From Alphaproteobacteria bacterium (lineage in GTDB: Bacteria > Pseudomonadota > Alphaproteobacteria > UBA828), in contig CAXXVO010000013.1 in assembly GCA_963422645.2 (NCBI GenBank), forward strand, positions 87,457 through 151,456: 64,000 bases of DNA. The letters are read 5' to 3'. Shown piece after piece: positions 1-64,000 of this stretch. The stretch's first letter is position 1, and each line of letters starts with the position of its first letter. Below the pieces are notes generated by a model. The model ran no database searches and had not been told where the DNA came from. It was given only the letters and a program-made list of their open reading frames with translations. A program made the translations under genes and the position numbers.

Positions 1-5
1 CCGGC

Positions 6-806
6 GTGCTGATCGGGCTTTCCGGCGGCATCGATTCGGCGCTGACGGCCGCCGTCGCCGTCGACGCGCTGGGCGCTGACCGGGTCTTCTGCGTCGTCAT
101 GCCGTCGCGCTACACGGCGCAGTCCTCCCTCGACGACGCGGCGGAATGCGCGCGCCTGCTGGGGATCCGCCACGAGGTGGTGGGGATCGAGCCGGCGGTG
201 GACGCGCTCGGCGGAATGCTGGCGCCGATTTTCGCCGGCCGCGACGCGGACGAGACCGAGGAGAACATTCAGGCGCGGGTGCGCGGCGTCATCCTGATGG
301 CGATCAGCAACAAGCTCGGCCACATGGTGCTCACCACCGGCAACAAGTCCGAGATGTCGGTGGGCTACGCCACGCTCTACGGCGACATGTGCGGCGGCTA
401 TTCGGTGCTGAAGGACGTCTACAAGACCGACGTGTTCGAGATGTCCCGCTGGCGCAACCGGAACTGGATGGAGGGGCTGAAGGGGCCACAGGGACCGGTG
501 ATTCCCGAGGCGATCATCGACAAGCCGCCGAGCGCGGAGCTTCGCCCCGATCAGACGGATCAGGACACGCTGCCTCCCTACGAGGTGCTGGACGACGTGC
601 TGCGCGGCCTGGTGGAGGAAGAGTGCTCGACCGAGGAGATCGTGGCCCGCGGCCATGCGGCGGAGACTGCGGCGCGCATCTGGCGAATGCTCGACATCGC
701 GGAATATAAGCGGCGCCAGGCGCCGCCCGGCATCAAGCTCACGCTGCGCTCCTTCGGCAAGGACCGCCGCTATCCCATCACCAACCGCTACCGCGGGACC
801 GACTGA
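6..806 (+). CDS. nadE: NAD+ synthetase, C-terminal synthetase domain (5' end runs off the window; probably the glutamine-dependent form)
   Basis: SGGIDSA ATP-PPase motif, ENIQARVRG, TTGNKSE..VGYATLYGD, PPSAELRPDQ, EYKRRQAPPG. Confidence 0.95.
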   Translation: MLIGLSGGIDSALTAAVAVDALGADRVFCVVMPSRYTAQSSLDDAAECARLLGIRHEVVGIEPAVDALGGMLAPIFAGRDADETEENIQARVRGVILMAISNKLGHMVLTTGNKSEMSVGYATLYGDMCGGYSVLKDVYKTDVFEMSRWRNRNWMEGLKGPQGPVIPEAIIDKPPSAELRPDQTDQDTLPPYEVLDDVLRGLVEEECSTEEIVARGHAAETAARIWRMLDIAEYKRRQAPPGIKLTLRSFGKDRRYPITNRYRGTD

Positions 807-809
807 GCC

Positions 810-2189
810 ATGACGCTCACGCTGCACAACACGCTGACCCGCAAGCGCGAGCCGCTGGAGCCCGTGCGCCCGGGCCACGTCGGCATGTACGTCTGCGGGC
901 CGACGGTCTACGACCTCGCTCACATCGGCAACGCCCGGCCCATCGTGGTGTTCGACGTGCTCTTCCGGGTGCTGAAGCGGCTCTATCCGTCCGTCACATA
1001 CGTCCGGAACATCACGGACGTCGACGACAAGATCAACGCAGCCTCGCGCCGGACCGGCGAGCCCATCGAATCGATCACCGCGCGCACCACCAAGGCCTTT
1101 CACGAGGACATCGCAGCGCTCGGCGCCCTGCCGCCCGACGTGGAGCCGCGGGCGACAGCGCACGTGCCCCAGATGATCGCGCTCATCGAGGCGCTGATCG
1201 CGGCCGGCAACGCCTACGAGGCGGAGGGTCACGTGCTCTTCCACGTGCCTTCGGCACCCCGCTACGGCGCCTTATCCCGCCGCAACCGCGACGAGATGAT
1301 CGCGGGCTCGCGGGTCGAGACCGCGCCCTACAAGCGCGACCCGGCCGACTTCGTGCTGTGGAAGCCGAGCGACGAGACCCTGCCGGGCTGGGACAGCCCC
1401 TGGGGCCGCGGGCGGCCCGGCTGGCACATAGAGTGCTCGGCCATGAGCCGCGCCTATCTCGGCGAAACCCTCGATATCCACGGCGGCGGGCTCGACCTGG
1501 TCTTCCCCCATCACGAGAACGAAATCGCGCAGAGCGAATGCGCCTGCCCCGGCCCCCCCTTCGCCCGACACTGGGTGCACAACGGCTGGCTCACCGTGGA
1601 GGGCGAGAAGATGTCGAAGTCCCTCGGCAACTTCATCACCATCCGCAACGCGCTCGCCGAGGCGCCGGGGGAGGTAATTCGTCTGGCCCTCCTGAGCACG
1701 CACTATCGGCATCCGATGGACTGGTCCGCCGAGGGGCTTGAGAAGGCGCGCCTCAACGTGGACAAGCTGTATAACGCGCTGCGCAACGCTGGCGTGGAGA
1801 ACGGGGCGGCGGGCGACACGGTCGATCCCGAAGTCGAGGCCGCGCTCTGCGACGACCTGAACACGCCGAAGGCGCTCGCAGCGCTACACCGGCTCGCCGG
1901 CGACCTCAACCGGGCCGGCGACGAGGCGGCGCGCGCGCGAGCCTGTGCCGCATTGCGCGGCTCCGGCGCTCTGCTCGGGCTGCTGCAGGCCGACCCCGAG
2001 GCGTGGTTCCGCGGCGCGGAGCAGGAAGGCGGCATGAGCGACGCTGAAATCGAGGCGCTGATCGCCGCCCGAGCCGCCGCGCGGGGCCAGCGAGACTTCG
2101 CCGAGGCCGACCGCATCCGCGATGCGATGGCCGCAGAGGGCATCACCCTCGAAGACAAGCCGGAGGGCACGCTGTGGCGCCGCGCGTGA
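810..2189 (+). CDS. cysS: Cysteine--tRNA ligase
   Basis: CGPTVY, HIGN (HIGH-like), [21 protein letters not shown] motifs. Confidence 0.98.
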
Positions 2190-2230
2190 GAGGTGGCGCA
2201 CGCGCGACCTGCGCCCTGGCAGGCTGAGCC

Positions 2231-3046
2231 GTGGCGGGGAGCGACCGGCGCAAGGCCTGCGCCGCGGCCCACGTCGATGCCGGAGCGCCAGCGGTGATCC
2301 TCGTGCGCACCCAGCTCGGCGAGAATGTCGGCGCTGCCGCCCGCGCCATGCTGAACTGCGGCCTCTCCGACCTGCGTCTCGTCCAGCCCCGCGACGGCTG
2401 GCCCAACGTGAAGGCGCTGGGCGCGGCCTCGGGTGCGGATACGGTGCTGAACGGCGTGCGGCTCTGCGCGACCGTGGAGGAGGCCGTGGCCGATCTCAAT
2501 CTGGTCCACGCCACCACGGCCAGGCCGCGCGAGCTGCTGAAGCCGGAGCTCGCGCCGCGCGCGGCGGTCACGGCGTTGCGCGATGCGGGCCGGCAGGGTG
2601 CCCGCCTCGGCCTCCTCTTCGGGCCGGAGAAGGCCGGCCTCAAGAACGAGGAGCTGGTGCTGGCCGACGCCATCGTCCGGATTCCGCTCAACCCCGCCTT
2701 CGCCTCGCTCAACCTGGCTCAGGCGGTCCTGATCATGGCCTACGAATGGCGCCTCGTGAGCAGCCTGCCGGAGGAAGAGGAGGAGCCGGCGGCGCCGCCG
2801 ACGGGAAGCGCCCGGCCCGCCACCAAGGACGAGATCCTGCACTTCTTCCGACACCTGGAAGGCGCGCTCGACGACCGCGACTTCTTCCCAACGCCAGAGA
2901 TGCGGCCCAAGATGGTCCAGAACATGCGCACCATGTTCGAGCGCATCTCGCTCACCCGCCAGGACGTGCAGACCCTGCGCGGTGTCGTGCGCTCGCTCAC
3001 CGGTGAGCCGTCCCGGCGGCGCGAACCGCCGGGCTCGGCCGATTGA
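2231..3046 (+). CDS. SPOUT RNA methyltransferase, TrmJ/LasT family
   Basis: ENVGAAARAMLNCG, FGPEKAGL, SLNLAQAV motifs. Confidence 0.9.
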   Translation: MAGSDRRKACAAAHVDAGAPAVILVRTQLGENVGAAARAMLNCGLSDLRLVQPRDGWPNVKALGAASGADTVLNGVRLCATVEEAVADLNLVHATTARPRELLKPELAPRAAVTALRDAGRQGARLGLLFGPEKAGLKNEELVLADAIVRIPLNPAFASLNLAQAVLIMAYEWRLVSSLPEEEEEPAAPPTGSARPATKDEILHFFRHLEGALDDRDFFPTPEMRPKMVQNMRTMFERISLTRQDVQTLRGVVRSLTGEPSRRREPPGSAD

Positions 3047-3070
3047 CACCGCACCGGCGCGGGCTATAGT
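3043..3070 (+). promoter_or_regulatory. Sigma70-like promoter of rpsD
   Basis: TTGACA (3043-3048), 16 bp spacer, TATAGT (3065-3070), 60 bp upstream of rpsD. Confidence 0.6.
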
Positions 3071-3130
3071 GCGCCCGGCTCGCCGCCGGAGGCCGCGGGC
3101 GCACGCGATTCTCCCACCGGCACGGGCACA

Positions 3131-3745
3131 ATGAGCAAGCGACAGCAGTCGAAGTACAAGATTTGCCGGCGCCTCGGCGTCAACCTCTGGGGCCGCCCCA
3201 AGAGCCCCACAAACAGGCGCGACTACGGGCCAGGGCAGCACGGCCAACGGCGGCGCAAGCCGTCCGATTTCGGCGTGCAGCTCTCTGCCAAGCAGCGCCT
3301 GCGCGGCTACTACGGCAACATCACCGAGAAGCAGTTCCGCCGCTACTACCACATCGCCGGCGACCGCAAGGGCGACACCGGCGAGAACCTGGTCGGACTG
3401 CTGGAGCGGCGCCTCGATGCCGTCGTCTACCGCATGAAGTTCGTGCCGACCGTGTTCGCGGCGCGCCAGTTCGTCAACCACGGCCACATCCTGGTCAATG
3501 GCCGCCGGGTTACGATCCCGAGCTACCTGGTGAAGGACGAGGACCGCATCACGGTGCGCGAGCGCTCGAAGCAACTGCCGCTGGTGCTGGAGGCGATCGA
3601 TTCGCCCGAGCGCGAGGTGCCGGACTACCTGGAGGTGGACCACGACCGGATGGAGGGGCGCTTCATCCGAGCGCCCAAGTTCGTCGATGTGCCCTATCCG
3701 GTGCAGATGGAGCCCAATCTCGTCATCGAGTACTACTCGCGCTAG
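3131..3745 (+). CDS. rpsD: 30S ribosomal protein S4
   Basis: [27 protein letters not shown]4 domain, C-terminal IEYYSR. Confidence 0.98.
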
Positions 3746-3839
3746 GCCTCGCGCGTTTACGCCCCCCTGCGCTCTCGATTGACAGGGCGCTCTATCCCGG
3801 CTTTTGTCTGCCCTAGGAATCCGAGGGTAAGGGAGGAGA

Positions 3840-4427
3840 GTGATGGGCGCGTTGGCATTCGAGCATCATCTGCTGAAGGAAGCCGGTACCAGTCCCAATA
3901 ACGGGGCGCTGCCGCTCATCGTCTATCGGGGCGCCATCGGTGTCGGCGGCGACGAGCCGGAGGCGGCGGTCGAGCGGCATTTCGACTCCAATGGCTGGGG
4001 CGACGGCTTTCGCGGCGATACCTTTCCCTTTCACCACTACCATTCGATCGCCCACGAGGTTGTGGGCTGCGCGCGCGGCGCGGCGCGACTCCAGTTCGGC
4101 GGGCCGGATGGGCCGGTGGTCGACGTGCAGGCCGGAGACGCCGTGCTGATCCCGGCGGGTGTGGTCCACTGCCGGCTCGACGACAAGCCGGGCTACGTCA
4201 GCATCGGCGCCTACCCGCCGGGCCAGCAGCCGGACCTCTGCGTGCTCTCGAATCAGGACGCCGAGGTCTCCGACGCCAGGGACGATACCGAGGGGCTTGA
4301 GCTCAAGGTTGTGGGCGAAGCGGAGATGCCCGCGATCAGGGCCTCCATCGCCGCGGTCCCGCTGCCGAAGACCGACCCGCTGGCGGGCGGCAGCGGCCCG
4401 GTGGCCGATCTCTGGCTGGAGGGCTGA
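3840..4427 (+). CDS. Cupin-domain protein (YjlB-like)
   Basis: PNN..LP, FHHYHSIAHE, GDAVLIPAGVVH, IGAYPPGQ. Confidence 0.8.
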   Translation: MMGALAFEHHLLKEAGTSPNNGALPLIVYRGAIGVGGDEPEAAVERHFDSNGWGDGFRGDTFPFHHYHSIAHEVVGCARGAARLQFGGPDGPVVDVQAGDAVLIPAGVVHCRLDDKPGYVSIGAYPPGQQPDLCVLSNQDAEVSDARDDTEGLELKVVGEAEMPAIRASIAAVPLPKTDPLAGGSGPVADLWLEG

Positions 4428-4436
4428 ACGCCCTCC

Positions 4437-4781
4437 TCAGTCAAACACGCTGCAGTCCAGCGAGAGCTTCTCCCCGAGCCAGAGCGGGTAGTCGCGGTGG
4501 TCGGCGAGATCGTCGCCGGTGTTCGGGTGCACCAGCACCGAGTGGCCCCGGCGGTTGAGCATCAGCCAGGGCACGAACTCGGCGAAAAGGGCCGGCTCGA
4601 AGGCTACCTGGAACATGTGCATGGGATGGGGCCCCACGAGCTTATCGCGCCAGCGCCCGAGCCGCACGGGGAAGCGTGCGATCAGACCGGTCCTGACCTC
4701 CGCAGCGGTCTGCCGCGTGGCCGGCTCGTAATAGACGTGGGCGTGGTAGCTGGCGATTGTCGCCAGCGGCAGTGGGATCAA
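4437..4781 (-). CDS. DOPA 4,5-dioxygenase family protein
   Basis: [27 protein letters not shown]...DH...WLG. Confidence 0.88.
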
Positions 4782-5131
4782 GCGCGCGGCTCGACGCTGA
4801 CGCCCTTTGTGCTCAGGAGCTCCGAAAGCTCGCCGGTCTCGTACATCTCGCGGACGATGTCGCAGCCGCCCACGAACTCGCCCTTGACGTAGAGCTGCGG
4901 GATCGTCGGCCAGTCGCTCAAGCTCTTGATGCCCTGCCGGACCTCAGGGTCCTCGAGCACGTCGAATCCCTTGAAGCGCACGCCGAGCAGCGAGAGCATC
5001 TGCACCACCGTGGCGGAGAACCCGCACTGCGGGAACACGGGCGTCCCCTTCATGAACAGAACGACATCGTGCTCGTCGATGAAGCCCCGGATGCGATTCT
5101 CGACCGGTGCGCTGGTCGTGGCCTCGATCAT
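4778..5131 (-). CDS. grxD: Monothiol glutaredoxin (Grx4)
   Basis: FMKG.P..PQCGFS active site, [13 protein letters not shown]. Confidence 0.96.
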
Positions 5132-5158
5132 GCGAATTCCCCTTTCACTTTCAGTCAG

Positions 5159-5398
5159 TTATGCGTCCGCGGGGACGCTGGTTTGGAGCGCGAGCGCGTG
5201 CAGCTGATCGCCCATCCGCCCGCGCAGCGCGCGGTAGACCATCTGATGCTGCTCCACCCGCGACTTGCCGGCGAATGCGGCCGAAACCACGCGCGCCGCG
5301 TAGTGATCGCCGTCGCCGCGCAGGTCGTCGATATGGATCTGGGCGTCAGGGAGCGCCTCTAGAATGAGCTGCTCGATCTCCTGAACGTCCATGGGCAT
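5159..5398 (-). CDS. BolA family protein
   Basis: GDGDHY, F.GKSRVEQHQMVY, LHALAL; adjacent to grxD; start placed at MPM. Confidence 0.92.
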   Translation of the reverse strand: MPMDVQEIEQLILEALPDAQIHIDDLRGDGDHYAARVVSAAFAGKSRVEQHQMVYRALRGRMGDQLHALALQTSVPADA

Positions 5399-5435
5399 CG
5401 GCGGTGCTTTCAGGCGTTGCGTTCTGCGGGTGCAC

Positions 5436-7693
<2,258 letters not shown>

Positions 7694-7697
<4 letters not shown>

Positions 7698-8383
7698 GAG
7701 AGCGCCCCCACCAGGTGATCGAACATGGGGCGTCCGTCGGCGCCGCCCAGCGCAGGCTCCGCGGCGCGCTCGGGATGCGGCATCAGGCCGAGCACCGTGC
7801 GTGCCGGATTGAGGATGCCCGCGATATCGGCGGCGGAGCCGTTGGGGTTGGCCTCGCCATCGGCCGCGCCGTCGCCCCCCACGTAGCGGAAGGCGACCAG
7901 CCCCTCGCCTTCGAGCCGGGCCAGCGTCTCCTCATCGGCGCAGTAGTTGCCCTCGTGATGGGCGACCGGCATCCGCACCACCTGGCCGGCCTGGTAGCCG
8001 GCGGTGAACGGGCTCGCGGCCTCCTCGACGCGCAGGCTCACCCAGCGGCAGACGAAGCGGAGCCCCGCGTTGCGCATCAGCGCGCCGGGCAGCAGCCCCG
8101 CCTCGGTCGCCACCTGGAAGCCGTTGCAAATGGCCAGGACATGCACGCCCTCCTTCGCCCGCTTCACCACGTCCACCATCACCGGCGAGCGCGCCGCCAT
8201 GGCGCCCGCGCGCAGGTAGTCGCCGTGGGCGAAGCCGCCGGGCAGCACGATCAGGTCGCAGGCGGGCAGCACGCTCTCGTCGTGCCAGACCAACGCCGGC
8301 GCCCGGCCCGTGCTGGCCTCCAGCGCCACCTCGACATCCCGGTCGCAGTTGGAGCCGGGAAAGACGATGACGGCGGCCTTCAT
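7694..8383 (-). CDS. purQ: FGAM synthase glutaminase subunit PurQ
   Basis: FPGSNCD, PGGF..GDYLR, ICNGFQ, MPHPER. Confidence 0.98.
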
Positions 8384-8417
8384 CGCACCCTCCCGGCCGG
8401 AAGAGCGTGAGCAAGCG

Positions 8418-8592
8418 CCCCCTCCTCACCCCGGCCCTCTCCTCCCCCGAGGAGAGGAGAGGGAGAAATGGCCCGCGCCGCCTGCGTTCCCCCTCCGCCC
8501 TCTCCTCCCCGGGGAGATGACAGGAAGAAGGGGCGGCGCCTTCTACGTTCCCTCTCCGCCCTTCGGGGGGAGAGGGACAGGGAGAGGTGGGT
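8418..8592. repeat. Palindromic REP-like repeat cluster (CCCTCTCC...GGAGAGGG type)
   Basis: CCTCACCCCGGCCCTCTCCTCCCCCGAGGAGAGGAGAGGG, a middle CCCTCTCCTCCCCGGGGAGA unit, and CCCTCTCCGCCCTTCGGGGGGAGAGGGACAGGGAGAGG; hairpin-forming and intergenic. Confidence 0.7.
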
Positions 8593-8738
8593 GAGATGAC
8601 AATCTAATTTAATCCGGGATTCGCCGGGATTAAGCGGGACAAGTGGGATTCCGGAGGCGATGCGTCGGCTATCCCCGACCACGATCCGGGGGGGCGGCAG
8701 GGAAGCTGGGTTGGCGGTAGGGGTTGCGGTGCGCCGGC

Positions 8739-8981
8739 TCATTCGGCGAGGTCGATGGTGTAGTCCTCGATCACGGTGTTCGCGAGCAGCTGTGCGCACA
8801 TGGCGTCCAGTTGCTCCCTGGCGACCGCCGGGTCGGTCTCGGCCAGATCGAGCTCCAGGTACTTGCCCTGGCGCACGCCTTCGACGCCCGCGAATCCCAT
8901 GCGCGCGAGCGTGCTCGCGATCGCCTTGCCTTGGGGGTCGAGAACGCCGGGCTTGAGGGTGATGTGGACTCGGGCTCGCAC
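8739..8981 (-). CDS. purS: FGAM synthase subunit PurS
   Basis: LKPGVLDPQG, VRQGKY, LLANTVIEDY; lies in the pur cluster. Confidence 0.96.
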   Translation of the reverse strand: MRARVHITLKPGVLDPQGKAIASTLARMGFAGVEGVRQGKYLELDLAETDPAVAREQLDAMCAQLLANTVIEDYTIDLAE

Positions 8982-8987
8982 GTGGTC

Positions 8988-9761
8988 TCACGCGCTCTCG
9001 TCGTCGTCGCGGCCGTTCACCTCCCGCACCACCGGCGTCTGGGGCATCAAGCCGAGGCGCCGGGCGACCTCCTGATAGGCCTCGGAGACCCGGCCGAGGT
9101 CGCGGCGGAAGCGGTCCTTGTCCAGCTTCTCGTTGGTCTCGATATCCCAGAGCCGGCAGCTGTCGGGCGTGATCTCGTCGGCGAGCACGATGCGCATGTC
9201 CTCGCCGTGCCAGAGCCGGCCGAACTCCAGCTTGAAGTCCACCAGCCTGATACCGATGCCGTAAAACAGCCCGCTGAGGAAGTCGTTGATGCGGAGCGAC
9301 ATGGAGAGGATGTCGTCGAGCTCCTGCGGCGTCGCCCAGCCGAAGGCGGTGATGTGCTCCTCCGACACCAGCGGGTCGTCGAGCTCGTCGTTCTTGTAGC
9401 AGTACTCGACGATGGAGCGCGGCAGCTGGACGCCCTCCTTGAGGCCGAGCCGCTTGACCAGAGTGCCGGCGGCGTAGTTGCGGATGATCACCTCGACCGG
9501 GATGATCTCCACCTCGCGAATCAGCTGCTCGCGCATGTTGAGCCGGCGCATGAAATGGGTCGGCACGCCGATCTCGTTGAGGCGCGCCATCAAGTGCTCG
9601 GAGATGCGGTTGTTAAGCACGCCCTTGCCGGTTATCACCCCCTGCTTCTTGTTGTTGAAGGCCGTGGCGTCGTCCTTGAAATACTGCACCAGGGTGCCGG
9701 GCTCGGGCCCTTCGTAAAGGACTTTCGCCTTGCCTTCGTAGATCCGCCTGCGACGGGACAT
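8988..9761 (-). CDS. purC: SAICAR synthetase
   Basis: [44 protein letters not shown]; start placed at MSRRRR (9761). Confidence 0.97.
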
Positions 9762-9914
9762 AGTGGGGATCCTCAATGTGGGGGGGGGCGTTGCGCCGGG
9801 TCGGCGCTCTGCGCGCCCGTTACCTTGACAACATAGACACCACAAGGGGTCAGTACAATCGCCCGTCGTCGGTCGTTCGGGCAGGCCGGGCGCGGTGGCC
9901 GCCGACATCGCTCA

Positions 9915-10664
9915 CTAAAGCAGAATATTTTCAAATAGATGACGATTTGGTGGCCCTGGCGCGAAACGCCACAGAGGGGTGATGCCGGGCCGTCCCGGCC
10001 GCGGCAGGGCGATCAGCGACGCGTTGACCGTGCCGAATCCGCCGATCGCCTCGATGCACATGGCGGCCTCCGCATCGCCGCCCGAGTCGCGCACTCCACG
10101 CGCAAGCAGCGCGGCCCATTCTTCCCAGGCGCCGCGCTCCGGATCGGGCGGCACCGCGGCCTCGAAGTCTGCGAGATGCGTGCGAATTCGCGCCGATTCA
10201 AGGTCGTTACGCTCGCGCGCGGTGAACATGGAAAGTCCCTCGGGCAGCGGATGAAAGACCGGCGCCTTGCCGCCGTCATGGCGCAGCCAAAACGCCTCCT
10301 CGGAATCCGCGACCACGAGGTTGAAGGGGCGATAGGCCGTGCCGTCGATATCGGCGAGCGCCATGGCCGCATCCGCAGCGTCGGCATGATCCAGCGCATC
10401 CAGCACCAGCTCGCCCCGCGAGCGCTTGCTCGCTGCGGGCCCGAGCGCGCCGGTGCGGTTCAGGATGCCGGCACAGACACCCTCGTCGTTGACGCCTAAC
10501 CAGCTTCCGCCCGCGAGCTCGTCCTGGCCGGCGGTCACATCCGGGCGCCCAGCCCAGTGGCGGCCCGGCCCAAGCCAGGGGCGGCCGATCATCTCGTCGC
10601 GGTTGGCGGCGATCACGACCGGCCAGTCGTGGCCGGGGCGCCGCAGGATCACGAGTGTGCACAT
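9915..10664 (-). CDS. NRDE/TANGO2 family protein
   Basis: N-terminal MCT..., AANRDE, GGSWLG, SRGELV, PFNL. Confidence 0.9.
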   Translation of the reverse strand: MCTLVILRRPGHDWPVVIAANRDEMIGRPWLGPGRHWAGRPDVTAGQDELAGGSWLGVNDEGVCAGILNRTGALGPAASKRSRGELVLDALDHADAADAAMALADIDGTAYRPFNLVVADSEEAFWLRHDGGKAPVFHPLPEGLSMFTARERNDLESARIRTHLADFEAAVPPDPERGAWEEWAALLARGVRDSGGDAEAAMCIEAIGGFGTVNASLIALPRPGRPGITPLWRFAPGPPNRHLFENILL

Positions 10665-10763
10665 GCTGCCTTACCCGCCAAAGGGGCCGCGCACGCCGTG
10701 GACCGGCGCGGGCCGCTCTGGCACAATGCGCGCGCGTCCAATCATCGGCTGGGAGCCTGGGGT

Positions 10764-11084
10764 ATGAACACCTTCGATGACCGCAAGAATGCCGCCGAGG
10801 CGAAGTTCAAGCACGATCAGGAGTTTCAGTTCAAGGTCGTCGCCCGGCGCAACAAGCTTCTCGGCCTGTGGGCGGCGGAGAAAATGGGCATCGCAGGCGA
10901 CGATGCCCAGGCCTATGCCAAGCAGGTGGTCATGGCCGATTTCGAGGAGCCGGGCGACAACGACGTGGTGCGCAAGGTGGTCGGCGATCTGACCCAGAAG
11001 GGTATCGAGGCCGACGATCATCTGATCCGCACGCAGATGGAGCGCCTGCTGGACGAGGCAAAGGGCCAGGTCAGCACCGAATAG
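10764..11084 (+). CDS. DUF1476 family protein (ATPase zeta-like)
   Basis: MNTFDDR...E.KF.HD.E..FK..ARRNKLLGLWAA, ADFEEPGD. Confidence 0.88.
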   Translation: MNTFDDRKNAAEAKFKHDQEFQFKVVARRNKLLGLWAAEKMGIAGDDAQAYAKQVVMADFEEPGDNDVVRKVVGDLTQKGIEADDHLIRTQMERLLDEAKGQVSTE

Positions 11085-11128
11085 CCCGCGCGCGCCTTCC
11101 TCCCCATTCTCGACCTTCGGGACCGCCG

Positions 11129-11677
11129 GTGAGCGTCGCCCCCGGCAGGGGCGCGGACAATCAACGCGCCGGCTGGGGCGGCCACGCCCACCGGGCGCTG
11201 CGCGCGGCCGACGTGCGCCAGATCGCCTATGTGCCGGATGCGGGCCTCTCAGCGCTGCTCGACCTGTGCGAGGCCGACGAGACCATGCGCACGGTGCTGC
11301 TGGCCCATGAGCAGGAAGGCCCGGCGCTCGCCGCCGGCGCCTGGCTCGGCGGCGAGCGCGCGGCGCTGCTGATGCAATCTAGCGGGGCCGGCAACTGCGT
11401 CGCCGCGCTCTCGCTGATCCGCACCTGCCGCTTCCCCTTTCTCGGCATCGTCACCATGCGGGGCGAATGGGGCGAGACCAATCCGTGGCAGCTCCCCATG
11501 GGCCAGAGCACGGCGGCCCATCTCGAAGAGTGCGGCGTGATCGTCTCCCGCGTGGACGACGAGGCGCGTACCTTCGAGATCGTCGAGGCCGCCGCCGCCA
11601 TCGCCTTCGAGAGCCAGGCGGCGGCCGCGGTCCTCATCGGCCAGCGCGTGATCGGCGCCAAGAGCTTCGACGGATGA
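11129..11677 (+). CDS. TPP-dependent (sulfo/phosphono)pyruvate decarboxylase, alpha subunit (ComD-like)
   Basis: YVPD, E.EG..LAAGAWLGG, LMQSSGAGN, RGEWGETNPWQ; GTG start inferred. Confidence 0.8.
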   Translation: MSVAPGRGADNQRAGWGGHAHRALRAADVRQIAYVPDAGLSALLDLCEADETMRTVLLAHEQEGPALAAGAWLGGERAALLMQSSGAGNCVAALSLIRTCRFPFLGIVTMRGEWGETNPWQLPMGQSTAAHLEECGVIVSRVDDEARTFEIVEAAAAIAFESQAAAAVLIGQRVIGAKSFDG

Positions 11678-12279
11678 CGCGCCGTCAGCAGCCTGAGACG
11701 ACCCTGGACCGGCGCACAGCCGTGGCGCTTCTGCTCGAAGGCCGCGACGACGTGCTGGTGGTCCCGGGCCTCGGGTCTGCGACCTGGGACTGCGCCGCCC
11801 TCGGCGACAACCCGCTCCACTTCTCGCTCTGGGGCGCGATGGGCAACGCGTCGATGATCGGGCTCGGGCTCGCGCTGGCGCAGCCCGCGCGGCGCGTGCT
11901 GGTGCTGACTGGCGACGGCGACATGTTGATGGGGCTCGCGAGCCTCGCCACCATCGCGACTCAGGCGCCGCCCAATCTCGCCCTCGTCGTGCTCGACAAC
12001 GAGCGTCACGGCGAGACCGGGATGCAGCCCACGCATACCGCGCACCAGACCGACCTCGCCGCCGCCGCCGCTGCCTGCGGCTTCGCGGAGGCGCGGCAGG
12101 TCGCGGACGAAGCCGGCCTCCGCGCTGCGCTGCCGCTGGTGCATGAGACCCCGGGCCCTACCTTCCTCACGGTGAAGGTGCACGCCAAGCCGCTGGCCCG
12201 CGTCCTCCCGCCCCGCGACGGCGCTTACCTGAAAGACCGCTTTCGGGCGGCGCTGCTGGGGCCCGACGCCGTCCTCTAG
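11674..12279 (+). CDS. TPP-dependent decarboxylase, beta subunit (ComE-like)
   Basis: GAMG, GDGD...DN TPP-binding motif, ETGMQPTHT; ATGA overlap with the upstream gene. Confidence 0.82.
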   Translation: MTRRQQPETTLDRRTAVALLLEGRDDVLVVPGLGSATWDCAALGDNPLHFSLWGAMGNASMIGLGLALAQPARRVLVLTGDGDMLMGLASLATIATQAPPNLALVVLDNERHGETGMQPTHTAHQTDLAAAAAACGFAEARQVADEAGLRAALPLVHETPGPTFLTVKVHAKPLARVLPPRDGAYLKDRFRAALLGPDAVL

Positions 12280-12582
12280 TTTCGGCACCGCATCGTCCGT
12301 CTCGACGGAAAGCCGGCGGCTGGAACTTCCCTCCCCTCCCTGCACCGTGTTGACTTGCTTGGCCGAGCGTCCCGCCGTTTCCGTCAGGATTTTCTCGAGT
12401 CGCAACGCTGATGGGATGCTTCGAGAGGCCGCTCCCTGAACGGCTAACGCGGGCAGGGCTTGCTCGCAATGCCACCCAGCGCCGACCGACTCTCTCTGTA
12501 ACTACCCAGGTACCCCAATCCTGAGTTGAGGACGGTGATTATGGCGGCGGCCGCGGCCTGGTTCTGCCACCGCGATTGGTTC

Positions 12583-12641
12583 TTGACCTCATAGAGTTGC
12601 GGGACTATGGACCGCTCTCTCGCGTGACGGGAGCGGTCCAT
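12583..12641 (+). promoter_or_regulatory. Element-internal promoter plus hairpin covering the RBS and start of the MTase
   Basis: TTGACC-17bp-TATGGA; inverted repeat ATGGACCGCTC/GAGCGGTCCAT; equivalent layout in the diverged copy at 47296-47352. Confidence 0.65.
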
Positions 12642-13305
12642 GGGGTATTTCGGCTCGAAGGCGACAGCAGGTCTGTGCCAAGCGCTGATTGCGCTGATGC
12701 CGCCGCACTCCGTCTACATCGAAAGCCACCTTGGGGGCGGGGCGCTGATGAAGCGCAAGCCGCCGGCCGTGCGTTCGATCGGCATCGACCGCGATGCGCA
12801 GGCGCTCGAGGCCTTCGTCTGCGACTACCCGGTCGATCTGGTTCACGGCTGTGCCCATGACTTCCTGGCCTCGTTCCCGTTCCTGGGCCCGGAGCTGGTT
12901 TACAGCGATCCGCCCTATCTGCACGCGACCCGCCGCTCGGCGCAGCGCTACCGCTTCGAGTACGAGGAGGCCGGCCACGTCGCGCTTCTCGCGCTGCTCA
13001 AGGCTCTGCCCTGCCAGGTCATGATCTCGGGCCATCCGTCGGCGCTCTATGACGAGGTGCTGGCGGGATGGCGCCGGCTGGCGCTGCAGGTCACGACCCA
13101 GGGTCTGGTGCGAACCGAGGTCGTCTGGTTCAACTACGCCCCCGACCGGATGCATTGGGCCAGCCACGCAGGCCGGAACTTCACCGACCGCCAGCGCATC
13201 AAGCGCAAGGCAGCCAACTGGGGCCGGCGCTACCAGGCCTTGCCGCCGGGCGAACGCCTCGCCGTGCTCGCCGCCATGATGGCCGTCGAGGCCGAAGACA
13301 CGTGA
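12640..13305 (+). CDS. DNA adenine methyltransferase (Dam/D12-like), small orphan
   Basis: N-terminal YFGSK, SAM-binding motif I YIESHLGGGA, catalytic motif IV YSDPPY, VMISG, RTEVVW. Confidence 0.9.
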   Translation: MGYFGSKATAGLCQALIALMPPHSVYIESHLGGGALMKRKPPAVRSIGIDRDAQALEAFVCDYPVDLVHGCAHDFLASFPFLGPELVYSDPPYLHATRRSAQRYRFEYEEAGHVALLALLKALPCQVMISGHPSALYDEVLAGWRRLALQVTTQGLVRTEVVWFNYAPDRMHWASHAGRNFTDRQRIKRKAANWGRRYQALPPGERLAVLAAMMAVEAEDT

Positions 13306-14840
13306 CGGTGTCGCACTGGCACGAAGACCTCGCCGCCCGTAACGAGGCCTTCTGCTGCCTGAAGGAGCTTCTCGAGCCATCATCCCTCGCAACCACTGTC
13401 GTCGTTGCCGTCCGGGAATGGGGGCAGGGGCTGCTGCGATCAGCCACCGCGCTCGCCCGGGAAAATGCCGCACTCGAGCAGGAGAACGCGGCCCTGCGCG
13501 AGCGCATCGCCGAACTCGAGCGCAGCGCGGCCCTCAACAGCACCACAAGCAGCAAGCCCCCCGCCAGCGACGGGCTCAAGAAGAAAAGCGGAGCCCAGAG
13601 GCGCACCCAAAGCCAGCGCGGAAAGTCCGGCGGGCCCAGTGGCGGCCAGCCCGGCCACAAGGGAACCACCCTCGCGCGGAGCGACAGCCCGGACCGTGTC
13701 GTCGATCACCACCCCTCCACCTGTTCCGGCTGTGGCGTCGAGCTCTCGGACGCCGACCGGCAAGGCGCGCCCGCCTGTCGGCAGGTCTTCGACGTACCCG
13801 AGCCGCAGCCTCTCGAGGTCACCGAACACCGCGCCCATCGCTGCCTCTGCGGCGCATGCGGCACGCTGACACGAGCCGCCTTCCCGCCGGGCGTCACCGC
13901 CCCGGTCCAGTACGGCCCTCGCATCACCGCTTGGGTGAGTTACCTGCTGTACGCCCAGTTCGTGCCCGAGAAGCGTCTGGCCGAACTCATGAGCGACATC
14001 TTCGCGGTGTCCATCTCCACTGCCACGATCGCCGCCATGGGCCGGCGCACAGCGCAGCGCTTCGAGGGCTTCCTCGACCATGTCGCCGATCTGATCCGCA
14101 CGCAGGCGCCGGTCAAGCACCTCGACGAGACCGGCCTGCGTATCGCCGCCCGTACCCGCTGGCTCCATGTGCTGTGCACCCCGTTGCTCACCGTCCTGCG
14201 CATCGGCGAGGGACGCGGCGATGTCGAAAAGAACCTGAAAGGCATCCTCGTCCACGACGACTTCGCCCCCTACTTCACCATCAAGGGCGTCCGCCACGGC
14301 GCCTGCAACGCACATCACCTGCGCGAACTCCAGGCCCTGATCGACATCGAGAAGGAGGAATGGGCGGCGAGCATGCACCGCCTGCTTCAGCGCGCGCGCA
14401 GGGCCGCCCGCTTCGCCCGTGAGAAAGACCGTCAAGTCCCCGCCTCCCTGGTGGCCCGCATCTCAAGGGCATGGGACCGTATCCTCGAAGAAGCCATCGC
14501 CTTCCATGAGGCCCAACCGCCGCTCCAGATCGCAAAGCGAGGGCGAAAGAAACGCCGCATCGGCCACAACCTCGCGCGCCGCCTTCAAAAGCATAAGGAG
14601 GGCTGCCTGCGCTTCCTCACCGACATGCGCACGCCGTTCACGAATAACGAGGCGGAGCGTGACATCCGTATGAACAAAGTGCATGAGAAGATCTCAGGCG
14701 GCTTCCGCTCCCTGCAAGGCGCCTGCAACTTCGCCGGAATGCGCAGCGTCATCGTCACCGCTCGAAAGCAAGGCTGGAACATCCTGCAAATCCTGGCGCA
14801 CCCGGAACCGATGCAGCTGATCCCTATACTGCGCTCCTGA
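13302..14840 (+). CDS. IS66 family transposase (TnpC, single-ORF type)
   Basis: Coiled coil, NSTTSSKPPASD, GGQPGHKG, zinc finger CSGC..CGAC, HLDETG, CNAHHLREL, TNNEAER; GTG start overlaps the MTase TGA (GTGA). Confidence 0.93.
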   Translation: MTVSHWHEDLAARNEAFCCLKELLEPSSLATTVVVAVREWGQGLLRSATALARENAALEQENAALRERIAELERSAALNSTTSSKPPASDGLKKKSGAQRRTQSQRGKSGGPSGGQPGHKGTTLARSDSPDRVVDHHPSTCSGCGVELSDADRQGAPACRQVFDVPEPQPLEVTEHRAHRCLCGACGTLTRAAFPPGVTAPVQYGPRITAWVSYLLYAQFVPEKRLAELMSDIFAVSISTATIAAMGRRTAQRFEGFLDHVADLIRTQAPVKHLDETGLRIAARTRWLHVLCTPLLTVLRIGEGRGDVEKNLKGILVHDDFAPYFTIKGVRHGACNAHHLRELQALIDIEKEEWAASMHRLLQRARRAARFAREKDRQVPASLVARISRAWDRILEEAIAFHEAQPPLQIAKRGRKKRRIGHNLARRLQKHKEGCLRFLTDMRTPFTNNEAERDIRMNKVHEKISGGFRSLQGACNFAGMRSVIVTARKQGWNILQILAHPEPMQLIPILRS

Positions 14841-15135
14841 ACTTCTCCGGCTCATCCTGAGTATCGCTGTCCTCTCATCTTGTTCGCGACGCGGCGTTCA
14901 TCATCCTCTCGCGCTCAAGAGAGTAGGCACCCCCGCGGCGTGGGGGCGTTGACGCAAAAGGAACTGGCTTGTTCCATAAGAGAGAGGGGGTACCTGGGCA
15001 GTTACCTCTCTCTGCTTGTTGTTAAGCGTGGAAAAGTGACCCCCTATTGGGGGTGATCGGCGTCCAAAATTGACCCCCTTGGATTTGTGTCCATGAACAC
15101 ACCTCGTCGTTTGGACGGACGGGGTGGTGGGGGAG

Positions 15136-16650
15136 ATGCTGGTTGTGGAAACGATCGCGAAGATCCGTCGGGATCATCTGGTGAAGGGCGTTCCGATCAA
15201 GAAGCTCGCCCGGGATTTGAGGGTTTCCAAGAACACGATACGCAAGGTGGTGCGGGGCGATGCGACCTCGCACAGCTACGAGCGCAAGATCCAGCCGATG
15301 CCGAAGCTTGGGCTGTGGGTGGAGGAGCTTGAGCGCCAGCTGAAGGCCAACGAGAAGAAGGCACGCAAGGATCGGCTGTCTCTTCTGCGGATTCATGAAG
15401 ACCTTGTGTCGCTGGGCTACAAGGGCGGCTATGACGCGGTTCGCCGCTATGCCAGGGCCTGGCGGCGCCGGTGGCGGCTGTTGTCGCCGGCGCAGGCCTA
15501 TGTGCCGCTGATCTTCGATCCCGGCGAGGCCTACCAGTTCGACTGGAGCCACGAGTACGCGCGTCTGTCGGGCGCGACGACCAGGGTGAAGGCGGCGCAC
15601 ATGCGGCTGTGCCACAGCCGGATGTATCTGGTCCAGATCTTTCCCCGCGAGAGCCAGGAGATGGTCTTCGAGGCGCACGAGCGTGCCTTCCGCTTCTTCG
15701 GCGGGGTCTGCCGGCGGGGCATCTACGACAACATGAAGACGGCGGTGAGCACGATCTTCGTGGGCAAGAAGCGGGACTACAACCGCCGCTTCCAGGAGCT
15801 GTGCTCGCACCATCTGGTGGAGCCTGTGGCGTGCACGCCAGGGGCTGGCTGGGAGAAGGGGCAGGTCGAGAAGCAGGTGGGTGACCTTCGCGGCCGCCTG
15901 TTCGTGCCCATCCCGCGGGGCCGCTCCTACGCCGAGATCAACGAGTGGCTGATGGATCGGTGCATCGAGGACGCCAAGAAGCATCCGCATCCGACAATCC
16001 CGGGCAAGACGGTGTGGCAGGTGTTCGAGGAGGAGCAGCCCTTCCTGATGGCGTATCGCGGCCCCTTCGACGGCTTCCATGCCAGCGAGGTGTCGGTCTC
16101 GAAGACCTGTCTGGTGCGCTTCGACAACAACCAGTACAGCGTCGCGGCCCGCGCCGTCGGCCGGCCGGTGGACGTGCGGGCCTATGCCGATCGGATCGTC
16201 ATCCGCCAGGACGGCGAGACCGTTGCCGAGCACCCCCGCAGCTTCGGGCGCGGCCGGTTCGTCTACGATCCGTGGCATTACGTGCCGATCCTGACGCGGA
16301 AGCCCGGCGCGCTACGCAATGGCGCGCCCTTCAAGGACTGGCAGTTGCCCAACGCGCTCGGCCGCCTGCGAACCCGGCTCGCGGGCCACGACGACGGCGA
16401 CCGGCAGTTCGTCAAGGTGCTCGCGGCGGTGCTGGAGGACGGACTGGAGGCGGTTGAGGCGGCCTGTGCCGAGACGCTCGACTGCGGTGCCTGCAGCGCC
16501 GACGTGGTGCTCAACATCCTCGCCCGGCAGCGCCAGCCGGCACCGCCGGCAATCATCCCGACGCCCGAGGGCCTGCAGCTTCGCCACAAGCCGGTAGCCG
16601 ACTGTCAGCGCTACGACAGCCTGAGGGAGGCCGGTCATGGAGCGTCATGA
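15136..16650 (+). CDS. istA: IS21 transposase IstA
   Basis: N-terminal [29 protein letters not shown] motifs. Confidence 0.96.
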
Positions 16651-17365
16651 TGTGCTGGAGATGATGACCCAGCTGAAGCTCGCAGGTATGCGCGCCGCTT
16701 ACGACGACATCCTTGCCGACGGGCTCAAGCGCCGCCATCCGGTGCAACAGATCATCGGTACGCTGCTGCAGGTCGAGATCGCCGACAAGAGGGCCCGCTC
16801 GATCAAGTACCAGATGGCCTCCGCCAAGCTGCCGACGGTCAAGGAGCTGGCCGACTTCGACTTCGCCGCCTCGCCGGTCAACGAGCCCCTGATCCAGGAG
16901 CTCGCCGGCGGCGGCTTCCTCGAGGGCAAACGCAACATCGTGCTGGTCGGCGGCACCGGTACCGGCAAGACCCATCTCGCCGTCGCCATCGCGCGGTCCT
17001 GCATCCGCAAGGGCGCGCGCGGCCGGTGCTACAACGTCGTCGACCTGGTCAACCTCCTCGAGGCCGAGCTTCGCGCCGGACGCCAGGGCCGCACTGCAGA
17101 CCAGCTCGTCCGCCGCGACTTCGTCATCCTCGACGAGCTCGGCTACCTGCCCTTCGCCCAGGCCGGTGGGCAGCTGCTCTTCCATCTGATGAGCCGGCTC
17201 TACGAGCGCACCTCGATCGTCATCACCACAAACCTCGCCTTCGGCGAATGGCCATCCGTCTTCGGCGACCCCAAGATGACCACAGCGCTGCTCGATCGCC
17301 TCACCCATCATTGCGAGATCATCGAGACCGGCAACGAGAGCTGGCGCTTCAAGAACCGCTCCTGA
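16637..17365 (+). CDS. istB: IS21 helper ATPase IstB
   Basis: Walker A GGTGTGKT, Walker [16 protein letters not shown]. Confidence 0.97.
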
Positions 17366-17567
17366 CCCGCCGCCGGCCTCCCTTGCGGCCCGGTTGCCCC
17401 GGTGGGCCAACAGGGACCCCCCACGCGGCTTCGCTCCGCGTAGCGCAGGGCGCCACACGAAGCCGCGCGGGTCCCCCCTATTGGCTACCGGGACAACCTC
17501 CGCCGTGCCACTCAGGGGGGTCAATTTTGCACGCCGATCGGGGGTCAGTATTGAAAGCCGATTGACA

Positions 17568-17725
17568 CTCTGCACGGCCCGATTCGCAAAGACTTCCGTC
17601 CGCACGCCAGCCGCCGCACCGCCACCGTGCCGCCGCGCATCCCCTTGAGATTCCGCCACCTTCCGCCCGATTCCGCCTGATTCCACCCCTTGACCCGATT
17701 CACAACGACTTTCGTCCGTCTACAC
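17568..17725 (-). repeat. 158-bp terminal segment of an unidentified mobile element (inverted copy of 43756-43913)
   Basis: Reverse complement of 43756-43913 with one mismatch seen; ends in ...CGTCTACAC exactly where a gene is truncated. Confidence 0.85.
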
Positions 17726-18064
17726 GCTCATCGCCGCGTTCTTGCCCGCCGCATTTCCCTCGGGCACCACCAGCGTCGCGGCGAGGCCGAGGCGGGTCGC
17801 GGCGTAGGCGATGCTCTGGCCGTGGTTGCCCCTGGTGGCGGCGATCACGCCGGCGGCCTGGCCGTGCCGGCGCAGATCGTCCATGTAGACGAGGCCGCCC
17901 CGCACCTTGAAGGCGCAGATCGGGGTGTGGTTCTCGTGCTTGACCCAAACCTTGGCCCCGGTGCGTTGCGCCAGCAGCGGCCAGGGGATTTGCGGCGTGG
18001 GGTCGAGGGTCTCGTGAACGAATGCAGCGGCCTCCTGGAATTCGGCCAACGTGGGCAGGCGCAT
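17720..18064 (-). pseudogene. Threonine/serine dehydratase (PLP) 5' fragment, truncated by the inserted element end
   Basis: KHENHTPICAFKVRGG (PLP lysine) and AATRGNHGQS; stops after about 114 aa at the 17725 junction. Confidence 0.85.
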
Positions 18065-18253
18065 GGCGATGCTCCCCTGGGTCGGTGGCGGCGCACTATA
18101 GCAGGCGCGGACAATCCGCCGGCGAATCCCGCTCTTGGCGAATTGTTTTCGTGCGCGCGCGGTTGAATGGAGCGCGCGCAAGGGCACGACGCAGGCCGTG
18201 GCCCCGGTGAGAATTGCGAGCTGGAGCGGGAGCGGACCGTCGCGGATCGAGGT

Positions 18254-18700
18254 CTACGACGCGGCGCCCCCGTCGCGGCCCTCGAAGGCCTGCAGCTTCT
18301 CCACCAGCTCGGCGGGCAGCGGCGCCGGGCGGTGCGTGGTCTGATTGGTGTTGACCCACACCACCTCGCCCGAGGCGAGCCCTTCGTCCCGCCCCTTCGA
18401 GTAGATCTCCAGGCCGAAGGTGAGGCTGGTGCGGCCGATCCGCGCCGAACGCACGCCGACCTCAATCTCGTCGTCGAAGCGGATCGGAGCGTAGTACTCC
18501 ACCAGGGTCTTGACCGTGTGGTAGTCCTCGCCCCTGCGTTCCACCTGCCCTTGGTAGTCGTAGGGGAGCGCGCGGAAAAACTCGGTGATCGCGGTATCGA
18601 AATAGGTCAGGTAGTGGGCGTTGAAGACGAGCATCTGCCCATCGACCTCCGCATACCTCACCCGAAACGGGAAGAAGTACGAAAACTCCGATCGTGCCAT
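18254..18700 (-). CDS. Acyl-CoA thioesterase (4HBT/YbgC family)
   Basis: VRYAEVDGQ..VFNAHYLTYFD, IGRTSL hotdog-fold motifs. Confidence 0.88.
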   Translation of the reverse strand: MARSEFSYFFPFRVRYAEVDGQMLVFNAHYLTYFDTAITEFFRALPYDYQGQVERRGEDYHTVKTLVEYYAPIRFDDEIEVGVRSARIGRTSLTFGLEIYSKGRDEGLASGEVVWVNTNQTTHRPAPLPAELVEKLQAFEGRDGGAAS

Positions 18701-18910
18701 TCGGGTACCCTTTTCGATCGCCGCGGCCTCACGCCATCGGCAGGCAGACCGTGCCGCCGGCCCCTGATCCGCGCCGAGGGTTGAGGCCAGTCTGGACTGC
18801 CTCGTGCGGAGCAGTCATCCTCGCGGCCCCACAGGGCCCGAGGACGCCGGGCCCGCGAGACTATGCCATGACTGCCCCATTCAGATAGACCCAAAACCCG
18901 GTAGACCGCG

Positions 18911-19678
18911 ATGTCCTCCCTCTTCGATCTCACTGGCAAGACCGCCGTCGTCACCGGCTCCACCAAGGGGATCGGCAAGGCCATCGCGCGGGCGCTGGCC
19001 CAGCACGGCGCGCGGGTGGTCGTTTCCAGCCGGGACGCGGGCCGGGTCGAGGCGACCGCGCGGGAGCTGAGCGATGAGGGGTTCTCGGTCCTGGGCCTCG
19101 CCTGCAACGTCGGGCGCAAGGCCGAGCTGGAGCGCCTGATCGAGGAGAGCCGCAAGGCGCTCGGACAGATCGACATCATCGTCGGCAACGCCGCCATCAA
19201 CCCGCACTACGGCTCGTTCGCGGACATCTCGGACGATGCCTTCGCCAAGATCATGGCGACCAACGTCCAGTCCAACCTCTGGCTCGCGCAGCTGGTGGCG
19301 GGCGAGATGCGCGAGCGGAAGGACGGCGCGATCATCTACGTCTCCTCGATCGGGGGCACCATCGGCTCCGACGTGATCGGCGCCTACTGCATCTCTAAGG
19401 CGGCCGACCTTCAGCTCGTGCGCAACCTCGCGGTCGAGCTGGGGCCGCACAACATCCGGGTCAACGCCATCACCCCCGGTCTCGTACGCACGGATATGGC
19501 GCGCGCGCTCTGGGAGGACGAGGTGCGCGCGGCGGACCGGATCGCGCACACGCCGCTGCGACGGCTCGGCGAGCCCGAGGACATCGCGGGCATCGCGGTC
19601 TATCTGGCCTCGGACGCCGGCCGCTGGACCACCGGCCAGAGCTTCGTCGTGGACGGCGGCACGTCGATCGCGGGTTAG
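18911..19678 (+). CDS. Short-chain dehydrogenase/reductase
   Basis: TGSTKGIG, NAAINP, YCISK, RVNAITPG. Confidence 0.92.
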   Translation: MSSLFDLTGKTAVVTGSTKGIGKAIARALAQHGARVVVSSRDAGRVEATARELSDEGFSVLGLACNVGRKAELERLIEESRKALGQIDIIVGNAAINPHYGSFADISDDAFAKIMATNVQSNLWLAQLVAGEMRERKDGAIIYVSSIGGTIGSDVIGAYCISKAADLQLVRNLAVELGPHNIRVNAITPGLVRTDMARALWEDEVRAADRIAHTPLRRLGEPEDIAGIAVYLASDAGRWTTGQSFVVDGGTSIAG

Positions 19679-19684
19679 TTCTCG

Positions 19685-20611
19685 TTAGGGAGCGGCCACG
19701 ACCTCGTGGCCTTCTGCCGCGAGCCGCTGGCCGAGCGCGGCGATGTGGCCGGGCCCGATCTCGCAGCAGCCGCCGACGATCGCAGCGCCCGCGGCGACCC
19801 AGCCCATCGCGTGGCCCGCATAGGCTGCCGGGCCCAGGTCGTCGCGCGCCTCCAGCACCTCGACGGTGCCGCCCGGCTGCAGGGCGCCGATGGAGACGAA
19901 GCCGTTGGCGTAGCCGCCGAAGGGGACACCGATGCCGGCCAGCAGCGGCATGGCGGCGGCAACCGCCTCGGGGCTGGAGCAGTTGATCAGCACCGCGTCC
20001 GCGCCCGCGTCCACGGCGGCCTGCGCGCCTTCGGCAACCCCCTCGCCCGAGCGTAGCAGGGTGCCGTCGGCATCGTTGACCGAGAGCGCCGTCCAGACTG
20101 GCTTGCCGCTCTCGCGCGCCGCCACGGTCGCCGCGCGGGCCTCCGCCGCCGACAACATGGTCTCGCACAGGAAGAGATCGACCCGGTCCGCCTGCACGGC
20201 GACGATTCTGCGGTAGTGCGCGAGGCATTCGTCTTCGGGCGGGGTCAGGTCCGGCCTGTAGCTGCCGACCAGCGGCGGCAGGCAGCCGGCGATCCTGACC
20301 GCCTGCCCGCTCCTGTCGCGTGCGGCCTCTGCGGCGCTGAGCGCCGCATCGTGCAAGGCCTCGAACATGTCGGCCTTGCCCGCGCGGTCGAGCCTGGGCG
20401 GCGTCGCCGTGTAGGTGTTCACCGTGACGATCCGCGCGCCGGCCTCGATGAAGTCGAGATGCACGGCCGCGACCAGCTCCGGCTCGTCCATCATCACCTG
20501 GACGGACCAGAGCGGCGCCGCCGGCCGCGTGCTCCGGCGATAGAGCTCCTGCCCGACACCGCCATCGAGGAGGACGATCGTCTTGCGCCGCGCCGCCGAG
20601 CTTTCCGTCAT
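19685..20611 (-). CDS. Homocysteine S-methyltransferase family protein
   Basis: LLDGGVGQEL, LCETM, LINCS, VGGCCEIGPGHI zinc ligands. Confidence 0.9.
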   Translation of the reverse strand: MTESSAARRKTIVLLDGGVGQELYRRSTRPAAPLWSVQVMMDEPELVAAVHLDFIEAGARIVTVNTYTATPPRLDRAGKADMFEALHDAALSAAEAARDRSGQAVRIAGCLPPLVGSYRPDLTPPEDECLAHYRRIVAVQADRVDLFLCETMLSAAEARAATVAARESGKPVWTALSVNDADGTLLRSGEGVAEGAQAAVDAGADAVLINCSSPEAVAAAMPLLAGIGVPFGGYANGFVSIGALQPGGTVEVLEARDDLGPAAYAGHAMGWVAAGAAIVGGCCEIGPGHIAALGQRLAAEGHEVVAAP

Positions 20612-20795
20612 GACTCCGCTCCCGCCAGGGCCCTGCACGCGCCCTCGCGGCGCTCCAGGCCCACTCTTCAAGCCGCACGATGATAACCACGCGGAAAGCG
20701 ACCCGCACGGCCGGCCGACCGCTGGCCGCGGCCCCCACCGCATGCAAGACTCCGCGCCTCGCCATCAGACCCCTGCACATCACCGAGTGAGAATC

Positions 20796-21770
20796 ATGGA
20801 CTCGCTGAACAGCCGCTTCACCGTGCGCAAAGAGGATTTCGACCGGCCGGTGCTGGTGACCGGCTCCAGCGGATGTATCGGGAGCTGGGCGCTCGCGATT
20901 CTCGTGCGCGCCGGCGTGCCTGCCGTCTCCTTCGACCTCGACTCGAGCCGCCGCCGGCCGGGCCTCCTGATGTCGGAGGAAGAGCTCGCGGAAGTGACCT
21001 GGGTGGAGGGGGACATTGCCGATGCCGAGGCCGTCGACCGGGTGGTGGGCGAGAAGGGGATTGGGGCGATCCTGCACCTCGCGGCCCTGCAGGTGCCCTT
21101 CTGCAGGGCGGACCCCGTCGCGGGCGCCCGAGTCAATGTGGTCGGCACGGTCGCCGTGTTCGAGGCAGCCCGCCGCCATGGCCTGCGCCGCCTCGCCTAC
21201 GCGAGCTCCATCGCCGCCCACGGCGCACCGGCGGGAAGCCCCTATGCCTCCACCCTCTACGGTGCCTACAAGGCCTGCGACGAAGCGATCGCCCGGACCT
21301 ATTGGCTGGACTGGGAGGTGCCGAGCATCGCGCTGCGCCCGGGCATCGTCTACGGCGTCGGCCGTGACCAGGGCATGACGTCGAAGACCACGGTCGCGAT
21401 CCTGGCGGCGGCGGCCGGGCGCGACTACGAGGTGCCCTTCACCGGCGCTGTGTCATATCTCTACGCGGGCGAAGTCGCGGCGGCGTTCCTCCAGGCCATC
21501 GCGCGGGACGGCGATGGCGCGCCTGCCTTCGACTGCAACGGGACCGTCACCCCGATCGAGGAGGGGCTAGAGGCGCTCCGGCGCCTCGCACCCGGCGCGC
21601 GGGTGCGGGCGAGCGGCGACCCGCTACCCTTTCCCATGGTGGACCAGGATGCGCTGCTGCGCGCGCACATCGGCGACTACGGCGCAATCTCCATTGAGGA
21701 GGGCACAGCCGAGACCTTCCGCGCGTTCCAGATCCTGCTGCAGGACGGGCGGGTGTCGGCCGACGTCTGA
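20796..21770 (+). CDS. NAD-dependent epimerase/dehydratase
   Basis: TGSSGCIG, HLAALQ, YASS, YGAYK. Confidence 0.88.
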   Translation: MDSLNSRFTVRKEDFDRPVLVTGSSGCIGSWALAILVRAGVPAVSFDLDSSRRRPGLLMSEEELAEVTWVEGDIADAEAVDRVVGEKGIGAILHLAALQVPFCRADPVAGARVNVVGTVAVFEAARRHGLRRLAYASSIAAHGAPAGSPYASTLYGAYKACDEAIARTYWLDWEVPSIALRPGIVYGVGRDQGMTSKTTVAILAAAAGRDYEVPFTGAVSYLYAGEVAAAFLQAIARDGDGAPAFDCNGTVTPIEEGLEALRRLAPGARVRASGDPLPFPMVDQDALLRAHIGDYGAISIEEGTAETFRAFQILLQDGRVSADV

Positions 21771-21793
21771 TCGTGCTGCCCGCCCAGCCTCGA

Positions 21794-23881
21794 TCACAGG
21801 TCGAGCGCGGTCACCCTGTCGGCGTGAGTCTGGATGAAGGCGAGGCGGGATTCGGGGCGGCGGCCCATCAGCTCCTCGACCCGGCGTGCGGTGGCCGTGC
21901 CGGCGTCCTCGGCGACCTCGACACGCAGCAGCGTGCGCCGCGCGGGGTCCATGGTGGTCTCCTTGAGCTGCGCCGGCGGCATTTCGCCGAGCCCCTTGAA
22001 GCGGCTGATCTCGACCTTGCCGGCGCCGGAAAGGTCGCTGGCGAGCAGCCGGTCGCGGTCGGCATCGTCGCGCGCATAGCGGGTGGTGCCGCCCCGGGCG
22101 AGCCGATAGAGCGGCGGCTGCGCCAGAAAGAGATGCCCGGAGTCGATGAGCCCCGGCATCTGGCGGTAGAAGAACGTCATCAGGAGTGCGGCGATGTGGG
22201 CGCCGTCCACGTCCGCATCGGTCATGATGACGACGCGCTCGTAGCGCAGCGCGCCCGCGTCGAAGCGCGCGCCGGTGCCGCAGCCCAAGGCCTGGACCAG
22301 ATCGTCGAGCTCCTTGTTGCCGCGCAGCTTGTCGGCGCTGGCGCTCGCGACATTGAGGATCTTGCCGCGCAGCGGCAGCACCGCCTGGGTTTCGCGGTTG
22401 CGCGCCTGCTTGGCGGAACCGCCCGCCGAATCGCCCTCGACCAGGAAGACCTCGGTGCCGGCCGCCGCCTCGCGCGCGCAATCGGCGAGCTTGCCGGGCA
22501 GCCGGGTCTTGCGGGCCGCACGCTTGCGCGCAACTTCGCGGTCCTTCCTGCGTCGGAGCCGCTCTTCGGCCCGTTCGACGACACGGTCGAGCAGCAGATT
22601 GGCGGCGGTGGGATCGGCCGAGAGCCAGTGGTCGAAGTGATCGCCGAGGGCGTTCTCCACCAGGCGGCCGGCCTCGGGCGAGGAGAGCCGCTCCTTGGTC
22701 TGCCCCTGGAACTGCGGGTCGCGCAGGAATACCGAGAGCAGCGCGCAGGCGCCGCCGGTCACGTCGTCGGCGGTGAGCTGGGCTGCGCGCTTGTTGCCCA
22801 CGAGTGCGCCGTAGCCCTTCAGCCCGCGCACGAGGGCGGCACGCATCCCCGACTCGTGGCTGCCGCCCTGGCTGGTGGGCACCGTGTTGCAGTGGGAGGC
22901 GACGAAGCCGTCCTCGTCCTCCGGCCAGGCCAGCGCCCACTCGATGCGCCCGGAATCGCCGTTGAGCGCGCCCTGGCCCGCGAAGGGCGCGGGCGTCAGG
23001 GTGTGGCGCTTGCCGAGTGTGGCGTTCAGATAGTCGACCAGACCGCCCGGATAGTGCAGGACCGCCGTCTCCGGGACCGCGCCGGCATCTACGAGCAGCG
23101 CCGCATCGCACGACCAGCGAATCTCGACGCCGCGGTATAGATAGGCGCGCGTCCGCGCCATTTCGTAAAGCGCACGCGGCTCGAAGCGGACGCCGTCGCC
23201 GAAGATCTCGGGGTCGGGGTGGAAGCGCACGAGCGTGCCACGCCGGTTGGTGACGGGGCCCGCGTCCTCCAGCGGGCCGGCCGGCAGGCCCCGCGCGTAA
23301 AACTGCCGCCACAGCCGCTTGTCGCGCACCACCTCGACCGTGAGCGATTCGGAGAGCGCGTTGACCACCGAGAGGCCGACCCCGTGCAGGCCGCCCGAGG
23401 TCGCGTACACCTTGCCGCCGAACTTGCCGCCGGAGTGCAGCGTGGTGAGGATTACCTCCAGCGCCGAGACGTTCTTGTACTTGGGGTGCGGGTCGACGGG
23501 GATTCCCCGGCCGTTGTCCTTGACCGAGGCTGATCCGTCGCCGTGGAGCGCGATCTCGATCCGGCTCGCATGGCCGGCGATCGCCTCGTCCATCGCGTTG
23601 TCGATGAGCTCGGCGAGCAGATGGTGCAGCGCCCGCTGATCGGTGCCGCCGACGTACATGCCGGGCCGGCGGCGCACCGGCTCCAGCCCCTCCAGAATCT
23701 CGATATCGTGCGCGGTGTAGTCGCCGTTGGCGGGCGGCGCGGGCTGGGGCGCGGGCGCGCTTGCCTTGGGCTGCCGGCCGGTCGCACGCGGCGCCTTCGG
23801 CGCGGCCTTGCGCGGAGGCTTGCGCTTCTTGGCGGGGGCACTCTTGTCGAGCCCTGCGAAGAGATCGAGGTTATCGGCCAT
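21794..23881 (-). CDS. parE: DNA topoisomerase IV subunit B
   Basis: EGLEPVRRRPGMYVG, GLHGVGLSVVNALS, EGDSAGGSAKQAR, PLRGKILNV, MTDADVDGAHI, RFKGLGEM; lacks the GyrB insertion. Confidence 0.93.
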   Translation of the reverse strand: MADNLDLFAGLDKSAPAKKRKPPRKAAPKAPRATGRQPKASAPAPQPAPPANGDYTAHDIEILEGLEPVRRRPGMYVGGTDQRALHHLLAELIDNAMDEAIAGHASRIEIALHGDGSASVKDNGRGIPVDPHPKYKNVSALEVILTTLHSGGKFGGKVYATSGGLHGVGLSVVNALSESLTVEVVRDKRLWRQFYARGLPAGPLEDAGPVTNRRGTLVRFHPDPEIFGDGVRFEPRALYEMARTRAYLYRGVEIRWSCDAALLVDAGAVPETAVLHYPGGLVDYLNATLGKRHTLTPAPFAGQGALNGDSGRIEWALAWPEDEDGFVASHCNTVPTSQGGSHESGMRAALVRGLKGYGALVGNKRAAQLTADDVTGGACALLSVFLRDPQFQGQTKERLSSPEAGRLVENALGDHFDHWLSADPTAANLLLDRVVERAEERLRRRKDREVARKRAARKTRLPGKLADCAREAAAGTEVFLVEGDSAGGSAKQARNRETQAVLPLRGKILNVASASADKLRGNKELDDLVQALGCGTGARFDAGALRYERVVIMTDADVDGAHIAALLMTFFYRQMPGLIDSGHLFLAQPPLYRLARGGTTRYARDDADRDRLLASDLSGAGKVEISRFKGLGEMPPAQLKETTMDPARRTLLRVEVAEDAGTATARRVEELMGRRPESRLAFIQTHADRVTALDL

Positions 23882-24035
23882 GGAATGGTGCAGCGATCGG
23901 ATGGTGGCGCCGGCACATACTATAGAGAGCGGCGGAGCGCCTGCCAACGATCGCACGACATGTTGTGGGCAATCGGCGCCATTCTACCACAAATGGTTGC
24001 TTGCGGGGCCGGCGACCGGGCCCAATTGTCAAGGG

Positions 24036-24465
24036 ATGCGTCTCTGGAGCCTCCATCCCAAGTATCTCGATCAGAAGGGACTGGTTGCGCTCTGGCGGGA
24101 GGGGCTGCTCGCCTAGGCTGTGCTCAAGGGCAAGACGGCGGGATACCGGAACCATCCCCAGCTGCAGCGCTTCAGCGCGCAGCCATCGCCGGTTTGCGCC
24201 ATCGCCGCCTACCTGCGGTGCCGTGCACGAGGAGGCGGCGCACCGGGGCTATCGCTTCGACGCCGACAAAATAGCGAGTGGCGGGACGGCGCCCCTGATC
24301 GACGTGCCGCAAGGTCAGATCGATTTCGAGTGGCGCCACCTGATCGTGAAGCTGGAGGCACGCGCGCCCGCGTAGCGCAAGGCGCTGGGCACACCCCACC
24401 CGCCGGCGCCGCATTCGCTGTTTCGGACGATCCCCGGCGGCATCGCGGAGTGGGAAGGGCCGTAG
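24036..24465 (+). pseudogene. Pyrimidine-dimer DNA glycosylase/endonuclease V family, disrupted
   Basis: MRLWSLHPKYLD..GLVALWREGLLA*AVL.G.T.GY.NHPQL; in-frame TAG at 24114-24116, frameshift near 24217, second TAG at 24373-24375. Confidence 0.85.
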
Positions 24466-25392
24466 TTATTGCCGCCAGCGGTCGATCCAGGGGCCTTCGA
24501 TGCTGATGTCGAAGGAGCTCTCGTCGAGGTTGCGGAAGCCCTCGAAGGCCTTGGCGCGCCGGGCGAAGAAGTCGTCCCAGTCCGGCCGAAACGCCGGATC
24601 GTCCCCGCGGCGCATCACGAATGGGTCGAGAAAGCCATCCCAGCCCGAGGGCTGGTCGGGGCGCTGCCAGCGCAGATCGACGCTCCAACGCACCTTGTCC
24701 GAGAAGTTCTCAAGCGAGCGGTGCGGAACCATCTGGTTGATGAAGAGCACGCTGCCCAGAGCCATCTCGCAGGTCACGGTCTCGTAGTCGGCAAGGCCCG
24801 GCTCGGGGATGTAGAGGTACCAGGACTTCGGGTTGGCGACGTCGCGCTCGATCTTGTGGTCGTACACGCCCGCCTTGTGGGCGCCTCGCTTCACCTGCAT
24901 GCAGCCCGTCTCCGCCGTCACGTCGAGGAAGGGGATCCAGGCGGCAGGCTGGTGCGTCCCCTCCGCTCCGGCCAGCAGGTAGGCGGTATCTTGATGCCAG
25001 GGCACGGTCATCAGCTCCGTCTGCGGCGTCTTCGAGCGCACGTTGCAGACCGGATGGCCGGCGATGTCCGGGCCGATCAGCTGCTCGACGATGGCGAGCA
25101 GCTTGGGCGAGCCCCAGAGCGAGGCGATCCCGCGCCCCAGGAGACCGCTCATGTGGAACATCACCGCGGCCGTGCTGTAGGCGCGTTCGATGGCGGCGAG
25201 CCGCTCGAAGAAGCCCAGTTCGGCGTAGGTCTCGGGGATGCGGTCCGCGTCGTGGAGCGCATCCGCCAGCACGCCGACGTGCGCCCCAATATCCTCGATC
25301 GCCGGCCGCAAATCGTCCGGCGTCAGCAGTCCCTCCGCGATGACGAACCCGTGGTCCTCGTAGTGGCGAAGCTGGTCGTCTGTCAGTGCCAT
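24466..25392 (-). CDS. Phytanoyl-CoA dioxygenase (PhyH) family Fe(II)/2-OG oxygenase
   Basis: YEDHGFVI, PWHQD (HxD), WIPF, HRSLEN....RWS.D.R. Confidence 0.88.
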   Translation of the reverse strand: MALTDDQLRHYEDHGFVIAEGLLTPDDLRPAIEDIGAHVGVLADALHDADRIPETYAELGFFERLAAIERAYSTAAVMFHMSGLLGRGIASLWGSPKLLAIVEQLIGPDIAGHPVCNVRSKTPQTELMTVPWHQDTAYLLAGAEGTHQPAAWIPFLDVTAETGCMQVKRGAHKAGVYDHKIERDVANPKSWYLYIPEPGLADYETVTCEMALGSVLFINQMVPHRSLENFSDKVRWSVDLRWQRPDQPSGWDGFLDPFVMRRGDDPAFRPDWDDFFARRAKAFEGFRNLDESSFDISIEGPWIDRWRQ

Positions 25393-25575
25393 GGCGGCTC
25401 CCCGCGTATCCCTCGTACCCCTTGCATACTCCCGCGCGCCGCACGGGTCGAGCACGTCCTGAGCCTGCCTCGCTTAGAGGCCGATGACGGGCCGATCGTC
25501 GCGGGCGCTTGCGCGACAGCGGATGGCGAACCACGATGCGGCCATGTCCGCCCACCCCCCTTTCCGGCGCTGATC

Positions 25576-26691
<1,116 letters not shown>

Positions 26692-26709
26692 AGACAAGGA
26701 GGGAGATTC

Positions 26710-27951
26710 ATGAGCCTGAGGTCGAAAATTTTGGGGGTGGCGGCTGCCCTGTCGCTCACCGTGGGCGGTGCCACCGGCGCGCTCGCCGCCGACGTGCAGC
26801 TCTTCCACGACAAGGGCTTCTGGTCGGAGGCGTTCCAGAAGATGGGCGATGCGTCCGAGCGAGACACGGGGAACCGGATCGTCGAGGTCGCCTATGCCAA
26901 CCCCGAGCAGTACAAGGCATTCATCCAGTCGGCGATTGCCAGCGGCGAGACGCCGGACATGTTCACCTGGTGGACGGGCGGCGTTTACAAGGACCTGGTG
27001 GCATCGGGTGCGATCGCCGAGCTCGACGGCATCTGGGAAGAGATTCTCGCGACCGGCGATTTCGTCGAGAGCACGCGCGACTTCTACAAGGTCGGCGACC
27101 ACATCTACGGCGTGCCCCTGCATCTCTCCCGCTGGGTCGCGTTCTACAACAAGGCCCAGTTTGCCGAGGTCGGGATCGAAGTGCCCAAGACCTGGGACGA
27201 GCTGATGGCGGCGGCGGACGCGCTGCTGGCGGCGGGCCACGCGCCCTTCCATGCGACCGTGCAGGACGGCTGGCGCGGCTTCATCTGGTTCCAGGAGATC
27301 ATGATCCGCACCGACCCCGCCGCGTACAACGGCCTGCACGACGGCTCGGTGCCCTATGACAGCGACGCCGTGCGCAACGCATTCCAGATCTGGGCGGACT
27401 GGTATGCGAAGGGATACTTCTCCGATCCGCGCTCGACCGAGGAGGCCGCCGACTTCGCCCGCGGCAAGGGCTCCATCTACCTGATCGGCGACTGGGCCGT
27501 CGGGCTGATCGAGGCGGCGGGCATTATGGCCGGCGACGACTTCGGCGTCTTCATCATGCCCAACATGGACGGGGCGCTGCCGCCTTCCGTCATCGTCGAA
27601 GGCGGCCCGATCATGATGTCCAAGGAGGCCCTGGAGAAGCCCGACGTGGTCGGGGCGCTCAAGTACTTCGTGTCGGTCGCAGGCGCCAATGCCTGGGCCG
27701 GGGCTTCGGGCAACTACATGGGCAACAACAACGCCGAGCCCCCCAACGTTCTGGTCGCGAACATCAACGACACCGTGGCGGCAGAAGGCACGCTCGCCCT
27801 CGAGCGCTGGTGGGAGGCCGTGCCGGCGGACGTCCAGGGCGAAGCGGTCGCCGAGTTCAACCGCTTCATGCTCAACCCCACCATGGAGACGGCCGAAGAG
27901 GTGATGGCCAACATCCAGGAGGTTAACGCGGAGTACTGGGACAGCCAGTAA
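26710..27951 (+). CDS. ABC transporter substrate-binding protein (family 1)
   Basis: Signal peptide, PDMF, FYNK..F...G..VPKTWDEL. Confidence 0.9.
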   Translation: MSLRSKILGVAAALSLTVGGATGALAADVQLFHDKGFWSEAFQKMGDASERDTGNRIVEVAYANPEQYKAFIQSAIASGETPDMFTWWTGGVYKDLVASGAIAELDGIWEEILATGDFVESTRDFYKVGDHIYGVPLHLSRWVAFYNKAQFAEVGIEVPKTWDELMAAADALLAAGHAPFHATVQDGWRGFIWFQEIMIRTDPAAYNGLHDGSVPYDSDAVRNAFQIWADWYAKGYFSDPRSTEEAADFARGKGSIYLIGDWAVGLIEAAGIMAGDDFGVFIMPNMDGALPPSVIVEGGPIMMSKEALEKPDVVGALKYFVSVAGANAWAGASGNYMGNNNAEPPNVLVANINDTVAAEGTLALERWWEAVPADVQGEAVAEFNRFMLNPTMETAEEVMANIQEVNAEYWDSQ

Positions 27952-28022
27952 TCCGACGACACGCAAGCCAGGGACGGGCGGCCGGTCTCGTTGGTCGCCC
28001 GTCGGCTCTCTAGGGCACCCAT

Positions 28023-29009
28023 ATGCCGGCCGGTCGCGCGTTGAGGCGCGCGGGCACGCAGAGCCAGTTCGAGCGCGATCAGGCGTTGCTTGAGCGCATC
28101 GGCTGGTCGCGTATCGAGGCGAACGAGAAGCGGCGACTGCGGCGCAACTTCTGGGTCGCCTTCGGCTTCATGGCGCCGGCAGTCGCGCTGGTGTCAGGCC
28201 TGCTGCTCGCGCCGGTCGTCTACAACATCTACCTGAGCTTCACGAAGTGGAAGAGGTTCAAGGGGCTGGATCAGTTCGCCGGCGCCGCCAACTACGAGAG
28301 GCTCTCGACTCATCGGCTCTTCGGCGACGCCCTCTACAACACCTCGCTCTGGGTCGTCGCGTCGATCATCTTCCCGCTCGCGATCGGCTTCGGGCTTGCC
28401 ATCTTCCTGCGCGGTGTGGTGCTGGAGAACACCTTCAAGAGCGTCATCTTCCTGCCCCGCATCCTGGCGCCCACTGCGGTCGGGGTGATCTGGTTCTACG
28501 TCTACGCGCCTGACGGCGTCATCAACCGCCTGCTCTCTCTCGTCGCCGGCGACAAGGTGGACATCGGCTTCCTTTACGAGGAGAACACGGTGACGCCCGC
28601 CATCATCGCCACCTTCGTGTGGCAGACGGTGGGGCTCGTCATGGTGCTGATCCTGCTCGGCCTCGCCGCCATTCCGAAGGAGCCGCTGGAGGCCGCCCGC
28701 ATCGACGGCGCCACGCGCTGGCAGGTCTTCCGCAGCATCGTCATGCCGCTGCTTCTGCCGACCATCCTGGTGGTCACCATCCTCAGCGTGCTGTCGGGCT
28801 TCACCGTGTTCGACCTGCTCTGGATCATGGGTGCGGCCAACCCCGAGCTCAGGACCCTCTCGCTCGCCGTCTTCATGTATTTCGAGGCCTTCCAGAAGGG
28901 GTCCTGGGCCTATGGCTCAGCCATCGCCGTGATCATCGGCGTGGTCGTGCTCAGCGTCACCTGGATTCAGGCGCTGCTGCAGCATCGCGTCGAGAAGATG
29001 ACGAAGTAG
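28023..29009 (+). CDS. Carbohydrate ABC transporter permease
   Basis: Multiple TM segments, EAARIDGA motif. Confidence 0.93.
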   Translation: MPAGRALRRAGTQSQFERDQALLERIGWSRIEANEKRRLRRNFWVAFGFMAPAVALVSGLLLAPVVYNIYLSFTKWKRFKGLDQFAGAANYERLSTHRLFGDALYNTSLWVVASIIFPLAIGFGLAIFLRGVVLENTFKSVIFLPRILAPTAVGVIWFYVYAPDGVINRLLSLVAGDKVDIGFLYEENTVTPAIIATFVWQTVGLVMVLILLGLAAIPKEPLEAARIDGATRWQVFRSIVMPLLLPTILVVTILSVLSGFTVFDLLWIMGAANPELRTLSLAVFMYFEAFQKGSWAYGSAIAVIIGVVVLSVTWIQALLQHRVEKMTK

Positions 29010-29020
29010 GACCGGGAGCG

Positions 29021-29902
29021 ATGGCAGTCTCGATCGACGACCTCGACCTCGACCAGCTCGCGGCGAAGGAGCGAAAGCTCGGCGCGGGCTCGTCGCTGAA
29101 GTTCGTCTTCGCGGTCTTCATCGGCGCCATCTGGATCGTGCCCTTCTATTACCTCATCGTCTCGATCTTCAAGACGACCGAGCAGTACTCCCTCAATCAC
29201 CCGCTCTCGCTGCCGACCGGCGTCGCGCCCTTCCTCACCAACGCCATCGACGCGTGGGTGACGGCGAAGATGGGCGCCGGCCTGCTGAACTCGACGCTCT
29301 ACGGCCTCGTGGGCGCGGGGCTTGCCGTCTTCTTCGCGGCGATGGCGTCCTACGGCCTCTCGCGCATCGATTTCAAGCGCAAGAATTTCTGGTTTATGCT
29401 GATCTTCGCGGGCACGGTGTTCCCCTTCCAGATGTACCTGATCCCGCTCTTCTTCGGCTATCAGAAGGCCGGCATCATCAACACCCAGTTCGGGATGTTG
29501 CTGGTCTACACGGCGATCTGCATTCCCTTCCCGACCCTCGTGCTGAAGAACTACATGAACGGCCTGTCGCGCGAGATGGACGAGGCCGCGCGCATGGACG
29601 GCGCCAGGGAGTTCACCGTCTTCTGGCGCATCGTGCTGCCGAACTGCAAGGGGCCGATCACCGCGACCTTCCTCCTGCAGTTCACGTGGATCTGGAACGA
29701 TCTCCTATTCTCGACCGTGCTTGCGAACCGGACCGAGACCCGCTCGATCATGAACGCGCTCCAGGTCTTTCAGGGCAGCTATTCGTCGACCGGGCCGAAC
29801 GTGGTGCTAACGGCCACGATCATCGCGAGCGTTCCTTCGGTCCTGCTCTTCTTCCTGCTGCGACGGCACTTCATGGAGGGCATGCGAATCTCCTCGCTCT
29901 GA
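29021..29902 (+). CDS. Carbohydrate ABC transporter permease
   Basis: Multiple TM segments, EAARMDGA motif, WNDL. Confidence 0.93.
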   Translation: MAVSIDDLDLDQLAAKERKLGAGSSLKFVFAVFIGAIWIVPFYYLIVSIFKTTEQYSLNHPLSLPTGVAPFLTNAIDAWVTAKMGAGLLNSTLYGLVGAGLAVFFAAMASYGLSRIDFKRKNFWFMLIFAGTVFPFQMYLIPLFFGYQKAGIINTQFGMLLVYTAICIPFPTLVLKNYMNGLSREMDEAARMDGAREFTVFWRIVLPNCKGPITATFLLQFTWIWNDLLFSTVLANRTETRSIMNALQVFQGSYSSTGPNVVLTATIIASVPSVLLFFLLRRHFMEGMRISSL

Positions 29903-31252
29903 GCCGTCCGCAGGCTGGTGTCCTGCGGGGCGCGCAGGATCTGCGGCGAAGCCCGCGCTCGGCTTCGCGTCCGGCAGCCGCAGATAGGCGAGGCACGCCA
30001 CGGCCACCAGGGCAGCGAGGAAGGCAAAGAACGCCTGGTAGGCGATGGCCGGTGCCGCGCCCTTCGTCGCGGGAAAAGCGCCGACGATGACCCCGCCTAC
30101 GACCTGCAGCACCGCCGGCCCGCCCATGAAGGCGATTGCCATCAACGCCATGCCGCGCCCGGCGAGGCGGTTCGGCAGCAGCGAGCGTGCATGGCCCGCG
30201 AGGATGATGTTGTACGACCCGCAGGCGCCAACGAGGGCGAGGAGGAGGATCGCCGCCCAGGTGGGCAGGGCCGGCAGCGCGGCGAGCGTGCCTAAGGCCG
30301 CGACGACGACGGCGGCAAGGACAAGGATGAGCCACTTGCGCATGTCCAGCCGGCGCTCCAGGGGGCCGAGCACAAGGTTCGCCACGATCAGCGCGGCCGC
30401 CATCACGAGGAGCGCGTTGCCGGCCTCTACCGGCTCGAGCCCGTGCCGGTCCGCGAGAAAGGGCCCGCCCCAGAGGCCGAGGACGGTGATGACCACCGGA
30501 TAGGACGCAAACCCCATCAGGGTGAGGGTCGGGAAGCCAGGCGTGGCGAGCGCCGCGCGGACACCGCGCAGGCTGTCGCGAATCCCCTCCGTCGGCGCCG
30601 CGCCGCCCGCATCGGCCGAAGGGCGGTCGCGGGCCAGCGCATAGATGGCGATGGCGCCTGCCGCGGTCAGCGCCGCCGCGCCCCAGAAGGCCGTACGCCA
30701 GCCGAGGGTTTCCGCAATGGAGGCGAGCGGCGTGGTTGAGAGCAGCCCGCCGACGCCGCCGATGGCGATCATCCGCCCCATCCACGTGCTGAAGGAGGCG
30801 GCGGGCGCCCATTGGCCGAAGAGGAAGAGCGAGCCCATCAGGACCACCGAGCAGCCGATGCCGAGCAGCAGGCGGCCCGCGATCAGCATCGCCTCGCCGT
30901 CGGCGAGCCCGTAGAGGATCGAGCCCGCGATCGCGGCGGTGAGCACCACGGGCGCCGTGCGTCTCGCGCCGAAGCGGTCGAAGAGCATGCCCACCGGGAT
31001 CTGCGCCACGCCGAAGGAGAGGAAGAACATGCCGGTGAGCAGCCCGAGCGCCTCGGGCGAAAGGCCGAACTCGGCGCTCAGCGTCTTGGCGATCACGGCG
31101 TTGGAGGCGCGGAAGAACTGGCTCAGCACGAACACCGCGCCGAAGCAGACGACGACCGCGACGAGCGGATGCAGCAGGCTGGGGCGTGCTACGTCGCCTC
31201 CCTGCGGGGTATCAGCCGGTGAGCGCACCGATCCCCCAGCCGGCCAGCGCAC
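29807..31252 (-). CDS. MFS transporter (start uncertain; 3' end overlaps the convergent permease)
   Basis: GMLFDRFGARR motif A, about 12 hydrophobic segments. Confidence 0.85.
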   Translation of the reverse strand: MRWPAGGSVRSPADTPQGGDVARPSLLHPLVAVVVCFGAVFVLSQFFRASNAVIAKTLSAEFGLSPEALGLLTGMFFLSFGVAQIPVGMLFDRFGARRTAPVVLTAAIAGSILYGLADGEAMLIAGRLLLGIGCSVVLMGSLFLFGQWAPAASFSTWMGRMIAIGGVGGLLSTTPLASIAETLGWRTAFWGAAALTAAGAIAIYALARDRPSADAGGAAPTEGIRDSLRGVRAALATPGFPTLTLMGFASYPVVITVLGLWGGPFLADRHGLEPVEAGNALLVMAAALIVANLVLGPLERRLDMRKWLILVLAAVVVAALGTLAALPALPTWAAILLLALVGACGSYNIILAGHARSLLPNRLAGRGMALMAIAFMGGPAVLQVVGGVIVGAFPATKGAAPAIAYQAFFAFLAALVAVACLAYLRLPDAKPSAGFAADPARPAGHQPADGSERGDSHALHEVPSQQEEEQDRRNARDDRGR

Positions 31253-32431
31253 CCAGGATCACCACGGCCCAGGGCGGCACCTTCCAAAATGCGAGCAGCA
31301 CGAAGGCCCCGAGCCCGAGAGCGAGGTCGGCCGGCGTGCGCACGCCGCCGGTCCAGATCGGGTCGTAGAATGCCGCGCCGAGCAGGCCCACCACCGCCGC
31401 GTTGACGCCGAGCATGGCGCGCTCCGCCAGCGCGATGCGCCGCAGCCGCTCCCAGAAGGGGAGGGCGCCCACCACCAGGAGGAACGAGGGCAGGAAGACC
31501 GCGGCAAGGCAGAGCAGCCCGCCCAGCGCGCCGCCCGGCCCGATGCCCGCGACGGCGCCGAGATAGGCGGCGAAGGTGAAGAGCGGCCCCGGCACCGCCT
31601 GGGCTGCGCCGTAGCCAGCGATAAAGGTCTCGTTCGCGACCCAGCCGGGCGGCACCACCTCCGCCTGCAGCAGCGGCAGCAGCACATGGCCGCCGCCGAA
31701 GACCAGCGAGGCGGAGCGGTAGAAGCCGTCCACCAATTGCAGGGTCTCCGCCGGCCAGGCGGCGGCAAGAATCGGGAGCCCGACGAGAAGCGCGAGGAAG
31801 AGGGTGAGCAGGAGGACGGCAAGTCGCCGATCCACGGCGATGCCGAGCGAGGCGCCGTGGTCGCCTTTGGCCGGGCGCAGGATCAGCAGACCGGCGAGCG
31901 CACCTGCGGCGATGATCGCGACATGCGTGACGACCGAGGGCGCCAGCACCGCCGCGATGGCGGCGAGCACCGCCACCGTGGCGCGCGGCGCGTCGGGGCA
32001 GAGGCTGCGCGCCATGCCCCAGACGGCCTGCGCCACTACCGCGGCGGCGACCACCTTCAGCCCTTGCAGGGCACCGGCGGGGATCACGTCCTCGTAGGCC
32101 GCGACGCCGTAGCCGAAGGCCACCATGAGGACCGCCGAGGGCAGCGTGAAGCCGACCCACGCCGCCGCAGCGCCGGGCAGGCCTGCCTTCGCGAGTCCGA
32201 TGCCGATCCCGACCTGGCTCGAGGTCGGCCCCGGCAGCATCTGGCAGAGCGCGACGAGGTCCGCATAGGCGCGGTCTTCGATCCAGCGGCGCCGCGTGAC
32301 GAAGGCCTCGCGAAAGTAGCCGATATGGGCCACCGGCCCGCCGAACGAGGTCAGCCCCAACATGAGGAAGGCCGCGAAGACGCGCGCCCCGCGCCGCTTC
32401 CGCCGCCTGCGTCGCTCCTGCCCTCGCTCAT
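31212..32431 (-). CDS. chrA: Chromate efflux transporter, ChrA type; apparent frameshift near 32390, or start at ATG 32363
   Basis: LGLTSFGGPVAH, CQMLPGPTSSQ, VFGGGHV, AQAVPGP. Confidence 0.88.
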
Positions 32432-32567
32432 GGGGACCGGGAATACGCCATTTCGCTGGCACTGACACGTGAAGCCGCCCTCGCGAACCGGGAGCGCCCT
32501 CAAACTTTGCCGGGCCGGGTGATACGCTCCGCGCACGGACGGCACCGAGGCGGCGCAAGGGCAGACC

Positions 32568-33239
32568 ATGACGGACGAAGAGACTCACGCATCGCCCTTC
32601 GAAGCGGCGCACTGGGACCTCGTGCCGGGGCGGACGACGCTCGTCGTGATCGACGCGCAGAACGATTTTCTTCACGCGGACGGCTGGTACGCGGCGCAGG
32701 GCATCGACATCGGCCACATGCAACGCTGCATCGAGCCGCTGAAGGCGCTGCTCGCCGCCGCGCGCACGAAGGGCATCCCCGTCGTCTGGACCCGCCACGG
32801 CATCAGGGGCGCCGAAGACGGCGGGCCCTTCATACAGCTCCGCCCCTTCCTCAAGGACGGCGGCCTCAGACGCGAGACCTGGGGCTGGGAGATCCTGGCC
32901 GATCTGGAGCCGCAGCCGGAGGACTGGTACGTCGCCAAGACGCGGCTCAGCGCCTTCTACGGCACCGACCTGGAGGTGGTGCTGCGGGGCCTGCGCGCGG
33001 AGACGGTGCTGATGACGGGCGTGCTCACCAATCAATGCGTTGCGGCGACATCCAAGGACGCGATGTTCCGCGACTTCAAGCCCATCGTGATCGAGGAGTG
33101 CACGGGGACCACCATGCCGCACCTGCATGAGCCCGCAATCGAGATGATGCGGGTCGGCTGGGCCGAAGTGCGCGACCTGGAGTCGGCATTGAGCGAGATC
33201 AGGCAGCTCGCGCCGGTGCACGGGGCGGGGCGCTCGTGA
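32568..33239 (+). CDS. Isochorismatase-family cysteine hydrolase (RutB-like)
   Basis: VIDAQNDF, KTRLSAFYGT, GVLTNQCV catalytic D-K-C. Confidence 0.88.
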   Translation: MTDEETHASPFEAAHWDLVPGRTTLVVIDAQNDFLHADGWYAAQGIDIGHMQRCIEPLKALLAAARTKGIPVVWTRHGIRGAEDGGPFIQLRPFLKDGGLRRETWGWEILADLEPQPEDWYVAKTRLSAFYGTDLEVVLRGLRAETVLMTGVLTNQCVAATSKDAMFRDFKPIVIEECTGTTMPHLHEPAIEMMRVGWAEVRDLESALSEIRQLAPVHGAGRS

Positions 33240-33362
33240 TGGCTGCCGGCCTGCTGCGCCCGGACTCCGTAGTCGCGCGCCAGGCCCGGCTACTTTGTCC
33301 GCGCGTCACTGACAGGCGACACTGAGCGCGATCGAGTTTCGCAAGGCGAGGGGGAGAGAAGG

Positions 33363-34958
33363 ATGGCGTGGGATTACATCATCGTCGGCGCGGGCTCGGC
33401 CGGGTGCGTGCTGGCGCATCGGCTCTCGGCCAAGCCGGGGAACAAGGTCCTCGTGCTGGAGGGCGGCGGGCCCGACAACTCACCGATCGTCCGGATCCCT
33501 GCCGGCGAGATCAAGGCCATCCTCAATCTCCGCTTCAACTGGATGTACATGAGCGAGCCCGACCCCTCGCTCAACGGGCGCGACGCCATGTGGCCGGGCG
33601 GCAAGGTGCTCGGCGGGTCGAGCTCGATCAACGGCATGATCTACCTGCGCGGCCAGCACGAGGACTACGACGACTGGGCCCGCCTCGTCGGCAATACCGG
33701 CGCGTGGGGCTACCGCGACGTGCTGCCCTACTTCAAGCGCATGGAAACCAACCCGCTCGGCCCGAGCGAGTATCACGGCGACAGCGGCCCGCTCGTCGTC
33801 TCCGACGTGCCGACGCCCCATCCGCTGGTCCAGACCTTCATCGAGGGCGCGAAGGAGCTCGGCATCCCCTTCAATCCGGACGTGAACGGCGAGCGTCAGG
33901 AAGGCGCCGGCCCCAATCAGGGCTCGATTCGCTTCGGCCGCCGCAACAGCTCGGCCCGCGCCTTTCTCCGGCCGGTGATGGGCCGGCCCAATCTCAGCGT
34001 CGAGACCGAGGCGCGGGTGGACAAGGTGCTCTTCGAAGACGGCCGCGCGCGCACCGTGGTCTACAGCCGGGGCGGCGAGACGCGCGAGGCCAAGGCGGAC
34101 GGCGAGATCATCCTCTCCGCCGGCGCCATCGCCTCGCCCACGATCCTGCTGCGCTCAGGCATCGGGCCGGGGGCCGATCTATCCGCGCTCGGCATCCCCG
34201 TGGTCGCGGATTCACCGGGGGTGGGCCACAACCTGCAGGAGCATCCGGCCGCCTGGGTCGCCGGCTACGTCGATCTCAGCACCTACAACACCGAGGTCAC
34301 GCCCTCGGGCTGGGTGCGGCACGGGCTCAACTGGCTGCTGCGCGGCAAAGGGCCGGCAGCAAGCCCGATCGCCCAGGCGGTGGCCTTCGTTCGCACCCGG
34401 CCGGAGGAGGAGCAGCGGCCCGACATCCAGATCCATTTCGTGCCGACCGGCTACGACTTCGGGCCGAACGGGATCAAGCTCCTGGACCGCCCGGCCATCA
34501 CCCTGCCGGTCAACGTGTGCCGGCCGAAGAGCCGCAGCAGGCTGACGCTGCGCTCGTCCGACCCCAACGAGCCGCCGCGCATCTTCTCGAACCTCCTGGG
34601 CGACGAGGACGACGTGAGGCGCATGGTCGACGGCTGCAAGATTTCGCGCGGCATTTTCGAGAGCGCGGCCTTCAAGCCGCACTTCCAGGGTCTCTTCCTG
34701 CCCGCGCCCGAGGACCGGAGCGACGAGGCGCTGGAGGCCTACGTCAGGCAGAACACGCTGCCGGCCTACCATCCCGTCGGCACCTGCACCATGGGCATCG
34801 ACAACAGGGCGGTGGTCGACCCGGAGCTCCGGGTGCGCGGCGTGCAGGGGCTCCGCGTGATCGACGCCTCGATCATGCCGATCGTGCCGAGCTCCAACAC
34901 CAACGCGCCTTCCATCATGGTCGGCGAGAAGGGCTCGGACCTGGTGCTGGGGGGTTAG
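33363..34958 (+). CDS. GMC family oxidoreductase (choline dehydrogenase-like)
   Basis: [46 protein letters not shown]. Confidence 0.93.
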
Positions 34959-35005
34959 TGCCCCCTTCGAGAAGTTTCCAACCAAATATGCAGCGCTCCC
35001 AACTC

Positions 35006-35098
35006 GTCATGGCCGGACTGGTTCCGGCCATCCACGTGTTGGCCCGGGACTCAACGGATCCGGCTGAGCGAGATGCCCGGAACGAGTCCGGGCATGAC
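35006..35098. repeat. Alphaproteobacterial palindromic repeat (RIME/RPE-like) between convergent genes
   Basis: GTCATGGCCGGACTGGTTCCGGCCATCCAC ... GATGCCCGGAACGAGTCCGGGCATGAC paired hairpins with GTCATG/CATGAC ends. Confidence 0.8.
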
Positions 35099-35178
35099 AA
35101 GAAGATTTGCAGGGTCGGGGAGACTGCATAGCCAACCCGAAATCATGCGAACTTCAGGAACAGGACATCAGGCCGCCA

Positions 35179-35979
35179 CTAGGCGGTCAGGTAGCCGTCG
35201 TCGCACATGATGGTGTGGCCGGTCACCAGCTCCGACGCATCGCTCGCGAGGAAGATCGCGGCCCCGATCAGCTCGCGCGGTAGGCCGAGCCGAGGCCGGA
35301 TCATGCGCGCCTTGATGAAATCGGCGGTGTGCGCGGTCGTCTGGGCGACCTTGCGGGTCATCGGGGATTCCATCAGCGTCGGGCCGATCCCGTTGACGCG
35401 GACGCCCCGCTCGCGCCACTCCAGCGCCAGGACCTTGGTCACCTGGGCGACCCCGCCCTTGGACGCGATGTAGGCGCTGGACAGCGGATAGGCGATGAAC
35501 GAGCCGATCGACGCCATGTTGATGATGCTGCCCTTCCCCTGCTCGAGCATGACGGTGCCGAACGCCTGACAGCAGAGATAGGTGCCCTTCAGGTTCAGCT
35601 CGATGATGTGGTCGAAGCGCTCCTCGGGGAAGGTCTCGGCCGGGCTGCGATGGGCGGCGCCTGCGCTGTTGACGAGGATGTCGATGTGCCCGTGCTCGCG
35701 CCGCACCGCGTCCGCGACCTCGACGCATTGGCTGCGCTTGGTGACATCGAGGGGCACGGCGACGGCAGCCCCGCCCTGCGCGTCGATGGCCTCCCTGGTC
35801 TCGGCCGCGCCCTCTTCGTTGATGTCGGCGACGACGACCGTGACACCGCACTGCGCATAGCCGATGGCGATGGCGCGGCCGAGCCCGCTGCCGCCGCCCG
35901 TGATCACGGCCACCCGGCCGGACAGGTCGAAGATATCGCGCGCGAAGCCGAGCGGGACGCTGTCGCTATCCGAGGACAT
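35179..35979 (-). CDS. Short-chain dehydrogenase/reductase
   Basis: TGGGSGLG, VNSAG, YIASK, RVNGIGP. Confidence 0.92.
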   Translation of the reverse strand: MSSDSDSVPLGFARDIFDLSGRVAVITGGGSGLGRAIAIGYAQCGVTVVVADINEEGAAETREAIDAQGGAAVAVPLDVTKRSQCVEVADAVRREHGHIDILVNSAGAAHRSPAETFPEERFDHIIELNLKGTYLCCQAFGTVMLEQGKGSIINMASIGSFIAYPLSSAYIASKGGVAQVTKVLALEWRERGVRVNGIGPTLMESPMTRKVAQTTAHTADFIKARMIRPRLGLPRELIGAAIFLASDASELVTGHTIMCDDGYLTA

Positions 35980-36023
35980 CGGCACCTCCGGACTGCGTGA
36001 AGAGCGGGGCGCTCGGACCGCGC

Positions 36024-37211
36024 CTACCCCCAGAGCCGCTCGGTGGCGAGGGCGGCGCCCTCGGCGAGCATTTGAAGCTTCGCCCAGGCCACGTCGTCGG
36101 CGACGAACTGGTAGCTCGCGAAGGTGCTGAAGCCGCAGTCGGTGCCGGCGATCACGCGGCGCGGATCGCCCATCACCTCGGCGTAGAGGCAGATGCGGTC
36201 GGCCACCACCTCGGGGTGTTCCAGATAGTTGGTGGTCACGTCGATCACGCCCGGGATCAGGATCATGGGCGCGGGCGGCGGGTTCGCCTTGATCGCCTTC
36301 CACTCGTGCTGATGGCGCGGGTTGGAGCAGGCGATGCTGAGCGCGCCGACCCTGGCCTCGTAGAGCAGCGGCAGCAGCGGCGCGAGGTCGCAGTCGTCGA
36401 TGTGGGGGCCGTCCCAGTTGCCGAAGCAGACGTGGAGCCGGACCTTCTCCGCCGGGATGTCGGCGACGGCCACGTTGAGCGCCCTGATGTGCAGCGCGAC
36501 GCGCTCCAGGAACTCGTCGAGCGGGCGGTCCTGGAACATGAACTGGCGTTCCATGGCGAGATCGGGCGCGTCGATCTGCAAGAGGTGGCCCGAGCCCACG
36601 ATCGCGTCGTACTCCTTCTTGAGCTCGTGGCCCAGCGCCATGACGTAGTCCTCGTCGCGCGGATAGTCGGGATTGTCCTCCGCCCGCAGCATGGTGGTCG
36701 AGACGATGCCGGGCGAGGCGGCGGTCACGAAGGTCTCGGCGAAGCCGCCGGCCGCGCGCCCGAGCGACGCCGCGAATTGATCGAGCTCGAAGCTCACGTC
36801 GGCGAGGTCGGGCTCGTACTCCACGGCGGTCTGTGCCTGCGGCGCGTTCCAGACCTTCGGCCGCTCCTTGTCCCGGCTCCAGGTTCGCTCGGTGAACATC
36901 TGCGCGTAGCCCGGGAACTTGACCATGTCGGTGAGCATGTTGCGCTGCGATTCGCCGCCGAAGCCGGACATGCGCTGGGGCACGTAGGTCTGGAAGCCCA
37001 CGCGGGATTCCTCGCCGTCGTTGCCGATATCGACGCCGCTCTCGAGCTGCTTGGCGACGACCCAGTCGATGCCCTCGGCCACCGCCTGGGCAAAGGCCGC
37101 CTGGTCGATGGCCTCCCCCCGCTCGCGCCTGATGAGCAGCGTCTCCAGGCCCGGCGGGCGGGGCAGGCTGCCTGCGTGGGTGGTGAGCATGCGGTCTTTG
37201 CTGGTCAACAT
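36024..37211 (-). CDS. Cobalamin-independent methionine synthase II family (MetE core) zinc alkyltransferase
   Basis: TTHAGSLPRP, NDGE, LQIDAPDL, LHVCFGN (HxC), GVID, GTDCGF. Confidence 0.9.
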   Translation of the reverse strand: MLTSKDRMLTTHAGSLPRPPGLETLLIRRERGEAIDQAAFAQAVAEGIDWVVAKQLESGVDIGNDGEESRVGFQTYVPQRMSGFGGESQRNMLTDMVKFPGYAQMFTERTWSRDKERPKVWNAPQAQTAVEYEPDLADVSFELDQFAASLGRAAGGFAETFVTAASPGIVSTTMLRAEDNPDYPRDEDYVMALGHELKKEYDAIVGSGHLLQIDAPDLAMERQFMFQDRPLDEFLERVALHIRALNVAVADIPAEKVRLHVCFGNWDGPHIDDCDLAPLLPLLYEARVGALSIACSNPRHQHEWKAIKANPPPAPMILIPGVIDVTTNYLEHPEVVADRICLYAEVMGDPRRVIAGTDCGFSTFASYQFVADDVAWAKLQMLAEGAALATERLWG

Positions 37212-37355
37212 TGGGGGCCTCTCCCCTTCGGTCGGTCAACTCGGTCGAGTGTCGCGCGGTGGCCCACGGGAGCGCAACCGGCGCACGCCGCCCTTGCGGC
37301 TACGCGCGATTTCTTTCTAATGGACCCTTCTCCGGGAGCGCGAAGGGGGACGACC

Positions 37356-39077
37356 GTGAGCAGTCCATACACGTTGGTGATCCGCGGCGGCACCGTCGTG
37401 GACGGCTCGGGCGGCGAGCCCCGGGATGCGGATGTCGGGATCGCCGACGGCCAGGTTAGGGCGGTCGGGCCCAATCTCGCCGCCGGCGACGAGGAGATCG
37501 ATGCGCGCGGCATGATCGTCACGCCGGGCTTCATCGACCCCCACACCCACTACGACGCGCAGGCCACCTGGAGCAGCCGGATCACGCCATCCTCCTGGAA
37601 CGGCGTCACCACCGCGATGATCGGCAACTGCGGTGTCGGCTTCGCACCCTGCCGGCCCGACCAGCGGGGCACGCTGGTGGAGTTCATGGAAGGCGTCGAG
37701 GACATTCCCGGCGCGGTGCTGGACGAGGGGCTGCCCTGGACCTGGCAGAGCTTCGAGCAGTTCATGGATGCGCTCGACGCGCGGCCTTACGACCTCGACA
37801 TCGCGGCGCAGGTGCCGCATTCGCCGGTGCGGGTCTTCGTCATGGGCCAGCGGGGGGTCGAGCGCGAGCCCGCGACGCCCGAGGACAACGCAGCCATGGC
37901 CGCGCTCGCGGCGGCAGGCATCCGCGCCGGCGCATTGGGTTTCTCGACCTCGCGCACTCTCAATCACAAGACGCTGGACGGCCGGCCGATTCCCACGCTG
38001 ACCGCAGCCGAGGACGAGCTTGCGGCCATCGCTGCCGCCATGGGGCGCGTCGGCGCCGGCTGGCTGCAGGTCATCTCCGACTTCAAGGATCTCGACGCGG
38101 AGTTCGCCATGCTGCGGCGCGTGGTCGAGCGCAGCCGGCGGCCGATGGCGATCACCATCCTGCAGAACGACCGCGCGCCGGAGGGCTGGCGCCGCCTCCT
38201 TGCCCACATCGCCGCGGCGAACCGCGACGGTCTGCCGATGATCGGCCAGACGCTGACGCGCGCCACCGGCGTGCTGCTCGGCTTCGAGATCTCGATGAAT
38301 CCCTTCTGCGGCCGGCCGAGCTGGGATGCCATCGCCCATCTGCCGCTCGCGCAGAAGCTGGAGATCCTGCGGCAGCCGGATTTTCGCGCCCGCCTCTTCA
38401 CCGAGGAATGCGCGGATGCCTTCGTCGCCAAGCGGGTCTGCCGTTGGGACCGGCTCTACCCGCTCGGCACGCCGCCGAACTACGAGCCGACGGCCGAGCA
38501 GAGCGTCGCCGCCATCGCCGCCCGCCAGGGGAAGACGCCCGAGGACGTCGCCTACGATTACCTGCTGGAGCGCGACGGCAAGGCGCTGCTCTATCGCCCG
38601 GTCAGCAACTACACCGAAGGCTCGCTCGACGCGGTGGGTGAGATGCTGCGCCATCCCAACACGCTGGTGAGCCTCGGCGACGGCGGCGCCCACGTGGGCA
38701 TGCTCTGCGATGCGAGCGCGTTCACCTACATGCTGAGCCACTGGGTCCGCGACCGGGCCAAGGGCGAGCGGATGTCGTTGCCATGGGCGGTCAAGCGCAT
38801 GACCCGCGACAACGCGCTGGCCTTGGGTCTCGAAGACCGTGGGCTGCTCCAGGCCGGCTACAAGGCCGATCTCAATGTGATCGACTACGACGGGCTCACG
38901 CTGCACTGCCCGGAGCCGGTCTACGACCTGCCGGGCGGCGGGCGGCGCCTGATCCAGCGGGCCGAAGGCTACGTGGCGACCGTGCTCTCCGGCACCCCGG
39001 TCTATCGCGACGGCGAGGCGACCGGCGCGCTCACCGGCCGGCTGCTGCGGGGCCCGCAGGCCGGCCCTGCGGGCTAA
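37356..39077 (+). CDS. N-acyl-D-amino-acid deacylase family amidohydrolase
   Basis: GGTVVDGSG, PGFIDPHTHYD, GNCGVGFAP, GDGGAH, G.KADLNV. Confidence 0.9.
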   Translation: MSSPYTLVIRGGTVVDGSGGEPRDADVGIADGQVRAVGPNLAAGDEEIDARGMIVTPGFIDPHTHYDAQATWSSRITPSSWNGVTTAMIGNCGVGFAPCRPDQRGTLVEFMEGVEDIPGAVLDEGLPWTWQSFEQFMDALDARPYDLDIAAQVPHSPVRVFVMGQRGVEREPATPEDNAAMAALAAAGIRAGALGFSTSRTLNHKTLDGRPIPTLTAAEDELAAIAAAMGRVGAGWLQVISDFKDLDAEFAMLRRVVERSRRPMAITILQNDRAPEGWRRLLAHIAAANRDGLPMIGQTLTRATGVLLGFEISMNPFCGRPSWDAIAHLPLAQKLEILRQPDFRARLFTEECADAFVAKRVCRWDRLYPLGTPPNYEPTAEQSVAAIAARQGKTPEDVAYDYLLERDGKALLYRPVSNYTEGSLDAVGEMLRHPNTLVSLGDGGAHVGMLCDASAFTYMLSHWVRDRAKGERMSLPWAVKRMTRDNALALGLEDRGLLQAGYKADLNVIDYDGLTLHCPEPVYDLPGGGRRLIQRAEGYVATVLSGTPVYRDGEATGALTGRLLRGPQAGPAG

Positions 39078-39086
39078 CCCGAAACG

Positions 39087-40399
<1,313 letters not shown>

Positions 40400-40403
<4 letters not shown>

Positions 40404-42046
40404 TCGGCGTTGTTGCCGTCATGGATGGTGTTAAGAACTGCGTAAGCCGGAAGCGTCAGGAAGTCGGGGAAGCCATTGCCGGTCCCGACCTGGGTGAAGA
40501 GGGCAACGGCATCGTCGAAGTGCCCCGCCTCGTAGCGGTCCTCGCCGAGTGTTTCCCTGAGGGCGGCGACCTCCTCGGCCACCATCCGGTCCATCAGCGC
40601 CCAGTCGACCGTGCCGCCGTCCGCAAGCCGCGCGCTGTGGCGGAGACATTGCCAGATCTGGGCTCGGCTGATCTCGGCGGTGGCCGCGTCTTCCATCAGA
40701 TTGTAGAGGGGCACGGCGCCGCGGCCGGCGAGCCACGCCTCGATGTACTGGATGGCGACGCGGATGTTGCTGCGCAGCCCCTCTTCGGTGAGCTCGCCTT
40801 CGGGGACCGCGAGCATATCGGCCTCGGTCACGGTCACGTTGCCGAGCTGCCGCGACACGTGGTTGGCCTCCGGCATCAAGCGATCAAAGACCTCGCGCGC
40901 GACCGGCACGAGCCCGGGATGGGCGACCCAGGTGCCGTCGTGGCCGTCGCCGGCCTCGCGCTCCTTGTCCGCGCGGACCTTGCCGAAGGCCTGCTCGTTC
41001 GCCGCATCGTCGCCCTTGATGGGGATCTGCGCCGCCATGCCGCCCATCGCGTGCGCGCCGCGCCGGTGGCAGGTCTTGATCAGGAGCCGGCTGTAGGCGC
41101 GCATGAAGGGCTGCGTCATGGTGACGAGGCCGCGATCCGGCAGCACCCAGTCGGGACGGTTCCGGAAGGTCTTGATGACGCTGAAGATGTAGTCCCAGCG
41201 GCCGCAGTTGAGGCCGACGATGTGGTCCTTCAGCGCGTGCAGGATCTCGTCCATCTCGAAGGCGGCGGTGATGGTCTCGATCAGCACCGTGGTCTTGATC
41301 GTGCCGATGGGGAGGCCGAGCTCCTCCTGCGCCGCGACGAACGCGGCGTTCCAGAGCGCCGCCTCCTCGTAGTGCTCCATCTTGGGCAGGTAGAAGTAGG
41401 GGCCCGAGCCTCGCGCCCGGAGCTCCGCCGCGTTGTGGAAGAAGTAGAGCCCGAAATCGAAGAGGCTCGCGGAGACAGGGCGGCCGTCGACGAGGAAGTG
41501 CGCCTCCTCCAGGTGCCAGCCGCGCGGGCGGACGATCAGCGTCGCGATCTCCTCGCCGAGCGCATAGGACTTGCCGGAATTGGGGTCGGTCATGGCGATG
41601 GTGCGGCGCGCCGCATCGCGCAGGTTGACCTGGCCCGCGATCATCGCCTCCCAGGTGGGCGACGCGGCGTCCTCGAAATCGGCCATGAAGCATGACGCGC
41701 CGCAGTTCAGCGCGTTGATGATCATTTTGCGATCGACCGGGCCGGTGATCTCGACCCGCCGGTCGGCGAGGTCGGCCGGCGTGCCTGCGATGGTCCAGTC
41801 GCCCTCGCGGATCGCCTTGGTCTCGGGCCGGAAGGTGGGGTTCTCGCCGGCGTCGATGCGGGCCTGGAATGCCGCGCGGGCCTCGAGCAGTCGCCGCCGC
41901 TCGTCGCCGAAGCGGCGCTCCAGCATGGCGACGAAGGCGCAGGCCTCGTCGGTCAGGATGTCAGCGAGGCCGGGGGCGGCAGACCCATTAATCTCGATTC
42001 CGGTCTCCATGGGCGCTTGATCGTCCCTGCTGCGGCTCTCCAGCAT
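40400..42046 (-). CDS. aceB: Malate synthase A
   Basis: [46 protein letters not shown]. Confidence 0.97.
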
Positions 42047-42099
42047 TGCGTGCTACTCCTTGAGTGTTGCATCGCAACACGACATCAATGTCGCGCGAT

Positions 42100-42240
42100 G
42101 GGGTGGAAATGTCCATAATGCGTTGTAAAAAAACGTGTATTTCATTCAATAGTAGTATGTATATTGTTGTGGTATTGTAAATTCGGTAAAAATACTTGAC
42201 CGCGCACAGGGGCGCGGCCGCCGCTACAATACGGAGCGAG
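42100..42240. promoter_or_regulatory. AT-rich divergent aceBA/regulator control region with repeated TTGTAAA-like boxes
   Basis: TTGTAAA at 42123-42129 and 42175-42181, CGGTAAA at 42184-42190; far lower GC than the flanking genes. Confidence 0.6.
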
Positions 42241-42257
42241 CCATACAAGGCAAGGTC

Positions 42258-43679
42258 ATGGCAGGCCAGAGGGTGCGCCGGCTCCGCCGTGAGCGCGGGC
42301 TGACCCAGGCGCGCATGGCCGCGCAGCTCGGAATTTCCACGAGCTACCTCAACCTGATCGAGCGCAGCCAGCGGCCGGTGACGGTTCCCTTCCTGCTCAA
42401 GCTCGGCCAGGCCTTCGACATCGACCTCCAGCGCTTTGCAGAAGACGACGAGGGGCGAGTCACCGCCCAGCTCAAAGAGGTCTTCGGCGATCCGCTCTTC
42501 GCGCGCAGCCAAGTGAGCGATCAGGACATCCGCGACGCGGCCCAGGCGAGCCCTGCGCTCGGCGATGCTGTTGTCCGCCTCTTCAGCGCCTATCGCGATC
42601 TCCTGGAGAACACCATGAATGTCGCGGAGGGGTTCGGCGACGCTGCAGCCGAAACCCCGCCGGCCCCGTTGGCTGCGGCTGCCGCGCACCCCAGCGACGA
42701 GGTGCATGACTTCATCCAGGCCCGGTCCGGCTATTTCCCCGAGCTGGAGGAGGCTGCCGAGACCCTGTGGTCCGATGAGAACCTCGACGCCGATGGCCTT
42801 TACGGGGGGCTGCGTGCCGTCCTCACGGACGCCCACGGCCTCAAGGTCCGCATCATGCCCGCGCACGTCATGCACGATCTGGTCCGGCGCTACGATCGCC
42901 ACGGCCGGCGCGTGCTGATCTCCGACGCGCTGGCGCCCGAAGAGCGCACCTTCCAGCTCGCCACTCAAGTGGCGCTGCTCGGCTGGCGCGAGCTCTTCGA
43001 CGCCATCGCCGAGGAATCGGGTCTTCAGGGGGAGGCCCGTGACCTCTTGATCGTCGAGCTTGCGGCCTATTTCGCCGGCGCCTGCGTCATGCCCTACGAG
43101 CGCTTCCACGAAGCTGCGGAGGCGCTCGCCTATGACATCGACCTCCTCGGCCGGCGCTTCGGTGCCTCGTTCGAGCATGTCTGCCAGCGGCTCATCGCCC
43201 TGCAGCGGTCGGGAGCCAAGGGCGCGCCGCTCTTTCTCGTCCACCTCGATTGCGCGGGCAACGTGCTGCGCCGCTTCGATGCCGCCGGCTTTCGCTTCGC
43301 GCGCTTCGGCGGACTCTGTCCGCGCTGGGGCGTGCACCGCGCGTTTCAGTCTCCGGGTGAGAACCGTGTCGAGGTCGTCGAGATGCCGGACGGTGCGCGC
43401 TTCCTCACCCTCGCCCGCGCCGTCTCACGGCCGGGCGCCGGCCACGCGCTGCCCGGCCAGCAGCTGGTCGTTGCGATCGGCTGCCCGCTGTCTCACGCGA
43501 ACCGCCTGGTGTATGGCGCGGGCCTGGACCTCGAGCGGCCTGCGGGGGCCGTTCCCATCGGCATCAACTGCCGCCTTTGCGACCGGGCCGATTGCACGGC
43601 GCGCGCTTTCCCACCGCCGGGCCGCCGCCTGATCGTGGACGAGAACCAGCAGGGCCTGGCGCCCTACTTCTTCACTTGA
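42258..43679 (+). CDS. Short-chain fatty acyl-CoA regulator (RamB/ScfR family, XRE HTH)
   Basis: N-terminal HTH (LTQARMAAQLGISTSYLNLIE), YFAGACVMPY, C-terminal PIGINCRLCDRADC..RAFPP; divergent from aceBA. Confidence 0.92.
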   Translation: MAGQRVRRLRRERGLTQARMAAQLGISTSYLNLIERSQRPVTVPFLLKLGQAFDIDLQRFAEDDEGRVTAQLKEVFGDPLFARSQVSDQDIRDAAQASPALGDAVVRLFSAYRDLLENTMNVAEGFGDAAAETPPAPLAAAAAHPSDEVHDFIQARSGYFPELEEAAETLWSDENLDADGLYGGLRAVLTDAHGLKVRIMPAHVMHDLVRRYDRHGRRVLISDALAPEERTFQLATQVALLGWRELFDAIAEESGLQGEARDLLIVELAAYFAGACVMPYERFHEAAEALAYDIDLLGRRFGASFEHVCQRLIALQRSGAKGAPLFLVHLDCAGNVLRRFDAAGFRFARFGGLCPRWGVHRAFQSPGENRVEVVEMPDGARFLTLARAVSRPGAGHALPGQQLVVAIGCPLSHANRLVYGAGLDLERPAGAVPIGINCRLCDRADCTARAFPPPGRRLIVDENQQGLAPYFFT

Positions 43680-43718
43680 GGCTGGGCCTCTGAGGCTGAG
43701 TCTCTGAGGCTGAGCCTC
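43677..43718. repeat. 3 x 14-bp tandem repeat of a palindromic unit
   Basis: TGAGGCTGGGCCTC TGAGGCTGAGTCTC TGAGGCTGAGCCTC. Confidence 0.8.
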
Positions 43719-43755
43719 TCCCCGTCCGAATCCCCGGACCATGGTGCGGTGCACG

Positions 43756-44006
43756 GTGTAGACGGACGAAAGTCGTTGTGAATCGGGTCAAGGGGTGGAA
43801 TCAGGCGGAATCGGGCGGAAGGTGGCGGAATCTCAAGGGGATGCGCGGCGGCACGGTGGCGGTGCGGCGGCTGGCGTGCGGACGGAAGTCTTTGCGAATC
43901 GGACCGTGCAGAGGCCGTGAATTGGCTGGAAACGGCAATTTTCGGGGCGTTTCAGGGGTCTTGCGACGGCGGCAAATCGGGTCGGTTTCGGGGTATCGGA
44001 TTCGGC
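43756..44006 (+). mobile_element. Terminal 251 bp of an unidentified element, cut off by IS21 copy 2
   Basis: Starts GTGTAGACGGACGAAAGTCGTTGTGAATC; first 158 bp duplicated in inverted orientation at 17568-17725; internal GGCGGAATC repeats. Confidence 0.65.
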
Positions 44007-44125
44007 TGTTGTTAAGCGTGGAAAAGTGACCCCCTATTGGGGGTGATCGGCGTCCAAAATTGACCCCCTTGGATTTGTGTCCATGAACACACCTCGTCGT
44101 TTGGACGGACGGGGTGGTGGGGGAG

Positions 44126-45640
44126 ATGCTGGTTGTGGAAACGATCGCGAAGATCCGTCGGGATCATCTGGTGAAGGGCGTTCCGATCAAGAAGCTCGCC
44201 CGGGATTTGAGGGTTTCCAAGAACACGATACGCAAGGTGGTGCGGGGCGATGCGACCTCGCACAGCTACGAGCGCAAGATCCAGCCGATGCCGAAGCTTG
44301 GGCTGTGGGTGGAGGAGCTTGAGCGCCAGCTGAAGGCCAACGAGAAGAAGGCACGCAAGGATCGGCTGTCTCTTCTGCGGATTCATGAAGACCTTGTGTC
44401 GCTGGGCTACAAGGGCGGCTATGACGCGGTTCGCCGCTATGCCAGGGCCTGGCGGCGCCGGTGGCGGCTGTTGTCGCCGGCGCAGGCCTATGTGCCGCTG
44501 ATCTTCGATCCCGGCGAGGCCTACCAGTTCGACTGGAGCCACGAGTACGCGCGTCTGTCGGGCGCGACGACCAGGGTGAAGGCGGCGCACATGCGGCTGT
44601 GCCACAGCCGGATGTATCTGGTCCAGATCTTTCCCCGCGAGAGCCAGGAGATGGTCTTCGAGGCGCACGAGCGTGCCTTCCGCTTCTTCGGCGGGGTCTG
44701 CCGGCGGGGCATCTACGACAACATGAAGACGGCGGTGAGCACGATCTTCGTGGGCAAGAAGCGGGACTACAACCGCCGCTTCCAGGAGCTGTGCTCGCAC
44801 CATCTGGTGGAGCCTGTGGCGTGCACGCCAGGGGCTGGCTGGGAGAAGGGGCAGGTCGAGAAGCAGGTGGGTGACCTTCGCGGCCGCCTGTTCGTGCCCA
44901 TCCCGCGGGGCCGCTCCTACGCCGAGATCAACGAGTGGCTGATGGATCGGTGCATCGAGGACGCCAAGAAGCATCCGCATCCGACAATCCCGGGCAAGAC
45001 GGTGTGGCAGGTGTTCGAGGAGGAGCAGCCCTTCCTGATGGCGTATCGCGGCCCCTTCGACGGCTTCCATGCCAGCGAGGTGTCGGTCTCGAAGACCTGT
45101 CTGGTGCGCTTCGACAACAACCAGTACAGCGTCGCGGCCCGCGCCGTCGGCCGGCCGGTGGACGTGCGGGCCTATGCCGATCGGATCGTCATCCGCCAGG
45201 ACGGCGAGACCGTTGCCGAGCACCCCCGCAGCTTCGGGCGCGGCCGGTTCGTCTACGATCCGTGGCATTACGTGCCGATCCTGACGCGGAAGCCCGGCGC
45301 GCTACGCAATGGCGCGCCCTTCAAGGACTGGCAGTTGCCCAACGCGCTCGGCCGCCTGCGAACCCGGCTCGCGGGCCACGACGACGGCGACCGGCAGTTC
45401 GTCAAGGTGCTCGCGGCGGTGCTGGAGGACGGACTGGAGGCGGTTGAGGCGGCCTGTGCCGAGACGCTCGACTGCGGTGCCTGCAGCGCCGACGTGGTGC
45501 TCAACATCCTCGCCCGGCAGCGCCAGCCGGCACCGCCGGCAATCATCCCGACGCCCGAGGGCCTGCAGCTTCGCCACAAGCCGGTAGCCGACTGTCAGCG
45601 CTACGACAGCCTGAGGGAGGCCGGTCATGGAGCGTCATGA
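44126..45640 (+). CDS. istA: IS21 transposase IstA
   Basis: Translation identical to copy 1. Confidence 0.96.
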
Positions 45641-46355
45641 TGTGCTGGAGATGATGACCCAGCTGAAGCTCGCAGGTATGCGCGCCGCTTACGACGACAT
45701 CCTTGCCGACGGGCTCAAGCGCCGCCATCCGGTGCAACAGATCATCGGTACGCTGCTGCAGGTCGAGATCGCCGACAAGAGGGCCCGCTCGATCAAGTAC
45801 CAGATGGCCTCCGCCAAGCTGCCGACGGTCAAGGAGCTGGCCGACTTCGACTTCGCCGCCTCGCCGGTCAACGAGCCCCTGATCCAGGAGCTCGCCGGCG
45901 GCGGCTTCCTCGAGGGCAAACGCAACATCGTGCTGGTCGGCGGCACCGGTACCGGCAAGACCCATCTCGCCGTCGCCATCGCGCGGTCCTGCATCCGCAA
46001 GGGCGCGCGCGGCCGGTGCTACAACGTCGTCGACCTGGTCAACCTCCTCGAGGCCGAGCTTCGCGCCGGACGCCAGGGCCGCACTGCAGACCAGCTCGTC
46101 CGCCGCGACTTCGTCATCCTCGACGAGCTCGGCTACCTGCCCTTCGCCCAGGCCGGTGGGCAGCTGCTCTTCCATCTGATGAGCCGGCTCTACGAGCGCA
46201 CCTCGATCGTCATCACCACAAACCTCGCCTTCGGCGAATGGCCATCCGTCTTCGGCGACCCCAAGATGACCACAGCGCTGCTCGATCGCCTCACCCATCA
46301 TTGCGAGATCATCGAGACCGGCAACGAGAGCTGGCGCTTCAAGAACCGCTCCTGA
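45627..46355 (+). CDS. istB: IS21 helper ATPase IstB
   Basis: Translation identical to copy 1. Confidence 0.97.
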
Positions 46356-46557
46356 CCCGCCGCCGGCCTCCCTTGCGGCCCGGTTGCCCCGGTGGGCCAA
46401 CAGGGACCCCCCACGCGGCTTCGCTCCGCGTAGCGCAGGGCGCCACACGAAGCCGCGCGGGTCCCCCCTATTGGCTACCGGGACAACCTCCGCCGTGCCA
46501 CTCAGGGGGGTCAATTTTGCACGCCGATCGGGGGTCAGTATTGAAAGCCGATTGACA

Positions 46558-47447
46558 GTGAAAAGGTCCTGCAGGCACGCGAAGGCCTCGTCGTGGGCAG
46601 CGAGGTCCTCGTGCCAGCGCGACACTGTCACGAACCCTCGTCGGCCTCGACGGCCATGATCGCGGCCAGCACCGCCAGGCGTTCGCCCGCCGGCATGGCC
46701 TCGTAGCGCCGGCCCCAGTTGGCCGCCTTGCGCTTGATGCACTGGCGCTCGGTGAAGTTCCGGCCGGCGAAGCTCGCCCAGTGCACCCGGTCAGGCGCGA
46801 AGTTGAACCACACGACCTCGGTCCGCACCTGGGCCTGGGTCGTCACCTGCAGCGCCAGCCGGCGCCAGCCCGCCAGCAGCTCGTCATAGAGCGCAGACGG
46901 GTGGCCGAGACCATCACCTGGCAGGGCAGACCCTTGAGCAGTTCGAGGAGCGCGACGTGGTCGGCCTCCTCGTACTCGAAGCGGTAGCGCTGCGACGAAC
47001 GCCGGGTCGCGTGCAGATAGGGCGGATCGCTGTAGACCAGCTCCGGGCCCAGAAACGGGAACGAGGCCAGGAAGGAATGGGCGCAGCCGTGCACCAACTC
47101 CACCGGGTAGTCGCAGCCAAAGGCCTCAAGCGCCCGCTCGTCGCGGTCGATCCCGATCGAGCGCATGGCCGCAGGCTTGCGCTTCATCAGCGCCCCGCCC
47201 CCAAGATGGCTCTCGATATAGACAGAGTGCCGCGGCATCAGCGCAATCAGCGCCTGGCTCAGACCGGTCGTCGCCTTCGACCCGAAATACCCCACCGGCT
47301 GCTCCTCTCATGCGAGAGTGCAACCCATAGGCGAGAGAACCTATACAGTCAAGCGGGGATCAACGACGCGCCGGCGGCGAAACGGCACCGACGGCAAGCA
47401 ACATCAGCACGCACTCAGAACTGGCGGCGGGGTACCTGGGTAGTTAC
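46558..47447 (-). mobile_element. Second, diverged MTase-carrying IS66 element; left end only, truncated by IS21
   Basis: IRL GTAACTACCCAGGTACCCC at 47447-47429, MTase homologue, then first 74 bp of tnpC (VTVSRWHEDLAA) up to the IS21 end. Confidence 0.9.
46628..47295 (-). pseudogene. DNA adenine methyltransferase homologue with a 1-bp frameshift (real or sequencing error)
   Basis: 15 differences in the first 130 aa versus 12640-13305; TCGGCCAC instead of TCGGGCCAT near 46905; C-terminal part continues in ORF 46628-46846. Confidence 0.85.
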
Positions 47448-47560
47448 CAAAATACGAACTGGCAAAGAAAGGCAACCTGCCAGACGTACTCTCGTTCGGA
47501 TCATTTGCGCCGCCGGGCGGCAGCGGCGGACGGCGGGATGTCGCGGCGGGAGCGCCCCTG

Positions 47561-49156
47561 CTACGCTGCTAGGTCCTCGCCGCCCAGCGCGCGATCGATC
47601 AGCGCGACCGTCTCGGCAAGCCCGTAGAGCGCGATGAAGGAGCCCACGCGCGGACCCTGGCTCTGGCCGAGGAGAACCTCGTAGAGCGCCCGGAACCAGT
47701 CCCGCAGAGACTCGAACTGGTGGCGCTTGCCGACCTCGTAGACCTCCGTCTGGATCTCCTCGGCGCTCGAATCCGCTGGCAGCGCGGCGAGCACGGTACG
47801 CAGGTCCTCGAGCGCCGCCCGCTCCTCCGGCAGCGGCGCTCGGTACGCCTTCGTCGGCTTCACCACGTCGCGGTAGTAGGTGATGGCGTGGCCGACCAGC
47901 GCGTCGAGGATGGGCGCGGTCTCCGGCGAGGCACCCGGCACGTAGCGTGTGATGAAGCCCCAGAGCACTGCCGGGTCCTCGGTGTTGCAGACGCTGGCCA
48001 GGTTGAGAAGAATGCCGTAGCTCAATCCGGTCTCGGGCGCCGGCGGCTGGCCGGTGTGAATGTGCCACGCCGGACTCTCGAGCCGCTCGAACGGTTCTTT
48101 CTCCGGGTACTTCGCGAGATGGGTCAAGTGGTCGTCCACGTGACGCGGAATCACGTCAAAGTAGAGCCGCTTGGCGCGCCTCGGCGCGTTGTACATGTAA
48201 AGCGAGAGCGAATCGCGCGGCCCGTAAGTAAGCCACTCCCCGATGGTGAGTCCGTTGCCGCGTGACTTCGAGATCTTCTCCCCGTTCTCGTCGAGGAAGA
48301 GCTCGTAGATGAAGCCGGCGGGTGGCCTTGAGCCCAGCGCGCGGCAAATCTTCCCCGAGAGTTCGACGGAGCTGATCAAGTCCTTCCCCGCCATCTCGTA
48401 GTCGACGCCGAGCGCGTGCCAGCGCATGGCCCAGTCGGCCTTCCACTGCAGCTTGCAGCGGCCGCCCGTGACCGGGACGGTCATGGTCTCGCCGTCCTCG
48501 TCCACGTAGCTCACGGTGCCCGCGTCCTCGTCGCGGGCCGTGATCGGCACCTGCAGCACGCGGCCGGTCTTCGGGCAGAGCGGCAGGAAGGGGCTGTAGG
48601 TCGCCTGCCGCTCGGCCCCCAGGGTCGGCAGGATGATGCGCATGATCTCGTCGTAGTGACGCAGCGCGTCCATGAGCGCGTCGTCGAACTCGCCCGAGCG
48701 GTAGGCCTCGCTCGAACTCTTGAAGGTGTATTCGAAGCCGAAGTCGTCGAGGAACGCACGCAGCCGCGCGTTGTTGTGGGCCCCGAAACTCTCGTGCGTG
48801 CCGAAGGGGTCGGGGATCTGGGTGAGCGACTTGCCGAGATGCTGCTCGACCATCGCGCGCTCGGGAATGTTGTCCGGCACCTTGCGCAGCGCATCCATGT
48901 CATCCGAGAAGGTGACGAGGCGCGTCGGGATGTCGCTCAGCGTCGCGAAGGCGTGGCGCACCATGGTCGTGCGCGCGACCTCGGCGAAGGTGCCGATATG
49001 GGGCAGGCCCGAGGGCCCGTAGCCGGTCTCGAACAGCGCGTAGCCCTTCGCCGGCGTCTCGCCGCCGATGCGCTTCAGGAGCGCCGCGGCCTCCTTGAAG
49101 GGCCAAGCCTTGGCGTCCTGGGCCAACTCTCGCAGGTCGTGTGCCGTGTCGTTCAT
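47561..49156 (-). CDS. lysS: Lysine--tRNA ligase, class I
   Basis: [50 protein letters not shown]; native start MNDTA at 49156. Confidence 0.96.
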
Positions 49157-50830
49157 CCTAGATCCGGCAGTTGCCGACGATGGACGGCCGGTTTTCGGGG
49201 CGGATTTCATCCTGCCAGCACTGCCCGAGGCGGCGGGAGCCAGGGTTGACGGCCCGACCGGCGGCCACCGAGGTACTTCTTCATCGCTTCCGCCAGGATT
49301 CGGCGCCAGCGATCTTCGGCGCTCAACTGCTCCGCACTTCGCATCAGATTCCGGAAGAAGCCGCTGATCCGCCGCAAGGCCGCGACAACCGCTCCCCGCC
49401 GCCCGTGGCTCGACGTCACCGTCAGCCGCGTCTGACCGGCGTGGTGGGTCTGGCGGCCAATCCCGTGAAGAAGAAGCGGGCGGCTGGTGATCGCCTCCCG
49501 GTGGTGATCGGGATCGGCCAAGCGCACGAACAAACTCCACCAATTGTAGATCAGCGCGATCAGCCGAGCCATGTGCTGGCAGCGCTTCAGGTCCCGCGTG
49601 GTGAAGCCGCCCCAGCCCCATTGGTTCTTCAGCTCGTCAAAGCCGTTCTCCGCGTCCGCACGGTCCCGGTAGAGCTGGGCGATCGAGCGAACCTCAAGAT
49701 CAAGAGACGTCGCCAGAACCGCGAACTCCCAGACCCCCGTGCCAGGCTTCGCGTCGGCCCAGAACAGATCGCCCTGGCCGTCATCGCTGCGCGTCAGCGC
49801 CACCGTCCCGGGCAAGAGACGGCGCAGCACCACAACGCGACGCGTCCGGCTCCAGCCGTGCAGGCGAAGCTCGGCCTCGATACCCCACCACCCCTGGCCC
49901 GCGTCCTGCCATCCGTCCCGGCCCGCCAGCCGCTCGGCAAGCTGGCGCGCGCCCTTCGTCAGGCGCAGCTTGAACAAATAGTCCAGCTCCGCCGCCTCGC
50001 ACGACGCCATGTTGCCCTCGTTCCCCCAGTCCTTGTCGCCCCGGACCAGGCGCGGCCAGCGCTCTCGGCCAAGGCGCTCAAGCAAGGCCCACAAAGACGG
50101 CGCCGCGTGCTTCGAGTGGTGACGGTCGCCCGGCGCAACATCAACATCCAGCACAAGGCGCGTGCCCGCCATCAGGAACGCGTGGCAGGCGTGCGAAGGA
50201 CGGCCAGGCTTCTTCGGGTTGTAGCTCACCACCGCCCCCTCCTGGTGGCCGTAGAGCGGCTTGATCGTCGTGTCGCAATCCAGGACCCAGGGCTCGCTCA
50301 GCAAGGGCCGCACCGTGTCGTCGAGATGGCCGTGCAGCCACGACGCGCCTTCGTCCGCAGGGATCCGTTCCAGAGCGCGCCGAACGGAATCTTCGCTCGC
50401 CACCTTGGTCATGCCCAACAGCGACGGATTGACCCCGTCGCCGCGCAGCGCCGTGATGTGCGCGTAGCGCCACTGCCCGGCAAGGATCGACAGCATCGTC
50501 GTCCCCAGGATGTCCCGCTTCGACGGCGCGTTCGGGCTCGTGTAGTGCAGCGGGCAGTCCGCCACCAGCGCGTCGAAGCGGCCGCTGACTTTCAGGTATT
50601 CGGCGAAGAACGCCAGATGACCCAGCGGTGTGGCCGCCGCATCCGGGTCCCATTCGACGTGGACGGTGCCGCCGAAGGTGTCCACCTTCACGGCCTCTCG
50701 GGCGAGCTCCCGCGCAGTGCTGGGACCATCACCCGCAGGGTGAGCCTCAAGGGCCTGTCTCGATTCGCTCATGCCCCCAGCCTACAAGGCTTTTCCCCGA
50801 TCGGCCCTGAAACCAACTGCGGGATTTAGG
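49157..50830 (-). mobile_element. IS1380-like insertion sequence (1674 bp)
   Basis: IRs CCTAGATCCGGCAGTTG / CAACTGCGGGATTTAGG (15/17 match), CC termini; 5-bp direct repeat TTCAT at 49152-49156 and 50831-50835. Confidence 0.9.
49207..50772 (-). CDS. DDE transposase (IS1380-like)
   Basis: [15 protein letters not shown]...[29 protein letters not shown]. Confidence 0.88.
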
Positions 50831-50906
50831 TTCATCGTCCGGATCCGAAAGTCGGCGGAACATGCGCCGGGCCGCCGGCATGCGTCAACCGCTATACTCC
50901 TGCCCG

Positions 50907-53756
50907 ATGCCCGCCACCCTCGAGTCTCCCGCCCCTTCCCCGCCACCGCCGCCGCTGCTGCCGCGCGCGCCCGTGCTCGCGGTGTCGCCGCGTCATGCAG
51001 CCTGGCTGGACGAGTACGGCGCGCTCGCGCGGCTCTCCCACGACGCGGCGGCCCAGCGCCTGGCCGCCGACGGCCGCCCGCCCTACGTCTGCCATGCCAA
51101 GGCTACCGCCCGCAGGCTGGGCCTGCACACGCTGGCGGCGCTGGACGTGCTGGAACTCTTCGCCTTCGTGCATCCGGCGCGCCAGGCCGTGCCCACGGTG
51201 CGGGGGCTCGCGCGGGCGCTCGACCTGACGCTTCCCATGACCATCGAGGACGAGGCGGCGACCCTGCTCAGGGCGGCCGAAACCCTCCTCGCCGCGCTTG
51301 CGGCAGCGGGGCTTGCGGGCGCGGACGAGGCGCCCGCCATTGCGCGCACGATGGCGCGTGCGGGCTGGCTCTGGGGCGATGCGGTGGTGGCGGCGCTGGA
51401 GGCCGGCGGTCGCACGGCGCCGGGCGCGGGCCGCGCCGGCGACGGGGGCGCGCTCGCGGTCTGGACCCGGCTCAAGGAGTGGCAGGAGAGCGCGCCGCCA
51501 CCGGCACCGGGCCACGACCCGGTCGCGACGGCGGCGGCGCGGCAGCGCCTCGCGCTCCTGCTGGGCGAGGGCGCGGAGCCCAGGCCCGAGCAGGCGGACT
51601 TCGCGTCGGCCGCCTGCGCCGCCTTCGACCCCATCGAGGCGGAAGAAGAACCCCACGTGGTGCTGGCGGAGGCGGGCACCGGTGTTGGCAAGACCCTCGG
51701 CTACATCGCGCCGGCGAGCCTATGGGCCGAGCGCAACGAGGGCACGGTCTGGCTCTCCACCTTCACCCGCAACCTCCAACGCCAGATCGACCAGGAGCTC
51801 GACCGGCTCTACCCGGAGCCCAAGGTCAAGGCGGAGAAGGTGGTGCTGCGTAAGGGCCGCGAGAACTACCTCTGCCTGCTCAACATGGAGGAAGCGCTCG
51901 GCCGCAGCGCGCTGATGACGGGGGACCGCATCGCTTTAGGTCTCATGGCCCGCTGGGCGGCCGCGACGCGTGACGGCGACATCACCGGCGGCGATCTGCC
52001 GGCCTGGCTCGCCGACCTGCTCTGCTACGGTCGCACCCTCGGCCTCGCGGACCGGCGCGGCGAGTGCATCCACAGCGCCTGCACCCACTACCGCCGCTGC
52101 TTCATCGAGAAGAGCCAGCGCAAGGCGCGGCGGGCGGACATGGTGATCGCCAACCACGCGCTGCTCATGGTGCAGGCGGCACGCGCGGTCTTCGGCACTG
52201 GCGATGAACGAAGTGTGCCGACCCGCTACGTGCTCGACGAGGGGCACCATCTCTTCGACGCGGCGGACAGCGCCTTCTCCGCCCATCTCTCCGGCAGCGA
52301 GACGCGCGAGCTCAGGCGGTGGCTGCTCGGCCCGGAATCGCGGGGCCGCGGCGATGCCGGCCGCGCGCGGGGCCTGCGCAGCCGGATCGAGGACCTGATC
52401 GCCGACCGCGAGGCTGCGCGCGAGGCCCTCGATGACGCGTTGAAAGCGGCGCACGCGCTGCCCGGCACCGAGTGGCACCAGCGGCTCGCGGCCGGATCGG
52501 CGCAGGGGGCGTGCGAGCGCTTCCTCGCGCTGGCGCGGAGCCAGGTCATGGCGCGCGCGCCGGAGCCCCGCAGCGGCTACGGCATCGAAGCGCCGGTGTA
52601 CCCGCTCATTCCCGGCATAGCGGAGGCCGCGGCGGCCCTGGAGACGGCGCTGGCCGGGATCGCCCGGCCGCTCGGGCGGCTCGCGGCGGCGCTCGCGGCG
52701 CACCTCGATGCCGAGGCCGAGAGTCTGGAGACCGCCGAGCGCCAGCGCATCGAGGCCGTGGTGCGCGGGATCGAGCGGCGCGTTGGCGAGCAGCTCGACT
52801 CCTGGCGCTCCATGCTCGCAGACATGACCGCCGCGCCGGTCGCCGACGAGGAGCTCTCGCAGGACATCGAAGACGCCGCCGACCCCGCAGGCTTCGTCGA
52901 TTGGTTCGCGATTTCCCGCATCGACGGGCGCGATGTCGATGTCGGCATGCACCGCCACCACATCGACCCGACGATCCCCTTCGCCGCGTTCGTCATGGGC
53001 CGCTCCCACGGCGCGCTCATCACCTCGGCGACGCTGCGGGACGGCAGCGGCGATCCGGAGCACGATTGGGCCGCCGCAGAGGCGACGACGGGCGGGCGAC
53101 ACCTGAAGGCGCCGGCGATCCGCGCCGCCCTCCCCTCCCCCTTCGACTATGGCGCGCAGACCCGCGTGCTGGTGGTGACCGACGTCAAGCGGGGCGCGCC
53201 CGACCGGGTCGCGGCGGCCTACCGCGTGCTCTTCACGGCCGCCGGCGGCGGCGCGCTGGGGCTCTTCACCGCGATCGCGCGGCTGCGCGGGGTGCACGAG
53301 CGCATCGCGGGCACGCTGGACGCAGCCGGCCTCCCGCTCTGGGCCCAGCATGTGGACCCGCTCGACCCGACGACGCTGGTCGACATCTTCCGCAGCGAGA
53401 CCGACGCCTGCCTGCTCGGCACCGATGCGATGCGGGATGGCATCGACGTGCCCGGGCGGAGCCTGCGGCTCATCGTCTTCGACCGGGTGCCGTGGCCCAG
53501 GCCCGACATCCTGCACAAGGCCCGCCGCCGGGTCTTCGGCGGCGGCCGCTACGACGACCGGCTGACGCGTGGGCGGCTCCGGCAGGCCTACGGCCGGCTG
53601 GTCCGGAGGGCGGATGATCGCGGCGTCTTCGTGCTGCTCGACTCCGCGCTGCCGAGCCGGCTCGCCGGCGCCTTCCCGGCCGGCGTTGAGGTGGAGCGAG
53701 TCGGCCTCGCCGAGGCCGTCGAGATCACCCGCACCTTCGTCGGTCCGGAGGCATAG
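50907..53756 (+). CDS. DinG-family ATP-dependent DNA helicase
   Basis: RPEQ, EAGTGVGKT, KGRENYLC, Fe-S cysteines, DEGHH, TSATL, SPFDY, LRQAYGRLVR. Confidence 0.92.
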   Translation: MPATLESPAPSPPPPPLLPRAPVLAVSPRHAAWLDEYGALARLSHDAAAQRLAADGRPPYVCHAKATARRLGLHTLAALDVLELFAFVHPARQAVPTVRGLARALDLTLPMTIEDEAATLLRAAETLLAALAAAGLAGADEAPAIARTMARAGWLWGDAVVAALEAGGRTAPGAGRAGDGGALAVWTRLKEWQESAPPPAPGHDPVATAAARQRLALLLGEGAEPRPEQADFASAACAAFDPIEAEEEPHVVLAEAGTGVGKTLGYIAPASLWAERNEGTVWLSTFTRNLQRQIDQELDRLYPEPKVKAEKVVLRKGRENYLCLLNMEEALGRSALMTGDRIALGLMARWAAATRDGDITGGDLPAWLADLLCYGRTLGLADRRGECIHSACTHYRRCFIEKSQRKARRADMVIANHALLMVQAARAVFGTGDERSVPTRYVLDEGHHLFDAADSAFSAHLSGSETRELRRWLLGPESRGRGDAGRARGLRSRIEDLIADREAAREALDDALKAAHALPGTEWHQRLAAGSAQGACERFLALARSQVMARAPEPRSGYGIEAPVYPLIPGIAEAAAALETALAGIARPLGRLAAALAAHLDAEAESLETAERQRIEAVVRGIERRVGEQLDSWRSMLADMTAAPVADEELSQDIEDAADPAGFVDWFAISRIDGRDVDVGMHRHHIDPTIPFAAFVMGRSHGALITSATLRDGSGDPEHDWAAAEATTGGRHLKAPAIRAALPSPFDYGAQTRVLVVTDVKRGAPDRVAAAYRVLFTAAGGGALGLFTAIARLRGVHERIAGTLDAAGLPLWAQHVDPLDPTTLVDIFRSETDACLLGTDAMRDGIDVPGRSLRLIVFDRVPWPRPDILHKARRRVFGGGRYDDRLTRGRLRQAYGRLVRRADDRGVFVLLDSALPSRLAGAFPAGVEVERVGLAEAVEITRTFVGPEA

Positions 53757-53833
53757 CCGTCGCGACGCAGGCCGTGACTTTGGTGAGACGTCCGGGCTAG
53801 GGTCCGCGCGCCTTTCAACCAGCCGGTGCACGC

Positions 53834-54712
53834 ATGTCGGGAACGGAGTTGGCGCCCCTGCTCAAGCGGGTCGCGGAAGCGCTGGAACGCCTCTCGCCGA
53901 CCGGGGTGGAGGACGCTGGCCTCGATGCGGCGGAAGGCTTCGTCTGGCATGCCGATGGCGCCCGCCTGGAGGCCGTGCCCCGGATCAACCGGCTGGAGCT
54001 CTCGCTGCTCAAGGGCATCGACCGCGTGCGCGACATCCTGCTCGACAACACGCGGCGATTCGCGCGCGGCTTGCCCGCCAACAACACCCTGCTGTGGGGC
54101 GCGCGAGGAATGGGCAAGAGCTCGCTCATCAAGGCGGTGCACGGCGTGGTGGCGGCCGATGCCGCGGGCAGCCTCAAGCTCATCGAAATTCACCGCGAAG
54201 AGATCGCTTCTCTCCCGATCCTGCTCGGGCGCCTGCGCGGCTGCGACCACCAGTGCCTGCTCTTCTGCGACGACCTCTCCTTCGAATCCGAGGACACAAC
54301 CTACAAGTCGCTCAAGGCAGCGCTCGAAGGCGGGATCAGCGGGCGGCCCGACAACGTCCTCTTCTATGCCACGTCGAACCGCCGCCATCTGATGCCGCGC
54401 GACATGATCGACAACGAGCGCTCGACCGCGATCCACCCCGGAGAAGCGGTGGAGGAGTCGGTCTCCCTCTCGGACCGTTTCGGTCTCTGGCTCGGCTTCC
54501 ATCCCTGCGACCAGGCGACGTTCTTCGCCATGGTCGAAGGCTATGCCGACCATTTCGGCCTCACCGTGGAGCGCGAGACCCTGCACGCCGAAGCCGTCGA
54601 GTGGAGCATGACCCGGGGCGCCCGCTCGGGCCGGGTGGCCTGGCAGTTCGTGCAGGACCTCGCCGGGCGGCTCGAGGTCGAGCTCGCACCGGCCGACAGG
54701 CGCTCGACCTAA
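53834..54712 (+). CDS. DUF815 family AAA+ ATPase
   Basis: GLPANN.LLWGARGMGKSS, FCDDLSF, YATSNRRHL, SLSDRFGL, RSGRVAWQF. Confidence 0.92.
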   Translation: MSGTELAPLLKRVAEALERLSPTGVEDAGLDAAEGFVWHADGARLEAVPRINRLELSLLKGIDRVRDILLDNTRRFARGLPANNTLLWGARGMGKSSLIKAVHGVVAADAAGSLKLIEIHREEIASLPILLGRLRGCDHQCLLFCDDLSFESEDTTYKSLKAALEGGISGRPDNVLFYATSNRRHLMPRDMIDNERSTAIHPGEAVEESVSLSDRFGLWLGFHPCDQATFFAMVEGYADHFGLTVERETLHAEAVEWSMTRGARSGRVAWQFVQDLAGRLEVELAPADRRST

Positions 54713-54717
54713 GCTCT

Positions 54718-55869
54718 TTACTTGCGAGTGAGCAGGCGCAGCGGGTCCTGCGGCTCGCCGTCGCGCCGGATCTCGAAATGGGCCTGCGGGTGCGAGACGC
54801 CGCCCGACCTGCCCGAGTGAGAGATCACCTGGCCGCGCTGCACCACGTCGCCCTTCCCCACCAGGAGAGAGTCGTTGTGGGCGTAGGCCGTCATCCAGCC
54901 ATCGTTGTGCCGGATCAGCACGAGGTTGCCGTAGCCCCTGAGCTCGTTCCCGGCATAGGCCACCACGCCGCTCTGTGAGGCGCGGATTGCGCTGCCGACC
55001 GGTGCTGCGATGTTGATCCCGTCATTGTGTTTGCCGCCGGGCTTGGCGCCGAAGCCGGAGATCACCCGGCCTTCGATCGGCCAGAGGAAGGTGTTGCGCG
55101 TGGGCGGCAGCGGCACGTTGTCTGATTCGCTTTGCCGCGCCAGTGCGTAGAGCGTGGGTCTGGTCGGCGTCGCTTCCGGCTCCGCTCGCGCCAACCGCAC
55201 GCCGGGGGTACGCGGCGGCTCCGGTGCCTCAGGCTCCACCCGGATCAGCGGCGCGGGCTCCTCGGGCTTCACGTCGATTCGCGGAGCGAGCGTCGCGCGG
55301 GTCCGCGGAGTGGGCGCAGTAGCCTCCGCATGCGCGTGTCCCTCGGGCTCCACGCTGTCCGGAGTCGCGGGCTCGGCCTCGATCTCGGCCACCGCTATGG
55401 CCGGTGCGCCATTAGCATAGCGCGATGCCTCTGCCGGCGGCTCATCGAGGCGGGCGACGGCAAAGTCTGCGCGAGGAATTGCGAGCCGCTGGCCCGTGTG
55501 CAGCCAGTAGGGGTGGCTTAACTCGTTGAGCACGATGACCGCGACCGCCGCCACACCGTAGCGTTGAGCAATGTGTCCGACGGAGTCGCCGTACTCGACC
55601 GTCAGCACCAGCGCTGGCTTCTCCCGCGGCATCGGCGGCGCCGGCTGGGGCTCCGCCGTCTGGAAGGGTGGCGGCATCCTCTCCTCCGGCGCGGGAACGT
55701 CTTGTGCCGCCGCCAGCGCCGAATCGGCCTCGACGGGCGATGCGTCCGTCCGCTCGACCAGGCTGAAGGGAAGCCCCGTGCAGGCGCTTATTCCTAAGAG
55801 CACGGTTGCCATCAGGGCGCCGCCCGCAAGAGGCGCGACCAGTCCAGCCTCACGGATGCAGCCGATCAT
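54718..55869 (-). CDS. nlpD: LysM/M23 lipoprotein (NlpD-like)
   Basis: Lipobox-like ISAC, LysM (GDSVGHIAQRYGV), M23 NDGINI, GYGNLVLIRH, YAHND, HFEIR; ATGA overlap with surE. Confidence 0.85.
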   Translation of the reverse strand: MIGCIREAGLVAPLAGGALMATVLLGISACTGLPFSLVERTDASPVEADSALAAAQDVPAPEERMPPPFQTAEPQPAPPMPREKPALVLTVEYGDSVGHIAQRYGVAAVAVIVLNELSHPYWLHTGQRLAIPRADFAVARLDEPPAEASRYANGAPAIAVAEIEAEPATPDSVEPEGHAHAEATAPTPRTRATLAPRIDVKPEEPAPLIRVEPEAPEPPRTPGVRLARAEPEATPTRPTLYALARQSESDNVPLPPTRNTFLWPIEGRVISGFGAKPGGKHNDGINIAAPVGSAIRASQSGVVAYAGNELRGYGNLVLIRHNDGWMTAYAHNDSLLVGKGDVVQRGQVISHSGRSGGVSHPQAHFEIRRDGEPQDPLRLLTRK

Positions 55870-56621
55870 TCGATGACCTCCCGCAGCCATGTCAGGGTTC
55901 GCCGGTGAGTGAGATCCATGTGAAGCGGGGTGACCGAGACATAGCCCTCGTCGAGCGCGCTCATGTCGGTGCCGCGCTGCCCGCTGCCGGCCGCAGGCAA
56001 CTGTGCTCCGATCCAGAAGTAGGGCCTGCCCCGGGGGTCGATCCGCTCCTCCAGGGTATCGTCGAGCGCGTGCAAACCCTGACGCACGACCTTGAACCCG
56101 CGCACGTCGGCAGCCGGCAAGTCGGGGAAGTTCACGTTGATGAGGACACGCTTGGGCCAGCCGCGCTCGATCAGCATCGGCAGGAGACGCCCGGCCCATT
56201 GCTCTGCGGTCGCCCAATGATGCTTGCGACCGTCCCCGTAGGCCTGGCTGAATGCCACCGCCGGCACGCCGAACAGTGTTGCCTCCATCGCCGCCGCGAT
56301 GGTGCCGGAATAGGTCACGTCCTCGCCGACATTGGGGCCGTCGTTGACGCCGGAAAGCACCAGATCAGGCAGGCCGTCGGCCAGAATCTTGTTGAAGGCG
56401 AGGAAGACGCAGTCGGTGGGCGTGCCGTTGACCGCGTAGCGGCGCCCGGAGATACGGCGGAGACGGAGCGGCCGGTGCAGCGTGAGCGAATGAGAGGACG
56501 CGCTCTGCTGGGTCTCGGGCGCTACCACCCACACGTCCTTGGAGAGGCCGCGTGCGATCCGCTCCAGCACCTTGATGCCGGGCGCTTGGATGCCGTCGTC
56601 GTTGGTGACGAGGATGCGCAT
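55866..56621 (-). CDS. surE: 5'/3'-nucleotidase SurE
   Basis: ILVTNDDG, GTPTDCV, SGVN.G.N, YSGTIAAA, VSVTPL. Confidence 0.97.
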   Translation of the reverse strand: MRILVTNDDGIQAPGIKVLERIARGLSKDVWVVAPETQQSASSHSLTLHRPLRLRRISGRRYAVNGTPTDCVFLAFNKILADGLPDLVLSGVNDGPNVGEDVTYSGTIAAAMEATLFGVPAVAFSQAYGDGRKHHWATAEQWAGRLLPMLIERGWPKRVLINVNFPDLPAADVRGFKVVRQGLHALDDTLEERIDPRGRPYFWIGAQLPAAGSGQRGTDMSALDEGYVSVTPLHMDLTHRRTLTWLREVIE

Positions 56622-57889
56622 CAGCCGATCGCCTCCAGGCCGCCGAGATAGGGGCGGAGCGCTTCGGGCACGGTCAAGCCGCCGTCCTCCCGCTGGTAGG
56701 TCTCAAGCACGGCAACCAGGGTGCGGCCAACCGCGAGCGCCGAGCCGTTCAGGGTATGGACGAAGTGCGTCTGCCTCTCGCCGGCCTTGCGAAAGCGGGC
56801 GTTCATCCGCCGCGCCTGGAAGTCTCCGCAGTTGGAGCAGCTCGAGATTTCGCGGTAGCGCCCCTGCCCCGGCAGCCAAACCTCGATGTCGTAGGTCTTG
56901 CGGGCCGAGAATCCCATGTCGCCTGCACACAGCACCACCACCTGGTAGGCGAGGCCGAGGCGCTTCAGCACCTCTTCGGCGCAGGCGGTCATGCGCTCGT
57001 GCTCGGCCTCCGAGTCCTCCGGCCGGGTCACGCTCACCAGCTCGACCTTGGAGAACTGGTGCTGGCGCAGCATGCCCCGCGTATCCTTGCCCGCAGCCCC
57101 GGCCTCGGCGCGGAAGCAAGGGGTATACGCGGTGAAGCGCAGCGGCAGCGCGTCCTCCTCCAGGATCTCGCCGGCCACGAGATTGGTGAGCGGCATCTCT
57201 GCCGTCGGGATCAGCCAGAAGCCGTCGGCGGTGTGGAACAGGTCCTCCTCGAACTTCGGCAGGTTGCCGGTGCCAAAGGCGGCGGCATCGCGCACCAGCA
57301 GCGGCGGCGCGGTCTCGGTGTAGCCGAACTCGGTGGTGTGCATGTCGAGCATGAAGGCAGCCAGCGCTCGCTCCAGTCGCGCCAAGGCGCCGGAGAGCAC
57401 GACGAAACGGGAGCCCGAGAGCTTGGCCGCCCGCTCGAAGTCCATCAGCCCAAGCGCCTCGCCGATCTCGAAATGATGGCGGGCGCCGCCGTCCACGTGC
57501 GCCGGCTCGCCCCAGCGCCTGATCTCGACATTGTCGCTTTCGTCGGCGCCGTCGGGCACGTCTGCAGCCGGAGGGTTGGGGAGGCCTGAGAGCAACTCGT
57601 TGAGTTCTGTGCCCAGCGCCTTCTCACGCTTCTCGAGCTCCTGGGCCGTGAGCTTGAGCGCCGTGACATCTTGGCGAAGGGCCAGCGTGTCCTCGCCCCT
57701 GCCCCTGGCGGCGCCGATCTCCTTTGAAATCCGGTTGCGCGCCGTCTGGCAGTCCTGAAGCGCGGTCAAGGCCTCGCGCCGGCGCGCGTCGAGCGCGATC
57801 ACCCGCTCTGCATGGGGCTCCACGCCGCGCCGGGCTAGGCCTGCGTCGAACGCAGCATCGTTCTCGCGAATCGACCGGGCGCTGAACAT
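56621..57889 (-). CDS. serS: Serine--tRNA ligase
   Basis: N-terminal coiled coil, [46 protein letters not shown]. Confidence 0.98.
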
Positions 57890-57899
57890 GACGGCCGGG

Positions 57900-57927
57900 C
57901 TTGTAACCGTCGGAAATCCTTTGTCAA
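57900..57927 (-). promoter_or_regulatory. Putative serS promoter
   Basis: TTGACA-16bp-TACAAG on the minus strand, ending 10 nt before the ATG. Confidence 0.5.
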
Positions 57928-57947
57928 TACTTCAACGCACAAATTGT

Positions 57948-58385
57948 GTAACTGCCCAGGTACCCCCTCTCTCTTATGGAACAAGCCAGTTCCTTTTGCG
58001 TCAACGCCCCCACGCCGCGGGGGTGCCTACTCTCTTGAGCGCGAGAGGATGATGAACGCCGCGTCGCGAACAAGATGAGAGGACAGCGATACTCAGGATG
58101 AGCCGGAGAAGTTCAGGAGCGCAGTATAGGGATCAGCTGCATCGGTTCCGGGTGCGCCAGGATTTGCAGGATGTTCCAGCCTTGCTTTCGAGCGGTGACG
58201 ATGACGCTGCGCATTCCGGCGAAGTTGCAGGCGCCTTGCAGGGAGCGGAAGCCGCCTGAGATCTTCTCATGCACTTTGTTCATACGGATGTCACGCTCCG
58301 CCTCGTTATTCGTGAACGGCGTGCGCAGGTCGGTGAGGAAGCGCAGGCAGCCCTCCTTATGCTTTTGAAGGCGGCGCGCGAGGTT
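57948..58385 (-). mobile_element. Right-end remnant of the IS66 element (tnpC 3' end plus IRR)
   Basis: Reverse complement of 14568-15005 with one substitution seen; begins GTAACTGCCCAGGTACCCC; cut by the next element. Confidence 0.93.
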
Positions 58386-60744
58386 CAGACTTCCTGACCT
58401 CTGCTGATTTTAGGTGACACGAGCCGCGCGGATTCCGAGGCCCCGTCGATGTCGTAGACTATGCGCAGACGGGTGCCGGGGAAGACCGTTTCGGTGGCGT
58501 TCAGGTCGCTCAGAACCGCATCGATCCAACGGTCGCAGGCGTCGTTTGCGAGGCCAAGAATGTGGACCCGCAGGAGGCCATTGCCAGGATCCGGCAGGAT
58601 GTCGGCATCGGCGGTGAGCAGCGCTTGAAGCAGTTTCCGGGGATGGGGCTTGTGGCCCTGCGCCTGCATGACGGGAAGCATCATGCGGGTTTCGGCGCGG
58701 TAGGCGATCATCCGGATGACGTCGAGGAGGAGGCGCTCGCGCGCGGGCAAGGCATCGAGCTGCTCGGCTTCGTCGAGGTCGCCGGCCCGGCAGTGCTTGG
58801 GCGTCTCCCTGCGGCTGGCCCTGACGATGTCGCGGACATCCTGGAGGTCCCTGACTTCCCTCCTGAGTTCCGCCGTCGGCTGCTTCTTCCGGGCCGTGTC
58901 GGCGATGCGGTTGCGCAGGCGGCCAAGCTGGCGGTCGAGGCGATGGATTGCCTTGTCATAGGCCCGCCGCAGCGGGTTGACGACCATGGCGGCGGGATCG
59001 AGAGGCTCGAGCTCGTGGGTCGGCAGGGCGTCGAGATTGAACTCGTCACGCATGTACTTGAAGAAGTTCTCCTGCGACCAGCGCGAGAACATGGCGCCCG
59101 CAACCTCAGCCATCGGCTTGTGCGGATCGGTGGTGATCAGCGGCACCTGACGGCCGTTGTCGAGCAGGCGGCGGATCTGGCGCACCCTGAAGCCGTTCGG
59201 CAACGTCACCGGCTTCTCAGCCAGCCGCATGGTGGCGCTGCCGTCCGCCGCCGGTCCGTGAATGGGAACGGTCATCGCGCCGAAGTCCTCGGCCGGCCAG
59301 TCCTCGCCCCTGAAGTTCTTGTGCCAGGTCAGGCAGGCGACGCCGCGCCTCGCCAGCCGGCGGAACAGATCCGGGCTCCAGCCCTCGCGGTCGAAGACCA
59401 GGGTGAGCGCCGGCTGGCCGGGATGCTCGGCGGTCAGGTCCGGCGCCCCGGCGCCAACGATCCCAAGCTCCTGCAGCGCCGGCACCACGTCGGCTTCGAT
59501 GGCCGCGACCATCTTCGGGTCCAGCGGCTTGTGCAGACAGAGCAGCGGCTTGCCGCCCAGAGCGTTGATCCAGTAGCTGGCGCTCGCCGGCAGGCACAGC
59601 TTCTCGCGCGAGACGAAGTGCTTGGGCAAGCGCCCCTTGCGGCCGGAGTAGACCTTGACGTGCCCGTCGATGGCCAGCGTCGCCCAGAGCTCCGGCTCGT
59701 CGGCGCCTGCCAGCGCCTGGCAAGGGCGAGCTGCCACGCCCGCACGCCGGCCTCGTCGTCGGCGATGAGAGCGATCTTGCGGCGCAGCGTCTTGACCTCG
59801 GGGCAGCGATCGAGGCCGAGAATGGCGCCCCATTCGCCCGGCGCCTGGTAGCGCAGGCTCTCGGGGTTGCGCACCCGCGCCAAGGTCATGAAGGCCAGGA
59901 AGAGCAGGATCGTAGGCAAGCCGTAATAGCCCTTCGGCAGCAATGGCAGGAGACCGGTCTCGGAGAGAAGACCTTCCTTCAGCAGGGCCGGCAGGGCGGC
60001 GAGCACGCCGCCGAAGCGGACACCGCGGGCGGCGGCGGCGAACTGCGGTTCGACCGGCCCCGCCTGTCCACAACTGGCCAGAACCCGAGCCGGAACATCG
60101 CAAGTCGCACGCCCCATCGGCGCCTGCCGGTCCCGCCGATCGCGCGCGCTGCGATCCGTTTGCGGCTGCGCTTCCAGCCCCGGCGCCGTCTCCGGCCCCG
60201 GGGCACCGGTACTCTCTTCATCGACACGGCCTTCAGGAGCCGCACCCGCGTCAGGCGGCGCAGCCAGCGCTGAGCGTCCGGGCTCCCCATCCGCCTCCGT
60301 GTTGCCGATCAGTCCCTGACGGCGCCACTTGTTGACCGATGGCGCTGACACGCCGAGAACCCGGGCCGCCGCAGAGCCGCTCAGGCCCGATGCCAGCAAC
60401 GCCGTCGCCTTCTCCGCCAACTCCGGAGTGAACACCGACGGCCCGCGACCGCGCCGGGGCTTCATGAACCCCGCTTCGCCCTCGGCCAGGTAGCGCCGTC
60501 GTGCGCGCTGCACCGTCGCGCGCGAGACAGCGAAAGCGTCAGCCAGTTCCTGCGGCGAGACCGCGCTGATCGCCGCGAGGCGGCCGATCCGCAAGAGCAT
60601 GGCCGTGCGGTCATCGGCGGCGTGGCTGTCAAAGGGAATGAGGTTGGAAAAGTAGGTGAAGGTGTCGTCCGAGATCAGGACGGCGAAGCAGCTGTTGCCG
60701 ATCGAGACCGCCTCTGGAGGGCACATTGGGAGGGTACTGGGCAT
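58385..60744 (-). pseudogene. Large DDE-like transposase (about 786 aa if joined) with a frameshift near 59705
   Basis: Two N-terminal HTH-like segments, AIDGHVKVY, VFDREGW, RWSQENFF; split between ORFs 59434-60762 and 58385-60103; stop codon lies at the IR. Confidence 0.75.
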
Positions 60745-60900
60745 GGTTGAGACCCCGTGCAATTGGTATCAAATTATAATATCAGACCTCGGGCGCGACA
60801 CCCAGCGAAAAACCGCCTGAAACAACCGAAATGTATCAGAATTCAAGGAGTTCCCGGCACGCTGCCCAGAACAGCCAGCATCACGAGGTCAGGAAGTCTG
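58386..60900 (-). mobile_element. Unclassified IS-like element (about 2.5 kb)
   Basis: Perfect IRs CAGACTTCCTGACCTC / GAGGTCAGGAAGTCTG (extendable by TT/AA); interrupts the IS66 remnant; no TSD. Confidence 0.85.
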
Positions 60901-60989
60901 AAACTAGAAAATTCCGGAAACAAATACGCTCTCGGGCTTTCGCCCGGCGGTGCGGCGCGCGAGGTTCGCGCGCCGCCTTTCCGGTCGGG

Positions 60990-61536
60990 CTAAGGCGTGA
61001 TGCCCTCACTCTTGAGGCCGAGCACGCCCTGCTCCTCGATCAACTCCAGGATCTGCTCGTCGTTGCGCATCCAGCGCCGCGCCTTCTTGTCCTTCGTCTC
61101 CAGGCCCCGCTCGGCGGCCCACTTGGCGGACGAAGCCGTTGGCGCCCCGCCACTTGCCGCCCTCGGGCCGCACGAACTGGACCGCGAAGGTGGTGATGCC
61201 GTAGTTGGTCGTGAACAGGCCGTCGACCGTCACCCGCTGGTTGCAGAAGGGGATGAGATCGGCGGTCGGCCCGGTAAAGGGGCCGGCGTTCTTGAGCGGC
61301 AGCACCAGGGTGCCGTCGTCCTGCAGCAGGCCGAGCAGGCGATTGCCGGCGCCGCAGTCCTCGGGGCAGTCGCCGCTCAGGACGCAGAGCACGTCGGTGA
61401 CATTGGCGTCGAAGCGCGCCTCCAACTCGTCGGGCAGCCCCCAGCTATTGGCAGCGGAGGCGACGCCGGCGGCCGCCATGGAGCCTGCGAATACCAGGGC
61501 CGCGGCGAAGCGGATCATCGTGCGATGGGCCATCAT
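60990..61536 (-). CDS. Exported Cys-containing hypothetical protein; frameshift near 61125
   Basis: Signal peptide, DVLCVLSGDCPEDCGAGNR; plausible C-terminus KWAAERGL...EGITP* in the adjacent frame. Confidence 0.65.
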
Positions 61537-61538
61537 GC

Positions 61539-61988
61539 CTAAAGCCCTCCCGGCTGAACGTCGAAGTCCTCGTGGGAGTAGTTCACGATCCCGTGGTCCT
61601 CGACGATTTCGCTCACGGCGAGATACTTGACGCTGTCGCGCTCGTAGAGATCGCCGGTTACGACGACCTCGTTTGTCTGCATGCGGAACACCGCCTTGTT
61701 GCCGATCACGTCGGGATTGTCCTCGAGCATGAGCAGGACGTAGACCTCCTCCTCGTCCTCGCTCAGGATGCCCACCGGCACGCCGCCCCGCGCGCACCAG
61801 ACCGCGCAGCGGTGATGGGCCGAGCCAGTTGCCCACATGATCTCGCTCAGATAGCACCAGGAATCGATGACCTCGCCGGTCACCGTGATCCGCTGGGGCT
61901 CCGCCGCCGAGGCCGGTGCCGCGGCGACGGCCGCGAGCCCCATGCCTCCGGCGACCAAGCCTGCGGCCGCCAACCCTATCAAGCGCAT
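61539..61988 (-). CDS. Exported Cys/His-containing hypothetical protein
   Basis: Signal peptide, GEVIDSWCY...HHRCAVWCARGGVPVG. Confidence 0.7.
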   Translation of the reverse strand: MRLIGLAAAGLVAGGMGLAAVAAAPASAAEPQRITVTGEVIDSWCYLSEIMWATGSAHHRCAVWCARGGVPVGILSEDEEEVYVLLMLEDNPDVIGNKAVFRMQTNEVVVTGDLYERDSVKYLAVSEIVEDHGIVNYSHEDFDVQPGGL

Positions 61989-62276
61989 GTTCTTGATCCC
62001 CGCGTTGCAGTTTTCGTCGCGTAACGCTTTGCGCACAATGGCTTCGCGCGCTCCTGCCACAGATATTGGCCCGGGCGGCGCCCTTCGCAAGCACGCCGCT
62101 CAGGCCGGGCAGGTGCGGGCGACACTAACAAGCTTCGCCTGCCCCCGCCATGCGAGCGGCCGGTCTGGCCGTGCAACAGTTCGTGAAGGGCCGCGAGCGT
62201 TTCGCGCGCGCGGCAAACCGTCTAAAACCCCGGCAGCGCGCTCTTCGCAGCGGCGCGAGTGCGGGAGGAGAGGTCG

Positions 62277-63863
62277 ATGCGTGATTTTCAGCATCCGGGG
62301 CGGTCCATGGTCCACGGCACGCGCGGCATGGCGGCGACCTCGCACCCGCAGGCGACGGCGACCGCCATCGAGGTGCTGCGCGCTGGCGGCAACGCCGTGG
62401 ACGCGGCGGTCGCGGCCTGCGCCGTCCAAGGCGTGGTCGAACCGCAATCCACCGGTATCGGCGGCGACTGCTTCGCTCTCTACGCCCCCGGCGGCCGGGT
62501 GCCGCCCTACGCCATCAACGGATCGGGCCGGGCACCGGCTGCGGCGAGCGTCGAGTGGTTTCGGGCGCAGGGCATCGATGCCATCGATTTCGAGAGCGCC
62601 CACGCCGTCACCGTGCCGGGCGCCGTCGGCACCTGGGAGCGGCTGCTCGCGGACCACGGCACCAAGGGCCTCGACGAGATGCTCCAGCCCGCCATCCGCT
62701 ACGCCGAGGAGGGCTTCGTCGTCCACAGCCGCGTCGCCCACGACTGGGCGCAGAACGTGGAGAAGCTTCAGGGCTGCGAGAACGCCCGCGCCATCTACCT
62801 GCCCGACGGCCGCGCGCCCGCCGTCGGCACCCTTCACCGCCTGCCGGCGCTGGCGGAGACGCTGCGCCTGATCGCGAAGGAGGGCGCGGAAGCGTTCTAC
62901 AAGGGCGCCATCGCGGACGACATCGTGGCCCATCTCACCGCCCACGGCAGCCTGATGACGGCGGACGACCTCGCCGGCTTCGCACCCCAGGCGGTGGAGC
63001 CCATCAGCGCCAACTACAGGGGCTACGACATCTACGAATGCCCGCCCAACGGGCAGGGCATCATCGCGCTGCTCATCCTCAACATGCTCGAGGGCTTCGA
63101 CCTCGCCGGGCTCGACCCGGTGGGCGCGGAGCGCCTGCACCTGGAGGCCGAAGCCACGCGCCTCGGCTATCGCGACCGCGCCGCGCTGATCGCCGACCCA
63201 GACGCGGTCGACGTGCCGGCGGACGCGCTACTCTCCACCCAGTACGCCGATGCCATGCGCCGCCATATCGACCCGGCGCGGGCCATGCCGGCGGAGCTCC
63301 CGCCCGGCTGCCCGGCCCACGGCGATACCATCTACCTCACTGTGGTGGACGGAGACGGCAACGCGATCTCCTTCATCAACTCGCTCTTCGCGGCCTTCGG
63401 CTCAGGGCTCTGCACGGCCTCCGGCGTGATGCTGCAGAACCGGGGGGCGAGCTTCGTCATCGACGCCGACCACCCCAACCGCATCGCCGGCGGCAAGCGG
63501 CCCATGCACACGATCATCCCCGGCATGGTGGGCCAGGGTGAGCACGCGGTGATGCCCTTCGGCGTGATGGGCGGGCACTTCCAGGCCTGCGGCCACGCCC
63601 ACTTCCTCACCAACGTGATCGATTACGGCATGGACCCGCAGGCGGCGCTGGACTGCCCCCGCGCCTTCCACTTCGGCGGCGTGCTGACGCTGGAGACCAC
63701 CATCGCCGAGGCGACCGCCCGGCGCCTAGCCGCCCTCGGTCACGAGGTCGCGTGGGCAACGGTGCCTCACGGCGGCGGTCAGGCGATCGCGATCGACCGC
63801 GAGACCGGCGTGCTAACCGGCGGCTCCGACCCCCGCAAGGACGGCTGCGCGCTGGGGATTTGA
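62277..63863 (+). CDS. ggt: Gamma-glutamyltransferase family protein
   Basis: GGNAVDAA, EPQSTGIGGD, TVPG, PPNGQG, DTIY nucleophile Thr, KRPMHTIIP, GVMGG, DPRKDG. Confidence 0.93.
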   Translation: MRDFQHPGRSMVHGTRGMAATSHPQATATAIEVLRAGGNAVDAAVAACAVQGVVEPQSTGIGGDCFALYAPGGRVPPYAINGSGRAPAAASVEWFRAQGIDAIDFESAHAVTVPGAVGTWERLLADHGTKGLDEMLQPAIRYAEEGFVVHSRVAHDWAQNVEKLQGCENARAIYLPDGRAPAVGTLHRLPALAETLRLIAKEGAEAFYKGAIADDIVAHLTAHGSLMTADDLAGFAPQAVEPISANYRGYDIYECPPNGQGIIALLILNMLEGFDLAGLDPVGAERLHLEAEATRLGYRDRAALIADPDAVDVPADALLSTQYADAMRRHIDPARAMPAELPPGCPAHGDTIYLTVVDGDGNAISFINSLFAAFGSGLCTASGVMLQNRGASFVIDADHPNRIAGGKRPMHTIIPGMVGQGEHAVMPFGVMGGHFQACGHAHFLTNVIDYGMDPQAALDCPRAFHFGGVLTLETTIAEATARRLAALGHEVAWATVPHGGGQAIAIDRETGVLTGGSDPRKDGCALGI

Positions 63864-64000
63864 AGGGGCGCGTGCGCACTTGTGCGCAACCAGGAACGCC
63901 GGAACTAGGCCTTGCTCTTACAACTTGGTTCCACTGCCTAGACTCACACCCTCCAAGTGCTGATAATCACTGCGCGGTAACCGGGCATTGAATGTAAGTA

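Follow-up and report, generated by a model that had tools for sequence, protein, structure and literature searches.

A methyltransferase-fold gene of the Upf31 family as a candidate autorepressor cassette of insertion sequences

Insertion sequences (IS) are usually described as a transposase gene between two repeats, and accessory genes in them are rare and poorly understood. The window, that is, the whole 64-kb stretch of DNA that was analysed, contains an IS66-family element with a gene resembling DNA adenine methyltransferases directly upstream of its transposase gene. This raises the question of what such a gene does for the element that carries it.

Architecture of the element and its copies in the genome

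The region 12498–15005 of the window is an intact, recently active IS66-family IS of the tnpC-only (ISBst12-like) type. The complete element is 2508 bp long. Its left terminal inverted repeat (IR), GTAACTACCCAGGTACCCC, occupies positions 12498–12516 on the plus strand, and the right IR (reverse complement GTAACTGCCCAGGTACCCC) occupies positions 14987–15005 on the minus strand. The repeat search paired these 19-nt arms with 95% complementarity (18/19). A perfect 8-bp target site duplication (TSD), CTCTCTCT, can be read from the sequence on both sides of the element, at 12490–12497 and 15006–15013.

Two genes are encoded on the sense strand between the IRs; the remaining listed ORFs are alternative frames of the GC-rich coding DNA. 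The first gene (12640–13305, plus strand) was recognized from the ORF list, profile searches, fold and BLASTP and encodes a methyltransferase-like protein of 221 aa with a Dam fold, belonging to the Upf31 family. The second gene (13302–14840, plus strand; ORF list, Pfam, NCBIfam) encodes TnpC, an IS66-family DDE transposase of 512 aa with a GTG start codon. TnpC matches PF03050 (5e-41, 141 bits; cut-off 23.1) and the IS66 family transposase model NF033517 (3.7e-86, 290 bits; cut-off 180) and carries the DUF6444 and zf-IS66 regions. The TGA stop codon of the first gene (13303–13305) overlaps the start codon of tnpC at position 13302 in the sequence GTGA. According to the ORF list, no tnpA, tnpB or nuclease gene is present between the IRs (12498–15005), and the product of the non-transposase gene is neither TnpA nor TnpB. 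IS66 ends typically start with GTAA, and the ISBst12 group is defined in ISfinder as the tnpC-only IS66 elements. The window element shares with this group the IS66 DDE transposase, the GTAA-starting ends, the 8-bp TSD and the lack of tnpA and tnpB. It differs in the extra 0.67-kb gene, which is located 5′ of tnpC, is translationally coupled to it and has a putative promoter/operator of its own.

The genome contains 36 full-length copies of the window element, designated F1, with 99.6–100% identity, and 22 of the 36 are flanked by a perfect 8-bp TSD of their own. Both ORFs are open in all 25 F1 copies of exactly 2508 bp, the set covered by this count, with 11 copies of 2507, 2510 or 2511 bp outside it. 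The sister element F2 (2461 bp, 82% nucleotide identity to F1) is present in 14 full copies, 11 of which have a perfect TSD. The same genome harbors F3, a methylase-free, tnpC-only IS of 1888 bp with the ends GTAACTGCCCAGGT, whose TnpC is 60% identical and has at least 64 matches in the genome. F3, which has no methylase gene, does at least as well in this genome as the gene-bearing elements. All 80 genome loci of the 221-aa gene are found in an IS context (70 IS66, 7 IS701 and 3 decayed elements), and the decayed elements L066 and L069 have kept the gene and lost the transposase. Elements of other genomes are also flanked by 8-bp TSDs (L011, L051, L056 and L087).

An earlier note, made from the letters of the window, had described an IS66 element with 19-bp IRs and an 8-bp TSD, and this is confirmed by the sequence, the repeat search and the 36 genome copies. 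The ORF list bears out its two ORFs joined by GTGA without nuclease, tnpA or tnpB. The claim that the gene moves with the element also holds, as all full-length copies carry it and it is open in every copy of exact length; the first gene is a constituent of the IS66 element itself. Two checks named in the note could be answered. The homologues are tightly linked to transposases, as the 80 genome loci demonstrate, and the 221-aa gene is under purifying selection, with dN/dS values of 0.11–0.30 (about 0.2) compared with 0.17–0.48 for tnpC.

Fold and family of the 221-aa protein

The 221-aa protein contains the motifs YIESHLGGGA (motif I) and DPPY (motif IV). In an alignment of 42 sequences, with identities down to 40%, all members share the residues G32, D90, P91 and P92, and at least 90% of them have Y93. 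The AF2 model (pLDDT 90.6) consists of a Rossmann core and two C-terminal helices (181–199 and 203–220), the latter forming a tail with a basic patch and W194. The best structural matches of the model are Dam, DpnM and T4 Dam, with E. coli Dam as the top Foldseek match (TM 0.56). DpnM is the best match in the PDB profile search (2.8e-10), and the protein also matches the PHROG family phrog_56 ("DNA methyltransferase", 2e-17) and PADLOC MTase_II (5.6e-22). No Pfam match was obtained at E ≤ 0.01, PF02086 included. The score against the Dam model TIGR00571 of NCBIfam is 22.1 bits, below the cut-off of 114.85, and the relative L086 scores 19.2 against PF02086, below the cut-off of 22. The homodimer prediction gave a score of 0.27 against a mark of 0.42, which speaks neither for nor against a dimer, and none of the ten sequence clusters of the protein carries a name. 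In the alignment with DpnM, residues 4–61 of the query correspond to DpnM 18–73 and residues 80–158 to DpnM 183–266. The Dam target-recognition region (DpnM 74–182, about 110 aa) is missing, and about 18 residues stand in its place. The label "methyltransferase" refers to fold and motifs only.

BLASTP aligns the protein over its full length with Upf31 of the IncP-1β plasmid pBP136 (45% identity over 222 aa, E 8e-68). The DPPY motifs are aligned, and W194 corresponds to W198 of Upf31. Elg et al. (2025, PMC11997246) report that Upf31 lowers the activity of its own promoter approximately 50-fold (xylE activity 4.76 to 0.09 units), and that this autorepression requires the C-terminal domain. The authors propose the operator-like repeat CAGCATCG in the promoter as the Upf31 operator, and Upf31 is thought to interact with KorB (PMC11997246). 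In the experiments described there, DNA methylation by Upf31 was not detected by SMRT sequencing or Dam-site digests, the SMRT result coming from a single test in an expression vector (PMC11997246); a rare or operator-only site might escape such a test. The 221-aa protein shares with Upf31 the DPPY motif, the C-terminal helical tail with the conserved tryptophan and basic patch, and a palindrome overlapping the promoter. The two differ in their setting: upf31 is a solitary gene of the plasmid backbone, whereas the 221-aa gene is located inside an IS and heads the transposase operon.

These data bear on the possibility that the gene encodes an orphan N6-adenine DNA methyltransferase, which would methylate host and element DNA, either to control transposition or to shield DNA against restriction as it is transferred horizontally. 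The sequences show little or no variation in motif I and DPPY, dN/dS is about 0.2, and fold and profiles lead to Dam, DpnM, T4 Dam, phrog_56 and MTase_II, but the region with which Dam recognizes its target, about 110 aa long, is reduced to some 18 residues, and the tested homologue Upf31 gave no methylation signal in the reported experiments (PMC11997246). The solitary relatives in prophages and plasmids occupy settings usual for anti-restriction methylases; an IS, however, would gain little from shielding DNA that it does not itself transfer, and the IS families have no short site in common at their ends. We consider such an enzyme possible but rather unlikely. The earlier naming of the protein as a DNA adenine methyltransferase stands with regard to the Dam-like fold, motif I and DPPY, but not with regard to the missed Pfam and NCBIfam cut-offs and the lost target-recognition domain. 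Of the self-encoded epigenetic regulator suggested in the same place, the regulatory role is the best reading, while adenine methylation is unsupported, given the missing recognition domain and the negative results reported for Upf31. The shield against restriction and the rewriting of the host methylome, also named there, are rival readings.

Distribution and exchange between IS families

The IS-linked copies of the gene form one clade. In the tree, all 29 IS-linked rows are placed on one side of a branch with support of 100/99, which is recovered in 200 of 200 bootstrap trees (100%). According to the record titles, this clade is present in at least nine phyla. Close homologues of the gene number 3706. 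The gene is located upstream and on the same strand of transposase genes of the families IS66 (two lineages, A and B, with TnpCs of about 30% identity), IS701 and IS1634. The IS701-linked rows are nested in IS66-A (100/100), the IS1634 pair falls within IS66-B, and another IS701 case groups with one IS66-B row (100/93). Elements whose TnpCs are only 26–31% identical have 221-aa genes that are 70% identical, and across the three unrelated transposase families the first-gene proteins share 67–85% identity. An IS701 element from Paracoccaceae has only the element positions 86–811 in common with the window element, namely 57 bp of upstream sequence and the ORF, and the IS1634 element encloses the IS66-B left end together with the gene. 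The tree and the shared segments indicate at least four transfers of the gene between IS lineages, with the same position and orientation recurring each time. The gene belongs to a single Upf31-family, Dam-fold clade that occurs only inside IS, and it travels as a cassette of putative promoter with palindrome, 5′ hairpin and ORF.

The constant position of the gene might also be explained if its product were a cofactor of transposition, in contact with the transposase and filling the TnpA/TnpB slot of canonical IS66 elements. The gene lies directly 5′ of the transposase gene and is translationally coupled to it, with the GTGA overlap at 71 of the 159 gene/transposase junctions read; the lineage-A loci have kept both the GTGA junction and the N-terminus, and the gene is present in every lineage-A element examined among 61 loci. 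A protein common to unrelated transposases makes a specific protein–protein fit unlikely, and here proteins with 67–85% identity are paired with three unrelated transposase families and with TnpCs of about 30% identity. The retention of the gene in L066 and L069 without a transposase also argues against a cofactor, which we regard as improbable.

Among the 80 metagenome loci, seven have too little downstream DNA, and of the 15 without a BLAST match five are unclassified (L200, L218, L231, L233 and L251). Prophages and plasmids carry relatives with 35–56% identity as solitary genes; the viral relatives number 336, and of the 150 plasmid records 122 are conjugative. A megablast search of the PLSDB plasmids with the window element gave no match. 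In tblastn searches of the same plasmids all relatives were below 60% identity, and an IS linkage was seen in none of the three records inspected. In a phylum sample of 400 other genomes, two contain full-length family members. In these genomes a 257-aa ORF overlaps the gene; it was read as glycosylase-like and has no match in PADLOC, the only scan applied to it, and no transposase is encoded within the 1.5-kb flanks.

GTAC had been considered as a common methylation site in the IS ends. It occurs as GGTACC in both F1 IRs and in the left IR of F2, and as TGTACA in the IS701-type IRs. This candidate was dropped since none is present in the lineage-B ends (GTAACTACTCACCC).

The region upstream of the gene

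Conservation points to a cassette promoter upstream of the first gene, consisting of a −35-like TTGACC (12583–12588, plus strand) and a −10-like TATGGA (12606–12611, plus strand). An operator-like palindrome, CATAG-N10-CTATG (12590–12609), is conserved between them, and its right half overlaps the −10-like sequence. A strong hairpin (12605–12643, plus strand; z-score −2.8) covers the Shine–Dalgarno sequence (GGGAG) and the ATG of the gene. The alignment of upstream regions (A3) displays the same order, a conserved TTGAC followed by the palindrome and by a −10 sequence TAT(G/A)NN. The pattern TTGAC..ATAG..CTAT is present in 80 of 99 distinct upstream sequences, and ATAG-N8–12-CTAT in 82 of 99, compared with an average of 0.47 in shuffled sequences. 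A simple sigma-70 consensus scan of 12400–15100 found no site, and the putative sigma-70-like promoter is called from conservation only.

The 64-kb window contains only two palindrome sites, and each belongs to a cassette promoter. Among the half-sites, CAACATAG (36) and CAGCATAG (14) are the most frequent. The half-site CA(N)CATAG resembles the repeat of the IncP-1β plasmids, while the operator sequences otherwise differ. Sister genes in phages and plasmids are preceded by identical or analogous palindromes, sometimes in two or three copies. In the variant operators L261 and L267 both half-sites are changed jointly (CGTAG...CTACG), a pattern compatible with a base-paired hairpin and with a protein site alike. 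The equivalent hairpin of lineage B keeps five of its eight pairs through compensatory changes. CATAG occurs 44 times in the window versus 36.7 expected, which amounts to neither avoidance nor enrichment, a count that lends nothing to methylation of host DNA and is uninformative in itself.

Accessory genes in insertion sequences

Passenger genes have been recorded in IS of the IS1595 and IS66 families, such elements being termed tIS (TnCentral preprint, 10.1101/2021.05.26.445724), and methyltransferase passengers are cited for IS220 of the IS1380 family (review PMC11891212). From what these sources record of tIS and IS220, the general kind, an IS with an accessory or passenger gene, is already known. 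The literature search, to which ISfinder, REBASE and the Siguier/Chandler reviews did not belong, turned up no description of the present gene in an element of the IS66, IS701 or IS1634 family. The study on Upf31 surveyed plasmids only, and the terms "insertion sequence" and "IS66" each occur zero times in its main text (PMC11997246). The window element resembles the tIS in having a non-transposase gene that lies inside the terminal repeats and transposes with the element. It differs from them in that one conserved clade occurs in three IS families, always 5′ of the transposase gene, on the same strand and with the promoter of the operon. This arrangement makes the gene look like a part of the transposition module and not like cargo.

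The existence of such passengers in the records cited, together with the methylase-free F3, which this genome holds in no smaller numbers than the gene-bearing elements, would be compatible with a neutral hitch-hiker without any role for the element. We regard this as extremely improbable, since purifying selection on the gene is as strong as on the transposase gene, a single IS-only clade spans at least nine phyla, the gene has come to lie in the same place and orientation in at least four transfers between lineages, and promoter, putative operator and hairpin are conserved.

Proposed role of the cassette

We propose, with a slight leaning in its favor, that the cassette serves as a portable autorepressor module and determines how strongly the transposase is expressed. 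By analogy with Upf31, the 221-aa protein would bind the palindrome overlapping its own −10 sequence and repress its own promoter. The repressed promoter would also drive the transposase gene, which is translationally coupled through GTGA. The supply of transposase would in this way be under negative feedback, with the repressor acting in trans across all copies, and repression would be lifted on entry of the element into a cell free of repressor. A self-contained module of this kind would work with any downstream transposase, which would explain its spread across unrelated IS families. Autorepression is here inferred from a relative with 45% identity and a differing operator sequence. A pure repressor would not need the invariant DPPY and the glycine-rich loop, whose conservation speaks for an enzymatic function that has been kept. 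Going by its conserved SAM-binding and DPPY motifs, the protein may still act as a methylase on some target, perhaps its own operator.

Element-encoded repressors are known from other transposable elements, such as InsA of IS1 and TnpR of Tn3. The logic proposed for the cassette is the same, an element-encoded repressor of the transposase promoter acting in trans on all copies. The 221-aa protein differs from InsA and TnpR in its unrelated class I methyltransferase fold and in the portability of the module between IS families. Host Dam methylation controls the transposition of IS10/Tn10 and IS50/Tn5. A link to these systems is possible, as the cassette encodes a Dam-fold protein, has a site overlapping the −10 sequence of the transposase promoter and would allow bursts on entry into a new cell. 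In contrast to host Dam, the factor is encoded by the element and lacks the Dam recognition domain, and its methylation activity is putative. A bolder and, in our opinion, unlikely version of the autorepressor would combine both principles in an epigenetic switch. A SAM-dependent repressor without recognition domain would bind and methylate only its own palindromic operator, so that an element new to a naive cell or just replicated would produce a burst of transposase followed by lock-down, and this switch would have been passed among IS66, IS701 and IS1634 across phyla.

One conserved gene module has been adopted by at least three unrelated IS families in the same position, and the Upf31 experiment offers a testable function for it, namely autorepression. 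If confirmed, this would be a new type of element-encoded transposition control, with a methyltransferase fold co-opted for repression, and the enigmatic Upf31 family would gain a wider context comprising phages, conjugative plasmids and IS. With 36 and 14 copies of F1 and F2 in one genome, any self-limitation is weak. The module could help to explain IS blooms in IS-rich genomes like the present one, in which F1, F2 and F3 account for 114 full-length elements or full-length TnpC matches.

Structure and activity of the element

The IS66-family element F1 is located at positions 12498–15005. The earlier note had described it as two genes with a GTGA overlap, enclosed by inverted repeats and a flanking duplication, and this description was borne out. 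The repeat search placed the 19-nt inverted repeats at 12498–12516 (left) and 14987–15005 (right), with 18 of 19 positions complementary between the arms, and CTCTCTCT is present at both flanks. According to the ORF list, the first gene (12640–13305, + strand) encodes a 221-aa protein with the motifs YIESHLGGGA and DPPY. It is followed on the same strand by the gene of a 512-aa transposase, which runs from a GTG at 13302 to 14840. The transposase exceeds the curated thresholds of both PF03050 and NF033517 ('IS66 family transposase'), and DUF6444 and zf-IS66 regions are present in it as well. Another mobile element (15014–16650) adjoins F1 directly on the right, and its 508-aa ORF (15124–16650) looks by eye like an IS21-type IstA transposase. 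The end of this neighbour (…CTTTTCCACGCTTAACAACA) is also found beside several truncated F1 copies at other places of the genome.

The genome carrying the window (5.9 Mb, 23 contigs, 67% G+C) contains 36 full-length copies of F1 with 99.6–100% identity, 22 of which have their own perfect 8-bp duplication. Both ORFs are open in all 25 copies of exactly 2508 bp, to which this check was applied; the other 11 differ in length by 1–3 bp. F1 is an active insertion sequence that takes the first gene with it when it moves. In several of the remaining 14 copies, the flanks are exchanged between pairs of copies, suggesting that the copies have recombined. The copies at C9:531722–534228 and C6:391794–394300 have reciprocal flanks (GAATACAT/GGAGAGTC versus GGAGAGTC/GAATACAT), suggesting a rearrangement via recombination between IS copies, and several other copies have one flank in common in a similar way.

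The same genome harbors two relatives of F1. The sister element F2 (2461 bp, 82% nucleotide identity to F1) carries the same two genes and is present in 14 full copies, 11 of them with perfect duplications. The element F3 (1888 bp), whose TnpC is about 60% identical, has at least 64 full-length TnpC matches. Its ends are of the same kind as those of F1 (GTAACTGCCCAGGT...), and no trace of the first gene was found in it. F1 is therefore an IS66 relative of the tnpC-only type that has acquired one gene. The window itself contains two further pieces, both on the − strand. One, at 46558–47447, corresponds to the initial 891 bp of F2 (99.6% identical) and includes the palindrome of its cassette promoter (47327–47344); the other is a 438-bp right-end fragment of F1 (57948–58385, 99.8%). 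F1 and F2 are often inserted inside the ends of F3, for example at C8:39646–42106, C16:41032–43539 and C15:151698–154205. Of the intact ends, 26 of 137 for F1 and 9 of 62 for F2 border directly on F3 sequence, mostly no further than about 55 bp from an F3 end, and the 8-mer GATTTGTC was targeted by both elements. Insertion favours AT-rich spots: the G+C content of the 33 perfect duplications is 39% on average, against 67% for the genome.

Linkage of the gene to transposases

Homologues of the gene were retrieved from genomes and metagenomes. The genome sample comprised 80 loci, all from 'MAG' records, with protein identities of 69–95%. An IS66 TnpC lies directly downstream on the same strand in 70 of them: in 61 it is at least 61% identical to that of the window (lineage A), and in nine it is just 26–31% identical, in elements of about 2.26 kb with the ends GTAACTACTCACCC (lineage B). 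Seven loci have an IS701-family transposase downstream (NF049999, 4.5e-92). Two are decayed lineage-A elements that retain the left end, the gene and about 35 bp of tnpC, and in one the gene is followed by what by eye is an N-terminal fragment of a lineage-B-type TnpC, with an IS91 gene further downstream. The IS701 element is 2781 bp long, has its own repeats (AGCTCGACTTTGTACATTT) and a 5-bp CTNAG duplication, and occurs in several copies per genome. It has only positions 86–811 in common with the window element, namely 57 bp of promoter region and the ORF.

In the metagenome sample, an ORF of 100 aa or more follows the gene in 73 of the 80 loci; it is of IS66 type in 57 and of IS701 type in one, and 15 gave no blast match. 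These 15 include three IS1634-family transposases (NF033559, 8e-74), a second IS701 type and several IS66 fragments, with five not placed in any family. In the IS1634 element, its own repeats enclose the left end of a lineage-B element and the gene, ahead of the IS1634 transposase. Among the three IS1634-type elements, L263 differs from L264 and L271 by an additional stretch of about 377 bp (1368–1745) inserted between the two genes.

In the careful maximum-likelihood tree of 48 rows, a single branch (100/99) sets the 29 IS-linked proteins apart, and it occurs in 100% of 200 bootstrap trees. A group from phages and plasmids is sister to them. Among the IS701-linked rows, four nest with lineage A (100/100) and the other is paired with a lineage-B row (100/93). 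The IS1634 pair falls inside lineage B; a quick 70-row tree agrees. The cassette, consisting of promoter, 5′ hairpin and ORF, has been exchanged between IS lineages at least four times, each time ending 5′ of the transposase gene on the same strand, as implied by this nesting and by the 70% identity of the gene between elements whose transposases are about 30% identical. It is unlikely that the gene product is a transposase-specific cofactor, because transposases of three unrelated families are served by one protein. In pairwise comparisons of lineage-A elements, dN/dS is 0.11–0.30 for the gene and 0.17–0.48 for TnpC, leaving out the pairs with L072, which failed on a stop codon. This strong constraint and the consistent placement likewise make idle cargo an unlikely explanation of the gene.

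Relationship of the first gene product to Upf31

The 221-aa protein matches no Pfam family at E≤0.01 and scores 22 bits against the Dam model TIGR00571, below its cut-off of 114.85. It matches the DNA methyltransferases phrog_56 in the phage library (2e-17) and PADLOC MTase_II in the defence library (5.6e-22). In a profile of 42 relatives (40–100% identity), G32 and D90-P91-P92 are invariant and Y93 is nearly so. Compared with solved structures, the profile matches DpnM (2.8e-10) and E. coli Dam, with the alignment split into two segments, residues 4–61 and 80–158 corresponding to DpnM 18–73 and 183–266, respectively. The target-recognising region of Dam enzymes, of roughly 110 residues, is shrunk to about 18. 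The AlphaFold model, which is confident (pLDDT 90.6), consists of a Rossmann core and, C-terminal to it, two long helices (181–199 and 203–220), and Dam, DpnM and T4 Dam rank first in Foldseek with a TM of about 0.5–0.56.

The family is large: the 90% clusters gave 3706 matches at E≤0.001, and there are 5660 representative clusters, of which 563 reach E≤1e-30. Relatives with 35–56% identity occur as solitary genes, both in prophage-like viral contigs (336 relatives; context from three inspected loci) and on plasmids (150 records, 122 conjugative), including the IncP-1 'upf31.0'. Upf31 of the IncP-1beta plasmid pBP136 shares 45% identity with the window protein over the whole length (E 8e-68); DPPY is aligned, and W194 lies opposite Upf31 W198. 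According to Elg et al. 2025 (PMC11997246), Upf31 is a predicted N6-adenine methylase that gave no signal by Dam-site digests or SMRT sequencing in methylase-free E. coli. It repressed its own 68-bp promoter about 50-fold, which required the C-terminal domain (aa 173–225), thought to dimerise; a conserved inverted repeat, CAGCATCG, is its likely operator. The search in that study covered plasmids alone, and insertion sequences are not mentioned in its main text.

A shared arrangement precedes the gene in all lineages: TTGAC(A), CATAG, about ten bases and CTATG, with a −10-like hexamer beginning at the TAT of CTATG, 17 nt past the −35. This promoter, which a simple sigma-70 scan did not list, is predicted from its conservation. 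Of 99 distinct upstream sequences, 82 contain ATAG-N8-12-CTAT (0.47 in shuffles), and the other 17 mostly have a symmetrical variant. The 64-kb window contains only two such sites, each at a cassette promoter. Among the half-sites, CAACATAG is the most frequent (36 sequences), followed by CAGCATAG (14), which differs by one base from the IncP-1beta repeat. The palindrome is the same in the phage and plasmid sisters of the IS clade, and the Upf31 branch has ATCGTCA-N4-TGACGAT at the equivalent place. Two or three tandem copies of CATAG-N10-CTATG lie upstream of the gene in the sisters L113 (about 3390–3500, up to three) and L272 (about 3925–3990), as would be expected of a multi-site operator. 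The segment from promoter to start codon contains a hairpin, which in the window (12605–12643) includes the SD and the ATG; in lineage B, compensatory changes keep five of the eight pairs of the equivalent hairpin.

Combining the observed element, its activity and the conservation and linkage of its cassette with the homology to Upf31, we propose that the cassette is a self-regulated promoter module. The 221-aa protein would bind the operator and repress the promoter driving both itself and the transposase, placing the latter under feedback control. Such a repressor would act in trans between element copies, and entry into a naive cell would release the element from repression. A conventional orphan methylase role is rather improbable and is still a serious rival, since the catalytic motifs are invariant, which argues for a retained methyl transfer of some kind. 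Methyl transfer could be confined to the operator, and the published SMRT test (PMC11997246) might have missed it if the expression construct lacked the native promoter.

Relation to known elements and more distant members

Element-encoded repressors are classical. According to 10.1101/2021.05.26.445724, the IS1595 and IS66 families include insertion sequences that carry extra genes (tIS), and methyltransferase passengers are cited for IS220 in PMC11891212. These features are already known. In the literature searched, we found no description of a Upf31-type IS module or of its single IS-specific clade and no account of such a module common to IS66, IS701 and IS1634.

More distant members, about 42–46% identical, were found at L092 (710–2286, − strand) and L093 (1426–2948, + strand), from genomes G127 and G337. 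There, the family member overlaps (ATGA) a conserved 257-aa ORF, which we take to be a candidate HhH-type DNA glycosylase. This ORF has no PADLOC match, and the 1.5-kb flanks contain no transposase ORF. The promoter palindrome at both loci is that of the Upf31 branch, ATCGTCA-N4-TGACGAT.
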